This document shows, piece after piece, positions 1-64,000 of a stretch of DNA of 64,000 nucleotides. Numbering within the stretch: position 1 is the first letter of the stretch; each line of letters starts with the position of its first letter. The notes under the pieces were generated by a model. The model saw only the letters and a program-made list of their open reading frames with translations, was not told the DNA's origin and ran no database searches. Location: NCBI GenBank assembly GCA_043803765.1, contig JAZDJQ010000018.1, positions 1 through 64,000 of the forward strand, written 5' to 3'. The DNA comes from Candidatus Iainarchaeum sp. (GTDB taxonomy: Archaea > Iainarchaeota > Iainarchaeia > Iainarchaeales > VGJJ01). The position numbers were made by a program, and so were the translations under genes.

Positions 1-126
1 ATGAGTTCGTACTTTCGTGCGAAATGGTGCAGACTTTCGTCCGTTGTTTTGTGTTGAAGCATTTCATAGTGCATGTGTCATCCCGTATCCTATAAAGGAA
101 TACGGGGGCTCTTGCCCCAACCGCTT

Positions 127-140
127 ATGCCCCGAGCGGG
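127..140 (+). repeat. Cassette-boundary motif copy 1 (ATGCCCCGAGCGGG)
   Basis: Identical to 8014-8027 and near-identical to 5883-5896 and 11142-11154; intergenic, preceded by GC hairpins. Confidence 0.75.
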
Positions 141-230
141 AATAGAAGATAGCGGTAAACTGCCTTTTGTAAGGAACAATATGCCTTAGTAGGTAGAAGT
201 AATTAAAAGTATCCTTGTCCTTTTCGATTA

Positions 231-878
231 ATGCCTGTCCGCGTCTCTATCCGTCGGCATTCCCATCGGCCCAAAGAATCGGTTGGAAAAGAAGTTGGCA
301 TAACACGCTGGGGAAAATTTGCGGCCGCATTAAGAGGGCTATCTCTTCGGTCGAAAGGGACTCAACCCAAGATTTACAGTTCTCCTTACCGACGAACCCG
401 GGAAACGGGGCAGATTATTACCAAAGCGAGCGGAACCGGGTATCGTTTTCGAGAGAGAAAAGAATTGGGATTTGACTTACTGCGCTCGCCGGAACACCGC
501 GAAGCAGCACGCCAATACCAGATACACGGAGAAAAGGTCTTCTTAGAAAAATGGTTAACCAACCAGGTTGATTCGCGATTATTCTTAACCCCTCGCGAGG
601 TGGCCACACGTTTAGCAAAGGCAATGAGAAAAGCACAGAAAGGAAGCACAAAACAGGAACGAGTGGGCAGGACTGAAACAATCGATTTGGAAGGCATTTC
701 TCACCTTCCCCATATAATGGCCCTCTTTTATGAGCTGAGTAGAAAGCGGTATTCCCCCAATGACCTGCTAAAATTTAATCAGGCCTTTCAAATCGAATTT
801 GGTCGGCAAATAATTCTTTCCTACAAAGGAAAAAAATACGATGTCACAGAGCGATTTAACGAATTAGTAGGATTGTAG
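231..878 (+). CDS. Histidine phosphatase superfamily-like protein
   Basis: RRHS (RHG-like) near the N-terminus, IYSSPYRRTRET motif, later ISH motif. Confidence 0.65.
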   Translation: MPVRVSIRRHSHRPKESVGKEVGITRWGKFAAALRGLSLRSKGTQPKIYSSPYRRTRETGQIITKASGTGYRFRERKELGFDLLRSPEHREAARQYQIHGEKVFLEKWLTNQVDSRLFLTPREVATRLAKAMRKAQKGSTKQERVGRTETIDLEGISHLPHIMALFYELSRKRYSPNDLLKFNQAFQIEFGRQIILSYKGKKYDVTERFNELVGL

Positions 879-879
879 A

Positions 880-2322
880 CTACAACACTTTTCGAACGAT
901 TCCTTTGGTAGCATCCACTTCAATTATATCACCATCCTTAAAGGAGACAGTGGCACTTTCCGTCCCGACGACACAAGGTATGCGGAACTCCCTACTCACA
1001 ATAGCGGCGTGGGAGGTGATCCCGCCAATATCGGTTACTACGGCTCCTGCTATTCTCATCGCTTCTACAAAATCGGGTGTCGTGAGCCGGGCAACCAATA
1101 TGTCCCCTTTTTCGACCTTCCCCAGCTGACTTCGATCTTTCACGATTTTAGCTTTTCCCTTGGCAAACCCCGGCGAAGCAGGGTATCCTTTCAGTTCAGA
1201 TGAATCGTTTATGTTGGATTTAACATGCTGTGGCTCCATGCTATCTCCAAGAAATAGTCTCGTTTTTCCATCTTCCGTAACCAGGGCATATTTTTCCAGA
1301 CGCGACTGCAGTTCTTCTTCTGAAACTTTTTCTGCCTTTTCAAGAAGGTTCTCAATCTCGGAAGGCAAATAATATATCAACGATTCGTAGGAAATCTCAT
1401 AACGACGAGCAATTTCCATTAGCAACAATGAAAAATAATGAGCGCCCTCATTCAGCCACTCCAGCCGTTGATTTCGAAAAAAGATTAATTTTCGCATCAA
1501 TTCCAAGTCACCCTTGAAATTGCTATCACTTATTTTTTCCAACATTAATCGGTACTCTTCAAGAGAACGAGCATTATGAGCTTCTATTTCTTCGAGTTCT
1601 TTTCCAGGGTCGCCGTCACTCAACATTTTCAATTCGTCCACCAGTGTTTCAATCATATAGTCGTTTCCCAAAAGGAGTGTTTTACGAATCCACACATATG
1701 ATTGTAAATAGGATTCGACCTCATCAAAAAAAGAAGAGTTGCGAAGCGCGTTTTCGGAGTATTCCATCATTTCATCCTTAGCCTTTCTGGCAAGTTTTAG
1801 AAGGTCTTTCCGTTGTTTAAGAGTAGCCGTTTCCCCCTCAAAAACAGAAATAGTCTTCATTACTTCATCAAATCCACCCAAAGAGGCGAATTTCGTCCCA
1901 TATTTTGCATTAAGGACATCGACCAAGGCAAACTCAGAGGCAGCCGGGACCCCAATTAGTCCAACCGCTCGTTCATACAAATCATAATGGTCTCGAAACA
2001 TCCTGAGGAGGTCCTCGCGAGACAATTCGGGGATGCTCTTACTACCTCTAATTTTACCAAAATCAATCAGTTTTCTTGAAACTTCCCGAATAACCTCAAA
2101 AAAATGCGGAATTAAGCGCCGGTAATCCGACTTTATCAGTTCCTGAAAAGCAGCATACTCTTCCGCAACCCCACAAATATCATTGTCCACGTTCTTGCGA
2201 TTTTTAAAATCAAAATCAATCCCAAGCGTGTCCTTGAAGTGTCGTAGACCATTCTGACAAGCGAATTCGGAAAGAAGTTCTGTCTTAAAACTAACCACTA
2301 CAAACCAATTCTTCGACATCAA
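880..2322 (-). CDS. Protein with PEP-utilising enzyme mobile (phospho-His swivel) domain and a large helical N-terminal region; no ATP-binding domain
   Basis: C-terminal GDILVARLTTPD...GGITSHAAIVSREFRIPCVVG; 4-bp overlap with the upstream gene. Confidence 0.85.
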   Translation of the reverse strand: MMSKNWFVVVSFKTELLSEFACQNGLRHFKDTLGIDFDFKNRKNVDNDICGVAEEYAAFQELIKSDYRRLIPHFFEVIREVSRKLIDFGKIRGSKSIPELSREDLLRMFRDHYDLYERAVGLIGVPAASEFALVDVLNAKYGTKFASLGGFDEVMKTISVFEGETATLKQRKDLLKLARKAKDEMMEYSENALRNSSFFDEVESYLQSYVWIRKTLLLGNDYMIETLVDELKMLSDGDPGKELEEIEAHNARSLEEYRLMLEKISDSNFKGDLELMRKLIFFRNQRLEWLNEGAHYFSLLLMEIARRYEISYESLIYYLPSEIENLLEKAEKVSEEELQSRLEKYALVTEDGKTRLFLGDSMEPQHVKSNINDSSELKGYPASPGFAKGKAKIVKDRSQLGKVEKGDILVARLTTPDFVEAMRIAGAVVTDIGGITSHAAIVSREFRIPCVVGTESATVSFKDGDIIEVDATKGIVRKVL

Positions 2323-5300
2323 GACCCCCCTTCAAGAATACGAACCAATCCAGAAGTAGCGTCTACCTCGACTTCATCTCCATCATTAAGTGTGGCCGTC
2401 CCCGATTTCGTTCCCACGATACAGGGTTTTTTCATCTCACGCGCCACAATGGCTGCATGGCACATCATTCCACCTTCATCCGTCACAAAAGCAGCTGCCT
2501 TCTTCATTTCCTGAAGGAAATCAGGCATTGTCATCGGCGAGACAAGGATCTGCCCTTCTTGAATTTTTCCAAAATCATTATGTCCCATCACACGACAAAC
2601 AATTCCCCGCACTTTTCCGGGATGAGCAGTCTCTCCTTTTACTTCAGGCCCTGAAACGGCCTCAATTTGCTCCAACTGGATAGAATATTTTTCTTCAATC
2701 TCTTCTCGTGAAGCACCCACAAGAAGATCAGAATCCACCTGGTAGTATCCCGCATCCCGCAAAGCCAATTCTTCCTTTGATGGAGTGACTCCTTTACGAA
2801 TCTCCTCCAATGTGAACATCGAAGAAAGCTCACCAAGTTCAGGATAAATTTTTTTCAATGATTTTCGAATCACTACATCAGTTCCGGCTGAAAGCTTGTC
2901 CGTAAGGACACGGATTTTCTTAATGTTTGAATTATCCGCGCCCAATTCTTCAGGAGTGAGCCGATACAGCCACCACATTGCTTCTACCCAAGAATAGACT
3001 GAAATAAATGAATCAATAAACTTCTTCAATTCAGGCAAATCCAACGTTTGCTCTTCTTCATAAATCGGCCGGATATATGAAATGCCCTCCAATACCTTCT
3101 TCTCAACTTTTGTGAGAAATGAGGCATCTTTCTTTGTCCGCTGAATCAACTGATTATTCATCCACCCTAATGCATTAGGATTAAAATACACATGAACCGT
3201 TCCATCAATACGCTCCGCCACCATATGCGGTTTATGCGGAGAAGTATCAAGATACCACGGTTTATTCGGAGACGATTCGCAAGTCAGCGCTAATTGAATG
3301 GTGGATAATGAAAAATCACGCGAAAAAACACGCTCATAAGGTTTTACCTTTTCCTTGGCAATACGAATAACTCCATTATCTGCATCCACTTCAACTACCA
3401 TTTCATTTTTCAAAAGTTGAGTCGCGACTTTTGTGCCAATTATGCATGGTTTTTTCATTTCTCTGGCAACAACAGCGGCGTGACATGTGATTCCACCCTC
3501 ATCTGTGATAAAGGCAGCAGCTTTTTGCATCACGGGAGCCATGTCAGGAGTAGTCATTGTTGTAACTATGATAGCTCCTTCCTTCACTTTTTGAAAATCA
3601 GATTTTGATTGGATTAGGACAACTTTTCCCACTATTTTTCCTTTATAGGCAGTGGTTCCTTTTAGCTCATCTAAATTTAATCGTTCCTTTTCGAGGTGTT
3701 CCTCTTCGAGTTCAATCATTTTTTTTGGATTAGTTTCAAAAATAACCTTATCGGGCTCAACCGTGATAATAACAAATCCTTTTTCACGTAATTCAATTTC
3801 ATTGTTTGACAAGATTACATTACCAAGAAGCTCATCTGGTCGATAAGCAAGAATTTCCTTCCAAGATAATCTCTTTCGTTTGGCGATTTCCTCAATTAAG
3901 GGTCGAACGTTGGCGAATGCTAAACTCAAATAATCGGTTCGATAGGTTCGATAATAAACCAACTCTTTTGCAATAGAAACGAGATTTGAAAAAACCTTAT
4001 CAGCCGATAACTTTCTTAACAATGCTTCGGAATTTCGAATACTTTCACGCTCAAACTTATCCAATTCTCTGAGTTTTGCCCCACAGTCTGTTTGACATAA
4101 ATCCTTCAAGCGTTCAAAAAATTGTGCCTCTGTCCAAGGGTCATCGATTCCACCGCGCGTATTCATCCAACCAAACTCATCTAAATGAGAACGAATTTTT
4201 TGACTAAAATTATGAGGCAATTTTTCAACAGTAGTTACCTCAACTTTCTTTTTTTGCAGTTCAGAAGCAATTAAAAGTACATTCCTTTGTTCCAACGCAG
4301 CAAAATTCTTCTTAGTTGGAAACGTAAGAATGGAGAGTTCTTCATCTAAATCATTAGAGCCTTTCAATCGTTCACGGATTGCCATCTCTACTGGGCCTTG
4401 CAACCCCCACCCTGCTAACGCGATGGAAAATAACTCGTATTTCTTAACGAACTCACGAAATGTGTCCATTAACTTATCATTTGAGAAAGATGAAAAATTA
4501 GTCACTTTCATTTTTTCAGAAAACAATTTCAGTTCTTCTCCTATAGAATAAATGGTATCGAATACATTCAATACTGAGCCTTGTTTGGTCATTTCCTTAT
4601 CAAATAAACGCTGCCCCAAATCATGGATTTCCTTCCCAAAACACCATTTATCAGTAAAAACGCCAGTAGTTAGATAAAAGTCATTTAGCTCCATTAGTTG
4701 TTCAAAACTTTTAGGCCTTGATAGCCCGGACACAAACATATCTGAAATCAAAATACCATAACGGCGTGTAACAACCGCCTTCATCTTTCCTGACTTCACT
4801 GCAGAAGAAAATTCTTTCAAAGTCGTAATCGGCCTTGATTGCGTAATGTAAAAGATCCCTTTTTCCAAAGCCCATTCCACATCAACAGGAAATCCATAAT
4901 GCGCTTCAATTTTCAAAACGAGTTTTCCTAATTCCTGAATTTGAGTATCATCAAGTTTCTGCAAGGAACCCTTTTCAGAATCGATTTCCTTCCATTCATT
5001 ACCCCCATTTTCCAAACGAAAAATACCCCTCTTCTGCTCGCTCACATTCTTATTCAAAAAACCAAAAGGTTTCTTCTCCAACACATACGAGTCCGGGGTA
5101 ATCTGTCCGGAAACAATGGCCTCACCCAAGCCATAACCTGCTTCGATAATGAGTTGATTATAGTCTTGTGTTACAGGGTGCACGGAAAACGCAATCCCAG
5201 ACACCTCACTCTCCACCATCTTCTGCACCACTACGGCCACTGAAATGTGTTCGCCGTGCAACCCTTTTTCGAATCGGTAAAAAATAGCTCTGGGAGTGAA

Positions 5301-5756
5301 CAAAGAAGCCCAGCACCGTTTCACATTTTCCAACAATTTTTCTTTCGTCGTATTGAGAAACGTGTCCAATTGTCCCGCCCACGCGGCAGACGAAGAATCC
5401 TCGGCGGTTGCAGAAGAACGCACTGCTACAAAAGGAGTGTTCAATTTATTGAAATTAGAAAGAATTTCTTTTTGCAAATCAATAGACACTTTTTGGGATA
5501 AAATCAGTGCCTGGATTTCTTCCGAAGCCCTTTCCACAGACTCCATTTCATGATGATTCACCTTATGCAAAATGGAATCAATATCCGCCTTGATATTCGT
5601 CTCCGAAATGAACCGATCGAACGCGGAAGAAAGAATCACAAACCCAGGCGGCACAGGAATTTTGGCTTGGATCATTTCTCCAAGAGAGGCACCTTTTCCG
5701 CCGGCCACGGCCACATCCTCCTTGGATAAATCAGTAAAAGGCTGAATAAAGGCCAT
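2319..5756 (-). CDS. Dikinase-like protein: PPDK/PEP-synthase N-terminal ATP-grasp domain plus two phospho-His swivel domains (rifampicin-phosphotransferase-like architecture)
   Basis: GGKGASLGEM, VAVRSSATAEDS, QSRPITT; GGITCHAAVVARE and GGMMCHAAIVARE; no C-terminal PEP/pyruvate TIM barrel; likely start MAFIQPF at 5756. Confidence 0.85.
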   Translation of the reverse strand: MAFIQPFTDLSKEDVAVAGGKGASLGEMIQAKIPVPPGFVILSSAFDRFISETNIKADIDSILHKVNHHEMESVERASEEIQALILSQKVSIDLQKEILSNFNKLNTPFVAVRSSATAEDSSSAAWAGQLDTFLNTTKEKLLENVKRCWASLFTPRAIFYRFEKGLHGEHISVAVVVQKMVESEVSGIAFSVHPVTQDYNQLIIEAGYGLGEAIVSGQITPDSYVLEKKPFGFLNKNVSEQKRGIFRLENGGNEWKEIDSEKGSLQKLDDTQIQELGKLVLKIEAHYGFPVDVEWALEKGIFYITQSRPITTLKEFSSAVKSGKMKAVVTRRYGILISDMFVSGLSRPKSFEQLMELNDFYLTTGVFTDKWCFGKEIHDLGQRLFDKEMTKQGSVLNVFDTIYSIGEELKLFSEKMKVTNFSSFSNDKLMDTFREFVKKYELFSIALAGWGLQGPVEMAIRERLKGSNDLDEELSILTFPTKKNFAALEQRNVLLIASELQKKKVEVTTVEKLPHNFSQKIRSHLDEFGWMNTRGGIDDPWTEAQFFERLKDLCQTDCGAKLRELDKFERESIRNSEALLRKLSADKVFSNLVSIAKELVYYRTYRTDYLSLAFANVRPLIEEIAKRKRLSWKEILAYRPDELLGNVILSNNEIELREKGFVIITVEPDKVIFETNPKKMIELEEEHLEKERLNLDELKGTTAYKGKIVGKVVLIQSKSDFQKVKEGAIIVTTMTTPDMAPVMQKAAAFITDEGGITCHAAVVAREMKKPCIIGTKVATQLLKNEMVVEVDADNGVIRIAKEKVKPYERVFSRDFSLSTIQLALTCESSPNKPWYLDTSPHKPHMVAERIDGTVHVYFNPNALGWMNNQLIQRTKKDASFLTKVEKKVLEGISYIRPIYEEEQTLDLPELKKFIDSFISVYSWVEAMWWLYRLTPEELGADNSNIKKIRVLTDKLSAGTDVVIRKSLKKIYPELGELSSMFTLEEIRKGVTPSKEELALRDAGYYQVDSDLLVGASREEIEEKYSIQLEQIEAVSGPEVKGETAHPGKVRGIVCRVMGHNDFGKIQEGQILVSPMTMPDFLQEMKKAAAFVTDEGGMMCHAAIVAREMKKPCIVGTKSGTATLNDGDEVEVDATSGLVRILEGGS

Positions 5757-5882
5757 AATAAGAAATATAACTGGCGAAAAGGTTAATACCGAATCCCAAA
5801 AATAGGCCATTTGGTGGGTGATTTTTTAAAAATTGGAAGCTATACTTTGGAAAAAGGAAGGGGGCATACTGCCCAGGAATAA

Positions 5883-5896
5883 ATGCCCCGCGCGGG
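5883..5896 (+). repeat. Cassette-boundary motif copy 2 (ATGCCCCGCGCGGG)
   Basis: 13/14 match; GGGGCAT inverted copy 15 nt upstream (5861-5867). Confidence 0.65.
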
Positions 5897-5951
5897 AAGC
5901 CGGCTATTTTTCCAGTAAAACAAGATTATTTTATAAATAGTTCACCTTATA

Positions 5952-6833
5952 ATGGAATATATGGAATTATCCAAGACAGAGTTATTGATTTTGGAGCAGA
6001 TCGCCCAGGGAAACCAAATGGTCCCCGGCTTGGCGAAAGCCCTGCAAAAGAGTGAAAAACAAATCTATGTTGGAATCAAGCGATTGGTAAACAAGGATTT
6101 CGTTACCCTACATCGTGGCAGGGTAAAAGGAACGCACGACCTCCCAACTACGCTACTTCTCCAACTACTATCCGAAACCCCCTATGTATCCCCCGTGCTA
6201 TCCGATTCGGGAATCCCTATCCTTCAATTATTAGAAACCCCACAAACCGCACAGCAAATTATCCAAAAAACAGGATATCGAAAAAGTATCGTATATCAAA
6301 AACTGAAGAAAGGAATCGGCCACAATATGATAGTGGAAAAGGAAAAAACCTATCAATGGAATCCCAAGCTGTGGCTCCTTCTACAATCGTTTTTGCAAGA
6401 AATCACTAAACATGAGCAAACCATCGACGCGCGTGTTCCTCCATCCTCCGTCATTTATTTCAAGAATAAGGACGAAATCGTTTTTTCGACTAAGGAAGAA
6501 TTAGATGCATCCCTTACTGCCTTCTCTGCGTATAAGGATTTTGGCATTAAGCTCTACAATATCACCTATTTCTATTACCTGCCCAAAAAGAAATTAACCG
6601 CCGAAGAAGTATTCCGTCATTCCCTTTACGTCGCCGAGAAAACAAGCGAAATTCGTCATATCATTTTCGTGGCCTTATTTTACCTGAAACATCGGAAAAA
6701 GCTCTCCAAAATACAGCATCCCATCCTCGAAAAGCTGAACCGAACTTTCTATGGGGAGAAATTCGGCGGTTTCCCCTCCCTGCAAGAGATAAAAGACCGT
6801 GCGGCTGTATATGACCTCGAGGTGCGACCATGA
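5952..6833 (+). CDS. Winged-HTH protein, putative antitoxin/regulator partner of the downstream nucleotidyltransferase
   Basis: Two wHTH-like segments (LAKALQKSEKQIYVGIKRL; IIQKTGYRKSIVYQKL); ATGA overlap with the NTase gene. Confidence 0.65.
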   Translation: MEYMELSKTELLILEQIAQGNQMVPGLAKALQKSEKQIYVGIKRLVNKDFVTLHRGRVKGTHDLPTTLLLQLLSETPYVSPVLSDSGIPILQLLETPQTAQQIIQKTGYRKSIVYQKLKKGIGHNMIVEKEKTYQWNPKLWLLLQSFLQEITKHEQTIDARVPPSSVIYFKNKDEIVFSTKEELDASLTAFSAYKDFGIKLYNITYFYYLPKKKLTAEEVFRHSLYVAEKTSEIRHIIFVALFYLKHRKKLSKIQHPILEKLNRTFYGEKFGGFPSLQEIKDRAAVYDLEVRP

Positions 6834-7486
6834 TTACCAGCATGCAACCCGTCCAAGAACTGTTTCAGGAATTATCTCCGAGACTTTCAACGAGCGTCCG
6901 CCTGTATCTCATTGGTGGAATCGTCCTCCTCCAACAAGGACTCAAGGGAGCCACGAAAGACATTGACATTGTGGTCGAAACCAAAGAAGAATTTGAAGCA
7001 TTCCATGACGCCCTCGAACAGGCCAAATTTTCACCTAAAATTCCACGAAAGGGCGCCGAACACATGAATTTGAACCAAGTGTTTGTGCGCGGAGAATTGA
7101 ACATTGACCTTTTCCAGAAAGAGGTTTGCGGAAAATTCGCTTTATCCAAAACCATGATGCAACGTGCCAGACCGGCTTTCGACTACCCGAATCTCGGTAT
7201 ATTTTTCTGCTCTAACGAAGACATTTTTCTATTTAAGAACATGACCGAGCGCGATGGGGATATTGATGATTGTCTCGCATTGGCTAATATGACATTAAAC
7301 TATGATAGTATTCTCGAAGAACTCCAACACCAAATCAAACAAAGCAAACAAGACATTTGGGTCACATGGGTGGGCGAGCGAATGGACATCTTAGAGGAAA
7401 AAGGGGCAATAATTCCTATTATGGACCGGCTCAACCAACTCCGAGAAGCATACATGGAAAAATGGATGAAAGAACGGGAGAAATAG
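6830..7486 (+). CDS. Nucleotidyltransferase (DUF6036-like, Pol-beta fold)
   Basis: LYLIGG...ATKDIDIV motif, later IDLF and K...R..D..D helix. Confidence 0.75.
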   Translation: MITSMQPVQELFQELSPRLSTSVRLYLIGGIVLLQQGLKGATKDIDIVVETKEEFEAFHDALEQAKFSPKIPRKGAEHMNLNQVFVRGELNIDLFQKEVCGKFALSKTMMQRARPAFDYPNLGIFFCSNEDIFLFKNMTERDGDIDDCLALANMTLNYDSILEELQHQIKQSKQDIWVTWVGERMDILEEKGAIIPIMDRLNQLREAYMEKWMKEREK

Positions 7487-7489
7487 AAA

Positions 7490-7933
7490 ATGGATTACAG
7501 AAAGAACAGTTCAGCAATCGTCATCTACAAAGGCAAGATTCTGATAACAAAAAAGCCAAATAGAGATTCTTGGCAGTTCCCCCAGGGTGGAATTAAAGAA
7601 AATGAAACGGGCGAGGAAGCCATTCTTCGTGAATTAAAAGAAGAACTGAATATCACAAAGGTAGAAATCGTCGGAAAAAGCAAGATTGTTCATCAATACG
7701 ACTGGTCGCCAGAAAAACAGAAACAGACAGGACTCCAGGGAATTCGCCAAAGAATATACTATATTCGACTGCTGGATGACCCTATGAAAATGAAAATCGA
7801 TCCAACCGAATTGGAAAAGTTCCAATGGATCGAGTCTGAAAATATCCACCCTTTTTTCAAATTCCAGAACCTACTTGATCTGCTGAATAATATCCAAGAG
7901 GAAATGAGCGAAATGGTCAGGAGATACCAATGA
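7490..7933 (+). CDS. NUDIX hydrolase (RppH-like)
   Basis: WQFPQGGIKENETGEEAILRELKEELNI Nudix box. Confidence 0.9.
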   Translation: MDYRKNSSAIVIYKGKILITKKPNRDSWQFPQGGIKENETGEEAILRELKEELNITKVEIVGKSKIVHQYDWSPEKQKQTGLQGIRQRIYYIRLLDDPMKMKIDPTELEKFQWIESENIHPFFKFQNLLDLLNNIQEEMSEMVRRYQ

Positions 7934-8013
7934 GCCCCCTTCCATCCGTTTTTTAATCGCTGTCGTCCGTATACAATCCGGATTCCCGGACATTATTCGG
8001 ACTGGCAGATATC

Positions 8014-8027
8014 ATGCCCCGAGCGGG
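8014..8027 (+). repeat. Cassette-boundary motif copy 3 (ATGCCCCGAGCGGG)
   Basis: Exact copy; preceded by a long imperfect hairpin at ~7960-8008. Confidence 0.75.
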
Positions 8028-8131
8028 CGTTAATTCCTGAAACAAGAACCCGGCTTTGTATCCTTTATGGTTACTTTAGAAGTGAGTGGACTTAATAATT
8101 TTGATGGTGTTCTTTGCTAAAAATATTGTGT

Positions 8132-9244
8132 TTAGTGGTTTTGAATTTTCTTTAATAATGCTATTGCTTCTTCTCGAATGTTTTTGTCGCGGTCGTTTTG
8201 GAGTTCCATTAGAACCCCGATGACTTGAATAAAATATCCCCCATACTCTTTTTTGGCTATTTTGGAAATGAATGTCATTGCCTTCAATACATCTGACTTT
8301 TTCTTGGAATCAAGATAGCTTTCCACTATTTTGAAAGCCCGTCGAAGCAGGGGTTCACTGCCATGATCACGATACATATTGTCTAAATGCTCGATTTCTA
8401 AATCCTTGGAAAAAAGAGATAGTTCCTCAACAGAAAAAAATGTTTTTCGAAGATCCTCCAAAACGGTTTCAAATTCTGGCAAATCAAAGACCATTCGCGC
8501 AAGGGAATCCACCCAATATCGTTTGGCCTCTTTGATTCGGTTATCGGAAAACATTAATTCTGGGGTGAATTCAATCTTATTTAGTTCGCATTTTTCTTCA
8601 ACCAATTTTATTAGTTCGGCAGGGGTTTTCCTAGCCACTTCGTTAAATTGCTGGTCACCAGTCAGCATCCACACGTCATAATAGTCTCTACTTTTACCGC
8701 GTTGTAATATTGCCCTGATTTTTTCAGCCATCACTTCGTATATTCCATAGCAATTAATCGAAAAGGGAGCAATATCAGGGTATAGAGATTCCTTTAGTGG
8801 CAATTTATCTCGGGCATAAATGATAGCTTCTTGCAGCGATACTTCCAATTTTATTTCACCTTGGTGGGCGAGTGGCCCCAAATAACTAATTCGGACTGAA
8901 AGGTATCCTTTATTTTCCATTCTTCCCGAGTTTTTGACGTGGAGTTGAGGCCCTCCATCAGACAAAATTGTTTCAAACGATCCTTCCAGTTCGAGAATTA
9001 ATTCGTTAAGTGATAATGTATGTTTTTTGTTCAGAGAAAAATCTAAATCTTCGGAGAGCCGATAATTTTCAGCATACATTTTGCTGATACAGGTGCCCCC
9101 TTTGAAAACGAGGGTTTCGGAAAGGGCAGGATTCATTGAAATGGCCTTGAGCACCCAAGTCAGAGCATAATCTTTCTCCATAAATGCAAGGTCTTTCACC
9201 TTTCGCTTGGAAGCGATGCGCTGCAATTCTGTTTTACTAATCAT
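8132..9244 (-). CDS. AbiEii/AbiGii-family nucleotidyltransferase toxin (type IV TA) with C-terminal helical extension
   Basis: EKDY, FKGGT, RLSEDLDF, EKIRA..QRGKSRDYYD motifs; start MISKTEL overlaps the antitoxin stop (ATGA). Confidence 0.9.
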   Translation of the reverse strand: MISKTELQRIASKRKVKDLAFMEKDYALTWVLKAISMNPALSETLVFKGGTCISKMYAENYRLSEDLDFSLNKKHTLSLNELILELEGSFETILSDGGPQLHVKNSGRMENKGYLSVRISYLGPLAHQGEIKLEVSLQEAIIYARDKLPLKESLYPDIAPFSINCYGIYEVMAEKIRAILQRGKSRDYYDVWMLTGDQQFNEVARKTPAELIKLVEEKCELNKIEFTPELMFSDNRIKEAKRYWVDSLARMVFDLPEFETVLEDLRKTFFSVEELSLFSKDLEIEHLDNMYRDHGSEPLLRRAFKIVESYLDSKKKSDVLKAMTFISKIAKKEYGGYFIQVIGVLMELQNDRDKNIREEAIALLKKIQNH

Positions 9245-10047
9245 TCTAAATCCCCCCGCGAGATGTCCGTATTTATTTGGATATTCCATCGCGTATTATA
9301 TTTCCCAGTATTCCCTGCCGTTGGATAAAGCGGAGCATATCCCGTCGTTAGCCGTCCACGCAAGTCCTCAATTATCTCTTTTGAAATGGGAACGCCCATT
9401 TCTTCCAGAAGAAACCCCATGCGCTTATAGATAGCGCCATTACCCATTCTTTCTGCATAGGTAATAACCTTACCCCAATCCACTTTTGCATAGACGATGG
9501 CTTTTTTTACTTCGTCAATTCCTCCGCAGTATTCAGGGTGGTCTAATGCATCAACTAATGTTTTTTCCGGATCAGAGACAACTATAGTGTGGCCTCGAAT
9601 GTTCGTCTCCTTGTATCCAAAAAACTTTTTCTTGGAGAGCGTGACAAACTCATACTTCGTTCCATGGATTATTTTTGGAGTGGTTATTTTGGTGGTAACA
9701 ACGGAGATAGTATTGGGGACCTGTTCGGTCCAACTATAATAGTGAAGCATGGACAAATATCCCAGATAGTATGGTCGTGCCAATTTGGATGCGATATAAA
9801 ATGAGTCTTCGGACCACTCGGGTTTACTCCCGGCAGCTAATTCGAGAATAAGATAAAGCCCTCTACTCAATCGTTCGACCCACTTTTTTCGGGAAAGAGT
9901 GCTAGCCATTTTTCGCGCCAGAGGCCTCGAACTCGTTTTTTTGGATAACTCATCAATTGAGAAAATAACTCTCCCCTCGGATGCTAAATCTGAAAGAATC
10001 CGTGATTCGGCCGAACCTAATCCTCTTCGTAGAGTTTCTTTAGTCAT
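9241..10047 (-). CDS. AbiEi-family antitoxin/transcriptional regulator (type IV TA)
   Basis: wHTH ...RLSRGLY, YLGYLSMLHYY, SDPEKTLVD motifs; directly upstream of AbiEii. Confidence 0.9.
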   Translation of the reverse strand: MTKETLRRGLGSAESRILSDLASEGRVIFSIDELSKKTSSRPLARKMASTLSRKKWVERLSRGLYLILELAAGSKPEWSEDSFYIASKLARPYYLGYLSMLHYYSWTEQVPNTISVVTTKITTPKIIHGTKYEFVTLSKKKFFGYKETNIRGHTIVVSDPEKTLVDALDHPEYCGGIDEVKKAIVYAKVDWGKVITYAERMGNGAIYKRMGFLLEEMGVPISKEIIEDLRGRLTTGYAPLYPTAGNTGKYNTRWNIQINTDISRGDLE

Positions 10048-10077
10048 AATACCCTAATAAGTGTTCTTCCACTTTCA

Positions 10078-10109
10078 AACTATATTTATTCAAAGGGATT
10101 AATATAGTT
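10078..10109. promoter_or_regulatory. Inverted repeat, putative AbiEi operator
   Basis: AACTATATT-N14-AATATAGTT, 30 nt upstream of the abiEi start; a further half-site at 10151-10159. Confidence 0.45.
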
Positions 10110-10147
10110 ATGTGTATTAAAACACCATATTTGGTTATTTTCAATAA

Positions 10148-10291
10148 ATAAACTATATTTCTGGATATTTTGATTTTCTATCCCAACCCCCTGCCACCTT
10201 TAACCTCAACGAACTGGTAAAGCAAGGGAAAAATAGAAAAGTCAGCAAATACCGAGGGGCGCACCATACGCCCGCCCCTGAGACAAAATAA
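10148..10291 (+). pseudogene. Start-less relic of a winged-HTH C-terminus
   Basis: Frame reads ...SQPPATFNLNELVKQGKNRKVSKYRGAHH*, a wHTH recognition-helix/wing pattern; no start codon. Confidence 0.35.
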
Positions 10292-10488
10292 CTATAAGCC
10301 ACTATAGGTTATACTAATTTATAGTAAACTTATAGAAAAAAAAACCGACAAAAGCCTAGATGAGAGTTTGCATACAAGTCCTTGATTGGATTTGAACCCG
10401 CATTTTAGGGCAATTATCTCTTACACTCGGATAAAAATCAGTGGATGATGCCTATACTATTTATGTATTTTGTTTAATCCTCCTATTG

Positions 10489-11121
10489 ATGTCCAAAGAA
10501 AAGAAAGGTGGATGGCAGGCTAATGTGGAATTCTTTGATAATTATGTCATTAAAACGCCCAAAACCGATTATGAAATAAGGAAAAAAATCTCAAAATATT
10601 TGAAACCCAAGGGAAAATTACACACTTTGGACAAAAGAGTAGAGGAGATGAAAAAAGGTTGGAAAGAAGGAATTCGAATACTAAACAAAAAGAAGATTCC
10701 TACAAGAATGCTGGGGTATATCGAATTTCTTGAGCATGGAAAAATTCGACAGAAAAAAGTGATTACACTTGAAGATTCTTGGAATGAAGCGGCGGATAAC
10801 GGAAACGTTAAAGAAATGAAAAAAATAGTGAACAAGGCTATTAATTTTATTATAGAATTGTGGAAATATGGAATTCATGAAAAAACGGGTAAAATAGGTT
10901 ATGAATTTGGATTAATGAAAAACAAAATCATTCTAATTGACTTTGGAGAAATAAGCGAAAATAAAAAAATACCTCAAAAACAAATTTTGAAAAAATACTG
11001 GAAAAAGCCACTTGAAAGACACTCAAGGAAAGAAGTACTCAATTATTTCAACAAAATGGCTGACAAAAAACTAACCATTCAAACGCTCAACAAAAACTGG
11101 AACAAAAAAAGAGAAAAATAA
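10489..11121 (+). CDS. Hypothetical Lys-rich protein with degenerate protein-kinase-like motifs
   Basis: GGWQANV, YVIK, GIHEK, IILIDFGE; ATG at 10489. Confidence 0.55.
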   Translation: MSKEKKGGWQANVEFFDNYVIKTPKTDYEIRKKISKYLKPKGKLHTLDKRVEEMKKGWKEGIRILNKKKIPTRMLGYIEFLEHGKIRQKKVITLEDSWNEAADNGNVKEMKKIVNKAINFIIELWKYGIHEKTGKIGYEFGLMKNKIILIDFGEISENKKIPQKQILKKYWKKPLERHSRKEVLNYFNKMADKKLTIQTLNKNWNKKREK

Positions 11122-11141
11122 CCCTCATTAGATATTAGGGT

Positions 11142-11157
11142 ATGCCCGAGCGGGCAC
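11142..11157. repeat. Cassette-boundary motif copy 4 (palindromic ATGCCCGAGCGGGCAC) abutting the pheT stop
   Basis: TGCCCG-AG-CGGGCA; ends just before the pheT stop codon at 11159. Confidence 0.6.
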
Positions 11158-11158
11158 T

Positions 11159-12814
11159 TCATCCCTCCGAAAGATAACACTCAAACACTACCAATGGGAA
11201 AGGAATTCCCAATCGTGCTAGCACCCGAGGATGTGTTTCTCCCAAAAAACCATTAAATTTCCCCATTTTCACATGCGCGGTTCTCCCATCAATAAAACCA
11301 CTCAGTTTTGTTTCAGTGAAAACAGGTTTCTCTCCAAGAAAGCGAGATAACGCATCCACATAGGATTTCATTTCAGTGAATGATGCAGCAGCATGACCCA
11401 AAATAAGACATAGCTTGTAATGCGTAATCGTTCCCGTGTCCGTGTTCTCATGAATATCCACTATTTGGTCTAACTCAAAAAGTTTGAATGGCTGCGTGGC
11501 ACTTCGATTGCTCAATAATGCACGCAGTGTTTCAGGATACAACATATTACGCACCATGGTGAGACTTTGTTCTTTTACTACTCCTAATCGAACATGAGGA
11601 GAGTGTTCCCGTTCAAATGTAGTAAAATGATGCTCGTGCGAAGTAAGATGCCACGACATGACTTCATGAAAGCCTAATCCTGTGATACAACTGCGAATAT
11701 CATCATTAAGCTGTGTTTGAGGAAGAACCCCTCCCTGCGTGTATAACTCCACAGGAATAGGCTGGAGATTATCAAAACCATACGCGCGCGCCACATCATC
11801 CACAATATCTAATGGATGCAACACATCGGCGCGAAACTGGGGAAATGAAACAACTAATTGGGAAGAATTTTGCTTCGTAATCGTATATCCCATTCGTGTT
11901 AAGAGAGAGGCAGTCTGTTCACTCGTAAACACTGTTCCCAGCGTGCGATTCACTAAACTTATTTCAAGAGGAAGAGAATCCATTTTCAATTCAGGAGTAA
12001 TACGAGGCGTTGTTTCATTTGGAAAATGAACCTGTACCGAGTAAATATCCCCTTTCATATCCGCAAAGACGTGCGCCAAGATATCCGTGAGAATAGAGAG
12101 AGTAGGCCAATAATGACCGGAAACCTCAACAAACAAATCCTGATCATCTATGGAAACGGCCCCTACGTGTTGAGAATTGATAATGGGGGGCATGGAAAGA
12201 ACTTCTTTTTTGGCATCGCGAAATACGGGAAAAATAGGCATGTTGTGAAGAAGAGGAGCATATTTCTTTCCAGTAGGATGCTCATGCAGAATAGCCAATC
12301 CTGAAAGTGGTTTTTCACTACCAAGAGGAGGAAAAACAATCTTCTCAGGGTGTTCTCCTGTAAACGTAATAGGCCACTTGATCTTGTTGAGCGGATAGAT
12401 TCCAATCGCTCCTTTCTTTCGCTGCCGTGCAAACGTTTCATGGAGTTTTTCCTGTACCCAAATCAACTCATCTAACTTTTCCTGCGTAAGATGAATGTTT
12501 CGCACCACAAATGCAGCAGTATAAGGACGCACAGGTAATACTGACGAGTCGACATGAATGTGATAATTCCCTTCTTTCACATGCAACGAGGAAAAACCCT
12601 GCGTGTATCCCAAATACGCATTCAACACGCGTGCAATTCCAGCAGGAGAAATCATGTCGGGTCGTTCTGCGGTAATATCAATTTTCAATGCATTCGGGTC
12701 ATCTGATTCCAAATCAAAACCTAATCGGCTTAATGAATCCCGCAACTGATTAATCGTGAGGGGCTTGCGCATATACCCATTAATCTGTTCCAGTGTCGTA
12801 TCAACATTCACCAT
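11159..12814 (-). CDS. pheT: Phenylalanyl-tRNA synthetase beta subunit (archaeal type)
   Basis: ERPDMIS, SMPPIINS, RADVLHPLDIVDDVARAYG, GETHP. Confidence 0.95.
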   Translation of the reverse strand: MVNVDTTLEQINGYMRKPLTINQLRDSLSRLGFDLESDDPNALKIDITAERPDMISPAGIARVLNAYLGYTQGFSSLHVKEGNYHIHVDSSVLPVRPYTAAFVVRNIHLTQEKLDELIWVQEKLHETFARQRKKGAIGIYPLNKIKWPITFTGEHPEKIVFPPLGSEKPLSGLAILHEHPTGKKYAPLLHNMPIFPVFRDAKKEVLSMPPIINSQHVGAVSIDDQDLFVEVSGHYWPTLSILTDILAHVFADMKGDIYSVQVHFPNETTPRITPELKMDSLPLEISLVNRTLGTVFTSEQTASLLTRMGYTITKQNSSQLVVSFPQFRADVLHPLDIVDDVARAYGFDNLQPIPVELYTQGGVLPQTQLNDDIRSCITGLGFHEVMSWHLTSHEHHFTTFEREHSPHVRLGVVKEQSLTMVRNMLYPETLRALLSNRSATQPFKLFELDQIVDIHENTDTGTITHYKLCLILGHAAASFTEMKSYVDALSRFLGEKPVFTETKLSGFIDGRTAHVKMGKFNGFLGETHPRVLARLGIPFPLVVFECYLSEG

Positions 12815-14339
12815 GCTCGTTCACTTTCCTTTCCATAATACCATGCTGAATCCCGGGATAATTACGAATGAAATCCAAATCAACATCGGGGCCGGTAATT
12901 TCTTTTAACGAGGATTTTTGATGCAGGAATAATGCTAATCGCTCCAAACCAAAACCCCACGCAATAACCGGAACATTTATTCCAAATGGACGCAATGATT
13001 CTTCCCTAAACATTCCTGAATTAATGAGCTCAATCCACTTCCCCAAACCCGGATGAAACGCTTTAGCTTCCATCGAGGGTTCCGTGTACGGATTATACGT
13101 TGGCTTGAACTTTATTTTAGTCAAACCCATCTTAGAATAAAACTCGGTGATAACCCCCATGAGATGACGCAAGGTTAGACCCTCCCCTGCAATAAAACCC
13201 TCCACTTGATTGAACTCGGACAAATGAGTAGCATCACCCGACTCATTACGATAAATACGACCAATAGCAAAACGCTTAGCGGGAATAGTAATTCCTTTCC
13301 CAAACTCACGAAAAGTGGTTGCCGTAGTATGCGTACGTAATAATAATTGCATGGCAACGCGGGCATCCCACTCATAACCAAATCCTTTGGAACCGGTTCT
13401 TCCACCATGCTCATGAACAGCCTTAACACGTTTAACGAGAGCAGAATCGGGTAGCACGGCCTTTCCCGGAATGAAAAAAGTGTCCTGAATATCACGAGCA
13501 GGATGGTCTTGAGGAATAAACATGGCATCCATGTTCCAGAATGAACTCTCAACTAATGGGCCGTCCATTTCCTGAAAACCCAACGTGACCATTACACGGC
13601 GAACATCATGAATCACTTGCTGCAAAGGATGAATCCTTCCAGGGTAGCACGCATCCACGCCGGCAGTAACATCATACCGCTTGAATGAAACATCTTTCCA
13701 TTTTCCACTCACAAGCAAATCGGGAGTAAGAAGACCTATTTCCGTTTTGGAATCCTTCTTATATCCTGCCTGCTTTGCCTCAACCCCCTTTGATGTAAGA
13801 GAAACGGTTTCCTGAACACGATTTTTCACCCCAACAAGACCACGAACAAGAAGATCACGCAGGGAAGAAGAATCAGGAGACACTTTCTCACCACGAGAAA
13901 TAGACTCTAAGCATTTCATGAGAGGAGAATGCGCAAACGATTTTTTCCCAAGAGGAGTAATAACAAGAATAGTCGTGTTTTCTTCATTTTTTACTTCAAT
14001 CCAATGAGAACGCTTAGCCAATCCCAACGCAGCAGAAAAAGCGTCCGCATCATGAGTGAAACATTTTTTTGCCTCCACCATGGTGAGCGGCTTTTCTTCC
14101 AACGCAATACAAAGAATCTGCTCCGGCAACCCATTTTCAAGAGCATGCTGCCCCGTAGAAGTAAGAATATGCTGAGGAACTTTTTCCCGCAACACACGGA
14201 TTAAGCCTTGCTCTTCCAACCCGCTCAATACACGACGAATGGCATCCGCATGCAACAATGTCGATTCCGCCAAATAATGCAAACTCGACTCACGACCCTT
14301 CTCAAGGGAAGCAAGAACCAAGTATTCGGGAGATGCCAT
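12801..14339 (-). CDS. pheS: Phenylalanyl-tRNA synthetase alpha subunit (archaeal type)
   Basis: PQDHPARDIQDTF, RTHTT, YNPYTEPS, GFGLERL. Confidence 0.97.
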   Translation of the reverse strand: MASPEYLVLASLEKGRESSLHYLAESTLLHADAIRRVLSGLEEQGLIRVLREKVPQHILTSTGQHALENGLPEQILCIALEEKPLTMVEAKKCFTHDADAFSAALGLAKRSHWIEVKNEENTTILVITPLGKKSFAHSPLMKCLESISRGEKVSPDSSSLRDLLVRGLVGVKNRVQETVSLTSKGVEAKQAGYKKDSKTEIGLLTPDLLVSGKWKDVSFKRYDVTAGVDACYPGRIHPLQQVIHDVRRVMVTLGFQEMDGPLVESSFWNMDAMFIPQDHPARDIQDTFFIPGKAVLPDSALVKRVKAVHEHGGRTGSKGFGYEWDARVAMQLLLRTHTTATTFREFGKGITIPAKRFAIGRIYRNESGDATHLSEFNQVEGFIAGEGLTLRHLMGVITEFYSKMGLTKIKFKPTYNPYTEPSMEAKAFHPGLGKWIELINSGMFREESLRPFGINVPVIAWGFGLERLALFLHQKSSLKEITGPDVDLDFIRNYPGIQHGIMERKVNEHGEC

Positions 14340-14554
14340 AGTATCTACCCCAAAATAGTCAATAGAATGTTTTAAACCAGCCCCTGTCCCCTAGCAAGGT
14401 TTTACCTGCAAGTATGCAAAAAAGAACTTAAAAAAAAGAACCAAAACAGGGTATTGGGCCAATACCGCGTTTAAATAATTTTTTTAAAAAGCCACTTTAT
14501 AGGCAAAACCCGTGGTGGGAAAGGGATTAATAATACGGCCTAGTTGAACAAGTA

Positions 14555-14962
14555 ATGGACAAAACAATCACCATGATACTAGGGGGAGGATTACTCCTCG
14601 TATTCCTCATATGGGTTTTTTTTGGAGACGTTCCACGATTGGATACGCCGGGAGGAATACTCTACGAAAAAACCACTATGGAGAAAATGCGTTCCTGCCA
14701 AACGAATGACGAATGCGTATACGCATTAAACATTGAACCGATACTCAAATGCGTATCAGGAAACTGTCCACCCCTCGAAGAAGCACAACCCAAACAAGGA
14801 AATCCTGCGTATGAATGGATGGAAGGAACAATCGAAGGATGTGTTAATTTTCAAACATGGGAAAAACTCAACAAAGAAAAAGGAGAAACACTCCAAATCG
14901 ATACACGTACAACAAGTTGTGCGTGCATAAAAAATGAGTGCACCATGGAGTCAAAAGAATAA
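14555..14962 (+). CDS. Membrane-anchored Cys-rich hypothetical protein
   Basis: N-terminal hydrophobic helix; CQTNDEC...CACIKNEC. Confidence 0.6.
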   Translation: MDKTITMILGGGLLLVFLIWVFFGDVPRLDTPGGILYEKTTMEKMRSCQTNDECVYALNIEPILKCVSGNCPPLEEAQPKQGNPAYEWMEGTIEGCVNFQTWEKLNKEKGETLQIDTRTTSCACIKNECTMESKE

Positions 14963-14977
14963 AACGATTGAATAAAA

Positions 14978-15739
14978 CTATTCCAATCCAAGCAATAACA
15001 GCATAGCACCAATACCCAAAACAAAACAAACCAATTGAATCAAAGATTTCTGCCACTTCACTTCCTTATGCAGTTCGGGAATCAAATCACTTCCCGCAAT
15101 ATAAAGAAAAGAACCCGCGGCAAAAGGAACAAGCCAAATGGAAAAATCATTCAACGCTTCCCCCAATGCCAAAATCAACACCGCCCCCAAGATAGACGTG
15201 GCGGCAGTAAGAAGATTCAACCATAATGCAGAACGGACATCGAATCCACCATGCAACAATATACCAAAATCCCCAATCTCCTGAGGAACCTCATGAGCAA
15301 TAACAGCTAATGTGGTAGCAATTCCAACAGGAACATTAACCAAATACGCCGCACCAATAACCATCCCATCAATAAAATTATGCACGGAATCACCCACCAA
15401 ATTAACCCATGCAAATGGGTGAACATGAGACTGATGCTGATGATCCTCATCCATATAATGACAATGACGCCAATGAATAATTTTTTCCACAACAAACATG
15501 ACGATTACCCCAACCAGAACGGCAAGAGAAACATCCAAACCAAAACCTAACTCCTCCACCGCCTCGGGAAGCAAATGAATCAACGCATCTCCTAACAATG
15601 CGCCGGCAGCAAACGCAACCAAAAAAATAAGCCCTTCTTTCAAACGCTTCGGATTCAAAGAAAGAGAAAAAACCCCCACCAATGAAATAAGGCTTACTAG
15701 TACTACCGAAGCAAGAGCATACAACCAAACCATTTCCAT
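14978..15739 (-). CDS. ZIP-family divalent metal transporter
   Basis: HLLPEA, His-rich loop, HNFIDG, HEVPQEIGD, DLIPE. Confidence 0.92.
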   Translation of the reverse strand: MEMVWLYALASVVLVSLISLVGVFSLSLNPKRLKEGLIFLVAFAAGALLGDALIHLLPEAVEELGFGLDVSLAVLVGVIVMFVVEKIIHWRHCHYMDEDHQHQSHVHPFAWVNLVGDSVHNFIDGMVIGAAYLVNVPVGIATTLAVIAHEVPQEIGDFGILLHGGFDVRSALWLNLLTAATSILGAVLILALGEALNDFSIWLVPFAAGSFLYIAGSDLIPELHKEVKWQKSLIQLVCFVLGIGAMLLLLGLE

Positions 15740-15855
15740 AATATTCCACACCCAATAAAGGTATGAAACAAATGAACCTTTATAATAGGAACGAAGGAAA
15801 AATCATACAGCAGGCTGCATTGGATTATTTTTTAAACAGCCAACCGCAGCCGAAA

Positions 15856-15927
15856 GCGGAGTTGGCAGAGCAGCAGTCCTTTTGCCTAACGGCAAAAGCC
15901 CTGGGGGAAAATGCTCTGACGACAAAT
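15856..15927. mobile_element. 72-bp unit: 15-bp duplicate of the tRNA-Ser 5' end plus a hairpin element
   Basis: GCGGAGTTGGCAGAG at 15856 and 15928; CTTTTGCC-TAAC-GGCAAAAG hairpin; reverse complement matches the 54.7-kb array units. Confidence 0.6.
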
Positions 15928-16011
15928 GCGGAGTTGGCAGAGTGGTCTATAGCGGCAGCCTGCTAAGCTGTTCCGGGAAACCGGGCGAGGGTTCGAATCC
16001 CTCACTCCGCG
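15928..16011 (+). tRNA. tRNA-Ser(GCT)
   Basis: GCGGAGT/ACTCCGC acceptor stem, anticodon loop CTGCTAA, long variable arm, GGTTCGAATCC; no CCA. Confidence 0.95.
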
Positions 16012-16052
16012 TTTTTACCCATTAAACAAGCTGATAAAATAAGGTTGATAAA

Positions 16053-16499
16053 ATGGAAATGAAAGTAATGCCACCGTCATATTTTGTCTTGACCTTAATT
16101 TTAATTATTGGAACCCATTTAATGTTTCCAATAACTTTGGTAATTTCTCCACCATACAGTTATTCAGGAATAATCCTTGTTGTTTTTGGGATAATTATGA
16201 ACCTATGGGCAGATAGTTTATTCAAGAAAATGAAAACAACGGTAAAACCAAATGAAAGTCCAACTTCAATGATAACATCGGACCCCTTCAAAATCAGCAG
16301 GCACCCGATGTATTGTGGAATGGCAGCAATACTGCTTGGAGTGGCTGTTTTCCTGGGTTCAATAGCACCATTTGTTTTTCCAGTAGCTTTCATAATTTTA
16401 ATGGAAATTGGATTTATAGCACAAGAAGAAAAAAAGATGGCCACGATATTTGGAAGCAAATATTTAGATTACAAAAGAAAAGTCAGACGCTGGGTATAG
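16053..16499 (+). CDS. Isoprenylcysteine carboxyl methyltransferase/PEMT-family membrane protein
   Basis: SRHPMY, EE...FG..Y..Y...V.RW. Confidence 0.88.
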   Translation: MEMKVMPPSYFVLTLILIIGTHLMFPITLVISPPYSYSGIILVVFGIIMNLWADSLFKKMKTTVKPNESPTSMITSDPFKISRHPMYCGMAAILLGVAVFLGSIAPFVFPVAFIILMEIGFIAQEEKKMATIFGSKYLDYKRKVRRWV

Positions 16500-16635
16500 A
16501 GACAGGTTCGAATACCATACACCGTATTAACCCATCAAAAAAAGAAAGAAAAAAAGTAGAAAAAAATACTATCGCTGTGGATTCAATCCACAGCAACAGT
16601 ACCCCAAAAAAAAATCCAGGGGCATTGGAGTAAAA

Positions 16636-17370
16636 CTACTGCGGGACTAGTGGAACGCGCTTGTCCTCGCACCACGCGTCAGGAGTGAACATCTCATAGG
16701 TTCCTGACCAGGAGCGGTTATCCGAAGGATCGGATGGCTCCAAAATCCAAGTACCTGTTTGAATAGGATCTCCTTTTCTCTCTACTGGGTCGGGGAATAG
16801 ATATCCTTCCACCCATTTCGAGGCTTCCACATTCTGATCGTAGGGAACGACATGCACCATGAATGGAATCTTGAATTCAAGGCAACAATCCCAACACCAG
16901 AAACCATCTCCCCACTTCTGCAACTTACTTAATGGATACTGCGAACCAAAAAGGAAACTCGTTCCTTCGAATGCCGCAATCACTCCAAACGGAATGGTGT
17001 CCCTTTCCCCCGTCACTACACTAAACTCAATGAGCTTATCAATAGGGGGAAGCGTAAATCCATACGAAGCATCCGCCCGCTCCTTCAAACCATCCAATTC
17101 TGCCATGCAGACATTCTCTGGAGGAAGAGGCGATGGACCTAATACAGGAGTCGCGGGTAATGGAACCGCCAACGGAGCTGACCGGGGACTAGGCAAAGGT
17201 GCCGAGCTCACCGACGGCGTTACTGGAACAGGCGCTGACGCTTCTTGCGCCCCTCTCGAAAAAGAAACAACGGAAACAACCGGGCTACTCTCCCCTGATG
17301 AGGTACGGTCACCTGAAACAAATGGAACCGCAAGGAAAAGACCAATCAATAAAACCAACCAAATGCGCAT
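16636..17370 (-). CDS. Secreted hypothetical protein with Pro/Ser-rich linker
   Basis: Signal-like MRIWLVLLIGLFLAVPFVSG; GGAGG upstream. Confidence 0.6.
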   Translation of the reverse strand: MRIWLVLLIGLFLAVPFVSGDRTSSGESSPVVSVVSFSRGAQEASAPVPVTPSVSSAPLPSPRSAPLAVPLPATPVLGPSPLPPENVCMAELDGLKERADASYGFTLPPIDKLIEFSVVTGERDTIPFGVIAAFEGTSFLFGSQYPLSKLQKWGDGFWCWDCCLEFKIPFMVHVVPYDQNVEASKWVEGYLFPDPVERKGDPIQTGTWILEPSDPSDNRSWSGTYEMFTPDAWCEDKRVPLVPQ

Positions 17371-17496
17371 ATTAATGCCTCCAACCACGCGTACGTGTGT
17401 GGATGTAGTATCGCGGAAGAAATATAAAAGAGTGCTGGGGCGAATCAACATAGGTATAAAAACATACAATACAGGAAAAAAAACGGGTTATGACTA

Positions 17497-18048
17497 TTAT
17501 GGTTTCCAATGAATACGAGAGGTAGAATTCAGGAAAAGGAAGAGCAAGTGAATCCAGGATAAGAGAAGAGGGATTGCAAGAACAGAGAATGTCGGCCCCA
17601 CTAACAATAATTGATTTTCCACCACCACATTGGAAGGAACAACCAATGAAAGAGTAGCATTCTCAGGAGAAGAAGGACTGGCAATATTTGCAGCGGAAAG
17701 CAATCCCACGATAGGAAATATTGGAGAGAATGTAGTGAAAATAACCAAAATACTAAGAATGAGAATGGAAACGCTGAACGGAGTAGCACGAATATACACA
17801 TTCCCCAAACCGGGAACAATAATATTGGAAAGCAACGCAATCAAAATAGAACGATTCTCTTTTGTTTTGGAAAGCTCCATCTCCCCCTTAAAATAACGCA
17901 AATCCTCTTTCACGCGAGCTATACTTTCATTCCTAGAAGAAGGAAACACATTACGACGAAAGCTTTTCTCATTCGCATGAATATCAAACGTATCCGGATC
18001 GAATGTTTGAGAAAGAATAGTGCGTTTCCTATTACGTTTAGTTGCCAT
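17497..18048 (-). CDS. Hypothetical membrane protein
   Basis: Hydrophobic segments, PGLG motif. Confidence 0.6.
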   Translation of the reverse strand: MATKRNRKRTILSQTFDPDTFDIHANEKSFRRNVFPSSRNESIARVKEDLRYFKGEMELSKTKENRSILIALLSNIIVPGLGNVYIRATPFSVSILILSILVIFTTFSPIFPIVGLLSAANIASPSSPENATLSLVVPSNVVVENQLLLVGPTFSVLAIPLLLSWIHLLFLFLNSTSRIHWKP

Positions 18049-18185
18049 CTGCTGAAAAAAACGATTCGGCTATTTAAAGTAAAGGGACTATTAAAAAAAA
18101 AAGAAAAATGCAAAACGCGTGCGGGAAAACAACTTGCGTCCCGCAATAGGCGTTAACCCTTCGAGAAGAAAATCACTTCTTCGAA

Positions 18186-18350
18186 TTACTGCATTGTGTT
18201 CTTTTGCTCCATGTAGCAGTCTCGGCAAAAGACGGGTCGTCCTTGTCGGGGCTGGAACGGAACCTTGGTTTGGGCTCCGCACTTGCTACACACTGCGTCG
18301 AACATTTGTCGGGGGCCACTATCGTAACCACCGCGTCCTTGAAACGCCAT
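18186..18350 (-). CDS. CxxC-x17-CxxC zinc-ribbon protein
   Basis: AVCSKCG...VPFQP...RPVFCRDCY; start MAFQG at 18350. Confidence 0.88.
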   Translation of the reverse strand: MAFQGRGGYDSGPRQMFDAVCSKCGAQTKVPFQPRQGRPVFCRDCYMEQKNTMQ

Positions 18351-18555
18351 GCGCTGTTTTCTCCTGTTTGATACTATTATTGGCTGAATTTCTACCCAAC
18401 CAACACCTAAAACCTGCCAAACATGCTTATAAACCCGTGCATGGGAAACGGCCAAAGAGGAAATAACATAGATAAAATGGTCTAAAACGCCAGCAAGGAG
18501 AAAAACCCAATAACCCTATTCCCAAAAAGAAATACAGGAGACAAGATACAGAACC

Positions 18556-18586
18556 AGCCTTTTTACCAAAAAGCCTTGGGAAAAAA
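18556..18586 (-). repeat. Short copy of the hairpin element just downstream of tRNA-Leu
   Basis: Minus strand TTTTTTCCCAAGGCTTTTT-GGT-AAAAAGGCT resembles the array unit TTTTCCCCGGGGTTTTTAC-GAA-GTAAAAAGGCC. Confidence 0.5.
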
Positions 18587-18590
18587 CAAA

Positions 18591-18674
18591 TGCAGGAGAC
18601 AGGATTCGAACCTGCGAAGGCACTAAGCCACCAGATCTTGAGTCTGGCCCCTTTGACCGCTTGGGTACTCCTGC
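18591..18674 (-). tRNA. tRNA-Leu(CAA)
   Basis: GCAGGAG/CTCCTGC acceptor stem, anticodon loop CTCAAGA, variable arm, GGTTCGAATCC. Confidence 0.95.
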
Positions 18675-18717
18675 GAGAGCAAAGGAAAATGGGCGTGGAA
18701 GGGTTAAAAAAACGCCC

Positions 18718-19566
18718 TTATTTAGCATGCAAGTCCAACCATGATAGAATTTCCTCGAAAACGATTTCAGGGGATTGTATGGAAGAATCGAACAACTGCG
18801 TCCCATGGGATTTTCCCTCTTTCAAAACGAGCTGCTTGTCTGTAAGAGGGGAAGAAGAAAAAATCGTCTGGGAGGAATTGAAAGAATACGCATCCCCTTT
18901 GCTTGCCATGATGAGCATGGGAACCGTTGAAAAGCTCATGCTTTCCTTAACATCAATCCCCTTGTAGTTTAGTCCAGGGGAAAGAAGCACGATTCCTTTC
19001 GTTTCAGGATGAGATGCGGAATAATTCAATGCCGAATTCGCCCCAATGCTCGCGCCAATAACAAAAATAGTTTCCGCATTCAGAATTTTTTTTGCTTGAG
19101 TAATATCTTTCGCTATTTTTTTGAAATCGTCATCAGTAAAAGAAGATGCATCAACGGAATGACCTATTTTTTGAGTCGATTCTCCAAATCCGCGCAAATC
19201 AAAAGCATACACCCGATAAGAATAATGTTGAGAAGCATACTCGGCAAATGATTGATAATCAAAACGATCGCTTGCAAATTGATGCAGGGCAATAATCACG
19301 GGCTTCTCCGTATTACCATTCAGGGAAGAAGGACAATCCCATACTGTTCCCTTTATACGAAAACCATCTACCGTGTCAAAATCCAATTCAGTCGAATCAC
19401 ATTGCAGTCTGCCCATCGCATTTTCCTCCATCGATTGAGAAGGGGTGTCCGTCACGCATCCCGAAGTGAATAAGAAAAGGAGGAATATAACCATGGCATA
19501 TAGCAGATTGACTGATACGAAGTGAGAGGACGAAGAAGGTGAATCGGATACTACCAAAGAGGACAT
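18718..19566 (-). CDS. Alpha/beta hydrolase, probably membrane-anchored/lipoprotein
   Basis: FDLRGFGES, GASIG nucleophile elbow, HG near the C-terminus; FLFTSGC; start uncertain. Confidence 0.85.
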   Translation of the reverse strand: MSSLVVSDSPSSSSHFVSVNLLYAMVIFLLFLFTSGCVTDTPSQSMEENAMGRLQCDSTELDFDTVDGFRIKGTVWDCPSSLNGNTEKPVIIALHQFASDRFDYQSFAEYASQHYSYRVYAFDLRGFGESTQKIGHSVDASSFTDDDFKKIAKDITQAKKILNAETIFVIGASIGANSALNYSASHPETKGIVLLSPGLNYKGIDVKESMSFSTVPMLIMASKGDAYSFNSSQTIFSSSPLTDKQLVLKEGKSHGTQLFDSSIQSPEIVFEEILSWLDLHAK

Positions 19567-19630
19567 ACCTAAACAATAGCAGAAATATCTTTTAAGGCGC
19601 ACTTGGGTAAATAATGAGAAAAAGGAAAGA

Positions 19631-20299
19631 ATGAATCCTATGAAAAAGGAAAAAAGAATGGAAGAAAATTGGGGCAAAATGTTGAGTGTTTTGAAAAAAG
19701 AATACACTTGGTCTCGCATCGGACTTACGGGATGGAAAAATCCATTCGAATTAACCATTGCTACGATACTTTCAGCACAATGCACGGATGCACGAGTGAA
19801 CATTGTTACACGAAAACTATTCAAAAAATACAGAAAACCGAATGATTATTTGAAAGTACAGCCGTTTGAGTTGGAAAAAGATATTCGTTCAACTGGGTTT
19901 TACAAAAACAAGGCAAAAAATATTAGAGGGTTTTGTGAAAACATCGTGAAACACCATCATGGAAAAGTCCCTAACAGCATGGAAGAACTGATCAAGCTGC
20001 CCGGAATCGGAAGAAAGACGGCAAATATTGTATTGAACGCAGGATTTGGAAAAAATGAAGGAATTGCAGTGGATACGCATGTTTTTCGTGTATCACGAAG
20101 ATTGGGATTGGCAAAAGGAAACACTCCGGAGAAAGTAGAAAAGGAATTAATGAAAATAGTGGGAAAAAAAGAATGGGGAATGATTACAAATTATTTGATT
20201 GCACATGGAAGAAAAATATGCGATGCGAGGAAACCAAAATGTTCTATTTGTCCATTAGTAAAATACTGCCCGCGCATTGGAGTGGTGAAAAGCGCATGA
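19631..20299 (+). CDS. nth: Endonuclease III
   Basis: LSAQCTD, LPGIGRKTAN, VDTHVFR, C-x6-C-x2-C-x5-C. Confidence 0.95.
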   Translation: MNPMKKEKRMEENWGKMLSVLKKEYTWSRIGLTGWKNPFELTIATILSAQCTDARVNIVTRKLFKKYRKPNDYLKVQPFELEKDIRSTGFYKNKAKNIRGFCENIVKHHHGKVPNSMEELIKLPGIGRKTANIVLNAGFGKNEGIAVDTHVFRVSRRLGLAKGNTPEKVEKELMKIVGKKEWGMITNYLIAHGRKICDARKPKCSICPLVKYCPRIGVVKSA

Positions 20300-22014
20300 A
20301 CATTAACCAGGAAATCGCATCCATTTTCTATGAGATGGCCGACTTGCTTGATATTTTAGGAGTCGAATGGAAACCCATCGCTTTCCGCAAAGCCGCACGC
20401 ACGATTGAAACATACTCAAAACCTATTGAAGAATTGGTAAAGAAAAAAGGAATTAAGGGTGTAATGGAACTGCCGGGAATTGGAGAGGGAATAGGGAAAA
20501 AAATAATCGAATACGTGGAAACGGGAAAAATAAAGGAATATGGAGAATTGAAAAAGAAAATACCGCACGGAGTAGAAGAAATGTTGAATGTCCCGGGATT
20601 GGGGCCAAAAAAAGCAGCCCAATTGTACAAAAAATTGAAAATTGACTCGATTGAAAAACTAGAAAAAGCAGTGAAAGGAGAAAAAATAAGAACGTTGAGC
20701 GGATTTGGAGAAAAAAGCGAAGGAGATATTCTCACGGGATTGGCAATCGTGAAAAAAGGAATGGAACGAAAACCGATAGGAATGATTTTACCCTACGCAC
20801 GCAGTATTGTAGATGAAATAAAGAAAATTCAAGGAGTCACGGATGCAGAATTAGCGGGAAGTTTACGAAGAAGAAAAGAAACAGTCAAAGATATGGACAT
20901 CGTGGTGTTTACTCAAAACCCTGAAAAGGTATCCAAACAATTAACCAAACTAAGAGAAGCAAAAACCGTAATCCGAATAGGAGAAAAAATGACAAGCGTG
21001 CGATTCAATAATGGATTGCAATCGGATATGAGAATGCTTTCCCCCGAATTATATGGAAGCGGAATGGTGCACTTCACGGGAAGCAAAGAACATGGAATCG
21101 CATTGAGAGAAAGAGCCATCAAAATGGGAATGAAATTCTCAGAGTATGGGTTAATGAAAGGAAAAAAAATAATTGCAAGCAAAAAAGAAGAAGACGTATA
21201 CAAGGGAATTAAATTGCCATTTATCCCCCCCGAATTAAGAGAGAATGATGGAGAAATAGAAGCAGGAGAAAAAGGAGAACTTCCCTCATTGGTAGAATAT
21301 AATGAGATTAAGGGAGACGTGCACGTTCATACCAATTGGGACGATGGAAGGAATACTACGGAAGAGATGGTGAAAAAGGCCATTTCACTCGGATATGAGT
21401 ATGTCGCACTAACGGACCACTCACCAAGCGACATCATAGCAAACGGATTGAGTGAGAAGAGAATAATGAAACACTGGAAGGAAATAGAACAGCTCCAAAA
21501 AAAATACCCTAAAATTAACATCCTGAAAGGATCCGAAGTTGCCATACTCAAAAGCGGGAAACTGGATTTTCCGGATAGAATACTCAAGGAGTTAGATATC
21601 GTGATTGCGAGCATTCATTCGGGTTTTAAGAATGATACCCAAACGATGACAAAACGCATCACCAACGCATTAGAAAATGAATATGTTCATTTCATGGGAC
21701 ACCCAACCGGGAGACTAATTAACAAACGCAACGCGTATGCATTTGAATTAGAAAAAGTGTTAACCACTGCTGAAAAAAATAGAAAAGGAATGGAAATTAA
21801 CGCACAACCATACCGGATGGACTTAAACGCACAACATGTTAAGGAATGCATACGAAGAAAAATACCCTTATTCATTAACACGGATTCCCATTCAGCCGAA
21901 GAAATGGATTACATGACGTTGGGAATAGGGCAGGCACGGAGAGGGTGGGCAGAGAAGAAAGATATTGTAAATAGTCTCCTTTGGAAATCATTTCAGAAAA
22001 AAATAAAACGATAA
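20296..22014 (+). CDS. polX: DNA polymerase X with PHP domain
   Basis: GSLRR, DMD, HFTGS, HVHT..DG, TDH, DSH; ATGA overlap with nth. Confidence 0.93.
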   Translation: MNINQEIASIFYEMADLLDILGVEWKPIAFRKAARTIETYSKPIEELVKKKGIKGVMELPGIGEGIGKKIIEYVETGKIKEYGELKKKIPHGVEEMLNVPGLGPKKAAQLYKKLKIDSIEKLEKAVKGEKIRTLSGFGEKSEGDILTGLAIVKKGMERKPIGMILPYARSIVDEIKKIQGVTDAELAGSLRRRKETVKDMDIVVFTQNPEKVSKQLTKLREAKTVIRIGEKMTSVRFNNGLQSDMRMLSPELYGSGMVHFTGSKEHGIALRERAIKMGMKFSEYGLMKGKKIIASKKEEDVYKGIKLPFIPPELRENDGEIEAGEKGELPSLVEYNEIKGDVHVHTNWDDGRNTTEEMVKKAISLGYEYVALTDHSPSDIIANGLSEKRIMKHWKEIEQLQKKYPKINILKGSEVAILKSGKLDFPDRILKELDIVIASIHSGFKNDTQTMTKRITNALENEYVHFMGHPTGRLINKRNAYAFELEKVLTTAEKNRKGMEINAQPYRMDLNAQHVKECIRRKIPLFINTDSHSAEEMDYMTLGIGQARRGWAEKKDIVNSLLWKSFQKKIKR

Positions 22015-22168
22015 AAAAAATATTTTTGATTGAATAAAGAGTTTGATTGTTTTTTTTTAATTATTATTTTTGATTGATGGAAAATTTTCAAGCAGTTGAT
22101 ATGTAGCATGAAGAAAAACGAATATTTATAAGCGAAACGAAGGGAGTTCAGAACCTCGCTGAATAAAC

Positions 22169-22264
22169 TATAGCAAAAAGCCTACGTATTTGAACAATTT
22201 AATGGGCTTTTTGCATATAGCAAACCGTTCGAAAAAAGTTCAAAAATTAAAACGGTTTGCTATA
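22169..22264. mobile_element. 96-bp MITE-like palindromic repeat, copy A
   Basis: TATAGCAAA...TTTGCTATA termini; 90/96 identical to 38779-38874. Confidence 0.75.
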
Positions 22265-22286
22265 TTCTTATGACGAGGTATCGAGC

Positions 22287-23093
22287 ATGTTATCCATCAC
22301 CACTATTCAAACATTCCATGAAAATCTTGAACAACTGAGCAATGAGTTGAAAGAAAGACTCATCGAAAGTGAACACCCTGCCGTAGACAAAAAAGTAGAG
22401 ATGTCCATTCTTGGATTAGAACACTTGCTGTTTAACCACCCGTTTACTCCAATACAAGAGAAAACACTCATGAAGATTGACTCCATTATTCAATTAGCGG
22501 CTATTACCCGGGAAGCCTATGCGTATTATGAAAAAGACATGGAACGAACCCACGCGCAGGAAATGTTAACAATGAATACGACGGAGGTCACACTCACTCA
22601 ACCGTTATTGAGAAGAAAATATTCCCTCCTCAACCGAGAAGCACACCTTGCGCACGTGAAACCAATGGAACGCGCAGTGGTATTAGGCAGCGGGGCATTC
22701 CCCATCACTTCGATTACATTAGCCAGACGATTTGGTGCATTTGTAAGCGTATATGAAACGAATGAAGTGAATCAGCAAATAGGAAACGAAGTTATTCAAA
22801 AAATTGGATTGCATCCAAAAGTACGTTTTATTCAACAAAAAGAAATTGCCGCCCACCTACAAAAGGCGGATGCCGTATGGTTAGGAATGCGATTAGAGGA
22901 AAAAAGAAAATGCTTAGAAGAAATAGCCCCTATTTTGTCCCCCGGGACACGCATTGTGTGCCGAACCGTATACGGGCTGCGCACACTAATCCACGAGCAT
23001 GTTTCAACAAAGGGATTGACTCATTATACTAAAATCGGAACGATTCACCCAAGAAAAATGGAATTGGAAAGCAGTGAATTATTCATTCGTTAA
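22287..23093 (+). CDS. Nicotianamine synthase-like SAM-dependent protein
   Basis: KYSLLNREA...ERAVVLGSGAFPITSI, RT..GLR motifs. Confidence 0.7.
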   Translation: MLSITTIQTFHENLEQLSNELKERLIESEHPAVDKKVEMSILGLEHLLFNHPFTPIQEKTLMKIDSIIQLAAITREAYAYYEKDMERTHAQEMLTMNTTEVTLTQPLLRRKYSLLNREAHLAHVKPMERAVVLGSGAFPITSITLARRFGAFVSVYETNEVNQQIGNEVIQKIGLHPKVRFIQQKEIAAHLQKADAVWLGMRLEEKRKCLEEIAPILSPGTRIVCRTVYGLRTLIHEHVSTKGLTHYTKIGTIHPRKMELESSELFIR

Positions 23094-24172
23094 CCAAAAT
23101 CAAAAAGACGCTTTTGTTTAGGAATAGAAGCAAAACCATCCACTCGAATACCAATGCGTCTAAAAGAAAAAGAAGAAGAATCACATAATTCCATACCGAG
23201 AGATTCGACCTCTTGCATGAACTGCTCCCGAGTCGCACAAGGAACAACAAGGGATTTTGATTTAGATAATGGAACAAGATGAGAAGTAATGCCGTGCACA
23301 CTTACATGAGTAAAAAACTGTCCTTTTGATGCCGTAGTTGCCCATATTTCCTCACAAAGAAGTAAAACAAATTGTTTGATTTCACCCCACTCGGACATAT
23401 CATAAGGAAGCGTGCAGATACGGGAATGTTGTTTTTTCTCTTTGCTTGTTTGCAGTGGAGACTCATCGATTCCTCTGGAAGAGGCAAGGAGGTATTCTCC
23501 TTTTGCTTTTCCAACACAACGTATTAATTCGGATAAAGGAGTATGCCGAATATCAAGAATAGTATGAATGCCTTTCTCTTCTAACAATTCTTTCATTTTA
23601 GGACCAACCCCCATGAGGGACTTTATGGGAAGAGGGTCAAGGAATAAAGTAACATTTTCAGGCAACACCGAGGTAAGACCGGAAGGTTTTTGAAAATCGG
23701 AAGCTATTTTGGCAACCCGTTTATTTGGAGCAATTCCAATAGAACAAGTGAGTTGTGTTTCCTTCACTACACTTGACTGAAAATCCTGCATTTTTTTTTG
23801 AGCGACGGAATAATCACCCTTACAAGTAGTTGTTAATTCAGCATAGGCCTCGTCAATGCTTGCTAGTTCAATCCCATCCGTGTATGAAACAAGACGCGTG
23901 AATAATTCGTCCGATACCCGCATGTATTTTTCATGATTTACGGGAACAAATCGGCCGTCCGGACAAAGGGTTTGCGCATGCGCAATGGGCATACCGGCCT
24001 TCACTCCATATTTTCGCGCATCATAGCACGCGGAACTCACTACACCACTAGTGGGAGTACGTCCTGAATACACGCAAACAATAACAGGAGTATTCCATTC
24101 GGGGTGGTCTCGTTTCTCAATGGAAGCAAAGAAAGCATCCATATCAACATGCGCAATAATACGAGAAGGCAT
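23090..24172 (-). CDS. dinB: Y-family DNA polymerase IV (DinB/Dpo4)
   Basis: HVDMDAFFASIE, SIDEA, AKIASDFQKP. Confidence 0.93.
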   Translation of the reverse strand: MPSRIIAHVDMDAFFASIEKRDHPEWNTPVIVCVYSGRTPTSGVVSSACYDARKYGVKAGMPIAHAQTLCPDGRFVPVNHEKYMRVSDELFTRLVSYTDGIELASIDEAYAELTTTCKGDYSVAQKKMQDFQSSVVKETQLTCSIGIAPNKRVAKIASDFQKPSGLTSVLPENVTLFLDPLPIKSLMGVGPKMKELLEEKGIHTILDIRHTPLSELIRCVGKAKGEYLLASSRGIDESPLQTSKEKKQHSRICTLPYDMSEWGEIKQFVLLLCEEIWATTASKGQFFTHVSVHGITSHLVPLSKSKSLVVPCATREQFMQEVESLGMELCDSSSFSFRRIGIRVDGFASIPKQKRLFDFG

Positions 24173-24242
24173 CGAACAACTATCATTCTTATAAGCCCAA
24201 AAACCTATGCATGGTACGTTGAGGAATAGGAGGAATGCAAGG

Positions 24243-24569
24243 ATGGTACAAGTATTGACGAGTCAAACATTTGAAGAGAAAATACTAAAGGAGAAGAAGC
24301 CCATGATTGTTGATTTCTGGGCAGCGTGGTGCGGACCGTGCCGAATGCTAGCACCCGTTTTTGAGGAATTGGAAAAAGAATTTGAAGGAAAAATAGGGTT
24401 TGGCAAAATCAATATTGATGAAAACACAGATATTGCGTCACAGATGAGTATTTCGAGCATTCCATGCATGGTTTTTTTTTCAAAAGGAAAAGAAGTCGGA
24501 CGCATGGTGGGGATGATGCCCAAAAGTGAACTCAAGAAACAGATTTCCGACCACTTGAAACACGCATAA
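24243..24569 (+). CDS. trxA: Thioredoxin
   Basis: DFWAAWCGPC, SIP. Confidence 0.95.
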   Translation: MVQVLTSQTFEEKILKEKKPMIVDFWAAWCGPCRMLAPVFEELEKEFEGKIGFGKINIDENTDIASQMSISSIPCMVFFSKGKEVGRMVGMMPKSELKKQISDHLKHA

Positions 24570-24903
24570 TTTTTCTACGAGAATTAGTCTTTTTCTTCGC
24601 TTTGGAGGATGGAGTCATCCTGCCGAGAGAAGGGTATGCATTTACCGTAGGGTATTTTTTTGGATTGATTTTATGCAACAAACGAGTAGGGGCAATTCGA
24701 ACACGGTAACAAAAAATACGGGGAAACAACTTGAGGGAAGTAAGAGTTGTTTTGAAAATAATCCGAAGCGAAGGAATTTTCCCAGTGCGGTTAAACCAGT
24801 AAATGGCAACGGACAAAAAAACGGTGAGAAAAAAGATGAATAAAAAATGAATAATCGTCCCAAATATATCAGGGGTAATGCTTGGGGAAAGGGAAAGGGC
24901 CAT
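24532..24903 (-). CDS. Small hypothetical membrane protein
   Basis: One hydrophobic helix and a basic tail; fills the gap between genes. Confidence 0.45.
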   Translation of the reverse strand: MALSLSPSITPDIFGTIIHFLFIFFLTVFLSVAIYWFNRTGKIPSLRIIFKTTLTSLKLFPRIFCYRVRIAPTRLLHKINPKKYPTVNAYPSLGRMTPSSKAKKKTNSRRKIMRVSSGRKSVS

Positions 24904-24941
24904 ACAGTGGTTTGTACGAAGCGCGCAATATAAACCCTGCT

Positions 24942-25700
24942 TTATGCCAGGGGGACGCTTAGGAGCGATCCAATAACATATCCGATGAGCGCGGCACCCG
25001 TTCCAATGATCGCCAATTCAGCACCGGAACGCCACCACTCCGTTTTAGTGTAATGCCCTTTGAGGGCCCCTGCAATGAATAATACGATTAAGGAAAATAG
25101 AACTGTGACCCCCATTGCAAAAGAAACAGGGAAGAAAAAAAATGGAAGGATAGGAAATAATGCACCAATGAGAGCAGCAATCGTCACAATAATGGCGGAT
25201 TGAAGGGGTGTTTCGTTGGAATTCTGAAGATGAAGCTCATCCGCCAGCATCACCTGCAGCCAGCGATCACGATTCGCCGTAAGCTTCTGCACGATCATTT
25301 CCAACTGCTTCCCTCGAAATCCTTTCCCAAAATAAATACGACGAACCTCATCGCGTTCCTCTTCCGGGTCCTCCTCTATTTCCTTCAATTCGTGCTTTTT
25401 TTCACGTGCAAGAAATTCAATGGAAGCCTTGCTCGAAGTATAGGCAACAGCACCCATCGAAATCCCCTCGGCAAACATGGCAGCTAGTCCTGCCACAACT
25501 ACAATACGCGTGTCCTGCGTTGCCGCCGCCACACCTAAAACTAAACCCAACACATTCACTAAACCATCTTGCCCGCCTAAAATGAGGTCACGCAGCCATT
25601 CCCCATTCACTAATGAATTGGAAGAATGTTCATTCCGCTGATGCGCCACCCTTCTACTGCGGGAAAGAATCCTCGTTTTCTTTTTTTTGGAAATGGGCAT
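24942..25700 (-). CDS. VIT1/CCC1-family metal transporter
   Basis: ILGGQDGLV, GISMGAVAY, EERDE. Confidence 0.9.
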   Translation of the reverse strand: MPISKKKKTRILSRSRRVAHQRNEHSSNSLVNGEWLRDLILGGQDGLVNVLGLVLGVAAATQDTRIVVVAGLAAMFAEGISMGAVAYTSSKASIEFLAREKKHELKEIEEDPEEERDEVRRIYFGKGFRGKQLEMIVQKLTANRDRWLQVMLADELHLQNSNETPLQSAIIVTIAALIGALFPILPFFFFPVSFAMGVTVLFSLIVLFIAGALKGHYTKTEWWRSGAELAIIGTGAALIGYVIGSLLSVPLA

Positions 25701-25728
25701 ACTGTGAAAGGAAAAAAAAGCAGACTAT

Positions 25729-26547
25729 TTAATGATGAGGGAGTTCCCTTCCATTTTGTGCACGCGGGCTTGTTTCATCGAGAAGAGTCGAGATAAAAAT
25801 TTCCCCGAAAAGAGATTCCTGCCACGCATTAAGTTTTCCATCATTCATTAAAAATAATAATGCCAGGAAGGATTCTATTACTTCTTTAGTGCTGCGACCT
25901 TCCATCATACTCGAGAAACGAGACAACCCCACTTCATCCGAAAAATGATGAGCAAGGTCATAGAGTTCTTTCATTTTTTCCTCCAAATTCATTGATGCAA
26001 AAGGAAGACTAAACACGGGCCGGTCTCTTCCATCCCGCTCGCGCTGAATCCTAGTCTTAGTCTTCTCAAGAATGGACTCAATACTTTCAACAAGCTGGTC
26101 AAGCGTCACTTTCCCTTCACGCGTAAGAATAGGAGACATGAGCTCGGGCATCATCCCGCCCAATAATTGCTCTTCCGTAAGAAGGGCTTTCCATTCCACA
26201 TCATCCGCTTCCTCTAATGAAGGAATGCGCAATGCGCGCGCTTTGAATTTTAGAAGAATAGCACTCGCCAAAATGGCATTCGCGGGGAGACGCAAATCCG
26301 TGCTTTGGAGGGAACGAATACGTTCTAAGTATTTTTGTGCGAGCTCCTTCACATCAATATTCCAAGGATCCATCTTCTCACTTTTAACTAATGAAATAAG
26401 AATGGTTTTCCAAGCAGGCTGGTCAATCAACCCTACTAAGTCATCCGAATTGCGGACGGAAAGGGAAGTATCCACCATCTCAAAAGAAGCATACTCATCC
26501 TCTTCCCCTTCCGAAAAAGAAGACGTTTTTGTTGAAACACGAGACAT
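25729..26547 (-). CDS. scpA: Segregation and condensation protein A (kleisin)
   Basis: MDPWNIDV, ASAILLKFKA, FLALLFL...Q..FGEI. Confidence 0.88.
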   Translation of the reverse strand: MSRVSTKTSSFSEGEEDEYASFEMVDTSLSVRNSDDLVGLIDQPAWKTILISLVKSEKMDPWNIDVKELAQKYLERIRSLQSTDLRLPANAILASAILLKFKARALRIPSLEEADDVEWKALLTEEQLLGGMMPELMSPILTREGKVTLDQLVESIESILEKTKTRIQRERDGRDRPVFSLPFASMNLEEKMKELYDLAHHFSDEVGLSRFSSMMEGRSTKEVIESFLALLFLMNDGKLNAWQESLFGEIFISTLLDETSPRAQNGRELPHH

Positions 26548-26644
26548 GAAGAATGAAAGAAAGGGCGGAATAATTAACCTTTGCCTTACCCCTTCCCTTT
26601 CGGCACACGAAAAAGGTTATTAAGAGAGAAACAATGGGCATCCC

Positions 26645-27376
26645 ATGAAACGTATAACAACGGGAATCCCAGGGTTTGATGACATTACGGAAGGGGGATT
26701 GCCCGAGGGGGCATCCGTGCTCGTAGCAGGAGGACCCGGAGCGGGAAAAACCATTTTTGCCATGCAGTATATCTATGAAGGAGCACGCTCGTATGGAGAA
26801 CCCGGGCTGTATGTAACATTGGAAACAGGATTGAAAGATATTACGTGGAACATGCAGTCCTTTTCATGGGATATTAAAACACTGCAAGACAAAAATTTGA
26901 TGAAAATTTACAGGCTGAACATGACGCGGACACACAATATTGAGGAAGTGGAACAACAAGTTGAAAAAGAACTGGCCATTATCACCAAAATGGTGGATAG
27001 CATTGACGCCAAAAGATTAGTTATTGATTCCATCACCTCATTTGGAGTATGGATTCCCGAACAAGGAATGCTGCGCAACATTATTTTTGAATTTGTGAAT
27101 CGACTCAAAGAGACGGGATGCACGACCATCCTTACGGGAGAAATTCCAGGAGAAGACCGAAACACAATAGGATATCGGTTTTCAGCGGATGGAATGGGAG
27201 AATTTGTTGTGGATGGAGTAGTAGGACTTTATTTTACCCCGCCTAATCGAAGCGTATTCGTACGCAAACTGAGAGGAACGAATCATTCTAAGTCCGTGCA
27301 CACGTTTGAGATTGCAGAGAATGGAATCAAAATAAATTCAAAAGACGAAGTATTGTGGGGAGCATTACGGCAGTGA
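26645..27376 (+). CDS. KaiC/RAD55-like RecA-fold ATPase (single domain)
   Basis: TGIPGFD, GGPGAGKT, LVIDS, RKLRGT. Confidence 0.9.
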   Translation: MKRITTGIPGFDDITEGGLPEGASVLVAGGPGAGKTIFAMQYIYEGARSYGEPGLYVTLETGLKDITWNMQSFSWDIKTLQDKNLMKIYRLNMTRTHNIEEVEQQVEKELAIITKMVDSIDAKRLVIDSITSFGVWIPEQGMLRNIIFEFVNRLKETGCTTILTGEIPGEDRNTIGYRFSADGMGEFVVDGVVGLYFTPPNRSVFVRKLRGTNHSKSVHTFEIAENGIKINSKDEVLWGALRQ

Positions 27377-28018
27377 CTATTTCACAAAATCATCCAGGAT
27401 GATTTTTACCGCCTTTATTACATCCGCATGGATTTCGGCAATTGGACGATTGGCATCAATGATTAGAATGTTTTCATTGGGTAGAAGATGAGGGAGTTGC
27501 AGATACTGGGATTTCACTTTCTCCAAAAATTCCTTTTTCTCAAACTTATCCATTATTTTTCCTGATTTTTCCATACGTTCAACGCATGATTCGGGGGATG
27601 CATTGAAAAACAAGACAATGTCCGGAATGGGAAAGCCCGCATTCACACGAATCGCATGCGATGTAAGAATTCCTTGTGAAGATTGGTATGCAATCGTGCT
27701 GTACTTGTACCGGTCGCATACTACAACATGCTTTTGTGAAAGCAATGGAGCAATAAGGGTATCCACATGCTCTTCCCGATCCAGTACATAAAGTTCAAGC
27801 ATACGGTCCTTCAACATGGAAATTGTTTCCTTGTTTTTTTGACTCAAACGTTCATGAATTTCTTTCGTAAATCGAGTGTTAGAAGGCTCCCGAGTCAAAA
27901 CAACGGTATCAATCGTCTTATAGTTTGAAAAAATCCAATTGGTGAGAAGCTGTGCCTGCGTTGTTTTACCCGACCCGTCGATGCCTTCCACCACGATAAA
28001 AATTCCTTTCTCTGGCAT
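27377..28018 (-). CDS. tmk: Thymidylate kinase
   Basis: EGIDGSGKTTQ, TREP, CDRY..S..AYQ. Confidence 0.93.
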   Translation of the reverse strand: MPEKGIFIVVEGIDGSGKTTQAQLLTNWIFSNYKTIDTVVLTREPSNTRFTKEIHERLSQKNKETISMLKDRMLELYVLDREEHVDTLIAPLLSQKHVVVCDRYKYSTIAYQSSQGILTSHAIRVNAGFPIPDIVLFFNASPESCVERMEKSGKIMDKFEKKEFLEKVKSQYLQLPHLLPNENILIIDANRPIAEIHADVIKAVKIILDDFVK

Positions 28019-28035
28019 ACCCTTTCCGCTCCTAC

Positions 28036-28677
28036 TTACTTAATGAGGGATATTACATTCAGTACTCGTTTAAAGACCACCCTCGGGGAACCATGCCCAT
28101 TTAGGTGAAAAACCAAATAATGCCGGGCCGCCCAATCAAGAAGAGGATACGTCTTAGTACGATAGACACGGAAACGCTCCCGAATAACGGAAGGAGCATC
28201 GTCTTTTCGACGAATGAGTTTTCCATTGTCCACATCACAACTTCCCTTTTTTTTAGGATGCATGGATGCTCCGTAAATTCTCCCGCATTTTTTACATTGC
28301 GTTCTTCCCGTGAGACGGCGAAAAGTTTCCTCTTCGGAAACATCAATGTAAACGAAAGCCGAAATATCTTGTTTGATTGAGTGGAAAATTTTCCGCACTC
28401 CTTTTGTTTGCTCAATATTTCGGGGAAAACCGTCCAATACTATTTTTTTTCCTTTAAGCGAACGCAATTCTTCTTTCAAAATGTAATACGCAATCGTGTT
28501 TGAAACCAAATGCCCTTTTTTGGTCATTTCATTAACTTTAGAAGCATACTTTCCTTTCTGCTCCACATGATTCCGCAGTGCCTGCCCCATGGAAAAATGA
28601 ACCCATCCCTGCTTTGCAAGCAGTTGAGCATAGGTTCCCTTTCCACTACCGGGAGGGCCCATCAGGGAGATGATCAT
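28036..28677 (-). CDS. adk: Adenylate kinase (bacterial-type with LID zinc motif)
   Basis: GPPGSGKGT, LDGFPR, C..C...C..D, RKDD. Confidence 0.9.
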   Translation of the reverse strand: MIISLMGPPGSGKGTYAQLLAKQGWVHFSMGQALRNHVEQKGKYASKVNEMTKKGHLVSNTIAYYILKEELRSLKGKKIVLDGFPRNIEQTKGVRKIFHSIKQDISAFVYIDVSEEETFRRLTGRTQCKKCGRIYGASMHPKKKGSCDVDNGKLIRRKDDAPSVIRERFRVYRTKTYPLLDWAARHYLVFHLNGHGSPRVVFKRVLNVISLIK

Positions 28678-28681
28678 AGTG

Positions 28682-29557
28682 TTATTGCGTGCGTTTTTTC
28701 TTATTAAAGGAAGATGCTTTTTTGGTAAAGGGTTGAAGAATGACACACCATTGCTGTTTTCGTGCAGAAAAATCACTCACTTTGCGATAAGAGAGAATAC
28801 GAAAAGAAGGAGAAGAAAATCCTTTTTTTTGAATAAGAGAATAAACATCGTGAATTGTAGAAGAGGCATCGACAAAAAGGTAGAGGTGGATTTTTCCTTT
28901 TGGTTTGCACCAGCGCAATGCAGAAGAAAGATACGAAATTGCAGTATCGGGAGCGGGCATCACCACATGGTCGCATTTTTCTAGAACGGGAACCTTTTCA
29001 ACATCGCCCCAAATAGGAACAATTTTTCCCACTACTTTGTTTCGGCGAATGTTTTCCTCAACAAAAGGCTGGGCGGATTTATTCCACTCAATCGCGTACA
29101 CCCGAGAAGGACGTTGATGCTTGGCGATGAGAATAGGATACGGTCCCACGCCTGAAAAAAATACGGCAACGGATTGAGCCGGTTTTATTTCCATAACCAC
29201 ACGCTGCCTTTCCGTTGAGAGACGGGGATTGAAAAAAACTTTCCCAGGATGCACGGAAAACGTGCACCCCCACTCGGTGTAGTGCGCTACAGGGTTTTTT
29301 TCTCCCGCGAGCCAGCGGATTTTTTCGACGCGGTATTTTCCAGAGTGTTCTCCTATTTTTTCGTATACGCGGTTTAGTTGAGCGTGAGTGTCCAACAATG
29401 TGCGTGCAATCTTTTTTTTCTTTTTCTGCAGTTCTTTTGGAATTTCGATTAATGCCATCGTCCCAAGGACATCAAAAGAATAAACCGCGTGCTTTCGTTC
29501 AAAAGGAGTCAAAATCGCATCAAGTGATACGCGATAAGAATGGACATGCCGGTGCAT
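28682..29557 (-). CDS. Trm5/Taw2 (Met-10+)-family tRNA methyltransferase
   Basis: FDVLG, FFNPRLSTER, FSGVGPY. Confidence 0.8.
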   Translation of the reverse strand: MHRHVHSYRVSLDAILTPFERKHAVYSFDVLGTMALIEIPKELQKKKKKIARTLLDTHAQLNRVYEKIGEHSGKYRVEKIRWLAGEKNPVAHYTEWGCTFSVHPGKVFFNPRLSTERQRVVMEIKPAQSVAVFFSGVGPYPILIAKHQRPSRVYAIEWNKSAQPFVEENIRRNKVVGKIVPIWGDVEKVPVLEKCDHVVMPAPDTAISYLSSALRWCKPKGKIHLYLFVDASSTIHDVYSLIQKKGFSSPSFRILSYRKVSDFSARKQQWCVILQPFTKKASSFNKKKRTQ

Positions 29558-29610
29558 ACCCGTTAAGAGCGGGGATATTCCTTATAATTCCCTCCCGCCC
29601 CCATTGAGGA

Positions 29611-30468
29611 ATGATTGATATCATTCTGGGTTTCGTAAACGAGTATTTCATCCAACCCATGACAGATGCAAGCGTTTCAGGATATAATCCAGTAAACACG
29701 ATTACGTATGGAATTATCCTATTAGTAGTAGCATTTTATGGAATATATCCTTTCTTCAACCGCCGAGGAGTAAAATTCGATTGGCATTTTCTCCAATCAT
29801 TGCTTCCCTACATTTTGTTTGGAATTAGTTTACGTGTGCTGGAGGACCAGCACATTCTGATACGAAGCGCAAATCCTCTTGATGCGGGATTTTATATTTT
29901 TACACCGGGCATTTGGATACTCACATTCTTCCTCGTAATGATTGGATATGTTCTATCTCTATTTCTCTATTCAAAAAAAGGAATACCCCCGCACCAAACA
30001 ATAACCATTATCGGAATCATATTCGCGCTCCCCGTATTTGGACTCATGCTCATGGAAGCAACCGAATGGAAAGGCACACTCATTATTCTGGCACTCACGG
30101 GAGGAATTTTTTTCCTCGTGGAACGTGCAGCACGATGGAAAAAATGGGATTTTTTCAATCATCCTCTTGTCAAGACTGCGTTTGTTGGACAATTACTTGA
30201 TACGAGTGCTACGTTTACTGCGTTGGAATTCTTTTCATGCGGAGAACAGCACGTTCTGCCACGACTCTTGTTCGGGGCATTCGGAAACATCTCGTTCTTC
30301 TTCGTAAAAATCCCGCTCGTATTAGCATTTTTGTATCTCCTTGATAAAGAATACAAAGAAAAAAATGCCAATCTCTATGGATTTATCCTTCTCTTCATTG
30401 CCATCTTGGGGTTGGCCACGGGAGGAAGGGATTTACTCACGGTTCTGGCAGGAACATGCTCAAATTAA
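29611..30468 (+). CDS. DUF63-family membrane protein
   Basis: GYNPVNT, RVLED, TPGI, QLLD..AT, EQH, LGLA.G.RD. Confidence 0.8.
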   Translation: MIDIILGFVNEYFIQPMTDASVSGYNPVNTITYGIILLVVAFYGIYPFFNRRGVKFDWHFLQSLLPYILFGISLRVLEDQHILIRSANPLDAGFYIFTPGIWILTFFLVMIGYVLSLFLYSKKGIPPHQTITIIGIIFALPVFGLMLMEATEWKGTLIILALTGGIFFLVERAARWKKWDFFNHPLVKTAFVGQLLDTSATFTALEFFSCGEQHVLPRLLFGAFGNISFFFVKIPLVLAFLYLLDKEYKEKNANLYGFILLFIAILGLATGGRDLLTVLAGTCSN

Positions 30469-30505
30469 GGAAAGGGAATAATAACCACTGCTTCCTTCCA
30501 ATCAA

Positions 30506-31270
30506 ATGCTCTACCTCATCGGGATTGGACTCACGCTCAACCAACTAACACTAGAAGGATTACATGCCCTACAGCGGTGTGACAAAATTTACGTGGAAAC
30601 GTATACGAGCAAATACAGCGAAGGAACGATTTTACAACTCGAAAAACTTATTCACAAACTTGTTATTTCACTCAACCGGGAGCAGGTTGAAAACCAATTA
30701 AACGAAATAGTAAAAGAAGCGCGCCACGAATCAGTCGCATTATTAGTTTATGGCAATCCACTCTCTGCGACAACCCACCATACAATTCTTATTGCATGTG
30801 AAAAAGAAAAAATCCCTTATCATGTTATCCCCGGAATATCCATATTCAATTACCGAGGAATTGTTGGATTAGACGAATACCGTTTTGGCCGTACCACTAC
30901 ATTTGTTTTCCCGCAAGAAGGATACGAACCATTATCTCCATTTGATATGATTGTAGCAAACAAAAAACAAGGATTGCACACCCACTGCTTATTCGACTTG
31001 CATCCTGAAACACAGCGATTCATGACAGTAAGTGAAGCAATCACCTTTATTCAAAGCGCTTCCAACGCACGTGAAATCAACATCCATACATGGTTAGGAA
31101 TAGGAATGGGAGGAATGGGAAGACATGATGCGATTATTCATTCAGGCAACCTGGATCGTTTGAAAAAAAAAGAATGGAACATTTTTCCTCAAAGCATGGT
31201 CGTTTGCGGGGATTTAACCCCGTATGAGAGGGAAGCTTTACAAACCCTCACGCATGAAAAATGGGTATGA
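30506..31270 (+). CDS. dph5: Diphthine synthase
   Basis: LYLIGIGL, ETYTS, GNPLSATTH, YRFG, GLHT. Confidence 0.92.
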   Translation: MLYLIGIGLTLNQLTLEGLHALQRCDKIYVETYTSKYSEGTILQLEKLIHKLVISLNREQVENQLNEIVKEARHESVALLVYGNPLSATTHHTILIACEKEKIPYHVIPGISIFNYRGIVGLDEYRFGRTTTFVFPQEGYEPLSPFDMIVANKKQGLHTHCLFDLHPETQRFMTVSEAITFIQSASNAREINIHTWLGIGMGGMGRHDAIIHSGNLDRLKKKEWNIFPQSMVVCGDLTPYEREALQTLTHEKWV

Positions 31271-31581
31271 CCTCTTCTCTAAAAGAAATAGACTGGAAAA
31301 CAGAGATTGAAAAAAGAGCATCCCGGTATCGAAGTGTGACGCAGAAAGCACTGAAAAAAATAAGCATTGTGGCAAAAAAGAATACGAAAGAGTATACGAT
31401 TGCCATGGACTATTTGACAATGGCAAATAATTATTTCAACGATGCGATTCACTTCCAAAACAAGGGAGATTTCATTCTTGCCATGGCTGCATTCTCCTAT
31501 GCCCACGCATGGTTAGATGCAGGGGTTCGCGCTGGAATCTTCGACGGAATGGGAGACGACCAGCTATTCACATTACCCTAA
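31261..31581 (+). CDS. DUF357-family protein
   Basis: Y..DA.HF..KGD...A...YAHAWLDAG. Confidence 0.88.
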   Translation: MGMTSSLKEIDWKTEIEKRASRYRSVTQKALKKISIVAKKNTKEYTIAMDYLTMANNYFNDAIHFQNKGDFILAMAAFSYAHAWLDAGVRAGIFDGMGDDQLFTLP

Positions 31582-31616
31582 ACCATTAAAAGAAAGAAAC
31601 ATCTCCGTGTAGAAGT

Positions 31617-32072
31617 ATGAAGATATACCAAAAGGAACTCATCGGAATTGATTTGCCATGGGACAAAATAGGAATGGGAATAGGAATCATCATTCTACTC
31701 TTTGCCGGATGGATTCTTTTCAACTCATCAACAGGAAACGTAGTATATGCCACTCTAGGAAAAAACCCCATTTCACTCATCAAAGACGATGCCACAATCC
31801 TTCATGTCAAACTAACCAATCCAACGAATGAATCGGTGAGCAACATCGTCGTGCTCACGGAAACAACCGGAACAAACCAATTAAGTGTTTTTCCGCAACA
31901 AAAAACAATTTCCCAACTAGGACCGCAAGAATCAAGGGAAATGGAATTCAATGTAGTTCCATTAGACCCAGAAAACAACCCCTTTCTTCCAGGAACCTAC
32001 CGGATTGATGTACGAACAACGCTCAACAATACGATATATCAAACGAGCGTCTTTCTCAATGTTGAAAAGTAA
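31617..32072 (+). CDS. Membrane-anchored Ig/CARDB-like protein
   Basis: N-terminal TM helix, beta-rich domain, PGTYRI. Confidence 0.6.
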   Translation: MKIYQKELIGIDLPWDKIGMGIGIIILLFAGWILFNSSTGNVVYATLGKNPISLIKDDATILHVKLTNPTNESVSNIVVLTETTGTNQLSVFPQQKTISQLGPQESREMEFNVVPLDPENNPFLPGTYRIDVRTTLNNTIYQTSVFLNVEK

Positions 32073-32073
32073 T

Positions 32074-33240
32074 TCAACTGCTTTTTTCTTTTGCGTAGAA
32101 TGCAGTTAAGTATTTCCGCAGATTCGCAAGAAATAAGGATTCATCTTCTTTCCGAATACTGCCTCCGGCGGATGGAATGTGTCCACCGGCATTAGCATCG
32201 GATAATCCTGCAATGGATTTTTCCAATAAGTCATTCACCGGAATTCTGAAATCCTGCCGACGCGCGGACAGCGTTACCCGTGTTCCATTCGCCACGTCCT
32301 GAAGCATAATAACCGTGTAATGAGGATACTTTCGCGATAGCTTGTTGATAAGAAGACTCTTAATAGCATGTTTGGGTCGCACGCTGGAAAGAATCAATTC
32401 AATTTTTTCTTCTTTTTCCAATTCCCTTTCCGCACGGTCCATCCATTCATTAATTTCATCCTCTATAACACTTACTAATGAACGAAAGCCCGAGTTCAAT
32501 AATTCATTAGGATGAGAAGCATTCGTTATGATACCCAACAATTCTGAAAGCTGATACGATGAGAGAATTTGGGTACAATAAATAATACTACTCATTATAC
32601 CAAACGGAGCAGCAAACGGGTCGTCCTTCACAGGATTCAAACCCCATTTTTTAGCCGAAGCATCCACAAAACTTTTCCAACTAGCATACGCCGAATCGGA
32701 TGTAATTCCAATACAAGGAATCCAATCCTTGTCACGCATATCCACGACCATGGAAAACAACGTATGAGCAAGAATAGCCGTAGGAAAACTACTGGATTCC
32801 GTTTCCCATACAATTTGGGGCTTTAATACAATAAAACGAGGAGAAGAATACTCGTTGTATACCTTATGATGGTCAATCACCAAAATGGGACAAACCGATT
32901 CCATTTCCTGCAAAAAAGAAGTAGGCTTTTGCTCAATAGAACGATCCACACTAATCAATTTAGTCAAACCCGCCCCTTTTATTCTACGCACTAATGCATC
33001 ATCGATAAATGAAGAAGAATGACCAAAGGGTTGCACCCACTCAGGAGCGTTCCCACGAAGACGAATAACTCCAATTATTACGCTTGCCGCAGCCGAAAGA
33101 CCGTCCCCATCATCATCGTAAAGAATACCCACTTTGTCTTCCGGAGTAATATTTCTAAGAAAATTCACCGCTTCTTCAAGACGAGACCTGTCCTGCAAGG
33201 GCAATCTACCCACCCAGGAAGGAATACCATCTGGTGCCAT
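32074..33240 (-). CDS. DHH/DHHA1 phosphoesterase (RecJ-like)
   Basis: DDDGDG, IDHH, SARR, GGHIPSAG. Confidence 0.85.
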   Translation of the reverse strand: MAPDGIPSWVGRLPLQDRSRLEEAVNFLRNITPEDKVGILYDDDGDGLSAAASVIIGVIRLRGNAPEWVQPFGHSSSFIDDALVRRIKGAGLTKLISVDRSIEQKPTSFLQEMESVCPILVIDHHKVYNEYSSPRFIVLKPQIVWETESSSFPTAILAHTLFSMVVDMRDKDWIPCIGITSDSAYASWKSFVDASAKKWGLNPVKDDPFAAPFGIMSSIIYCTQILSSYQLSELLGIITNASHPNELLNSGFRSLVSVIEDEINEWMDRAERELEKEEKIELILSSVRPKHAIKSLLINKLSRKYPHYTVIMLQDVANGTRVTLSARRQDFRIPVNDLLEKSIAGLSDANAGGHIPSAGGSIRKEDESLFLANLRKYLTAFYAKEKSS

Positions 33241-33293
33241 GTATTATTCTCCTATGCCCAATGCTTTTAAGGAACATTTCCCAAAAATGAAGA

Positions 33294-33467
33294 ATGGAAT
33301 CCTTCTCTCATACTAATTCAGCGGGAAGAACCTATTTTCTCCATCAAAATGGACGATTGTTTTATTTCTCGTCAAAAAAACAAGGGTGTCTTTCTGACAT
33401 TCCAGCAGGATATATCATCGTTGAAAGTGAAAAAACCAGCCTCCCGCTACTCAAAAAGATGGAGTGA
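33294..33467 (+). CDS. 57-aa small hypothetical protein (below ORF-track cutoff)
   Basis: MESFSHTNSAGRTYFLH...YFS...IPAGY.IVESEKTSLPLLKK; fills the gap and ends 9 nt before the next ATG. Confidence 0.7.
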   Translation: MESFSHTNSAGRTYFLHQNGRLFYFSSKKQGCLSDIPAGYIIVESEKTSLPLLKKME

Positions 33468-33476
33468 GAAAAAAAC

Positions 33477-34538
33477 ATGAAGCACGAAAAAATGATGCAG
33501 GAATGGTATGAAAAAAACAATGTGGATGCACTCTATACGAGTACGAACGAACAACTGCAAGACCCGCTTTTTACTAAATTTACTGGAATATATCACACCG
33601 ATTTTTCATTTCGCTTTTTCCAATCACCCGAAAAGAAACTACTGCTCTGCACCCCTCTCGAAAGAAGAGTAGTTAAACATCAGTATAATGGAAGAACTAA
33701 AACCGTTACGACTCAAAAAGAAATCACACACGTCCTGCGCGGATTGTTTGGAAAGAAAAAAATAGGATTAAATCTACGCTATATGACTGCAACACAGTAT
33801 ACTGCACTCAAGAAAACATTTCCACACACCCCATTTAAGGATGTGAGCGAGGCACTTGAAAAGACGCGCACCATCAAAACAAAAGAAGAAAAAAGAAAAA
33901 TAATAGAAGCAGTGAAAATAACACAAGAAATATCAACCAAAATACCGCCACTCTTACGAAAAGGAAAAAAGGAAATAGAAATAGTAGCAGAAATAAATTA
34001 TCACCTTGCACGAGAAGGATGCGGGAACGCTTTTCCTACCATTGTGGCATTTGGAAACAACACACCAAACATTCATCACTTTCCAAGAAATAAAAAATTA
34101 GTAAAAAATGAAATAGTATTAGTTGACTTTGGGGCAAAATACCAAGGATACTGCACCGATGCAACTCGCACGTTTTGTTTTGGGAAAGCAAGCGAGGAAC
34201 AAAAAGAATGGTATGCACGAGTATGGAACGCACAACAAGAAGCATTCAAAACCATTATTCCGGGAAAAAAAGCATTCGATACAATGAAACAAGCAGAAAA
34301 AATACTGGGAAGAAAAATCCCCCACGCAGTAGGACATGGAATAGGATTAGAAACACATGATTACCCAGGAGCTATTCAAGGAAAAGCAGATTGGGAATAC
34401 CAAGAAGGAATGACATTGGCAATCGAACCCGGATACTATGGGAAAGCGTTCGGAATACGAATAGAGGATGACGTCCTTGTTACAAAAAATGGGTGCAAAA
34501 TACTCAGTCATGCGTCCAAAAAACTTGTAGAAATATAA
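33477..34538 (+). CDS. Xaa-Pro aminopeptidase (M24)
   Basis: DFGA...Y.TD.TRT, HAVGHGIGLETHD, EPG.Y, RIEDD. Confidence 0.92.
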   Translation: MKHEKMMQEWYEKNNVDALYTSTNEQLQDPLFTKFTGIYHTDFSFRFFQSPEKKLLLCTPLERRVVKHQYNGRTKTVTTQKEITHVLRGLFGKKKIGLNLRYMTATQYTALKKTFPHTPFKDVSEALEKTRTIKTKEEKRKIIEAVKITQEISTKIPPLLRKGKKEIEIVAEINYHLAREGCGNAFPTIVAFGNNTPNIHHFPRNKKLVKNEIVLVDFGAKYQGYCTDATRTFCFGKASEEQKEWYARVWNAQQEAFKTIIPGKKAFDTMKQAEKILGRKIPHAVGHGIGLETHDYPGAIQGKADWEYQEGMTLAIEPGYYGKAFGIRIEDDVLVTKNGCKILSHASKKLVEI

Positions 34539-34561
34539 CCCTGCTTCTCCATACTAGTAGA

Positions 34562-35356
34562 ATGCAACTCGCTCAAGCAAAAGAACGATTAGACAACGCC
34601 CTCGCACGAAAGGATATGATTATGCTCATAGGAGACTGTGAAGTAAAATACGAAGGAAGGGCTGCAAGCAATTTACCAATAGGAAGCCGCTTACTCCTCA
34701 TCAAAGGAGACGGAAGTTTTGCTATTCACCAAAACAGGCTACTGCGTCCAACGAATTACCTGATGAGCAGTTCATGGTCTACTGTACTCGACGAGGAAAA
34801 AAACACGCTGATTATTACCGCAACAAAACGCAGTCCAAAAGAAACACTCAGCGTATTCCTAAAAAATGTTGAAATGTTAAACGTGCACGTGATGGAAGAC
34901 CATGCTGCTGATTTCAAACTTGTTGGAACGGAAAAAGAACTAAATGACCAGCTCATGAACGATTTAGAAGTATTAGAAAAAGGATTGAAACCATTGAAAC
35001 AAGAAGACGTGTTACGCAAGGGATTTGTGGATATTTTAGCAGAAGACAAGAATGGCAATCTCGTCATCATTGAACTTAAACGAAAACAAGCAGACTATAA
35101 TGCGGTCATGCAGTTGCAACGCTACGTGAACGAATTGAGGAAAATAAAAAACAAAACCGTTCGAGGAATTATTGTGGCTCCTTCTATTGGGAGGCCTGCA
35201 CTTGAACTATTGAAAAACAATGGAAATGAATATTATTCATTCGAATTCGATGTAACGCAACCGCGGGCAACAATAAAGGGAATTGATACAAAACAACGGA
35301 CTATTTTTCAAGCATTAGAAGGAAATACGGCCGTGAAAAAAAAGAAAAAAGAATGA
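34562..35356 (+). CDS. nucS: Mismatch endonuclease NucS/EndoMS
   Basis: Y.GRA, IKGDGS, VDIL..D, IELKR, QLQRY. Confidence 0.92.
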   Translation: MQLAQAKERLDNALARKDMIMLIGDCEVKYEGRAASNLPIGSRLLLIKGDGSFAIHQNRLLRPTNYLMSSSWSTVLDEEKNTLIITATKRSPKETLSVFLKNVEMLNVHVMEDHAADFKLVGTEKELNDQLMNDLEVLEKGLKPLKQEDVLRKGFVDILAEDKNGNLVIIELKRKQADYNAVMQLQRYVNELRKIKNKTVRGIIVAPSIGRPALELLKNNGNEYYSFEFDVTQPRATIKGIDTKQRTIFQALEGNTAVKKKKKE

Positions 35357-35603
35357 TAGGAAAAAATTATCCCTTCATTCCTTCATATATCAAAGGAATG
35401 CCACTCACCATAGCAAGCAAAGCAAATAACTCCCCACAAGAAAATAGACTTATGTATTCCATCCATCCAACAAAATCTCCCCTTACTGAAAGAGCTAATC
35501 ATGAGGGAGTTTAATAAGGAACAACTAGGGTGTGTTCAACAGGTGTACGGGTTTAAAAAAGAAAAAAACATTCAAAGAGAAAGTAAAAGGGGGAAGCCCA
35601 TCC

Positions 35604-38102
35604 ATGCATGGTTTAAGACACATAATCGCCGTATTCGTTTTCATTGTAATCCTATCTAACGCATGGGGATTAGCATCCGACCCGCCCAGTGGATTAGATG
35701 GAACACTTGCTACTATCGCGGAGGAAGGATACCTTACCACGTATACGAGTAGAGGGTGGGGTGCCACCTATGGTTTTCCCCAATCCCAATACTCAATAGA
35801 TGAAACAGACTTCCATGATAATTCGGTTGACTTTGGAGAAATAGGATTATACGGACTAGGACTGGAAAATTTACTCAACCCGCAATATTCCGAGTTAAAT
35901 GTGGGTACGGATTCCCCAGCCAAGATTGAAGAAACCGCCCAATCACTCATTCTATGGGTGTGGACGCCTGCAACGGAGGATTTTGGAATTCATCACCAAG
36001 GAGTAATGCCCAATAATGGAATCACCAACGTAAAAGAAAAAATAATGGGAATCAACACCGCATCCAACGCATGCATACAAGATGCAAGCGTTGCCTACAA
36101 CCAATGGGGTGTTCCAAAAGACACGATTAACAAGCAAACAACTTCTACGCTTTCTTCACTCGCAGGAGAAGGATACCTATTCCTATTAGCGGCAAAACAA
36201 AAAGGAGAAAATGAACAAAAATATATGAAAATAGCCAAAGGAATAGGGGACATGTTCCTCACAACCATTATAACACCGGCAACTACTTCGTTCGGGTTAC
36301 ACCCCGAAAATTTAGTTGACCAGTATAACAACACGATTCCATTAGGAATGATGCCGTCCCAATTTACAATTCTATCCAACTCAGAGGACACTTCCCTTTG
36401 CTCAGACGGAGGGTCAATCAAACTACACGAAAATAGGAAAATATGGATGGCACAAGCCGCGCATTTCTTGAGTTCCCTTGGAACAACAACAGGAGAAACA
36501 AAATACACCGAGGCATCCCAAATCATTACCGATGGAATACTATCAATCCAAGAGTGCGACGGAAGCTTCAAAGATTACACACGATGGGAGGGAGCAGGAA
36601 CGGTTCCTAACAACTGCACTCCAACGGATGGAAGCGACTCATACGAAGCATATCCTGGAAATGTCACCGTAGCGGAAACAAAAGGATTCATTACCGACAC
36701 GGGAATGATACTCTATCTGCTTCAACGAGCAAAATCAGGAATATACACTTCCAGCTTAGCCTACCGGAACGCAGTAACATACTTACTCGAGTTAGAAGAG
36801 AACGATGCAGGATTTGGATACAAGAAAAACGGGGGCCCTATCAAGTATGCCAGTTATTCAATCGATACTGAAAATAGAGCGTTTGCCCAACTATTAGAAT
36901 CGAATGTATTCCTCCGAGCATCCTGTGAAGAAACGAATACGGACGTGCAAAAAAGACTCCAGGATAAGGCCTATGAACTCATTCAAAAATCAGACATTTT
37001 CATTCCAAGCGAATTAGACAGCAAAATCGCCAATGCGATATCCCCCGACCCGGGAATTAATATTCTAGCCGTATCCATGGCGGCAGACAACTGGAAAATC
37101 ATAACAAAGGGATGCCAAGAATGCGGGGACGCAGATGAAGACGGATACATTGACGGAGAATGCGCCGGAGACACTGTAAAATATGATTGCAATGATACTG
37201 ATACTACGATTCATCCGGGAGCAGAAGAAACATGCGATAGGATTGACAACGACTGCGACGGAATAACCGATAATGGATTTGATGAAGACCAAGACGGGCA
37301 TTCCACTTGCGCAGAACCGTCGGACTGCAATGATGCACATGACGAAATATACCCGGGCGCCCCGGAAAAAGATGATGAAATGGATAATGATTGTAATGGA
37401 AAAATAGATGACGCAGGAATAGAAATGAGCATTCTCACCGACTTGAATACCGGAATTGAAGGAGCAGAAGTATTACTTGTTGATTATGGAAATGCATGCG
37501 CTGGTTCATTCGCCAATCCTGCCGAAAACATTGAAGAAATAAAATCACAATGCAGCACTATTGGAAACTGCATTACGGATGAAAACGGGTCCTGCTTTGT
37601 GAATGTGAAAAAAGACGGAAAATTCCAAGCACTCGTACAGTTTTCAGGAGCAAACGCATCATCCAATCCGTATGAATATGCTGCAGGACAGCACATTCTC
37701 ATTCGCATTGCATTCGACACGAATAACATAAGTGCAAATGACAACCAAGAAGTGGGAAAAGGAAACCCTTTCACCGACAACCCGTATATGGTTTGGGGAA
37801 TGATGCTCATCCTACTTATTTTGCTGGGCATCGGATTTGTCTATTTCTATCGAACAGGAAAAATACCGCCCATTACCGAGTGGGGAAAAGGATTTAGAAA
37901 AACCGTAAAAGAAGACAAAAAAGGAACAACCATCCGCTCATTACCCATCGGAGGAAAAATAAAAATTCCTTCACTATCCGCAAATAGAATTGCATCCAAA
38001 ATCGTTTCAGGAAAAATAGAAAAACCAAAACAACCCAAAGTAGGAAACTTCCCGCCAAAGAAAACAGATTATGGAAATAAGAAAGTGTGGCGGGACGTGT
38101 AA
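35604..38102 (+). CDS. Large surface protein with Asp/Cys-rich (MopE-related-like) repeats and C-terminal membrane anchor
   Basis: Signal peptide; DCND...IHPGAEETCDRIDNDCDG repeated twice; TM helix followed by a basic tail. Confidence 0.8.
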   Translation: MHGLRHIIAVFVFIVILSNAWGLASDPPSGLDGTLATIAEEGYLTTYTSRGWGATYGFPQSQYSIDETDFHDNSVDFGEIGLYGLGLENLLNPQYSELNVGTDSPAKIEETAQSLILWVWTPATEDFGIHHQGVMPNNGITNVKEKIMGINTASNACIQDASVAYNQWGVPKDTINKQTTSTLSSLAGEGYLFLLAAKQKGENEQKYMKIAKGIGDMFLTTIITPATTSFGLHPENLVDQYNNTIPLGMMPSQFTILSNSEDTSLCSDGGSIKLHENRKIWMAQAAHFLSSLGTTTGETKYTEASQIITDGILSIQECDGSFKDYTRWEGAGTVPNNCTPTDGSDSYEAYPGNVTVAETKGFITDTGMILYLLQRAKSGIYTSSLAYRNAVTYLLELEENDAGFGYKKNGGPIKYASYSIDTENRAFAQLLESNVFLRASCEETNTDVQKRLQDKAYELIQKSDIFIPSELDSKIANAISPDPGINILAVSMAADNWKIITKGCQECGDADEDGYIDGECAGDTVKYDCNDTDTTIHPGAEETCDRIDNDCDGITDNGFDEDQDGHSTCAEPSDCNDAHDEIYPGAPEKDDEMDNDCNGKIDDAGIEMSILTDLNTGIEGAEVLLVDYGNACAGSFANPAENIEEIKSQCSTIGNCITDENGSCFVNVKKDGKFQALVQFSGANASSNPYEYAAGQHILIRIAFDTNNISANDNQEVGKGNPFTDNPYMVWGMMLILLILLGIGFVYFYRTGKIPPITEWGKGFRKTVKEDKKGTTIRSLPIGGKIKIPSLSANRIASKIVSGKIEKPKQPKVGNFPPKKTDYGNKKVWRDV

Positions 38103-38166
38103 TAGTACACCATTCTTCACAAAAAAAATCCCTACCTATTTCAATCGTTCGGTTTGCCTCGTGTGA

Positions 38167-38502
38167 ATGGGAAAATACCTCATATTGAACACACCCACCT
38201 ACACGGACTCCGTATCAGGATTGAGTTCATTTGAAAAAGAACGAATAGGCAAAATCATTGACCATCTCGCCGAGCAAGGAGATAAAGTAGGTAAACCATT
38301 ATCCGGTTTATCCTTTTTTCGTGAAAAAAAATTCAATGGAAATAGGCTTTATTTTTTAGTATATCCAGAATGGACTACTATTTTAGTTGTAGCCGTTGGC
38401 CCAAAAAAAGTACAGCAAAAAATAATCAGAGAAATCATCCTGCGATTGCCTGAATATAAAATATTTGTACGAAAAATCCTCCTCGAAAAGAAACTCACTT
38501 AG
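38167..38502 (+). CDS. RelE/ParE-like toxin
   Basis: GKPL...FFREKK...RLYFLV pattern; 111 aa. Confidence 0.7.
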   Translation: MGKYLILNTPTYTDSVSGLSSFEKERIGKIIDHLAEQGDKVGKPLSGLSFFREKKFNGNRLYFLVYPEWTTILVVAVGPKKVQQKIIREIILRLPEYKIFVRKILLEKKLT

Positions 38503-38629
38503 TACGGGGTCGCAATACCGTCACGCGTCCGCCCTTAAGGTCATCCAATGCACGCATGAACGCACGATAGGCAGGATCATTTTCTATCGCCAAATCTTTT
38601 TGCATGGAAACCACTTTAGTTGATGGCAT
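38495..38629 (-). CDS. 44-aa putative antitoxin, convergent with the RelE-like gene
   Basis: MPSTKVVSMQKDLAIENDPAYRAFMRALDDLKGGRVTVLRPRTK; TATA-like TTTATTTAAA upstream on the minus strand. Confidence 0.55.
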   Translation of the reverse strand: MPSTKVVSMQKDLAIENDPAYRAFMRALDDLKGGRVTVLRPRTK

Positions 38630-38778
38630 AGTAATCCTTACATCCCTAACAATTTAAATAAAGAAGGTGAATTTCCAGCGTGCCCCATGAATAAGTTAAA
38701 AAGAAGACAAAAAACAACTGAGTAGGCAACGATATTTAGAAAAAAAAATCGTATCATCTGATGCAATCCAAATATAGA

Positions 38779-38874
38779 TATAGCAAAAAGCCTAAGTATT
38801 TGAACAATTTAATTGGCTTTTTTCATATATCAAACCGTCCGACAAAAGTTCAAAAATTAAAACGGTTTGCTATA
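38779..38874. mobile_element. 96-bp MITE-like palindromic repeat, copy B
   Basis: 6 mismatches versus copy A. Confidence 0.75.
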
Positions 38875-38884
38875 ACAACACTAA

Positions 38885-40162
38885 TTACCGCACCATCACG
38901 GCTTTCTTTCCTAATTCTTCCTCAATGTATAGCAAGCGATTGTATTTGGCTACACGTTCCGAACGAGAGAGAGAACCCGCTTTCAAGTAATGCGCATTTG
39001 TTCCTACTGCCAAATCGGCGATGAATGAATCCTCCGTTTCCCCTGCACGGTCACTCACAACAAGGGTCCATTTTGCATCACGCGCAAGAGCAATCGCATC
39101 CAATGTCTCGGAAATAGTCCCAACCTGATTGGGTTTCACATTCAACCCATTACTTGCCTTCAAATCCATCACTCGTTTAATTCGAGTTGAATTGGACACC
39201 AAAAGGTCATCGCCCACAATAGGGTGAGTATTTCCAATACGCGAAACGAGTCCTTGAAATCCTTGAATATCATCCTCGGCAAAAGGGTCTTCGAGCAATG
39301 AAATAGGATACTGCGCCACAAGATTAGCATAATAGTTCACAAGCTGACGATACGTAAGCGGTTTATCTTCCACAACATACAAGCCTTTCCTACGAATATG
39401 ACTTCCGGCAATGGACAACCCCACTTTAATTTGCTTTTCAATCCCCAACTCTTTGGCTGTCTCCATAATCGTATCCAATGCGATTCGCACATCACCTGTT
39501 GGAATAGAAAAACCGCCTGTTTCCCCAACATTCACGGCACGAACATCAAACTTTTTAATTAAAATAGGACGAAGCGAATGAACGAATTCACTGCTCCATT
39601 GAAGAGCTTGACTCACGCTTTTTGCTTTCGGAAACTCAATCCCAAATTCCTGAAAAGGCAAATCATTCCCCGCGTGTTTTCCCCCGCTGAAAACATTCAC
39701 CAAAGGAAAAGGAAGAGTCGGTCCGCGAGACTTTCCATTCGCATAAGAAAGAGAATGAATATGCTGATAGAGAGGCTTTTCCTGCACCATCGCACCTAAC
39801 CGCGCAACGGCCATTGAAGTAGCAATCATTGAATTGGCACCCAATTTTGACCTGTTTGGTGTTCCATCCAATTCAATTAACGCTTTATCTACATCACTTT
39901 GTATAATCGCACTCATCTCACGCAATTCACTATTAATAGGCCCGTTCACTGAACGCAATGCTTTCTGCACTCCCATCCCATGAAATGCTTTATCCTCATC
40001 TCTCAAATCATGCGCCTCAAAACGCCCTTTACTCACACCAGCAGGAGCAGTGGCACACGCCACGAAAGAGCCGGAAATAGCCTCTACCTCAATTGTAGGA
40101 ATACCCCTCGAGTCCAAAACCATGCGCCCGTGCACTTTTTCAATAGCAAATGGACTCTTCAT
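38885..40162 (-). CDS. Enolase-family protein with substituted active-site residues
   Basis: LDSRGIPT, LGAN, GGKHA, QEF, EDP, GDDL, KPNQ, RSER.AKYN. Confidence 0.88.
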   Translation of the reverse strand: MKSPFAIEKVHGRMVLDSRGIPTIEVEAISGSFVACATAPAGVSKGRFEAHDLRDEDKAFHGMGVQKALRSVNGPINSELREMSAIIQSDVDKALIELDGTPNRSKLGANSMIATSMAVARLGAMVQEKPLYQHIHSLSYANGKSRGPTLPFPLVNVFSGGKHAGNDLPFQEFGIEFPKAKSVSQALQWSSEFVHSLRPILIKKFDVRAVNVGETGGFSIPTGDVRIALDTIMETAKELGIEKQIKVGLSIAGSHIRRKGLYVVEDKPLTYRQLVNYYANLVAQYPISLLEDPFAEDDIQGFQGLVSRIGNTHPIVGDDLLVSNSTRIKRVMDLKASNGLNVKPNQVGTISETLDAIALARDAKWTLVVSDRAGETEDSFIADLAVGTNAHYLKAGSLSRSERVAKYNRLLYIEEELGKKAVMVR

Positions 40163-40240
40163 AGGAAAAACGATCCAAATATTTTGCAGTTGCTAATACA
40201 CGAAAAGGTTTAAGAGAACGGCGGGGTTTTGATGGGAAAA

Positions 40241-40990
40241 TCATTCCACCATGGAAGGGCCCGCCCCCGCCTCGTCTTGTTTTTTCCGTTGAATGACGAC
40301 TTTTTTTAATAATGGGAATCCTTTCCCTCCAAACAATGCTTCGGTAAGCGTAATGTTGACCCATGATTCGAGTTTGGTATAATCGGGTTTGGCCTTATTT
40401 CCTTCGATAATGGAACGCAACTCTTTCCAAGAACGGGAAATATACCACAATCCTGAAATCTTTTCTTTTTGGGGATGATTACGTGAGGTTAGCTCACTTT
40501 CTACAAATGCGACATCCACATTGGAAAAACGCCGAGTGTAAAAACCGTCAAACCAGTAATCATGCCCTACTAGCACCACATCGGAAGGAAGCAATCCCTT
40601 TTTTTCAATGTATGCCATTAATTGAGTCTGACGGCAATAATCATCCGTGCATTCTTTCTCTTGTGCACAACGCTTGGCATATCGTTCCTTGTCAATGGGA
40701 GACATACTATCCAAATACGATTGAGTAACTCCCCATACATTTGCAGGAGGAAAAAAAACATCCAATTCAGCCTCTTTTACCATTTCAAGGCAACGGGATT
40801 GAGGGTAAGAAGATGCCACAAAATACTCGAAATTAGGATGAGAAAGGGAATATTCCCGAAGGGATACTAACCAATTCCGTATCATCGAAATAGTCTTTTT
40901 TGAAGATGAAGAAGGAAGAAGCACTTTTTCCAATACAAAAACAACGGCTCTTTTAGGAGTATGCGAAGAAGGAGAAGGCATGTTCACCAT
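40241..40990 (-). CDS. HAD-fold-like hypothetical protein lacking the DxD motif
   Basis: VVFVLEKVL at the motif I position; LVGHDYWFDG at the motif IV position. Confidence 0.55.
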   Translation of the reverse strand: MVNMPSPSSHTPKRAVVFVLEKVLLPSSSSKKTISMIRNWLVSLREYSLSHPNFEYFVASSYPQSRCLEMVKEAELDVFFPPANVWGVTQSYLDSMSPIDKERYAKRCAQEKECTDDYCRQTQLMAYIEKKGLLPSDVVLVGHDYWFDGFYTRRFSNVDVAFVESELTSRNHPQKEKISGLWYISRSWKELRSIIEGNKAKPDYTKLESWVNITLTEALFGGKGFPLLKKVVIQRKKQDEAGAGPSMVE

Positions 40991-41069
40991 TAAACCCATC
41001 CCCACTTTAAATGAAATTCGTATCACCCAACGAGCGATTTAAAACACCTTTTCACGATAAAGAGTTACT

Positions 41070-41336
41070 ATGAAAGGGTTGGGGCAAACGATGGTAAAAT
41101 CCGCACTCAAATGTGCAGTCTGCGGAAAAAAAGCCACGGAAGCAAGCACGCTGAATATCCCGACATGCAAAGAGCACCAAAATCTCCCAACAAAAACACC
41201 GCAATGCCCTCAATGCGAAGGAAAAATGAGCGTGAAGGCAGGAAAAAACGGGGGGTTCTGGCGATGCGATAATTTCCCAATCTGCTTTGGAACACGCAAC
41301 TTATTGAACCCTGACGAAGAACAGGATATTCTATAA
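41070..41336 (+). CDS. Small zinc-finger protein (topoisomerase C4 zinc-ribbon-like)
   Basis: CAVC...C..H and CPQC...GFWRCDNFPIC. Confidence 0.75.
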   Translation: MKGLGQTMVKSALKCAVCGKKATEASTLNIPTCKEHQNLPTKTPQCPQCEGKMSVKAGKNGGFWRCDNFPICFGTRNLLNPDEEQDIL

Positions 41337-41350
41337 TCGTAATTCCACTA

Positions 41351-42004
41351 TTACGAGTCCTTCCCCTCTTTTCCCTCACGCACAACAGGGGGCTCCTTTT
41401 CTTTCCCACGCAAAGGATTGGATATTCGTTCCAAGGGATTAGGAATATTCTCAAGTGCATGACGCAAGCGCTGACTGCGCGACAATTTAGGAGCACTCTC
41501 AACGAGTGCAATCGTAAGAAGACGGTTCTCCAAAACACCATGCCAATGATAATACTTCGAAACATTCTCAACATTGGAATAGAATGAATGAACATCCCCT
41601 ATTTGTCCAGAAAACTTTTCACGAAAATCACGAATAAAGGATTGATACTGGGCAAAGTCGGCGTGAATCGACTCCATCAAAACCGAATGCATTCCAGGAC
41701 CTTCTCCTTCCGTAGCAAATAAAACAGACGGGGCATCCTGCATCCACTGCACCATTTTTTTAACAATAGAAGAAGAAGACGGTTTAATCGTTGTCATCAC
41801 CCAAAAATGAAGACCCAGTTTAGCCAAATTAGGAAGAATAACAAACCGATCAATATATTTCTCATTCATCAAACGAGAACGAAGACGAGTAATCGTAGGC
41901 TGGGACGTCTTAAGTTTGGAGGCTAACTCCCTATCCGAGAGACGAGCATTCTTCGCAAGCGCAAGCAAAATCTCCCGTTCACGCGAAGAAAAGGTATTTT
42001 TCAT
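41351..42004 (-). CDS. Lrp/AsnC-type transcriptional regulator
   Basis: L..NARLSDRELA..L..SQPTITR; RAM-like domain. Confidence 0.85.
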   Translation of the reverse strand: MKNTFSSREREILLALAKNARLSDRELASKLKTSQPTITRLRSRLMNEKYIDRFVILPNLAKLGLHFWVMTTIKPSSSSIVKKMVQWMQDAPSVLFATEGEGPGMHSVLMESIHADFAQYQSFIRDFREKFSGQIGDVHSFYSNVENVSKYYHWHGVLENRLLTIALVESAPKLSRSQRLRHALENIPNPLERISNPLRGKEKEPPVVREGKEGKDS

Positions 42005-42174
42005 ACACTAAAAATGGTTTTAGAGGGATTTAAGGCTTTTCATCCACCACACAAATCGTATGATAAACCCCGTTCAAATGAAAAATAGAGAGACTCATAC
42101 AATGCTGAAACAAACAAAACACGCCAAAATCTGCATACATGATACAGAATAACGGCGAAAAGGTTTTGACAGGC

Positions 42175-42184
42175 TTTTATATAA
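42175..42184 (+). promoter_or_regulatory. TATA-box candidate for the ncRNA
   Basis: TTTTATATAA about 20-30 nt upstream of the structured element. Confidence 0.4.
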
Positions 42185-42204
42185 TGAAATTCAAGAAAGA
42201 CAAC

Positions 42205-42307
42205 AGAGGTGGTTGCCAAGATCGGGAACACGAAAACTCAAACTAAGGTTTGGGAGTTAGGCTCACCCGGCTCGAACGGGAACTTCCGATGACTCCCAAC
42301 CACCTTT
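42205..42307 (+). ncRNA. Candidate ~103-nt structured non-coding RNA
   Basis: 11-bp closing stem, 7-bp second stem, two hairpins; G-U pairs work only on the + strand. Confidence 0.5.
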
Positions 42308-42364
42308 CCCTATTCTTCACAACAACTCAAAAGCACTCTTCTTCTATCGTCTCCTCGAATTCAA

Positions 42365-42413
42365 GGGGAGTTGGGGAATGCAACTCCCCGCTCTCTTTGA
42401 ATTATTTTTTTTC
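42365..42413 (+). terminator. GC hairpin followed by a T-tract
   Basis: GGGGAGTTG-N7-CAACTCCCC, then T8. Confidence 0.45.
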
Positions 42414-42528
42414 ACCGGTTCGAATTCTTTATCTTTTATTACACGGCATAGCACAATGGCGCTTTCCTCTCCACCGGCATTAAAACACTTTACCCATGGA
42501 ATGTTTTACTCCACCCTGTTTTACCACT

Positions 42529-45123
42529 ATGATTAAACTCCTCACCCAAAAATACGCAGAAAAAGAGATTTATGCATCTCTCCACCCCCTCCTAGGAGGA
42601 TTCTTCAAACATCATTTTAACGGATTCACCGAACCCCAACAGTATTCCATTGTTTCCATTCACCGGCGCGAAAATATTCTCGTTTCCGCCCCAACCGGAA
42701 CAGGAAAAACACTCTCTGCGTTTGCCGCCGTATTAAGTGAACTCATGCACCTTTCCGACGCAGAACAATTAGAAGAACACGTGTATTGCGTGTATGTATC
42801 CCCACTCCGCGCCCTATCCAATGATATTGAAAAAAACCTCAATCAACCATTAGACGAATTGCAAAAGGCCGCCGAAAAAATAGGAAAAAAGTATGCCATC
42901 CGCATTGGAGTACGAACAGGAGACACGCCTACGCATGAAAGGCAACAAATGACACGAAAACCGCCTCACATTCTCATTACTACGCCTGAAACATTGGCTA
43001 TCGTACTCGCTTCCCCAAAATTCTCCCAAAGCATGAAAAACACGCGATGGTGTATCATTGATGAAATACACTCGCTCGCCAGCGGAAAAAGAGGAACCCA
43101 ACTCGCACTCACAACAGAAGCATTACAACGCCTTTCTCCAAATATGACACGCATTGGACTAAGCGCAACCGTAGCACCACTCGAAGAAATCGCCCACTAC
43201 CTTGTAGGAAACAACACCGAAGGAAAACCACGCCCATGCCAAATAGTCGATGTATCCTCTATCAAAGAAATGGACATGAAAGTCATTTCTCCACTGTCCG
43301 ACTTGATTAATACCACTCAAAAAAAAATGGATGAAGCCGTATACCGCACCCTCGATGACTTAATCGGGACACACCGCACCACGCTTATTTTTACCAACAC
43401 ACGAGCCGCAACCGAGCGGGTGGTGCATCATCTCAAAGAAAAATATCCTTCAAAATACGAAGGACTAATCGGAGCACACCACTCGTCATTATCCCGAACG
43501 CACCGATTACAAGTAGAAAATAGATTAAAAAACGGGGAACTAAAAGTATGCGTGAGCTCCACTTCCCTCGAACTAGGAATTGACATAGGATTCATTGACT
43601 TGGTGATATTATTAGGAAGCCCAAAAGGAGTAGCACGAGCGCTACAACGCACTGGAAGATCAGGACACAAACTGCATGACACGGTAAAAGGACGAATTGT
43701 CGTATTAGACCGAGACGATTTAATCGAATGCGGAGTATTACTTAAAAATGCCCTTGAAAAAAAAATTGACCGCGTATATGTCCCAAAAAACTGCCTCGAT
43801 GTACTCGCACAACACATTTTTGGACTCGTAGTAAATGAACCACGAAATATCGAAGAAGTATACGAGGAAATACGACGAGCATACCCCTATCAAACACTCC
43901 CACGGACGGATTTCCAAGAAGTACTAGATTATCTCTCAGGAGTGTATGCAGGATTAGAAGTTCGGCATGTATACGCCAAAATATGGATCGACGAAAAAAC
44001 AGGTATGATGGGAAAAAGAGGAAAACTAGCACGCGTCATCTATATGACCAACGTGGGAACGATACCTGATGAAGCAAAAGTAAAAGTGAAAATAGGAGAA
44101 CACATCATTGGAACGTTTGATGAAGCATTCATGGACCGACTCAAAAAAGGAGACACATTCGTGCTAGGAGGAAACACGCTAGAGTTTCAATTCGCACGAG
44201 GAATGACGGTGCAAGCAAAATCAGCATCCGGAAAAATTCCAACCGTTCCATCCTGGGTGTCCGAGATGCTTCCATTATCCTATGACTTGGCGGTGGACAT
44301 TCAAAAATTCAGACGACTAATGAATGACCTTTTTTCCTCAAAAAAATCAAAAAAAGAAATCCTCGCATTCATTGATGACTACCTCTACGTAGACAAGAAT
44401 GCAGGAAACGCCATTTATGAATACTTCAATCAGCAATACCGTTTCGCCCAAATACCACGAGATGGACACATTTTGCTCGAACAGGTAAAAATGGAAGGAA
44501 TGACCTATTTTGTATTTCACACGCTTTATGGAAGACGCGTGAATGATGCACTATCACGAGCATACGCCTACACGTTAGGAAGAATGATACACCAAGATGT
44601 AGACATCCTATTAGGAGACAATGGATTCGCACTGCGTTTTGGTGGAAAAGCATCCCCCGAAAAACTCATTTCACTTGTTCATTCGTGGGAACTGCCCAAA
44701 ATAATGAACGTAGCATTACGAACATCGGAAGTATTACGAAGGAGATTTCGACACTGCGCAACAAGAGCATTCATGATTCTTCGAACATACCGAGGAAGAA
44801 CCAAAACAGTAGGAAGACAACAAATGTCCTCACGATTACTGCTTTCGGCCGTACAACGAATGGATGAAAACTTCTCCATACTACGAGAAGCACGAAGAGA
44901 AGTAGTAGAAGACCTCATGGACTTGCCCCACGCAAAAGAAATCGTAACCAAAATAGAACAAGGAATGATTAAAGTAACCATTCTCCCATTGGACACGTTT
45001 TCCCCATTCTCCTTTAACCTAATCGCACAGGGACATTACGATGTAATCCGCCTAGAAGACCGGCTTACCTTTATCAAGCGGATGCACGAAAAAGTGTTGC
45101 AACATGTCGCACAACCCGCCTAA
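42529..45123 (+). CDS. lhr: Lhr-family SF2 helicase
   Basis: APTGTGKT, TTPE, DEIH, SAT, HHSSL, SLELGID, QRTGRSGH, WVSE. Confidence 0.93.
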   Translation: MIKLLTQKYAEKEIYASLHPLLGGFFKHHFNGFTEPQQYSIVSIHRRENILVSAPTGTGKTLSAFAAVLSELMHLSDAEQLEEHVYCVYVSPLRALSNDIEKNLNQPLDELQKAAEKIGKKYAIRIGVRTGDTPTHERQQMTRKPPHILITTPETLAIVLASPKFSQSMKNTRWCIIDEIHSLASGKRGTQLALTTEALQRLSPNMTRIGLSATVAPLEEIAHYLVGNNTEGKPRPCQIVDVSSIKEMDMKVISPLSDLINTTQKKMDEAVYRTLDDLIGTHRTTLIFTNTRAATERVVHHLKEKYPSKYEGLIGAHHSSLSRTHRLQVENRLKNGELKVCVSSTSLELGIDIGFIDLVILLGSPKGVARALQRTGRSGHKLHDTVKGRIVVLDRDDLIECGVLLKNALEKKIDRVYVPKNCLDVLAQHIFGLVVNEPRNIEEVYEEIRRAYPYQTLPRTDFQEVLDYLSGVYAGLEVRHVYAKIWIDEKTGMMGKRGKLARVIYMTNVGTIPDEAKVKVKIGEHIIGTFDEAFMDRLKKGDTFVLGGNTLEFQFARGMTVQAKSASGKIPTVPSWVSEMLPLSYDLAVDIQKFRRLMNDLFSSKKSKKEILAFIDDYLYVDKNAGNAIYEYFNQQYRFAQIPRDGHILLEQVKMEGMTYFVFHTLYGRRVNDALSRAYAYTLGRMIHQDVDILLGDNGFALRFGGKASPEKLISLVHSWELPKIMNVALRTSEVLRRRFRHCATRAFMILRTYRGRTKTVGRQQMSSRLLLSAVQRMDENFSILREARREVVEDLMDLPHAKEIVTKIEQGMIKVTILPLDTFSPFSFNLIAQGHYDVIRLEDRLTFIKRMHEKVLQHVAQPA

Positions 45124-45865
45124 AAAAAATCACGATCCAACACCCATTGAAATGGGACCGGGATTCTATTCCATGGGAATTTCCCTATTAATCCCTTCAG
45201 ATGGAACACTTATTCTATCAGATTTACAGTTAGGAATGGAAGAACAATACAACAACCAAGGCGTTTTCATTCCGCGCTTTAATTACACCGAAGTAAAAAA
45301 ACACCTCCAAGAAATTTTCCACCACACCCATCACTTTGACCAAATCATACTGAACGGGGATATTAAACACGGATTTGGAAAAGCAACCGACCAAGAATGG
45401 AAAGAAGTCATTGCATTACTCGAATTCATTTCTCCCCACGCGGAAAAAATACTCATCATCAAAGGAAACCATGATATTGCCATTGAACCCATTGCACGAT
45501 TCGCAAAAATAGAAATAGAAACGGAAGGATTTTTCCTCGAAAAAAGCAAAACATTTGTTTGCCATGGACACGAAATACCCGATGAAAAAAAATGGAAAAA
45601 CGCCCACACGATTGTCATTGGGCATGACCATCCTGCCATCATGCTCAAAGACGGAGCCACCAAACAACAATTCAAATGCTTCCTCATAGGAAACTGGAAA
45701 GGAAAAAGACTCATTGTTGTTCCTTCATTCAATTTTGCCAGCACTGGAAGCGACCCGAGAGAAGGAGTATTATCCCCATTCCTCAAAGGAAACATTCATG
45801 CGTTCCGCGCATGGTTAGTAGAAGACCACGCGTATGACTTTGGAACACTAGATGAATTACCATAA
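45104..45865 (+). CDS. Metallophosphoesterase, Lhr-associated type
   Basis: SDLQLG, NGD, GNHD, HGH, GHDHP, PSFN. Confidence 0.88.
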   Translation: MSHNPPKKNHDPTPIEMGPGFYSMGISLLIPSDGTLILSDLQLGMEEQYNNQGVFIPRFNYTEVKKHLQEIFHHTHHFDQIILNGDIKHGFGKATDQEWKEVIALLEFISPHAEKILIIKGNHDIAIEPIARFAKIEIETEGFFLEKSKTFVCHGHEIPDEKKWKNAHTIVIGHDHPAIMLKDGATKQQFKCFLIGNWKGKRLIVVPSFNFASTGSDPREGVLSPFLKGNIHAFRAWLVEDHAYDFGTLDELP

Positions 45866-45877
45866 ACAGGCAACTTG

Positions 45878-46294
45878 TTATTTCGGATAAAAACGAGCAT
45901 AATATTCCCGCGTCTTTTCCGATTGATGAGAGTGTTGAAGCACTGCACCCAGATAACGAAACGCACTTTTCAATTCGTCCAAAGTAGGCGCACGATAAAT
46001 TGTTATCCCATTTTCAACGCGCGGAGTGAAAATAAAAGCCCGAATGAAAGTACGAATCCTTGTGTACTGCGCGTTTGATAATTTTCCGCGCTTTATAAAA
46101 TGATAAAGCCATGACTGCATGTTCCGTTCAAAAAAAATCCGAGCATTCCATATCATTGTCGCCTGTTCTTGCGTTGTTTTAGCAAAAATCTCGTTCCTCC
46201 CAATTCGGGAAGGAATCCCAATCCAGCTTCTATTTGCATCCCGCTCCCTGCGATAAAAAGGACTCTTATTAATACGAACAATCACACGACCCAT
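45878..46294 (-). CDS. Basic hypothetical protein
   Basis: Open frame filling the gap; no recognisable motif. Confidence 0.5.
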   Translation of the reverse strand: MGRVIVRINKSPFYRRERDANRSWIGIPSRIGRNEIFAKTTQEQATMIWNARIFFERNMQSWLYHFIKRGKLSNAQYTRIRTFIRAFIFTPRVENGITIYRAPTLDELKSAFRYLGAVLQHSHQSEKTREYYARFYPK

Positions 46295-46379
46295 AAAGAA
46301 GAAAAGAAAACACTCCACTATAAGAATATGACTCACTCCAAAAGAGAAAGCAAAAAAAATAACGCGTGGTTTTATGGAA

Positions 46380-46544
46380 TTACGTCAGCATGTTCGGAAT
46401 ACCTTTCTCAACAAAATACTGCTTCTTACACTTATCACAGGTGAGGATTTGCTTTTCCTTGTCGAAAAAAAGAGAACCATGGTCAAGGGGACACACCAGC
46501 ACGTTCCGTAGAATGGGAGAGATGTCGTGCAAGGGAGCACTCAT
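46380..46544 (-). CDS. trm112: Trm112-family methyltransferase activator (54 aa, below ORF-track cutoff)
   Basis: L.CP.D.G.L...LTCDKC...Y.V..GIPNML. Confidence 0.85.
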   Translation of the reverse strand: MSAPLHDISPILRNVLVCPLDHGSLFFDKEKQILTCDKCKKQYFVEKGIPNMLT

Positions 46545-46597
46545 AGGATAGAAAACCCCTGTCCGGGTTTAAAACCCATTGACTCTCAACTAGTTCC

Positions 46598-47773
46598 ATG
46601 ACGGTCTTCCGTACACGAATAGGAGAAAAGGAAATCATCCTTGTTGGAACCGCCCACATCTCCAAGAAGTCCATCGAATTGGTGGAAAAAACCATTTTGG
46701 AAGAACAACCTGATATCGTAGGAGTAGAATTGGATGAACTGCGATTGCAACAATTGTTGCACGGAAACAAGTGGGAAAACACTAACATTCTAGAACTAAT
46801 TCAAACCGGACAAGCAGGGCTGATTTTGCTTAATTTATTTCTATCCAACATGCAAAAACAATTAGGAGAAAAAGTAGGAGTCAAACCCGGAGAAGAAATG
46901 AAAGTCGCCGTTGAACGTGCGAAAGAAATGAAAAAACCACTATTATTGATGGACCGAAGCCTACAAATCACAATGAAAAGAGCCATGGCTGAAATCAGTT
47001 TGTGGGAGAAACTCAAACTAGGAGGAAGTCTCATCATGGGACTATTCGGAGACAACAACGAAACCATTAATGAAAAAAAAATAGAAGAAATGAAAGAATC
47101 CGATTTAGTCACCAAACTCATGCTCGAATTAAGCAAACAATACCCCAAACTAAAAAAAACACTCGTGGACGAACGAGACGCATACATTGCTCACTCCCTC
47201 ATCCAAAGCCCTGGAAAAAAAATAGTAGGCGTTATTGGCATCGGACACGCGCAGGGGATTATTCAGCATTTACAAAACTATGCTAGTGGAAAAAAAGAAG
47301 AAATGCCAACGCTCAACGAATTAATCATTGTTCCAACAAAGAAAAAAAACCACGTAATCGAATGGGGAATTCCCATTGCATTTATTGCTATTCTCGCATG
47401 GATATTCTACACGCAGGGAGCGGAGCTCTCGATTCACTTCATTGGATTCTGGGTGATTGGACATGGGGTACTAGCAGGAAGCGGTGCACTACTTGCTGGA
47501 GCACAATGGAAAACCGTGTTGGGAGTAGTAGCCACCGCATGGTTAGCCGCATTACACCCCCTCATCGCAGCCGGATGGATTGCGGCCGCCATCGAAACAA
47601 AAGAAAACAGTCCCGCCATGAAAGACTTCACCAACTTGAATCAACTGAACAGTGTAGGGGACTTCCGCCGAAACAGGGTAACGCAAATATTACTCATCAC
47701 CGTGCTCACCAATCTCGGAAGCATGGCTGCCACCATCCTTGTGATCCCCTACCTTATCAGCACGCTGGGATAA
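46598..47773 (+). CDS. TraB/PrgY-family protein with C-terminal TM segments
   Basis: VGTAHIS, VELD..R, PGEEM, DERD, G.GH..GI, HPL..AGW. Confidence 0.88.
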   Translation: MTVFRTRIGEKEIILVGTAHISKKSIELVEKTILEEQPDIVGVELDELRLQQLLHGNKWENTNILELIQTGQAGLILLNLFLSNMQKQLGEKVGVKPGEEMKVAVERAKEMKKPLLLMDRSLQITMKRAMAEISLWEKLKLGGSLIMGLFGDNNETINEKKIEEMKESDLVTKLMLELSKQYPKLKKTLVDERDAYIAHSLIQSPGKKIVGVIGIGHAQGIIQHLQNYASGKKEEMPTLNELIIVPTKKKNHVIEWGIPIAFIAILAWIFYTQGAELSIHFIGFWVIGHGVLAGSGALLAGAQWKTVLGVVATAWLAALHPLIAAGWIAAAIETKENSPAMKDFTNLNQLNSVGDFRRNRVTQILLITVLTNLGSMAATILVIPYLISTLG

Positions 47774-47834
47774 GGATGAAATCTATGAAGAAACGCCCTC
47801 TTTGATTAAATAGAGACTAACTGTCTAATCCACC

Positions 47835-48533
47835 ATGACGGGTATTTTTCGCCGCGTACGGAACCGCATCCTGAAACGAACAACAGGGATGAAAAAGAAA
47901 ACAGTCCCCCGCCTTCCGTCTAACGAAACCCAACTTCACATCAGGGAAACGAAAAGAAAATCCCTCATCTACACGCCGGAAGGAAAAGCATTCATTCAAG
48001 CCCACCCGGGAATCATACGGGATTTCCTTACCGCACGAAGGGAGATACTGAAAGGAAAAGAAGAAGTGAAAAAAGGAAAAATAACCGTCGAATGGTATCA
48101 TGCCGAAGGAGATGTCCATTCAATATTATACAAAATCCGCATCGGAGGGAGATCATTTTTCATCAAGGAGCAAAGGGAGGGTTTCCAAGGACGCGAGTTT
48201 GTCCCAAGATTGGACCTAGCCAAGAGGCAGATCATGGCACTGCACGCCGCACGAAGACTGCTTCGCAACATACCCGGAGTAGAAGTGGCCAACTATCACT
48301 TGGCATGGACCAGTGGAGAAAACTCGTTCCTCATCACGGATTTCTACTATGGGGAGAACTGCAAAAAACTCATGAGGGACTCCACATCCATTTATGAAGG
48401 CATTGTTCCCCGCATCAGAAAAATCCGCGGGATTCTAAGAGGAAAATTGGGTGATGTCAAGGACTACAACATGATCTACCTTCCAGAAACTGACACTATC
48501 ATTGTATTTGACCTAAGAGAATTGACACAATAG
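47835..48533 (+). CDS. Hypothetical protein with atypical kinase-like motifs
   Basis: FFIKE, GDVKDYNMI, IVFDL. Confidence 0.6.
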   Translation: MTGIFRRVRNRILKRTTGMKKKTVPRLPSNETQLHIRETKRKSLIYTPEGKAFIQAHPGIIRDFLTARREILKGKEEVKKGKITVEWYHAEGDVHSILYKIRIGGRSFFIKEQREGFQGREFVPRLDLAKRQIMALHAARRLLRNIPGVEVANYHLAWTSGENSFLITDFYYGENCKKLMRDSTSIYEGIVPRIRKIRGILRGKLGDVKDYNMIYLPETDTIIVFDLRELTQ

Positions 48534-48550
48534 AAGAAGCGAAAAATCAT

Positions 48551-48952
48551 TCACCGCTCGTGCACCCATTGCACGACCACGCCTGCCACAATCCACTCAA
48601 TGGCACTGAAAACAATCTCGGCAACCGCAACCCCCAAAGGAGCATACCCCATAATCATCACGGGAAACATGATTCCTCCAACAAAAAAAATCATTAAACC
48701 ATAATTCACTCCCTTCCTCCAACCACTACCGGGAATGGACTTTTGAATAATAGGATAAATCAAACCCCATGCCAAACCCACAACTAGAATAGAAAGAAAA
48801 AAGAAAAACGCCCCATTACCTACCATCATATCCTGATATTGTTCTGCAAACCAAATCATCCGCGCAGGATACAACTGATCAAAAAGAATACCCAAAACGA
48901 AAAAAGAGACCGCTGCCAAAACACCTGAAACAATACTCTTCAACAAACTCAT
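48551..48952 (-). CDS. Four-TM membrane protein
   Basis: Hydrophobic helices, KG..YG motif. Confidence 0.7.
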   Translation of the reverse strand: MSLLKSIVSGVLAAVSFFVLGILFDQLYPARMIWFAEQYQDMMVGNGAFFFFLSILVVGLAWGLIYPIIQKSIPGSGWRKGVNYGLMIFFVGGIMFPVMIMGYAPLGVAVAEIVFSAIEWIVAGVVVQWVHER

Positions 48953-49054
48953 ATAAAGAAAATAATTATTGACTTTTTAAGGATTACGATATCCCGCAAA
49001 AATCCAATAGAGCGCACTCTTACCCTCTCACTATTTTCTAAACATTCAATCATC

Positions 49055-49453
49055 CTACCGTACTATTACACCACTCTTAACCTGCCGTTCACACACCAGC
49101 AGGGAGAATTTCATATCATCATCCAGTGCCGCCAAAAGCATCCCTTGACTTATTACCCCGCCTAGTTTTTTGGACTCCAAATTAGAAACAATACAAATCG
49201 TTTTCCCAATTAATTCCTCTTTACTATACCACGGTTTGACTCCTGCAACAAGAGAACGAGTTTCATCTCCCACTTCCAACGTGAGATGATATAACTTATC
49301 TTTCCCAGGAATATCCTCCACGTTAATGACCTTGGCGGTTTTGAGTTTGACAAAGTTTAGGAATTGGTCAATCGTAATAACACCATCAACATGAGGGGGG
49401 GAATTCGTATGACTCGCATCATTCGGTTTGGGAATATTAGATTGGTTATTCAT
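49055..49453 (-). CDS. Stand-alone tRNA-binding OB domain (MetRS C-terminal/Trbp111/CsaA-like)
   Basis: DKLY.L, VAG...Y..EELIGK, NL....G..SQGMLLAA. Confidence 0.88.
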   Translation of the reverse strand: MNNQSNIPKPNDASHTNSPPHVDGVITIDQFLNFVKLKTAKVINVEDIPGKDKLYHLTLEVGDETRSLVAGVKPWYSKEELIGKTICIVSNLESKKLGGVISQGMLLAALDDDMKFSLLVCERQVKSGVIVR

Positions 49454-49523
49454 ACACGAAAAAGAGAGGGAATCACTTTTAGCCTTAACGGTGAAATCAG
49501 CCTGCCAAATATTTTTTAGCCAC

Positions 49524-49841
49524 TTACACACGATTTAAATGCCTCAAGTGTGTGATAAGAGCACGATACACTTCTTTACATTTTGCATTGGAAAGTTTGA
49601 TTAGGCGTTTCTCAATACTATGCGCAGTAACCGAAAAAATGTAATTCGTTTTAATAATACTATCAAATGGCAATCCTTCACTAGTAGAAACAGGAACTCC
49701 ATGCATCTTTTCGTTACTGGTTATTCCAGCCACCACAAAATTCCCATAATATTCATACAGAATTAAGGCAGGCCTTACTTTAATCTGCGCCGAATCGGTA
49801 AATGGAATATGGGATAATACAACGTCTCCGGCCTCATACAT
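49524..49841 (-). CDS. PemK/MazF-family toxin
   Basis: GDVVL..IPFTD...KVRPALI, ITS. Confidence 0.85.
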   Translation of the reverse strand: MYEAGDVVLSHIPFTDSAQIKVRPALILYEYYGNFVVAGITSNEKMHGVPVSTSEGLPFDSIIKTNYIFSVTAHSIEKRLIKLSNAKCKEVYRALITHLRHLNRV

Positions 49842-50067
49842 GCTCCCACCTCTCATCAGCCGCGTTGTCCCACAAGGCTTTCATCCTCTCTTGTTGAATC
49901 TTAAACAGGAACTCATCGTACTCGCTGGGATGCTTGGCTTTCTTGAATGTTTGAACGAGTTTCAGCAATAATTCGGAATAAGACTGCCGCGGACTCTCCT
50001 TAATGGATTTTAATTCATTGAGCAATTGTTTGGAAACCTGAATGGTGGTCATCTTTGCTCCCTTCAT
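49834..50067 (-). CDS. Ribbon-helix-helix antitoxin
   Basis: TTIQVS...L..K...SY.E; LWDN..DE.W tail; overlaps the toxin start. Confidence 0.75.
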   Translation of the reverse strand: MKGAKMTTIQVSKQLLNELKSIKESPRQSYSELLLKLVQTFKKAKHPSEYDEFLFKIQQERMKALWDNAADERWEHV

Positions 50068-50254
50068 TGTATAAGTACAATATAATAAGTATATAAGTGT
50101 ATTTAATTCTTCCAAGGGTAAACCGCCAACGGATTGGATTCAACATCTTCCTTTTATTTTTCAATAGGGCTGCCCAACCGAGACGCCAAAGAAGCCCTAA
50201 GATAAGGAGACTAAGTAAGAAATAGAAAAAGTGGGCGCTTGACGGTGTCTGAGT

Positions 50255-50893
50255 CTATCGTTCTTTCCCCGCTTTAAGATAAGGAAGAACCGTTCCTTCC
50301 TTCTCCGCAATGCGAATGAGATTGCGGGCATACCCCATACGTTGCAATGTTCCAATGAATGAAACGAAAGCAATCGCCCAAAGACCATATTCGATTATTT
50401 GAAAAGAAAAAGAAGGAAAAACAACCGAGAGTAATGTAGCGAGGAAAAGCAAGACAAGTTTGTCTGCGTGCTCTCCAATAGCCGGCCAATCCCTATTATC
50501 CGTGATAATCACCAACGCTACACGGGGCTTAGCATACGAGCTCCACAAACTAAAACCAAGCGCTGCCACTCCTGCAAGAGGGTGCATAATCGCCAAGCCC
50601 AAAAACAATAGGATTTCAACCAATTTGTCAATCATGGTTTCAAAGTAGTTCCCCCACAACGTTTGTTTTCCTTGAACACGTGCCACTGTGCCATCCACCC
50701 CATCCCACACTGAAGCAAGAAGCAATCCAATCAATGCAGGAGCATATTGCCCCGTGCTATAAGCAAACGCCGCATACCCTGCAAAGGGAAGGGCGAATAA
50801 AGACACTAGGTTGGGGTTTATCTTCAACCAAATAAAAGGCGTAGCAAGCAGCCCAAAAAAAGGCTTGAAGAATGAACGAAATTGACCCAGCAT
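50255..50893 (-). CDS. CDP-alcohol phosphatidyltransferase
   Basis: PN.VS, D.VDG.VAR......GNYFETMIDK. Confidence 0.9.
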   Translation of the reverse strand: MLGQFRSFFKPFFGLLATPFIWLKINPNLVSLFALPFAGYAAFAYSTGQYAPALIGLLLASVWDGVDGTVARVQGKQTLWGNYFETMIDKLVEILLFLGLAIMHPLAGVAALGFSLWSSYAKPRVALVIITDNRDWPAIGEHADKLVLLFLATLLSVVFPSFSFQIIEYGLWAIAFVSFIGTLQRMGYARNLIRIAEKEGTVLPYLKAGKER

Positions 50894-51225
50894 AGAACAT
50901 TTCACACAATCGTGGTATTTGAAACCTTATCCCTCATTCCACCTTCCTCCAAAAAAACAAAAAACAAAAAAACGGGAATCAACGAATAAAAACAAAAAAT
51001 TAACACAACCTACGCATCGTTTTTCACCCCCATTTCTCCAAAAAAAGGTAGCATTTACCCCATTTTTGAAAACAAACCCTGGATGAAAAGGAAAAATAAT
51101 ATAAAGTCCAAAGTAAAGAATTCAAAGCCTAATAGGGGGAAGTGGTTTGGTTTTACCAACCTAAACCTAAAAGAACACCTTTTGTTAGGAAAGAAGCACA
51201 GTAAAGAGATGGGGTGAAGCAAAAA

Positions 51226-51600
51226 ATGAGTCTAGTCAGTTTAACATTCGGCAATAGCCGAAATAAGATGAGTGTTCCTTCAGAAATACAGGTAATTAGC
51301 CGGCCAGAAGACCATATCGAGGTAACACCGGGGTCGGAACCCAAACTAGAGGTTCAAAAAATTTCCACTTTCATGGGATTTGACGGGGTATATATCATTG
51401 GAAAAGTCACAAGCGGAATGATTGCTCCATTCATGGTGGGCGTTTCTCCCACAGGCAAAAAATTCAGAGTAACCGAGATTGAAAGCAAATACCCCAACTG
51501 CGCAGTAGCCAAACAGGGAATGACAGTAGGGTTAAGCGTAGAAGGAATACACAAAGAAGATGTCATACAGGCTAAAGAATTACAATTCATGGCCAAGTAG
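51226..51600 (+). CDS. EF-Tu/EF-1A domain II-like beta-barrel protein
   Basis: GKVTSG.I, V.EIE......A..G..VGL; GGGGTGA RBS upstream. Confidence 0.65.
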   Translation: MSLVSLTFGNSRNKMSVPSEIQVISRPEDHIEVTPGSEPKLEVQKISTFMGFDGVYIIGKVTSGMIAPFMVGVSPTGKKFRVTEIESKYPNCAVAKQGMTVGLSVEGIHKEDVIQAKELQFMAK

Positions 51601-51805
51601 AAAACAAACCCAATTCCCCCAACTCATCACGAGGCAAACAACCCCCCCCGCTCAGGGGGCATCTTCTAAGCGAACGATTGCGTGCGCATGCGCAGTATGA
51701 ACGAGGCACGATTCGAAAAAGAGGGTGAAAGGCACCCTTATATTTCCCAACAACGTTTTACATGCAACTAGCCAATACGTTAACTACCAGGGGAAATGAT
51801 CACGA

Positions 51806-52165
51806 ATGATGAATGACATGTTCAAAACAGGCCCTACCGATGTAGAACGGTGGACAGAAGGATTGCACGCAGGAATAACAAAATGGAAAGGAGTCAAACA
51901 GAAACGAATGGGATTAGGAGATGCATTTTATTTGAATGGAGAAATTTTCGCCGAGATGAATTATACGATGCGCGAAGTCAAAGTCCGTGTAAAATTAGGA
52001 AAAACACAACAGCAACGAGCAATACAATTAGGAACAGCCCAACCGGAAATGGAACAGAACCAACACAAAGAAGGATGGGTATATGTGAACGTGGATCATG
52101 ATACTCGACTACAGGATGCAATCAACCTCGCACGACAAGCCTACATGGAAAAACAGCGACTATAA
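51806..52165 (+). CDS. Hypothetical protein (YjbR/DUF5519-like fold)
   Basis: F.LNG..FA, GWV.V, A..LARQAY pattern. Confidence 0.55.
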   Translation: MMNDMFKTGPTDVERWTEGLHAGITKWKGVKQKRMGLGDAFYLNGEIFAEMNYTMREVKVRVKLGKTQQQRAIQLGTAQPEMEQNQHKEGWVYVNVDHDTRLQDAINLARQAYMEKQRL

Positions 52166-52308
52166 TAGCAAATGATTTTTCCACTAAAAACAAACCGGCA
52201 GAAACCCAAATACTTTCATCACGTACAATCCAACAGCACCACCTAGTAGAAAAACAATCACCGTGCAGAGTCGCCTTTTTAACCTCCCATAATATAAAAA
52301 TGTGCAAC

Positions 52309-53406
52309 ATGACGAATGCACCCATTGACCCGTGGGGAGACACCCTCATCGAGGACTATTCCAGTGTTGCCCGACAATTTGGATTAGAAAAATTTGATGA
52401 AAAACTATTTCCAAAACCAAACCGGCTCATGCGACGCGGAATCGTGTTCGCAGGAAGAGACTTGAAACGCATTGCAGAAAGCATCAAAGAAAAAAAACCA
52501 TTCTATTGCCTAACGGGAATAATGCCATCCTCTGAAAAAATCCATTTCGGAACAAAAGCAGTAGTGGAAAACATCGCGTATTTCCAACAGCACGGAGGAG
52601 AAACATTTGTGTTAGTAGCCGATTTGGAATCAGCTGCCGCACGAGGAGTAAGCGTGGAAGAAGGAAGAAAACGCGCAATGGAATTTCACATTCCAGCCTA
52701 CTTAGCATTAGGATTAGATATTAAAAAAACAAAGTTTTATTTTCAAAGCGAAAACCGCACCGTGACCAAACTCGCATTCGAAGCTGCACAAAAAATAACA
52801 CTCAATGAGTTCAAAGGAGTATATGGAAACGCCGAACCCGGACGAATCATGTCCGCGGTAACGCAAATAGGGGACATGCTCTACCCCCAAGAAAAATACG
52901 GAAAACCTATTCCTGGAATTATTCCAGTAGGAATCGACCAAGAACCGCACATCCGATTATGCAGGGATTATTTGCACAAAATCCAATCAACAAAAAGATT
53001 TATTCCCATTTCTTCACTTTACCATAAATTCCTACCCTCCATGGATGGAGGATTGAAGATGTCCAAATCCAACCCAAAAGGAAACATTTCCCTGCCCGAA
53101 GATAAAAAAATAGCCGAGAAAGTGATTCAATCCGCCTTCACAGGAGGACGCGCCACATTAGCCGAACAAAGGAAACTAGGAGCAATAATTGAGAAAGACA
53201 TGGTGTACGAATTGTTGAAACAACACCTCGTTGAAAGTGATAAGGAATTGAAAAAAATTCATGACGACTACAAGAGCGGAAAAATGCTCTCGGGGGAAAT
53301 AAAACAAATCGCAGTGGAAAAAATGAATGCATTTTTAGAAAAGTTTGACGCGGACGTAAAACATTATCGGAAACATATCAAAGATGTGGAATTTGTACAA
53401 TTCTAA
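52309..53406 (+). CDS. trpS: Tryptophanyl-tRNA synthetase (archaeal type)
   Basis: IDPWG, TG.MPS..IHFG, PVGIDQ.PH, KMSKS, AFTGG. Confidence 0.93.
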   Translation: MTNAPIDPWGDTLIEDYSSVARQFGLEKFDEKLFPKPNRLMRRGIVFAGRDLKRIAESIKEKKPFYCLTGIMPSSEKIHFGTKAVVENIAYFQQHGGETFVLVADLESAAARGVSVEEGRKRAMEFHIPAYLALGLDIKKTKFYFQSENRTVTKLAFEAAQKITLNEFKGVYGNAEPGRIMSAVTQIGDMLYPQEKYGKPIPGIIPVGIDQEPHIRLCRDYLHKIQSTKRFIPISSLYHKFLPSMDGGLKMSKSNPKGNISLPEDKKIAEKVIQSAFTGGRATLAEQRKLGAIIEKDMVYELLKQHLVESDKELKKIHDDYKSGKMLSGEIKQIAVEKMNAFLEKFDADVKHYRKHIKDVEFVQF

Positions 53407-53438
53407 AAGAAAAATGATTGTTCTTCAATTCAACTAAA

Positions 53439-53512
53439 TATAGCGAACCGTTTTGATTTTTTAATTTTTCCCAGATGGTTTACCATATGCAAAAAACCCG
53501 TTGAATTTTTCA
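53439..53512 (-). repeat. Degenerate, truncated inverted copy C of the 96-bp repeat
   Basis: TATAGCGAACCGTTTTGATTTTT...ATATGCAAAAAACCCGTTGAATT aligns with the reverse complement of copy A. Confidence 0.65.
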
Positions 53513-53517
53513 CCCAC

Positions 53518-53904
53518 TCATGCTTTTGTTATAATTTCCACTGGAATACTTGTTTTTTCTTTTATGGAATCAACCCATTGTTGAAAATAAGACTGGTTAT
53601 CCGGCTGACGCAAACAAATCTTATCCACTTTTTTCATTTCGGCAATCTGCACTAATTTTTCAATCGTTTCCCCCCACTCTAAAATATCCGTGCAAAGCCT
53701 TTTGTTTCCCTTTATCTTTTCCTTCATACGCTCAACGAGTTCTCTCCCCCGCATGATTTCACTCGTTTTGAAACCAAAAGAAGAAAGAGAATGAGCATCC
53801 AGAACAAGCAATAGGTATACGACTGAAGCATCCTCCGTGGAATGATAAAGAAAAAAATCCGAACAATCATCCGGATGAAGAACAGGAATCAATACACGCG
53901 ACAT
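53518..53904 (-). CDS. Universal-stress-protein-like domain
   Basis: RVLIP, LLLVLD, WGE....LVQIA...KVD.I, PVEI. Confidence 0.6.
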   Translation of the reverse strand: MSRVLIPVLHPDDCSDFFLYHSTEDASVVYLLLVLDAHSLSSFGFKTSEIMRGRELVERMKEKIKGNKRLCTDILEWGETIEKLVQIAEMKKVDKICLRQPDNQSYFQQWVDSIKEKTSIPVEIITKA

Positions 53905-53924
53905 AAGGAAACAACCGATTTTAG

Positions 53925-54662
53925 CTATCCAACAAAAGCAAATATGTTCTTTTGCTTCTCAATCACAACTCCGTCTTCTTTAGCAAACTCCAACACAATA
54001 CGGGAAAGAACAGGAGGAATATTCGTTTCACAAGAAATGCTAGCCAAATCCACTTTCTTATGACGCTGAATACAAGATAGTGTTATAGGAGTACTCTTCT
54101 GAAGAAGGCTATTCAACACAATATAATAAAATCCGTCAAATGATTTGATCCCTTTGATTTCCCCCGCCTTAATTCTATCCGCCAAATCATACGATGCCGC
54201 TTTTGCCGCTCCTTCCGTACGCAACACTTGAAAACCATCCCGAATAAGGGAATATTCTTCCACGGGCTTCTCAGGAATAAAAGAGTTTAACTCAACCGAA
54301 AGAATTGGACTCATTTTATCCGAAGTGGCAATCTGATATATTCCTTTATCAAAATGAGGACTAGACTTTTGAATCGTTATTTTTCCCTGAGAGCGCAACA
54401 CGTTAAACGCGGACAATTCTTCATTGGATAATAAACGCTCAAATCTTCCCTCAACCAAATCGGGAGTTTTGTGCGTCTGCATAAGACGAAGGACTTTGCC
54501 TTCCAACACACTTAATGAGGGCTCGACTAATGAAAGAGACCATTCTCCTTTTCCTTTGCATTGAATAGATAGTTCCCCACTCTCGGGCAATTGAACAGAA
54601 TGAAAATCCGCCTCGCTTAAATGAGAACGAAGCCATTCAATGGATAGACGGGGGGAAGGCAT
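53925..54662 (-). CDS. Hypothetical protein, possibly with a C-terminal wHTH
   Basis: Long open frame with codon style like its neighbours. Confidence 0.6.
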   Translation of the reverse strand: MPSPRLSIEWLRSHLSEADFHSVQLPESGELSIQCKGKGEWSLSLVEPSLSVLEGKVLRLMQTHKTPDLVEGRFERLLSNEELSAFNVLRSQGKITIQKSSPHFDKGIYQIATSDKMSPILSVELNSFIPEKPVEEYSLIRDGFQVLRTEGAAKAASYDLADRIKAGEIKGIKSFDGFYYIVLNSLLQKSTPITLSCIQRHKKVDLASISCETNIPPVLSRIVLEFAKEDGVVIEKQKNIFAFVG

Positions 54663-54727
54663 ACACACTATACTGTTGCTACGTGTAAAGATTTAAGGGT
54701 AGTGCGAATAAAACACGCGTATAAATG

Positions 54728-55014
54728 AATAAAGGCCAATGCAAAGCCACTTTTCTCAGGGGTTTTTACAAAGTAAAAAGGCCCATGCGATAGCAAATTT
54801 TCCCCGGGGTTTTTACGAAGTAAAAAGGCCGAAGTGAAACAACTTTTCCCCGGGGTTTTTATGAAATAAAAAGGCCGAAGCGAAGCATTCTTTTCCCCGG
54901 GATTTTTACGAAGTAAAAAGGCCGAAGCGAAGCAAATTTTCCCCCGGGGCTTTTTCCAACAGGAAAAAGGGCCGACGCGCAAGCTACTTTTCGCCGGCCT
55001 TTTTTAAAAGGCCG
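54728..55014 (+). repeat. Tandem array of six ~46-50-bp double-hairpin units
   Basis: Consensus AAAAAGGCCGAAGCGAAGCAAATTTTCCCCGGGGTTTTTACGAAGT. Confidence 0.9.
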
Positions 55015-55016
55015 AA

Positions 55017-55769
55017 TTACAACTCTCCCATCTTGTGAACAATCAACCCTTCTTTGGAAAAAACCATCTCCGCTACTCCATTATAATGACCTGTTCCCCT
55101 CATTTTGAGTATTTCCAACTGATGCCTTCTCACACGCTGACCGGTCTCATTCTCATTCTGGGAATAGGAAAATTGGATAATCCCATCCGTTAGAAAACCA
55201 ATTTCACCTGCACGAACATCAACGATTCCAGCGAGCTGCTCGGCAATAATCAAACTCGTACAACCCCAACGGACGAGCATTTCAAAAAACAATAATAATG
55301 CTTCCCGCTGTTTGTAGTCATCACGAAATAACAACCCATACGCCGTAATCGAATCAATCACCAAGCGTTTGGCACCAATCTCCGTAATCGTATCACGAAC
55401 CGTACCACCGCCTTCCTCTAACAACTTATTCACCTGATGCGCTTTGTAAAACAAGTGACGAGAAAGATTTTTTTTCTCCAAATCATAAAAATCCCACCCA
55501 AAATTAAGGCAGTGAGAATAAATACTATCCTTGCTTTCAGCAAAACTCAAGTAAACACCCGGTTCGTTCCATTTTACCGCACCATTATACAAGAATTGCA
55601 TGGCAAAAGTCGTTTTCCCCGTTCCGGCATAACCGGCAAGCAACGTATTTGTTTTCTCCTCAAAACCACTGTCAATCAATTCATCAAAGCCCGGAATACC
55701 CGTAGGAACACGCTTGACAGTAGGACGACCCTGCACAATAGAAGTGGGAATATTCACCATGTCCGGCAT
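55017..55769 (-). CDS. KaiC/RAD55-like RecA-fold ATPase (second paralog)
   Basis: TGIPGFD, GYAGTGKT, LVIDS, KMRGT. Confidence 0.9.
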   Translation of the reverse strand: MPDMVNIPTSIVQGRPTVKRVPTGIPGFDELIDSGFEEKTNTLLAGYAGTGKTTFAMQFLYNGAVKWNEPGVYLSFAESKDSIYSHCLNFGWDFYDLEKKNLSRHLFYKAHQVNKLLEEGGGTVRDTITEIGAKRLVIDSITAYGLLFRDDYKQREALLLFFEMLVRWGCTSLIIAEQLAGIVDVRAGEIGFLTDGIIQFSYSQNENETGQRVRRHQLEILKMRGTGHYNGVAEMVFSKEGLIVHKMGEL

Positions 55770-55868
55770 ACGGAAAAGAAAAGAAGGCAACGTATATAAG
55801 CGATTACCCCCGCTCAACGGCGACAGGGTTCCGCGCGCCTTAAATGGATTCTCCACCCCATCACCGCC

Positions 55869-57791
55869 ATGCTGCCATCATCCATTCCATTTCGATACGC
55901 ACAACCGAGAGAAGGACAAGAAAAAATGATAATGGATGCGCAACGCGCATTCCAAAAAGGAAAAATATTCCTCGCCCACGCCGAAACAGGACTGGGAAAA
56001 ACAGACGCAAGCCTAAGCGCGGCACTATCCGTTGCACTCTCAACGAGCACAAAAAAAACAATCATCTTTCTCACCCCAAAAAACGCACAACATGCGATTG
56101 CACTTGAAACACTTAAGGAGATTAACCAAAAATTCGGACTCAATATCCGAGCCGTTGACTTAGTGGGAAAAAAACACACCTGTTTAGAAGAAACTGTTTC
56201 CCAAAAAGAAGGAAGAGCATTTTATGAAGGATGCAAAAGACGCAAGGAAAGGGAAGCGTGCACGTTCTACAAAAATGTAAGAGGACACAATCCATTACAG
56301 CGAGAAAAAGCAAAAATTTTTAGAGAGGCATTCATGGAACAAAACAAAAAAATACATACTGCCATGGAAATAAAAGAAAACGCGGCCCGATTTGCCATCG
56401 AAGGAATCGAAACAAGCCTATGCCCCTACGAAATAAGCATGGACATGGCCAAAAAAGCCGATGTGATTGTGGCAGACTATTACCACATCTTTTCTCCCAG
56501 CGTGTCCGAACTTGTTCTTCCAAAACTAGGAAAAAAACCAGAAAATTGCATTCTTATTATAGATGAAGCACACAATCTCCCGGATAGAGTAAGAGGACTC
56601 ATGAGCACGTCACTCAACACTAAACAATTACAAAAAGCACAAGACGAAGCACATTACTTGAAAAACGAAGAATTGGAAACATTCCTATTCAAAGCAGAAA
56701 AAAACATTGAAAAAGAAACAAAAAAAATACTCAAAAAAGAAAAACTACTCACCCAAGAGGAATGGAAAAAAATCCTCTCCGAAAAAGAAGAAAACTGGGA
56801 AGACATTGGATTATGGTGCCAAACAGAAGGAGTACGCTATTTAGAAAAAAGCGGAAAAGAAAACGCAGCACTCATCGCATTGGGAGAATTCTTCGAAAAA
56901 TGGGAACAAGACGGAACAGGATACGCACGAATACTCAAAAAATGGGACAATGAAATAGATAGCTCTCTCATGCTGCGAGCACTCGACCCATCCCCTTTAA
57001 CACAAACTATTCTGGGAAAAATGCACTCCGCATTACTCATGTCCGGAACACTCTATCCATTACCAATGTATGCGGACATATTAGGCATTCCCAACGAGAG
57101 AGTCGAAATGGAGTTTTACGCATCCCCGTTCCCAAAAGAAAACAGATTGAATCTCATCTCAACAAAATATACAACCAAATTTACTGAAAGAAATGAAATG
57201 CAATACATTCTCATGGCAGAAGAATTAGGAAAAATAGTCAACCAAATACCCGGAAATACCGTGGTATATTTTCCATCATTCACCATGCTAGACAACATCG
57301 GAAGAAAAATGCGCGATACAACCTTACGACAAATGCTATTTCAAAAAGAAAACATGCGAATGCATGATACACAAAAACTCATTGGAGAATTCAGACAACA
57401 CTCCCGTGGATTCGGAAGCGTCTTACTCGCATGCACCAGCGGAAGCATGGCAGAAGGACTCGATTTCCCAGGAAACGAACTATTAGGCGTTATCATCGTA
57501 GGCGTTCCACTCGCCGAAATGAACGTGGAGACGCAAGCACTTATTGATTACTACGAAAAACGATTCAACAAAGGATGGGAATACGGATACATTTTCCCCG
57601 CCATGGGAAAAGCAGTACAAGCCGCCGGACGACTCATCCGGACACCAACCGATGCCGGAATAGTCGTATTCATGGACAAACGATACACATGGAATAACTA
57701 CAAAGGATGTCTGCCCCCAACCCAAGAATACCACCCCACGAACGAACCCTCCATAAAAGTGAAGGAATTCTGGCAGGGAAAGAAAGGATAA
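55869..57791 (+). CDS. XPD/Rad3/DinG-family Fe-S helicase
   Basis: AETGLGKT, four Cys including CPY, DEAHN, SGT, QAAGRLIR. Confidence 0.92.
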   Translation: MLPSSIPFRYAQPREGQEKMIMDAQRAFQKGKIFLAHAETGLGKTDASLSAALSVALSTSTKKTIIFLTPKNAQHAIALETLKEINQKFGLNIRAVDLVGKKHTCLEETVSQKEGRAFYEGCKRRKEREACTFYKNVRGHNPLQREKAKIFREAFMEQNKKIHTAMEIKENAARFAIEGIETSLCPYEISMDMAKKADVIVADYYHIFSPSVSELVLPKLGKKPENCILIIDEAHNLPDRVRGLMSTSLNTKQLQKAQDEAHYLKNEELETFLFKAEKNIEKETKKILKKEKLLTQEEWKKILSEKEENWEDIGLWCQTEGVRYLEKSGKENAALIALGEFFEKWEQDGTGYARILKKWDNEIDSSLMLRALDPSPLTQTILGKMHSALLMSGTLYPLPMYADILGIPNERVEMEFYASPFPKENRLNLISTKYTTKFTERNEMQYILMAEELGKIVNQIPGNTVVYFPSFTMLDNIGRKMRDTTLRQMLFQKENMRMHDTQKLIGEFRQHSRGFGSVLLACTSGSMAEGLDFPGNELLGVIIVGVPLAEMNVETQALIDYYEKRFNKGWEYGYIFPAMGKAVQAAGRLIRTPTDAGIVVFMDKRYTWNNYKGCLPPTQEYHPTNEPSIKVKEFWQGKKG

Positions 57792-57852
57792 ACCAACCCG
57801 TTTATATTCTATGACTAACGTATTTAACATATAATCGATTTGGTGGTAGTTA

Positions 57853-59118
57853 GTGCCGACAATCAAACAAGCATTGCAGGATTTTAACCCATGGTGGGAA
57901 CGACCAATAAGTGTAGGATTTAGCGAACGCACTATTTACCAAAAAATAAAGCAGTATATCCCCCTCCCCCCTATCATCGCATTTACGGGCCTCCGAAGGG
58001 TTGGAAAAACAACACTGCTCCTAAAAATAGCCGCCGACCGGATTGCCCAAACAAAAAAACCGATGGAGGTGGTATATTTTTCCTTTGATGAATTCAAAAA
58101 CATCGAATTACGGGAGATATTAAACGCATTCGAGGAAATTACCGATCAAAACCTATCTACTGGAAACTATTTAGTGCTTTTCGATGAAATCCAAAAAGCG
58201 AAAAATTGGGAAGAACAACTCAAAACACTCTATGACGTGTTTGGAAAAAATACCAAATTCATCATCTCGGGATCCGAATCACTGTTCATCCACCAAAAAA
58301 CAAAACAGGTTCTCGCTGGAAGAATATTCGAATTCATCATCAAACCATTAAGCTTTTCCGAATATATCACATTCAGGGGAGAAAACATAAAACCCATCGG
58401 GCTCCACGAAAAGAAAATCCAAAGACTATTCGAAGAGTATATCCAGACACAGGGATTTCCAGAACTCGTTCCAATCAAAGAAAAAGAAATCATCCAAAAA
58501 TACCTAAAGGAAAGCATTGCCGATAAAATAATCTATCAAGACATCCCGGGACTGTTTCCAATCAAAAATCCAACCATCATCGAAACACTACTGCACCTGC
58601 TAATGGACGAACCCGGACAACTCATTGACCTTGCAGGATTATCCAGCCAGCTAGCCATCAGCAGACAAACACTCTCAACTTATTTGAATTACCTCGAAAA
58701 ATCATTTCTCCTTCAAAAACTGTACAACTTTTCCCCCAACGCCCGAAAAAGCCAACGAAAACTCAAAAAATATTATCCAACCATCCTATCTTCTCGCCTG
58801 ACTTTCGAACCCGACTCAACCATCCAATCCATTGTTTTTGAATGGATCATGGTACGAGAACTGAATGCCGAATTTTTCTGGAGAGACCCCTATCAAAATG
58901 AGGTGGATATTGTCCTGAGACCAAAAAACCCCATCGAAATAAAATATGGGAAAATAGAAACAAAAGGAATCATCGCATTCATGGAAAAATTCAAAACCAA
59001 TGAAGGAACCATCCTCACCCACCGAATAGAAGAAAGAAAAAAAATAAAAGAAAAAACCATCCACCTCCTGCCCGGCTACAAAAAACTCCTACAAAACGAA
59101 CCCCAATCCAACCCCTGA
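57853..59118 (+). CDS. AAA+ ATPase of the AAA_14/DUF4143 type
   Basis: NPWW, GLRRVGKTT, FDEIQ, SGS, GFPE, EVD...EIK. Confidence 0.88.
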   Translation: MPTIKQALQDFNPWWERPISVGFSERTIYQKIKQYIPLPPIIAFTGLRRVGKTTLLLKIAADRIAQTKKPMEVVYFSFDEFKNIELREILNAFEEITDQNLSTGNYLVLFDEIQKAKNWEEQLKTLYDVFGKNTKFIISGSESLFIHQKTKQVLAGRIFEFIIKPLSFSEYITFRGENIKPIGLHEKKIQRLFEEYIQTQGFPELVPIKEKEIIQKYLKESIADKIIYQDIPGLFPIKNPTIIETLLHLLMDEPGQLIDLAGLSSQLAISRQTLSTYLNYLEKSFLLQKLYNFSPNARKSQRKLKKYYPTILSSRLTFEPDSTIQSIVFEWIMVRELNAEFFWRDPYQNEVDIVLRPKNPIEIKYGKIETKGIIAFMEKFKTNEGTILTHRIEERKKIKEKTIHLLPGYKKLLQNEPQSNP

Positions 59119-59317
59119 CTAAAACCAACCCATTTTGACAAAAAGCATTTGCGGGAGAAAACCACAAATTCCCACCCGCCAACACAAAACTACCCGAAAG
59201 GAAAAGAAACCATCCCCCCCAAAAATCAAAGGAATTCTGGAAAAAAAAGGAAACACAACGCACTACCAAGACCGAGCCAGACCAAAGTATATAAAGGGAC
59301 AGAAATAAGAGAAATAC

Positions 59318-60427
59318 ATGGAACGATGGATTGCATTTGGATTTCTCCTCATACTAGCCGGAGCCGCATTCCTTCACGGGGGGAGTGTTTTTGCCCAGCA
59401 ACTACCTACGAGTGCGCCATCAACTGCCGACGAATGCGTGGTAAAAAACCCCATAACTATTACTATGACAGACGGTCAATACAATATGAGTAATGGAAAG
59501 CCCGTTGCAATTACTCAACTACTCACTACCCCCATACTCCCAAGCGATTTTTTTCCGCGTTCCATTATTTTCGAGCAAGATGGCGTCCAAAAATACTTGC
59601 TCAATATTCAAAAGTTCTCTAATGAAGATAATTCCTTTACTGACGATGAGGTCACTATCCACTCCACCTTATGCTACAACAATAATGGGGTATACACAAA
59701 CTATTGGCCAGAACAGGTTGCGATAGCGAATGATGACGGAGCGGAGTTGGATACACAAAAGAGCAGTGCTGGAAAAATAGACAACATAGAGGTCGATTTA
59801 GACAGTACCGAATCAGAGTTATATATACGCTTCGAGAGTAGTGTTCAAGAGTCGGTTACTATCTATTTTTATTTTACTGAAAGTGCGAATATCTTCAGTA
59901 TAACCTCATTGGCATTTGCGCCAGGTAAGATTTCCGGCCAGACCGTCCTGCGTGCCGAACTAACCGAGGAAACGATTAGTGCGCTGAAGAAAAAAATTCC
60001 CTCATTTAACGGAAAGAGTCAAATGGAAATCACAGGATCGATCACTTTCACGCTCCAAAAGAAAAATTCAAGTGAGGATCCCATCGTATTCACTGTGGCG
60101 ATGAATGGAGAAGGCGCACTAGCAGGCGCAATACCTCCTCGGAGCTACTACAAATGGGATAATCTCACCGCAGGAAATTACCTAGGCACATTCGCCTTTA
60201 ATATAAACGTACCCAATGGCCCGTGGGAGGACATCAGAAAGGATATCACGCTGACTGAAGAGAATCTGTCCTCAACGGATTCAGCGAGGGTAGTGGCTGG
60301 TGATATCTTTCCCCTTTCATTTGGAATTGCTGATATCAAAACGGACGCCTGTATGAAGTGCGAAACAATCCTTTCCTGCCTCGCATGCGTGGATCACACG
60401 ATTGTTTCCCGCTATGACGGCGGATAA
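59318..60427 (+). CDS. Secreted hypothetical protein
   Basis: Signal peptide, beta-rich body, C-terminal C..C....C..C. Confidence 0.7.
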   Translation: MERWIAFGFLLILAGAAFLHGGSVFAQQLPTSAPSTADECVVKNPITITMTDGQYNMSNGKPVAITQLLTTPILPSDFFPRSIIFEQDGVQKYLLNIQKFSNEDNSFTDDEVTIHSTLCYNNNGVYTNYWPEQVAIANDDGAELDTQKSSAGKIDNIEVDLDSTESELYIRFESSVQESVTIYFYFTESANIFSITSLAFAPGKISGQTVLRAELTEETISALKKKIPSFNGKSQMEITGSITFTLQKKNSSEDPIVFTVAMNGEGALAGAIPPRSYYKWDNLTAGNYLGTFAFNINVPNGPWEDIRKDITLTEENLSSTDSARVVAGDIFPLSFGIADIKTDACMKCETILSCLACVDHTIVSRYDGG

Positions 60428-60432
60428 TAGTG

Positions 60433-62070
60433 TTATTTAGTAGAGGGAACCGGTAATAGATTTTCTTTTTTCTTCTCTTTCTTTTCTTCTTTGACGTTCT
60501 TCGGGCTAATGGTTTTGGGAAGGACGTCTTGCACTTTTTTTCGTGCCCGGCTGGAAAAAATAAGAAGTAATGCGATGATGAATAGTATTCCCAAAATAAT
60601 ACTGGAAGCCGCCCCTACAACAAAACCCGTTGCCGATGCGATAAAACCAGGGGATGGACTCGTTGTAAGTAGTTGAGTGTGAACGGGAATTCCATCCGAA
60701 TACACGTCCACGGTAACAGTCCCTTTGGCATCGGATGGAAGAGAAACCCATTTTCCCGTAATATCGATTGATTCCCCTGCTCCTAATGAAAAATGTTCCT
60801 GTGTGAATGAAATACTCCATCCTGCTGGCAAGTCAAGAGGAATAAAGGTGATATTCTCCCATGAATGGGTAGTATTGTTGAACAGAATGAATGAAAAATC
60901 CCGTGATTCCAATGGAGCCGTTGAAATGGGAGTAGTGGGGGTCGTTGTTTCAATGAGGATGGATATTTTTTCATCAATAGACGAGGAGAGAATAAACACC
61001 GTTTCCTCACGAAAACCAGTAGTATCATCGGAGTGGAACTGAATGGGAACGCGCACAATCGTATGAGAGGGAATGTGCACGTTATGGGAAGGAATTCCAA
61101 CTAATGAAGAGCTGGCTTCTAGAATAACATCCTCATCCTGCAACTCCGTGTTTTCAATCGTGAGAAAAGTGGAAAAAGTGTTCCCTTTCACAATGGAAAT
61201 GGAGTGATAGGGAATGGAAACATTCACATTCGATACGCGTTCAATGGAAAGATTGATTGTTCCAAGATATGTTTTTTGCCCCGTAGCCAAATCATATGCC
61301 TCAAACGAAACAGGGTAATTGCCAAAAGGCATTTTTTTGGAAACCGTGAATTCGATTGTAGAGAAAACGGTTTCTCCACTCTCAACAAAGCGATGCGTAT
61401 CGTTGGCAATGTGAACGCTTACCCCGGGAACCTGCTCTTGTAAGCGAATAAGATAATCCGTAATCGAACCATTATTCTGGAAAGAAACCGACATTGTTTC
61501 TTTCCCTTCACGAGGAAGAGAAATAGTGGAAGTGGAAAGAAACACATTGGAAAGAAACGGAGATAATGTGGAATAGGAAGTAGTAGCGTACTCAAAATGG
61601 GATTTTTTTCCTATGTGAATAAGCAGTGGAATGGATTGGGAGAAAGACTGATTGTCCAAGAATGTGCTCACCGTTATTGTGGCATAATAGTCTCCCTGTT
61701 CCATATGGGGAGACGCACGCACGGTGAAAGGACGGCTCATGGAAATGGGAGTAGAAAAGGATTCTAACTGCCCATCAATCGTAATACCGGAAGGAGAAGT
61801 CGTTTCAAATGAAATACTCGCAGGAGTTGAAAGTATTCCGTCAAAATAGATGGAAATTGTTCCTGAAACACTTGTTCCGGGCTGCAATCCTACTTCCGAA
61901 GGAGTAATCACTGCCTGCACCGGAACATACGCATGAACTTGCGTGGCAAAAACCACAATAAATAATCCAACAAAAATAAGGAAGAAACGAATAGGGTTGC
62001 ACAAAATAGGTGTTACTACCTTATTGTTCGCCCAAGAACGATTTTTTGAAACAGGCCATTTTGCCGTCAT
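60433..62070 (-). CDS. Surface protein with Ig-like (NEW3/CARDB-like) repeats and C-terminal anchor
   Basis: Hydrophobic leader, LPAGW, TGF followed by a TM helix and basic tail; start uncertain. Confidence 0.75.
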   Translation of the reverse strand: MTAKWPVSKNRSWANNKVVTPILCNPIRFFLIFVGLFIVVFATQVHAYVPVQAVITPSEVGLQPGTSVSGTISIYFDGILSTPASISFETTSPSGITIDGQLESFSTPISMSRPFTVRASPHMEQGDYYATITVSTFLDNQSFSQSIPLLIHIGKKSHFEYATTSYSTLSPFLSNVFLSTSTISLPREGKETMSVSFQNNGSITDYLIRLQEQVPGVSVHIANDTHRFVESGETVFSTIEFTVSKKMPFGNYPVSFEAYDLATGQKTYLGTINLSIERVSNVNVSIPYHSISIVKGNTFSTFLTIENTELQDEDVILEASSSLVGIPSHNVHIPSHTIVRVPIQFHSDDTTGFREETVFILSSSIDEKISILIETTTPTTPISTAPLESRDFSFILFNNTTHSWENITFIPLDLPAGWSISFTQEHFSLGAGESIDITGKWVSLPSDAKGTVTVDVYSDGIPVHTQLLTTSPSPGFIASATGFVVGAASSIILGILFIIALLLIFSSRARKKVQDVLPKTISPKNVKEEKKEKKKENLLPVPSTK

Positions 62071-62104
62071 GTTGCTGATTGCTCCTTTTTTTATCGTATG
62101 CGCC

Positions 62105-63895
62105 CTACTTGACCCACTTGCTGGCCCATGCAGGACTCTTTTTAGGAAAATGCCCAATAATCCATAGGACTAAGAGAATGAGCAGGACAACTATTCCCAA
62201 CCCTATTCCCTGTGCCCCAAACAAGAATCCCGTGAAACCAGCAAGGAATCCTGTTTCATACACATTCAAAGTGAACGGAATACTTGTTTCGGCATGGGGG
62301 GAAGTAACCACTAGGATGGGATAGTAGGTCATTTCATTAGTAAAGTCGCTCGTTTTAAGTGTAAATGCATACGTTCTCGTCTGATGAGGAGCGAGCACCG
62401 TGTTTTGCTCCCCAATCAAAATTAATCCGCTTCCTTTCACTCCCACCATTTTGAAATGAACACCAAAGATAGAATTATCCGTTGGGTTTTGTAATGTTAT
62501 TTCAAACGTCTTATCTTGTCCCTTCACCATATTCAATACGGTGGGGGCGGATACTACATTGATAACGGATGGGAGTTCTCCATCAAATGAAATAATATCA
62601 AATGATAGAGGAATACTCAATGCATGACTGCCTCCGTTGATCTGGATGAAATTATTTACCCCGTCCACGGAAGTATCCTCGTGAGCATACACGCTCAACG
62701 TGACGATTTGTGATTTTCCTGCAGGAATATTCGAAGAAGAGGGATTGAAAACAAAGTCCACGTCCGGAATATCCTGTTTCATTCCAAAAGAAACCGTTTG
62801 AGACACATCTCCTTTGTTGTGCACAATAAATACGGCATCTTGGGACTGTCCTTTGACCAATGTGTAAAACGTGGAAACGCTTTCCGCTTCCAAATAGGAA
62901 AGAGGAAGCACTTTCATGTTAACCGACTGGGAAGTAGTATAGTCTCCTGCTGTTGCCGAAATCTTCACCGGATACGTTCCTGCAGGCGTTTCCAATCCGG
63001 GAAACAAGGACAAATCAAGCGTGAGCGTTTCTAAACTATTAAGAGTAAAATCCAACGAGTTAGCAGGAATAATCGAATCAACCGTTACGTGAACATTTTG
63101 TTTATTCGTTGTAAGATTCTTCAACGTAATAGGAAATAACGTTGTTTGCAGTTTCTTCAAGTCCTTCGGCTTTTTGGGAAGCGTGAGAGAAATGGTTTTC
63201 TCTGGGAAAACAGGGCAGTCATTCACACTCACAACGAAGGGGCGCAGTACGACTATTTGGGATGTTTCCGCCCAAATGGTTCCTTCATGCAAACCGATGT
63301 TGTGGGGGGAAGTGGAAATGGAAAGCGAGACAATTTCCGTAGTGGAACTGGCTAATTCAAATGATTCATCCTGAAATGTTGGAAAAAGAATGGGTTGTTC
63401 CCCGTGTAACAATACAAGCGTGTCATTTCCTGAAATGTTTTTTACTGAAACATTGAGCGTTCCCACATAGTCGTTCCCGCAAACCGATTGGTCAAATACG
63501 GAAACAGTCAAGTAGGGATTGTTCCCCACATACACCGTAATAGGAACTTCTACTAGTTGCCCGTCCATATCCACTTTTACTACTACATCGTATGTTTCAT
63601 GGTCGGCATCATCTGAAGCGGAAACAACAATACCAATAGTAGTAGACTCGTACCCGTTCAAGGAAAACTTTTTCAGAGTAGGAATAGCGGTAATAAAACC
63701 CGAATCGCTCTTGGCGGATATTTTCACCTCATGTTTTTCAAAATCAACATTATGCACATTAAGAGAAAGAGTCGCCGTCATTCCTTCCAGTAATGAAACG
63801 GAGGAAGGACTCTCCATGCTGGAAGTGAATGGAAACGCAGTAACAAGACTCGTGAAAGCAGCTAATACTACGATGATGGATATGATGTGACGCAT
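62105..63895 (-). CDS. Surface protein with Ig-like repeats and C-terminal anchor
   Basis: Signal peptide, repeated N-x-x/GTY beta modules, TGF followed by a TM helix. Confidence 0.8.
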   Translation of the reverse strand: MRHIISIIVVLAAFTSLVTAFPFTSSMESPSSVSLLEGMTATLSLNVHNVDFEKHEVKISAKSDSGFITAIPTLKKFSLNGYESTTIGIVVSASDDADHETYDVVVKVDMDGQLVEVPITVYVGNNPYLTVSVFDQSVCGNDYVGTLNVSVKNISGNDTLVLLHGEQPILFPTFQDESFELASSTTEIVSLSISTSPHNIGLHEGTIWAETSQIVVLRPFVVSVNDCPVFPEKTISLTLPKKPKDLKKLQTTLFPITLKNLTTNKQNVHVTVDSIIPANSLDFTLNSLETLTLDLSLFPGLETPAGTYPVKISATAGDYTTSQSVNMKVLPLSYLEAESVSTFYTLVKGQSQDAVFIVHNKGDVSQTVSFGMKQDIPDVDFVFNPSSSNIPAGKSQIVTLSVYAHEDTSVDGVNNFIQINGGSHALSIPLSFDIISFDGELPSVINVVSAPTVLNMVKGQDKTFEITLQNPTDNSIFGVHFKMVGVKGSGLILIGEQNTVLAPHQTRTYAFTLKTSDFTNEMTYYPILVVTSPHAETSIPFTLNVYETGFLAGFTGFLFGAQGIGLGIVVLLILLVLWIIGHFPKKSPAWASKWVK

Positions 63896-63898
63896 GGT

Positions 63899-64000
63899 TT
63901 ATCCTCCCACTCGGTTCTTGATACGTGCAACGAGGGCAATAAGCAATACAAAAATAATGAACAATAGTATTCCATTCACTATCCAATCGGAAAAAGAACC
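63899..64000 (-). CDS. 3' end of another membrane-anchored protein (truncated by the window edge)
   Basis: ...DWIVNGILLFIIFVLLIALVARIKNRVGG*. Confidence 0.65.
   Translation of the reverse strand, partial: GSFSDWIVNGILLFIIFVLLIALVARIKNRVGG

Follow-up and report, generated by a model that had tools for sequence, protein, structure and literature searches.

A tandem array of integrase-less islets bounded by tRNA-Glu-derived repeats beside pheT in a small archaeal genome

Positions 1-11157 of the window, by which we mean the whole 64,000-nucleotide stretch of an Iainarchaeum contig (C18) analysed here, form a tandem array in which an integrase-bearing element that runs off the contig edge is followed by four integrase-less islets (E1-E4). 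Judged by its sequence, the 14-bp motif that recurs in this array is the tail of a tRNA-Glu gene, left as a scar at each insertion of a mobile element. The structure is a genomic island of a well-known kind at an unusual spot in a small archaeal genome, and its best explanation, to which we assign a probability of about 0.8, is that elements inserting at tRNA 3' ends accumulated in a tandem stack, which was then mobilized in cis to a site beside pheT. An earlier note on this DNA had proposed a site-specific accretion hotspot, a proposal that is borne out by recurring unit boundaries in other genomes and by a tyrosine integrase of matching specificity. The features are given below, with the strand where one applies.

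1..74, minus: 5' end of a tyrosine integrase gene, first 24 codons (MHYEMLQHKTTDESLHHFARKYEL); the gene leaves the window and the contig leftward
75..126: P arm (also Y arm), between integrase start and core; two hairpins, including GGGGC-TCTT-GCCCC
127..140, plus: core c1, exact 14-mer of the tRNA-Glu(CUC) 3' end
141..215: P' arm of E1, about 75 nt; holds GAAGATAGCGGTAAACTGCC, whose inverted repeat is in P arms
231-878, plus: E1 His_Phos_1 protein (Pfam, NCBIfam); the E1 cargo spans 231..5810
880-2322, minus: E1 PEP-utilizer protein (Pfam PEP-utilizers, NCBIfam)
2319-5810, minus: E1 dikinase-like protein, 1163 aa (Pfam PPDK_N, NCBIfam)
5861..5882: short P-arm-like stretch of E1, GGGGCATACTGCC..., which in a by-eye comparison resembles GGGGGCACTTTACTGCC of the tRNA-Met P arm
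5883..5896, plus: core c2, ATGCCCCGCGCGGG, one mismatch
5897..7933, plus: islet E2, left arm AAGCCGG..., then wHTH, NTase and NUDIX genes
5952-6833, plus: E2 wHTH (Pfam HTH protein)
6830-7486, plus: E2 DUF6036 nucleotidyltransferase (Pfam)
7490-7933, plus: E2 NUDIX (Pfam; PADLOC candidate PDC-S07)
7934..8013: right arm of E2 (arm A), a conserved 80-nt structured arm, fold -26.3 kcal/mol
8014..8027, plus: core c3, exact 14-mer
8028..10047: islet E3, left arm L at 8028-8131, then AbiEii and AbiEi
8132-9289, minus: E3 AbiEii (Pfam; PADLOC 2.3e-69)
9241-10047, minus: E3 AbiEi (Pfam; PADLOC 4.4e-80)
10374..10401: possible decayed E3/E4 boundary, T-arm-like remnant ATTTGAACCCGC, not preceded by a recognisable core
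10441..11121, plus: islet E4, one 226-aa ORF, 31.4% G+C
11142..11156, plus: degenerate core c5, ATGCCCGAGCGGGCA, right-hand junction with chromosomal DNA
11159..12814, minus: pheT (Pfam), chromosomal flank outside the array

The motif copies described in the earlier note were recovered: ATGCCCCGAGCGGG occurs without mismatch on the plus strand at 127-140 and 8014-8027, and the fourth copy, at 11142, is one C shorter, contains the palindrome TGCCCG-AG-CGGGCA and lies 2 nt from the pheT stop codon (11159-11161). As also claimed, all four copies are intergenic and stand at borders between gene modules, GGGGCTC (105-111) and GGGGCAT (5861-5867) each precede ATGCCCC by exactly 15 nt, and stem-loops are predicted on the left of every copy (ViennaRNA, 69-nt stretches; -27.0, -13.8, -26.3 and -11.7 kcal/mol in order). 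Three matches with up to two mismatches are present in the window versus a mean of 0.17 after shuffling, and none of 100 shuffles reached three. A genome-wide search, which the note had proposed, returned five matches at up to one mismatch and none for the reversed control; the two copies outside the window are each 127 nt from the end of a contig (C11 and C12). Of the five copies in this 1.02-Mb genome, three cluster within a stretch of 8 kb and the other two coincide exactly with branch points of the assembly. The motif is present in 14 of 16 same-genus genomes, while the reversed motif gave three matches among 41 genomes.

The note suspected a tRNA 3' end, and with it an att core, in the motif's reverse complement; this proved correct, as that sequence equals the 3' end of tRNA-Glu(CUC). 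It reads CCCGC+TCGGGGC+A+T of tRNA-Glu(ctc), that is, the T-stem 3' strand, the acceptor 3' strand, the discriminator and the +1 base, or the final 13 nt of the tRNA plus one base. Among the 45 matches to this core family (up to one mismatch), 13, in relatives, run into a tRNA-Glu called by ARAGORN (11 ctc, 2 ttc) and one more runs into a truncated tRNA remnant. Identity of the att core with the 3' part of a tRNA gene, a hallmark of tRNA-targeting elements, is found here.

The recombinase was expected by the earlier note to lie outside the window, which holds for most of the gene; its first 24 codons, however, sit at 74-1 on the minus strand. This stub is 79% identical over 24 aa (tblastn, E 4.5e-5) to a 473-aa integrase of a related genome (G007:C68). 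That protein matches PF00589 at 1e-22, is encoded 52 nt downstream of tRNA-Glu(ctc) and can be aligned with XerA (PDB 4a8e, E 1e-13) along LRVSE, HxxRHS and the region of the catalytic Y (R..HxxR..Y). The gene at the left edge of the window is accordingly predicted to encode a tyrosine-type integrase of about 450 aa, the window itself holding its 24 N-terminal codons, with the catalytic domain and the rest of the element outside the assembly. Among the 20 loci returned by the search, 17 were checked for tRNAs, and in 12 of these a tRNA adjoins the integrase gene; the tRNAs comprise Glu ctc, Glu ttc, Asn, Asp, Arg, Met (twice), Gly, Ile, Cys and Ser. The position of the tRNA just 5' on the integrase strand was read from coordinates for two loci, G007:C68 and contig C14 of the present genome (G000), where a 429-aa integrase starts 61 nt after tRNA-Met. 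At both, an intact integrase gene adjoins the att site, unlike the split SSV type, and sequence features would assign these integrases of about 430-475 aa to the tyrosine, lambda/pNOB8 type. Of three scans of collections bearing on excision or re-integration, two gave no match and the third unrelated bacterial matches only.

The sequences beside the cores are conserved as well. Positions 1-126 are 80% identical to the stretch adjoining the intact tRNA-Glu in G007:C68, and the P arm, in which a TATA-like box (91-96) may serve as a promoter, aligns with the P arms adjoining tRNA-Met and tRNA-Ile in this genome. The P' arm of E1 recurs, at 83-95% identity, after the tRNA-Met cores C14:7237 and C14:16055 and the tRNA-Ile core C18:127321 (minus). 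Arm A is 69-85% identical to stretches immediately left of cores in G005, G017, G006 and G002:C2, and in G006 and G017 it directly adjoins intact tRNA-Glu; counting against the preferred explanation, it is also found beside degenerate cores only, at G000:C9:24100 and G002:C4:50948. Cores in G004:C33 and G001:C10 are likewise followed by the L arm, and in G006:C49 a core with a left arm like that of E2 precedes a homologous wHTH and NTase pair. The dikinase-like protein of E1 is present in 6 of 17 genus genomes. Regarding the cargo, the module labels of the earlier note stood for the dikinase operon, wHTH-NTase-NUDIX and AbiE (Pfam, PADLOC), while the ORF at 10441-11121, which it had called kinase-like, found no family match in Pfam (above cut-off), NCBIfam or PADLOC. 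This islet has a G+C content of 31.4% versus a genome mean of 42.7% (sd 2.3). The remnant at 10374..10401 matches the tRNA-Glu T arm weakly, over 14 nt (E 0.28), and possibly marks the E3/E4 boundary. Together with at least eight islets in relatives, E1-E4 are core-bounded and contain neither a PF00589 match nor an integrase remnant in tblastn, although E4, which is counted among them, has no recognisable core at its left boundary. The islets adjoin an integrase-bearing element of the same specificity, the integrase start and P arm (1-126) abutting c1 and E1.

The location beside pheT is not a tRNA site. pheT was found in 17 of 17 genus genomes, the terminal gene of C11 (249 aa) has a homologue at the pheT locus in 16 of 16 relatives, and in the comparison of pheT-downstream loci that the note had suggested, core-like sequence at the pheT stop codon was seen in 0 of 16 relatives. 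By this synteny, the stack splits the spacer that normally separates pheT from this convergent gene, which pheT abuts in all 16 relatives; direct core repeats flank the insert between the two, and synteny breaks there. The note had been puzzled that pheT stands where an intact tRNA would be expected, which is true and is explained by the array occupying an ectopic, non-tRNA site. The terminus of C11 consists of a core and an arm (X) that ends both C11 and C12. In G004:C48, tRNA-Glu(ctc) stands between the Fic gene that here ends C12 and the DHS gene that here opens C14, which places the primary tRNA-Glu site of this genome in the assembly gap between these two contigs. A tRNA-Glu(CUC) gene, also sought on the suggestion of the note, is absent from the genome bin; its absence is due only to the repeat having interrupted the assembly and should not be counted as a true loss of this tRNA. 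The assembly contigs overlap by 141 nt, C11 and C12 sharing exactly 141 nt from the first base of the core and C18 starting 141 nt before the base following the core, which fits a two-copy repeat bounded by cores. The assembly graph further suggests that the X arm and the Y arm at the start of C18 are the two ends of one element, presumably the content of the missing repeat, and the contig ends may connect differently among strains.

Individual islets have been exchanged between species. Positions 10442-11155, spanning E4, share 94.6% nucleotide identity with G004:C33:10318-11033, and the similarity stops at the core on one side and begins at the ORF start rather than at a core on the other. 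The Fic islet is 91.7% identical to its G004 copy, again up to the core, whereas PheT and DHS of the same genome pair share 62% and 79% amino-acid identity. The earlier note had offered breakpoints in relatives as a test of cassette boundaries at the motif, and similarity and synteny breaks do coincide with cores. Comparable structures exist elsewhere in this genome, namely four tRNA-Met cores (C14:4824, 7237, 16055 and 33518) with an integrase at 32167-33456, and a mini-element of about 680 bp at tRNA-Ile, so the arrangement is a family trait rather than something special to pheT. The P' arm of about 75 nt, whose 20-mer is inverted in P arms, is common to three tRNA cores (Glu, Met and Ile), which hints at easy retargeting.

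In the explanation that we prefer, the motif is the att core of a family of archaeal integrative elements whose targets are tRNA gene 3' ends, each insertion restoring the tRNA, leaving a core copy at the far end of the element and keeping the integrase gene intact next to the tRNA. Most likely, elements first accumulated at tRNA-Glu; a composite circle of the integrase element and islets would then have been excised by recombination between two outer cores and have re-entered the chromosome beside pheT, at a secondary site of weak similarity, giving a perfect junction on the C11 side and a hybrid junction, one C short, at 11142. That the composite was excised and transferred as one is suggested by the ectopic position of the whole stack, and the system may be active at present. 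Since arrays with no nearby tRNA also occur at G002:C2 and G001:C10, a rare secondary-site insertion may be too simple, and core-by-core chromosomal rearrangement is an alternative route to such arrays.

A rather doubtful alternative is that the stack was built in place and is inert, successive whole elements having entered a pseudo-att site at pheT and lost their integrases and most genes, so that the islets are dead scars that were never mobile as units and are not mobilizable. Tandem structures usually arise, according to the available passages of reviews (PMC5704250), as integrated elements decay and only remnants devoid of an integrase are left, and the mismatch at 5883, the base lost from c5 and the decayed E3/E4 boundary agree with decay. 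However, no integrase remnant was found by tblastn (E<0.1) in 41 kb from nine arrays except at 3-74 of the window, the small islets (0.7-5.7 kb) have retained a conserved arm at either end, and the Fic and E4 islets are 92-95% identical across species versus 62-79% for housekeeping proteins, with similarity ending at cores; besides, a single insertion of a composite is more parsimonious than four separate ones at the same weak secondary site. Binning or assembly error, in which the contig would be chimeric at repeats or C11, C12 and C18 would derive from different strains, is suggested by a 19-contig bin whose contig breaks coincide with the motif, but is very improbable, given that three copies (5883, 8014 and 11142) lie in the interior of a 159.8-kb contig and that independent genomes of the genus have like structures. 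It is hardly likely that the motif serves as a palindrome for regulation or termination, or as a REP-like repeat, and has nothing to do with recombination: its intergenic copies do lie beside predicted hairpins and that at 11142 is palindromic, but it is identical to the tRNA-Glu 3' end, its five genomic copies are clustered or at branch points, synteny breakpoints coincide with it, and an Rfam scan of positions 1-12000 found nothing.

It is also unlikely that the core with its arms of about 75 nt is a portable site, an archaeal counterpart of the integron attC, through which very small integrase-less cassettes, mostly of toxin-antitoxin and defence genes, are captured one by one and shuffled in trans by tRNA-targeting integrases, switched from one tRNA core to another and passed between species. 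Six genomes hold at least 12 islets (0.7-5.7 kb) devoid of an integrase, many of them with one to three genes (Fic, DHH, RelE/RHH, PIN+TIR, AbiE), arm types A, X, L and P' recur beside unrelated cargo, and the P' arm shared by three tRNA cores and the exchange of single cassettes point the same way. Arm sharing could nevertheless come from homologous recombination between tandem elements, the cassettes are multi-gene and in both orientations, neither a circular cassette nor an empty site was seen, and integron features are absent. If true, integrases of resident elements would act in trans on a pool of Fic, AbiE, RelE/RHH, PIN+TIR and nucleotide-modifying enzymes, and whole stacks could move to non-tRNA sites.

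Accretion followed by mobilization in cis, by contrast, accounts for the puzzling repeat as the tRNA-Glu core of a stack of elements. A reduced archaeal genome of about 1 Mb keeps an active-looking platform for gene acquisition, a diversified integrase family targets at least 10 tRNAs across the genus, and tiny integrase-less islet stacks carry mostly toxin-antitoxin and defence genes. Three aspects go beyond the routine case: a whole stack at a non-tRNA site is the footprint expected of accretion and subsequent cis-mobilization, for which the literature searched yielded no description in archaea; single islets are near-identical between species; and one arm occurs on three tRNA cores.

Among known systems, the integron-like array raised in the earlier note did not hold, there being no IntI and no attC, and islets being multi-gene and in both orientations. 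The homologous integrase (G007:C68 type) scores far below integron-integrase cut-offs (TIGR02249, 51.6 bits against 265; NF011946, 31.1 against 435) and lies beside a tRNA rather than attI; the separators are the tRNA-derived 14-mer, with no Rfam match in positions 1-12000, rather than imperfect inverted repeats ending in GTTRRRY; and E1-E3 hold two to three genes in an array using both strands rather than single promoterless ORFs in one orientation. As far as integrons, including archaeal ones, are described in passages of bioRxiv 10.1101/2022.02.06.479319 (PMC9668308), the likeness lies in small accessory units split by a repeated recombination site, toxin-antitoxin-rich cargo and exchange of units between species, and the difference in the IntI-type integrase, attI, attC hairpins and common promoter, none of which is seen here.

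Other parallels are found among integrative elements. The tRNA-Met array of this genome has an integrase of the same family (33% identical to the Glu-type homologue), the same P' arm and a tandem layout that includes members devoid of an integrase, but sits at its intact tRNA, whereas the window array combines a tRNA-Glu core with a non-tRNA location, and the assembly lacks its tRNA. Type II (lambda/pNOB8-paradigm) archaeal integrases, in the available passages of a 2021 review (PMC8371274) in which the word DPANN does not occur, likewise leave their gene intact after integration and target tRNAs, with direct repeats on either side of the element, and tandem integration into a single locus is reported. 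The 'cryptic integrated elements' of Thaumarchaeota are defined, in the text available from PMC6563490, by the presence of an integrase, and their median size is 17 kb, unlike the integrase-less islets here, mostly of 1-2 kb. Tandem tRNA/tmRNA islands with accreted integrase-less cis-mobilizable elements (CIMEs), such as those related to ICESt1 in Streptococcus thermophilus and the ssrA islands of Dehalococcoides, are described in part in PMC3146451 and PMC5704250. On that account they differ from the present array, which has an archaeal host with a genome of about 1 Mb, islets of 0.7-5.7 kb, an ectopic intergenic site, no evident transfer machinery and a tyrosine integrase instead of the serine recombinase DsiB of Dehalococcoides. 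According to the same passages, they resemble it in direct repeats of the 3' end of a small-RNA gene, several in tandem, in a conserved extra sequence beside the repeat, in a patchy, strain-specific distribution and in an integration module that only some islands have, 15 ssrA islands of Dehalococcoides being devoid of one. Overall, the array matches tandem accretion with cis-mobilizable islets.

The stack of accessory genes beside pheT in the Candidatus Iainarchaeum sp. genome (G000; 1.02 Mb in 19 contigs, with an archaeal-type Phe-tRNA synthetase) is partitioned by a 14-bp core motif, ATGCCCCGAGCGGG, into integrase-less islets (E1-E4), with the following layout:

74-1, minus strand: start of an integrase gene
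75-126: Y arm, also called P arm
127-140, plus strand: core c1, exact
141-215: P' arm
Module 1, between cores: His-phosphatase, PEP-utilizer and dikinase-like genes
5883-5896, plus strand: core c2, one mismatch
Module 2, between cores: wHTH, DUF6036 nucleotidyltransferase and NUDIX genes
7934-8013: arm A
8014-8027, plus strand: core c3, exact
8028-8131: L arm
Module 3, after c3: AbiEii and AbiEi genes
Module 4, before c5: a 226-aa ORF (ORF226, 10441-11121)
11142-11156: core c5, ATGCCCGAGCGGGCA, one C shorter, 2 bases from the pheT stop

Three matches at up to two mismatches were found in the window, which covers the initial 64 kb of contig C18, versus 0.17 expected (100 shuffles, none with three). 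Motif search and gene annotation of the window confirmed that the copies are real and that all four are intergenic, each between functional modules. Two finer details of the earlier note were also borne out, namely GGGGC(A/T)(T/C) exactly 15 nt ahead of ATGCCCC at copies 1 and 2 and a stem-loop, predicted for all four copies, on the left of each; its overall reading of a cassette-accretion hotspot at the pheT 3′ end is largely right, and the feature is real.

In relatives, the motif continues directly into ATTTGAACCCGCG..., which read on the opposite strand is the tRNA-Glu(CUC) body, and the core is therefore tRNA-derived, comprising the 3′ strands of the T-stem and acceptor stem, the discriminator and one further base. 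Family-wide classification (45 matches at no more than one mismatch in 18 genomes) assigned 13 matches to tRNA-Glu genes that are intact according to ARAGORN (ctc in 11 and ttc in 2), one to a truncated tRNA remnant and approximately 20 to intergenic borders of accessory segments (two automatic calls were corrected by hand), while approximately 11, most of which have one mismatch, fall within long open frames and were taken as chance. The motif is present in 14 of 16 genomes of the same genus, and a reversed-motif control gave 3 matches in 41 genomes; a fuzzy search at three errors gave control counts of 0.5-5.4 per locus and was set aside as too noisy. Clusters of boundary copies in one orientation occur in G002:C2 (three), G005:C18 (three), G001:C10, G001:C20 and G017:C4 (two each). 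A genome-wide search of G000 for a tRNA ending in the motif found none, the nearest being tRNA-Glu(ttc) with two mismatches, and derivation from a tRNA present in this bin was dropped. The proposal of an att core taken from a tRNA 3′ end thus held for the tRNA-Glu(CUC) of relatives, but the intact tRNA expected at this locus is missing, the site beside pheT being ectopic. In G001:C20 (L038, 5587-5695), the 3′ end of the resident tRNA-Glu(ctc) is a variant, with GTGCCCCCGGCGGG as its reverse complement, and a canonical core copy lies 17 nt past it, so that the array core there differs from the present tRNA end. Separately, the motif or a one-mismatch variant occurs at G007:C55:1509, G016:C23:222 and G015:C1:776041 inside apparently one conserved protein-coding gene, whose flanks align mutually and are unrelated to tRNAs or islets.

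An integrase of matching architecture abuts the stack. In the relative G007, a tRNA-Glu(ctc) gene (C68, 2713-2787) is followed 52 nt on by a 473-aa ORF on the same strand, which matches PF00589 (1e-22) and aligns with the XerA catalytic region. Window positions 1-126 share 80% identity with the stretch from this tRNA to the integrase start, and the translation of 74-1, MHYEMLQHKTTDESLHHFARKYEL, matches the N-terminus of the G007 integrase, MHYEMLHKNDESLHHFARRYDL, indicating that an integrase gene begins in the window and runs off the contig. The recombinase had been placed outside the window, which is correct for most of the gene but not for its start. Among 20 homologous integrase loci returned for the genus, 17 were checked for tRNAs and 12 of them have a tRNA adjoining the integrase gene (Glu ctc, Glu ttc, Asn, Asp, Arg, Met twice, Gly, Ile, Cys and Ser were seen); at G007:C68 and G000:C14, the coordinates place the tRNA just 5′ of the integrase and in the same orientation. 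The integrase family is diversified, and G000 itself has a 429-aa paralogue adjoining tRNA-Met, another of 451 aa on C17 and a Xer-like protein. With four recombinases as tblastn queries against 41 kb from nine arrays, no integrase remnant was detected at E<0.1 except the stub at window 3-74, and an exact scan of metagenome contigs with window 1-43 gave no match.

The stack is an insertion. The final gene of contig C11, encoding 249 aa, stops 9 nt ahead of a core copy, and its homologue was found in the pheT locus of all 16 relatives, in most of them convergent with pheT and directly beyond its stop codon, where none of the 16 has a core-like sequence; window 1-11157 is thus peculiar to G000, which is the outcome of the comparison of pheT-downstream loci that had been suggested. 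Gene order places the primary tRNA-Glu site elsewhere: in G004:C48, tRNA-Glu(ctc) sits between a Fic gene and the deoxyhypusine synthase (DHS) gene, and in G000 contig C12 closes with the Fic orthologue, a core and the X arm, in this order, while C14 opens with DHS. No copy of this tRNA was found in the bin. Contigs of G000 overlap by 141 nt; C11 and C12 have in common exactly 141 nt from the first core base, and C18 starts exactly 141 nt before the base after c1. Most simply, a core-bordered repeat would be present twice, its left end formed by the X arm and its right end by the integrase and Y arm; one copy would lie at tRNA-Glu and the other would adjoin E1, and the assembler would have left the repeat unresolved. 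The left ends of C2, C7, C8 and C9 also have an identical sequence, present too in C12, C15 and C18, and the right ends of C2, C3, C5 and C15 have another in common, which recurs close to the ends of C4, C10 and C19; two or more multi-copy elements interrupt this assembly.

Single islets have moved between lineages. E4 (10442-11155) has 94.6% nucleotide identity to G004:C33:10318-11033, and the Fic islet at the C12 end 91.7% over 1142 nt to G004:C48, whereas PheT and DHS of G000 and G004 share 62% and 79% amino-acid identity, respectively. Similarity stops at the core for E4, and for the Fic islet it ends on the right exactly at the core and on the left 14 nt from a degenerate core. The Fic pair of G002 and G005 is 81% identical and other Fic islets 28-40%. 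E4 has a G+C content of 31.4% versus a genome mean of 42.7% (sd 2.3); in G004:C33 a core and then an L arm come after its homologue, a junction unlike that in G000, and G006:C49 has an E2-like wHTH and nucleotidyltransferase pair after a core with a similar left arm. Islet cargo in relatives includes Fic, DHH phosphoesterase, two D-Ala-D-Ala-ligase-like ATP-grasp enzymes, RelE/RHH, PIN+TIR, cupin and amidohydrolase genes.

No accepted match was obtained for ORF226 in Pfam, NCBIfam or PADLOC, and the kinase-like label given to it earlier found no support there; its ILIDFGE stretch may resemble a kinase DFG motif. The reading of ORF226 as an integrase fragment was rejected, since the Phage_int_SAM_4 match is weak (E 0.0026, below the cut-off) and the ORF stops before the core. 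The 393-nt spacer ahead of it (10048-10440) has no genes and no Rfam match, and contains a G+C-rich hairpin-like stretch, GAGGGGCGCACCATACGCCCGCCCCTGAG, at approximately 10254-10282 and a T-arm-like remnant at 10388-10401. The E2 NUDIX protein (7490-7933) has a match (E 5.6e-13) to PDC-S07, a candidate defence family of PADLOC, and the wHTH protein beside it has Csa3/CasR-like HTH matches. The 1163-aa dikinase-like protein (2319-5810) has a PPDK_N domain and two PEP-utilizer mobile domains; its family is patchy (6 of 17 genus genomes) and comes in groups of numerous paralogues or fragments, G007 having 13 matches and G005 having 9, of which some contain internal stops; further loci are at window 880-2322 and G000:C12:97544-99544.

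Arms are common to several elements. The P' arm (approximately 75 nt) has 83-95% identity to stretches after two tRNA-Met cores and the tRNA-Ile core of G000, and the 20-mer GAAGATAGCGGTAAACTGCC recurs inverted between tRNA-Met or tRNA-Ile and the next gene; inverted arm repeats therefore lie on both sides of each core, the arrangement expected for an attP-type site. The same layout recurs in G000: the tRNA-Met 3′ end is repeated at C14:4824, 7237 and 16055 in addition to its place in tRNA-Met itself (33518), and an integrase-less mini-element of approximately 680 bp adjoins tRNA-Ile(GAT) outside the window (C18:126562-127334, L099), whose two borders are the 3′ end of the tRNA and a duplicate of that end, and whose inverted 20-nt arm repeats are those of the tRNA-Met and tRNA-Glu elements. 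Across 81 genomes of the order, strong P' matches were confined to G000, with three weak matches elsewhere; the 20-nt arm pattern had no match in viral contigs and five in the genome contigs collection, all in unrelated bacteria and taken as chance. Arms A (69-85% identity to copies in four genomes), X (after the cores at the C11 and C12 ends; 72-77% to three others) and L (64-75% to two others) recur beside unrelated cargo. Arm A as the native tRNA-Glu flank was rejected as a general rule, being seen by eye at only 2 of 13 intact tRNA-Glu sites (G006 and G017), and interpreting it as an islet's right arm fits better. At G000:C9:24095-24180 and G002:C4:50940-51030, where no tRNA is close by, copies of it precede degenerate cores only (ATGCATGGAACGGG and ATGCCCCGAGCGAA); these copies may be relics of further ectopic insertions. 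An Rfam search of window 1-12000 (both strands, E up to 1) gave no match, so arm A and the other arms fit no described RNA family.

Taken as a mechanism, elements would accrete at tRNA-Glu, recombination between the outer cores would release a composite circle, and the circle would re-insert beside pheT at a weak secondary site, leaving a perfect core on the C11 side and, at 11142, the hybrid core that lacks one C. Alternatively, the islets may have been inserted stepwise in place and then decayed, or may have been captured individually in trans. There is also room for core-by-core chromosomal rearrangement, left by the arrays of G002:C2 and G001:C10; these have no nearby tRNA, and displacement from the tRNA is thus not unique to G000. 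Directly left of the G002:C2 array (L035:5376-7937) is an 853-aa RadA/Rad51 gene with an intein (Intein_splicing and LAGLIDADG_3 matches).

The closest described systems to this stack are tandem islands at tRNA or tmRNA genes with integrase-less, cis-mobilizable members. In Dehalococcoides, 20-bp ssrA repeats border tandem islands, 15 of which have no integration module (PMC3146451), and a scheme of accretion and cis-mobilizable elements (CIMEs) is set out in PMC5704250. Archaeal type II integrases and tandem integration have been reviewed (PMC8371274), the word DPANN being absent from that text, and thaumarchaeal cryptic integrated elements are defined by their integrases and have a median size of 17 kb (PMC6563490). 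Integrons, including the archaeal ones (10.1101/2022.02.06.479319), have an array logic in common with the stack, but none of their defining parts is found in it. What is noteworthy here is the ectopic site and the very small size of the islets, as well as the interspecies exchange of islets and the arms that different tRNA cores have in common.

Follow-up and report, generated by a model that had tools for sequence, protein, structure and literature searches.

Directly past the stop codon of a KaiC/RecA-like ATPase gene, the 64,000-nucleotide stretch of DNA analyzed here (referred to throughout as the window) carries six repeat units which, on a modest balance of the evidence, we take to be a cluster, amplified in tandem, of a small palindromic element without coding capacity, one that would act as folded single-stranded DNA and spread as inserted DNA, with the end of its target being duplicated in the process. 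Its landing sites are the ends of transcription units, and tRNA genes are its main target. Compensatory changes keep the hairpins of the element paired, related copies are dispersed through this genome and through other genomes of the order, and sites that are filled in one genome are empty in its relatives. The manner of spread is put forward far more tentatively, as a template-switching process that would require no dedicated enzyme.

Architecture of the array and its units

Tandem Repeats Finder reports one array at window positions 54731-55004, with a period of 47, 5.8 copies, 81% matches and a score of 310, compared to a score of 60 for the runner-up among the 43 rows obtained for the window. 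A repeat search of the window resolves the array into six in-register copies at spacings of 46, 47, 46, 47, and 50 nt, with all six units oriented head to tail and not alternating. When up to 3 mismatches are allowed, the window contains 9 occurrences of the linker motif, compared to 0.75 expected, and none of 100 shuffles reaches 9. When considered as a possible CRISPR array, the whole 47-nt period repeats without unique spacers, and no Cas1 was found in the genome that holds the window. The features at this site are as follows:

54690..54699, minus strand: promoter-like box CCCTTAAATC, which belongs to the downstream gene of 247 aa (53925-54668)
54728..54750, plus strand: degenerate leading unit, with the foot remnant AAAGGCC and the mini-hairpin GC-AAA-GC (65% identity to the reference copy)
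54751..54797, plus strand: unit 1, with the T-run/C-run linker, the long hairpin at 54763-54779 (tip AC/GT, loop AAA), the foot GGCCC and the mini-hairpin GC-GATA-GC (66.1 bits)
54798..54843, plus strand: unit 2, with the long hairpin at 54810-54826 (loop GAA) and the mini-hairpin GT-GAA-AC (77.6 bits)
54844..54890, plus strand: unit 3, with the long hairpin at 54856-54872, the compensatory tip AT/AT and the mini-hairpin GCGAAGC (74.5 bits)
54891..54936, plus strand: unit 4, with the long hairpin at 54903-54919 and the mini-hairpin GCGAAGC (77.8 bits)
54937..54986, plus strand: unit 5, with the long hairpin at 54950-54969 (tip CC/GG, loop AACA) and the mini-hairpin GC-GCAA-GC (26 bits)
54987..55016, plus strand: terminal unit, with the mismatch-free hairpin variant CGGCC-TTTT-TT-AAAA-GGCCG at 54995-55014 (19.4 bits)
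55017..55856, minus strand: KaiC/RecA-like ATPase gene, the stop codon of which (55017-55019) abuts the array at its terminal hairpin

Read along the strand that carries the purine-rich loops, a unit of about 47 nt consists of a T-run/C-run linker, TTTTCCCC, followed by a long hairpin, a GGCC foot, and a mini-hairpin of the GCGNAGC type. The long hairpin has a length of 12-16 bp and comprises, from the outside in, three outer G-C pairs, a G.G (or GG.GG) mismatch, a T5/A5 core, a variable tip of 2-3 bp, and a loop of 3-4 nt. All of the variants that the earlier note had listed for the two hairpins of this six-unit array can be read in the sequence: TTTTTAC-AAA-GTAAAAA, TTTTTAC-GAA-GTAAAAA (twice), TTTTTAT-GAA-ATAAAAA, TTTTTCC-AACA-GGAAAAA, and the terminal CGGCCTTTT-TT-AAAAGGCCG for the long hairpin, and GC-AAA-GC, GC-GATA-GC, GT-GAA-AC, GC-GAA-GC (twice), and GC-GCAA-GC for the mini-hairpin. 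The description given there is corrected in one respect, in that the long hairpin runs outward past the G.G mismatch into three more G-C pairs.

Units 1-5 present a T5 run on both strands, and in the terminal unit the runs are T4 (mRNA strand) and T6 (opposite strand). The terminal variant is common in congeners, with many matches of 27-30 nt at 90-100% identity in G002, G003, G004, G007, G011, and others (here and below, G000 denotes the genome holding the window, G001 and the further numbers in this series denote its relatives, and C1, C4, and the like denote contigs of G000). Reading of the array sequence revealed no promoter-like box that recurs within the units. We note that the combination of T-run and C-run in the linker resembles the native oligo-T terminators of these genomes.

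Pairing, loop composition, and strand

We built a covariance model from 7 equal-length units with a hand-written structure, and used this model to align 50 matches from G000 and its relatives. As the resulting alignment is fitted to the structure of the model, the covariation counts obtained from it lean towards that structure. In this model-fitted alignment, standard pairing is present in 94.7% of 512 cells, and both-sided changes are observed at 8 of the 12 pairs (67 cells); the observed pairing values are reached by none of 500 shuffles, and controls in which the partner position was slid pair at only 37-70%. RNAalifold predicted no pairs from a plain MAFFT alignment of 20 units, in which tips of differing length are misaligned. 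The model-based counts support the earlier claim that the long hairpin is kept paired by compensatory change.

Parsing of 94 sequences yielded 74 hairpins, in 66 of which the second position out from the core is a G.G mismatch. At the fourth pair, counted outward from the T/A core, 38 hairpins have A-T and 28 have G-C. The loops are purine-rich in 66 of the 74 and pyrimidine-rich in a single one, with GAA alone accounting for 27, and a relaxed form of the mini-hairpin motif, G[CT]G-N1-2-A[GA]C, is found on the same strand in 44 of the 74, compared to 6 of the 74 in which its reverse complement is found there instead. The orientation of the element with respect to transcription is mixed, being sense after tRNAs and antisense after the KaiC-like gene and in three tRNA-Gly introns, such that the purine-rich loops keep to one DNA strand whatever the direction in which the neighboring gene is transcribed. 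No consistent relation was observed between the orientation of the element and GC or AT skew, nor any sign of a replication-strand bias.

When folded as DNA, the plus strand of the array gives z = -3.8, with none of 200 shuffles as good. For the mRNA-sense strand as RNA the value is z = -1.72, a fold that 12 of 200 shuffles match and that is thus not unusual. A search of Rfam at permissive thresholds returned nothing at gathering score, the highest-scoring family, isrD, reaching 25.1 bits where 37 are required. Exact fits to the motif GCGNAGC/GCGNNAGC are found among the second hairpins of the array in four cases out of six (GCGAAGC twice, GCGATAGC and GCGCAAGC), and this motif is described as exceptionally stable in the form of DNA and much less so in the form of RNA (PMC13037366). 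The confinement of the purine-rich loops to one strand (66 versus 1) points to folded single-stranded DNA, and both this asymmetry and the GCGNAGC/GCGNNAGC motif fit the single-strand structure that had been suggested for the element. Taken from loop composition in this way, the strand argument suggests that the element would act as folded DNA rather than as RNA. Many of the long-hairpin tips in relatives also read GC-GAA-GC.

Dispersal, target sites, and duplicated gene ends

The G000 assembly comprises 1.02 Mb in 19 contigs, with 42% G+C, 93% completeness, and 46 tRNA genes. Scanning this genome with the covariance model, as the earlier note had proposed, produced 23 matches at E ≤1. Grouping of the model matches, together with one copy found by motif, gives 14 loci; one weak match, on contig C19, does not resemble a member of the family and was dropped from this count. 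Ten of the 14 loci lie within 150 nt of a tRNA gene, compared to only 1.7% of the genome that lies this close. The other four are arrays between protein genes, of 6, 4, 2, and 2 units, respectively, with the six-unit array at the KaiC-like gene being the largest, which bears out its earlier description as the main cluster of a dispersed family. On C1, C6, C11, C12, and C14, too, the arrays run head to tail.

When the scan is extended to 151 genomes of the order, the model detects the family in 42 of them, in 25 of 65 genera, and in 10 of 15 congeners, with a maximum of 24 matches per genome, and BLAST searches with the array itself give matches in 14 of 41 relatives. Identical hairpins, with tip and foot alike, occur at different loci of one genome. 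As judged from crude stop-to-stop ORF frames, the copies occupy mainly convergent or tandem spacers and are infrequent in divergent ones. Among small palindromic repeat elements, a known kind, this family appears to be undescribed, as had been suspected, with no Rfam match above threshold and with no description of it found in a literature search confined to openly accessible journals and main texts.

At the KaiC locus, the array occupies the 3' flank of the KaiC-like gene in antisense orientation, between two minus-strand genes that remain paired in 16 of 16 congeners. A search of sequencing runs for this stretch returned one weak DNA match (0.05 of the words), with a single 151-nt contig that covers 55298-55448 inside the KaiC-like gene and nothing on the array, and returned no RNA run. 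As identified by eye, a CCTTAAAT-type box stands ~25 nt before the start codon of the downstream gene in G000 and in 16 of 16 congeners, and the genus-conserved CCCTTAAATC box forms the far edge of the insertion site. At the orthologous site, again by eye, 14 of the 16 congeners have neither array nor hairpin, and instead have a short spacer with a T6-T9 run and the box. Of the remaining two, G006 carries an unrelated palindrome, and G007, which is the one congener for which this site was checked with the model, carries one intact and one or two decayed units that begin at the same junction as in G000. A tree of four proteins places G000 as sister to G003 (support 0.997), with G007 branching outside. 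Thus, G000 and G007 share an occupied site yet are not sisters, which implies either losses or two separate gains. No target duplication was seen at the outer flanks of the six-unit array, and its origin by insertion is therefore argued from the orthologous sites that are empty and by comparison with other copies.

These other copies include two in the window, both beside tRNA genes:

15856..15926, minus strand: single copy in the leader of tRNA-Ser(GCU) (21.9 bits), with a 15-nt duplicate of the tRNA 5' end (15856-15870 and 15928-15942)
18533..18590, minus strand: single copy directly after tRNA-Leu(CAA) (20.8 bits), beyond which the tRNA 3' end is repeated in degenerate form, its T loop being altered (18533-18555)

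Both copies had been recognized earlier and are real, but only one of them had been credited with a target duplication, and in fact both have one, with about 19 of 23 nt being repeated in the case of tRNA-Leu(CAA). Of the 46 tRNA genes of G000, six are followed by a repeat of their last 12 nt and five are preceded by a repeat of their first 12 nt. The copied end lies immediately beyond a hairpin in the 3' cases and in two of the 5' cases, both at tRNA-Ser genes; the other three 5' copies, at tRNA-Arg genes, belong to another repeat. The hairpin after tRNA-Pro(CGG) is of another stem type, and we have counted it among the tRNA-end duplications and excluded it from the 14 loci of the family.

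Flank repeats scoring at least 12 accompany 30 of 86 model matches, compared to 3.4 expected from mismatched flanks. In 14 of these 30 cases, the repeat is target sequence and not a neighboring unit, comprising 8 tRNA ends and 6 protein-gene ends, the latter being five 3' ends (four of which readably include the stop codon, the fifth being locus L078) and one 5' end with its ATG. In the sample of 50 tRNA genes near the copies examined, which is a biased one, 19 have a copy of their 3' end, and 18 of these 19 copies directly follow a T/A-centered hairpin and start in the T loop. For tRNA-Lys, 12 of the 28 readable genes across the genus (31 listed) carry a hairpin and a 3'-end copy, with at least 5 stem types among them. 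The short sequence that joins foot to copy varies with the type of hairpin and with the genome; for example, the joint GTTCTGAATC is found at four different tRNAs of G000, and a one-base variant of it at a fifth.

PCNA provides the clearest case of insertion. Its 3' end is plain and empty in 14 of 17 genomes; G007 and G005 carry the family at this site, and G012 carries another palindrome family. In each of these three genomes, the same last ~33 nt of the gene, including the stop codon, are present twice, once on each side of the hairpin, and in G007, where this could be read off, the repeat runs on through the T-run. In addition, three tRNA-Gly genes from three other genera have anticodon-loop introns of 119, 85, and 64 nt that consist largely of the element, with the longest of these holding two tandem units.

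The target duplications are variable in length, from 12 to about 45 nt, and have defined edges. On the outer side, the edge falls where a terminator-like T-run/C-run ends, a point that coincides with the left end of the element. On the inner side, it falls in the T loop for tRNAs and at ATG(C) for about 4 of the 6 protein-gene cases, and in canonical units the bases that immediately follow the foot agree with this ATG(C). Palindromes of different families are found at shared insertion sites. Taken together, the empty and filled sites and the bounded target duplications show that the family behaves as inserted DNA, and the six-unit array, the empty orthologous sites, and the duplications are in agreement with the earlier proposal of an element that is amplified in tandem and inserted elsewhere.

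Several of these observations also bear on a reading in which nothing is mobile and the hairpins are host cis-elements evolving in place, that is, bidirectional oligo-T terminators or 3'-end hairpins that are selected for and multiplied by slippage. The position of the array right after a stop codon, the T5 run on both strands of its units, the plain T6-T9 run of the congeners at a place where the only T5 runs of G000 are those of the array, the preponderance of convergent and tandem spacers (in the same crude ORF frames), and sequence conservation over 25 genera are all consistent with such a role. We nevertheless consider this reading unlikely, as termination has no use for the copied gene and tRNA ends that adjoin the hairpins, one hairpin, unchanged in tip and foot, recurs at separate loci of one genome, and the purine-rich loops stay on one DNA strand regardless of the transcription of their neighbors. 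Furthermore, copies are found in tRNA 5' leaders and in the three tRNA-Gly introns, where T6-T7 would shorten the tRNA. Under the mobile-element reading that we favor, too, the array may double as the terminator of the KaiC-like gene, as it replaces the T-run of relatives with T5 runs on the mRNA strand; this idea is weakened by the T6-T7 runs of the element that lie inside these three introns, which make strong termination by the element in general less likely.

Mode of spread and relation to known systems

The earlier note had described the element as an archaeal REP/BIME-like family and had pointed to the HUH (Y1) nucleases that recognize such hairpins. On this analogy, the hairpins would be moved as single-stranded DNA by a Y1 transposase of RAYT or IS200 type acting in trans. 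The short imperfect extragenic palindromes at gene ends, the conserved mismatch, and the signs of single-stranded DNA are all in line with this analogy, but the enzymatic side of it fares poorly, and we now regard it as improbable. As was stated, the window contains no cognate nuclease; elsewhere in G000, on contig C4, there is one Y1_Tnp gene (E = 2.7e-29), which is not cognate either. This gene, the only Y1 gene of the genome, sits in an IS200-like element of ~590 nt with conserved end hairpins of its own that are unlike the repeat, and no repeats flank it, so that the anticipated Y1/RAYT-like gene bordered by the element did not materialize. The only resemblance between the ends of this insertion sequence and the unit is a GGCC stem, the left-end hairpin having the stem CGGCC/GGCCG, like the terminal unit. 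This likeness would favor a Y1 link, as would the finding of Y1 within the genus only in G004 and G007, both of which are among the strongest BLAST matches to the array. Over all 41 relatives, 3 have both element and Y1, 11 have the element only, 5 have Y1 only, and 22 have neither; that is, 11 of 14 element genomes are without Y1 and 5 of 8 Y1 genomes are without the element, and the two are thus not co-distributed. The arrays are moreover head to tail, and they belong to a family with target duplications of 12-45 nt, which IS200/IS605-type (Y1) chemistry is not known to make. Finally, REP/BIME elements with RAYT (Y1/HUH) transposases are bacterial and carry a conserved tag, GTAG or CGTC, on one foot of their palindrome (PMC3733652); such a tag is present at the foot of only 2 of our 74 hairpins.

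Our search for candidate enzymes covered five families (Y1, TnpB, Cas1, reverse transcriptase, and integrase) in a genome that is 93% complete, and found no TnpB-type domain, Cas1, or reverse transcriptase in it. It does contain three tyrosine-integrase genes, one of which lies ~0.5 kb from tRNA-Met. This brings into consideration integrase attachment scars, where each hairpin with its duplicated tRNA end would be the attL/attR remnant of a deleted plasmid or virus. The block that is duplicated begins in the T loop and extends slightly beyond the tRNA 3' end, which is the classic attachment core of T-loop-targeting integrases. Integrated elements are also known to give rise to partial tRNA genes (PMC9897764). 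We doubt this origin strongly, in view of inserts that are only 50-200 nt in length and non-coding, with neither integrase nor cargo genes between the tRNA-end repeats, and that belong to a single repeat family present at 8 or more different tRNAs within one genome. Protein-gene ends, that of PCNA among them, show the same arrangement, as do gene 5' ends and the interior of tandem arrays, and a single element cannot hold a matching attachment core for each tRNA. Finally, a cluster of small structured RNA genes processed to ~47-nt units, for which the regular units and the conserved fold could be adduced, is very improbable given the absence of an Rfam family at threshold and of a recurrent promoter-like box within the units, the unremarkable RNA fold of the mRNA-sense strand, the mixed orientation relative to transcription, and the lack of the array at the orthologous site in 14 of 16 congeners.

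Returning to a mobile palindromic element that duplicates the end of its target, we tentatively suggest that it spreads without an enzyme of its own, by template switching. A host replication or repair polymerase would switch template in a copy-choice manner, with no dedicated transposase being involved. The nascent strand, having copied a T-run/C-run terminator, would re-pair with the identical linker of an existing element, copy the hairpin, and then stall or be released, after which it would return upstream on the original template at a short homology. For tRNAs, this homology would be provided by the near-universal T loop, and for protein genes often by ATG(C), matching the start of the mini-hairpin segment. 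By returning upstream, the strand would copy the target end again, and the direct repeats so generated could then drive slippage or unequal exchange, by which units would be added, as in the six-unit array, or the insert removed. Possibly, then, the family represents a transposase-free "templated-insertion" element, a hairpin cassette whose ends mimic the terminator T-run and the tRNA T loop and which is copied from gene end to gene end, although we propose this with low confidence. The template switching would be read from the anatomy of the junctions, where the ATG inner boundary is present in only about 4 of the 6 protein-gene cases. The conservation of the sequence over 25 genera could also mean that a host protein or an undetected nuclease recognizes the hairpin.

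Small palindromic repeats have been well studied in bacteria, and not in DPANN archaea. Genomes of ~1 Mb leave little room for selfish DNA, and this family illustrates where such DNA can survive in them, behind stop codons, beside tRNA genes, and in tRNA introns, with each insertion copying the end of its target such that the gene stays whole. If no enzyme is involved, this would be a repeat family that spreads through the cell's own replication errors. If templated insertion is correct, it would constitute a family of selfish DNA without an enzyme of its own, whose landing in an anticodon loop would create a new tRNA intron, thus providing a testable route for intron gain, partial duplicates, and gene fragmentation in archaeal tRNA genes. 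In practical terms, duplicated tRNA ends and repeat-filled introns are traps for the automatic annotation of tRNAs and for the calling of integration sites.

Among known systems, the element works most like REP/BIME elements or MITEs, but departs from REP/BIME elements in the features by which they are defined, and probably from MITEs as well. It shares with REP/BIME elements (PMC3733652) the short imperfect extragenic palindromes, the concentration at 3' ends, the clustering, the pairing-preserving variation, and the presumed folded single strands. It differs from them in being archaeal, in the near absence of the GTAG/CGTC tag (2 of 74), in its 47-nt head-to-tail period, and in its second mini-hairpin, as well as in its long flanking target duplications, its strong preference for tRNA genes, and the lack of a cognate Y1 (none is present in 11 of the 14 element genomes). 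The tRNA 3' duplications resemble the attL/attR sites of tyrosine integrases (PMC9897764), in that the block extends from the T loop to the 3' end and the distal copy is changed just 5' of the block; unlike attL/attR, the insert is a geneless hairpin module of 50-200 nt, which recurs beside many different tRNAs, behind protein genes, and as tandem arrays. The likeness to d(GCGAAGC) mini-hairpin DNA lies in the second hairpins of the array, with the exact motif in 4 of 6; d(GCGAAGC) has been described from phage and plasmid priming sites and from chemistry (PMC13037366), and is not known to belong to a genomic repeat family.

Miniature elements derived from IS200/IS605 (PATE type) differ from the family, which has no match to the ends of a resident insertion sequence beyond the GGCC stem and which has target duplications. 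As with MITEs, the element is non-coding, dispersed, polymorphic for presence and absence, and flanked by direct repeats of its target. Unlike MITEs, its inverted repeat is a single 30-nt hairpin with a loop of 3-4 nt, no parent insertion sequence was found for it in the searches for Y1, TnpB, Cas1, reverse transcriptase, and integrase, and its duplications are variable (12-45 nt) and end on features of the target, namely the end of the T-run, the T loop, or ATG. A MITE would be expected to show target-site duplications of one fixed length and to have an autonomous relative.

Microhomology-mediated template switching (MMBIR/FoSTeS, and the templated mutation of quasi-palindromes) usually underlies sporadic rearrangements. 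The proposed mechanism resembles it in combining a templated insertion with duplication of the sequence between the points of exit and return, in the short homologies at the junctions, and in the promotion of the switch by hairpins. It would differ in that the same cargo would be recopied repeatedly, and would in this way behave as a family of mobile elements.

Array orientation and the start of the 247-aa gene

All six multi-unit arrays of the ~47-nt double-hairpin element in the Candidatus Iainarchaeum sp. genome (G000; contigs C1, C6, C11, C12, C14 and C18) share one orientation, on the contig + strand. Were the contigs arbitrarily oriented, such agreement would have a probability of 1 in 32. 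We found no relation between the orientation of these G000 arrays and either GC skew or AT skew.

For the minus-strand 247-aa gene, which lies downstream of the KaiC-like gene adjoining the array in the window, the listed start is a GTG at window position 54668 (region 54660–54668). The aligned upstream regions of congeners suggest that translation starts instead at an ATG ~6 nt downstream of this GTG. As this alternative ATG lies ~25 nt past a conserved CCTTAAAT box, its use would leave the gene with a very short leader, or none.

Palindromic elements in related genomes

Three tRNA-Gly genes carry anticodon-loop introns that consist mostly of the main hairpin element, in antisense orientation in each case, with two units in tandem in one of the three:

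L063 (genome G072): tRNA-Gly, intron of 119 nt, element antisense
L069 (genome G086): tRNA-Gly, intron of 85 nt, element antisense
L120 (genome G084): tRNA-Gly, intron of 64 nt, element antisense

A second palindromic repeat family, with arms of the GATCAAAC/GATTAAAC type, is present in the congeners G011, G012 and G014 (loci L078, L106, L110, L115, L135 and L166). Its sites are of the same types as those of the main family, at the ends of tRNA genes and at the PCNA end, and target duplications likewise accompany it. At L115, the two families are adjacent, and each is followed by a copy of one and the same 12-nt gene end.

Other repeats and an IS200-like element near tRNA genes

Distinct from the main hairpin family is a ~95-nt repeat located 5' of three tRNA-Arg genes in G000. 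At the start of each unit the tRNA 5' end is duplicated, and the unit forms two hairpins that together resemble a cloverleaf. A separate trailer module recurs immediately 3' of the tRNA end in G000 and its relatives G002 and G004, and comprises a stem-loop resembling a T arm, with a TCCA...TGGA stem and a loop similar to GTTCCGAT, and then ACCAACCGG.

C18 ~91395–91701 (outside the window; the final ~100 nt, 91600–91701, fall within L038): tRNA-Arg upstream repeat, three tandem units between tRNA-Leu(UAG) and tRNA-Arg(CCG)
C7 ~3062–3160: tRNA-Arg upstream repeat
C9 ~10790–10883: tRNA-Arg upstream repeat
L038 ~1376–1410: trailer module after tRNA-Leu(CAG) of G000
L131, L133: trailer module, tRNA-Lys of G002 and G004
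L028 (G000 contig C4) 162–748: IS200-like element, ~590 nt, lone Y1 transposase gene

The IS200-like element, ~100 nt from tRNA-Arg(CCU), encodes the Y1 transposase without TnpB. Its end hairpins are its own, and related copies are present in the genome G007.
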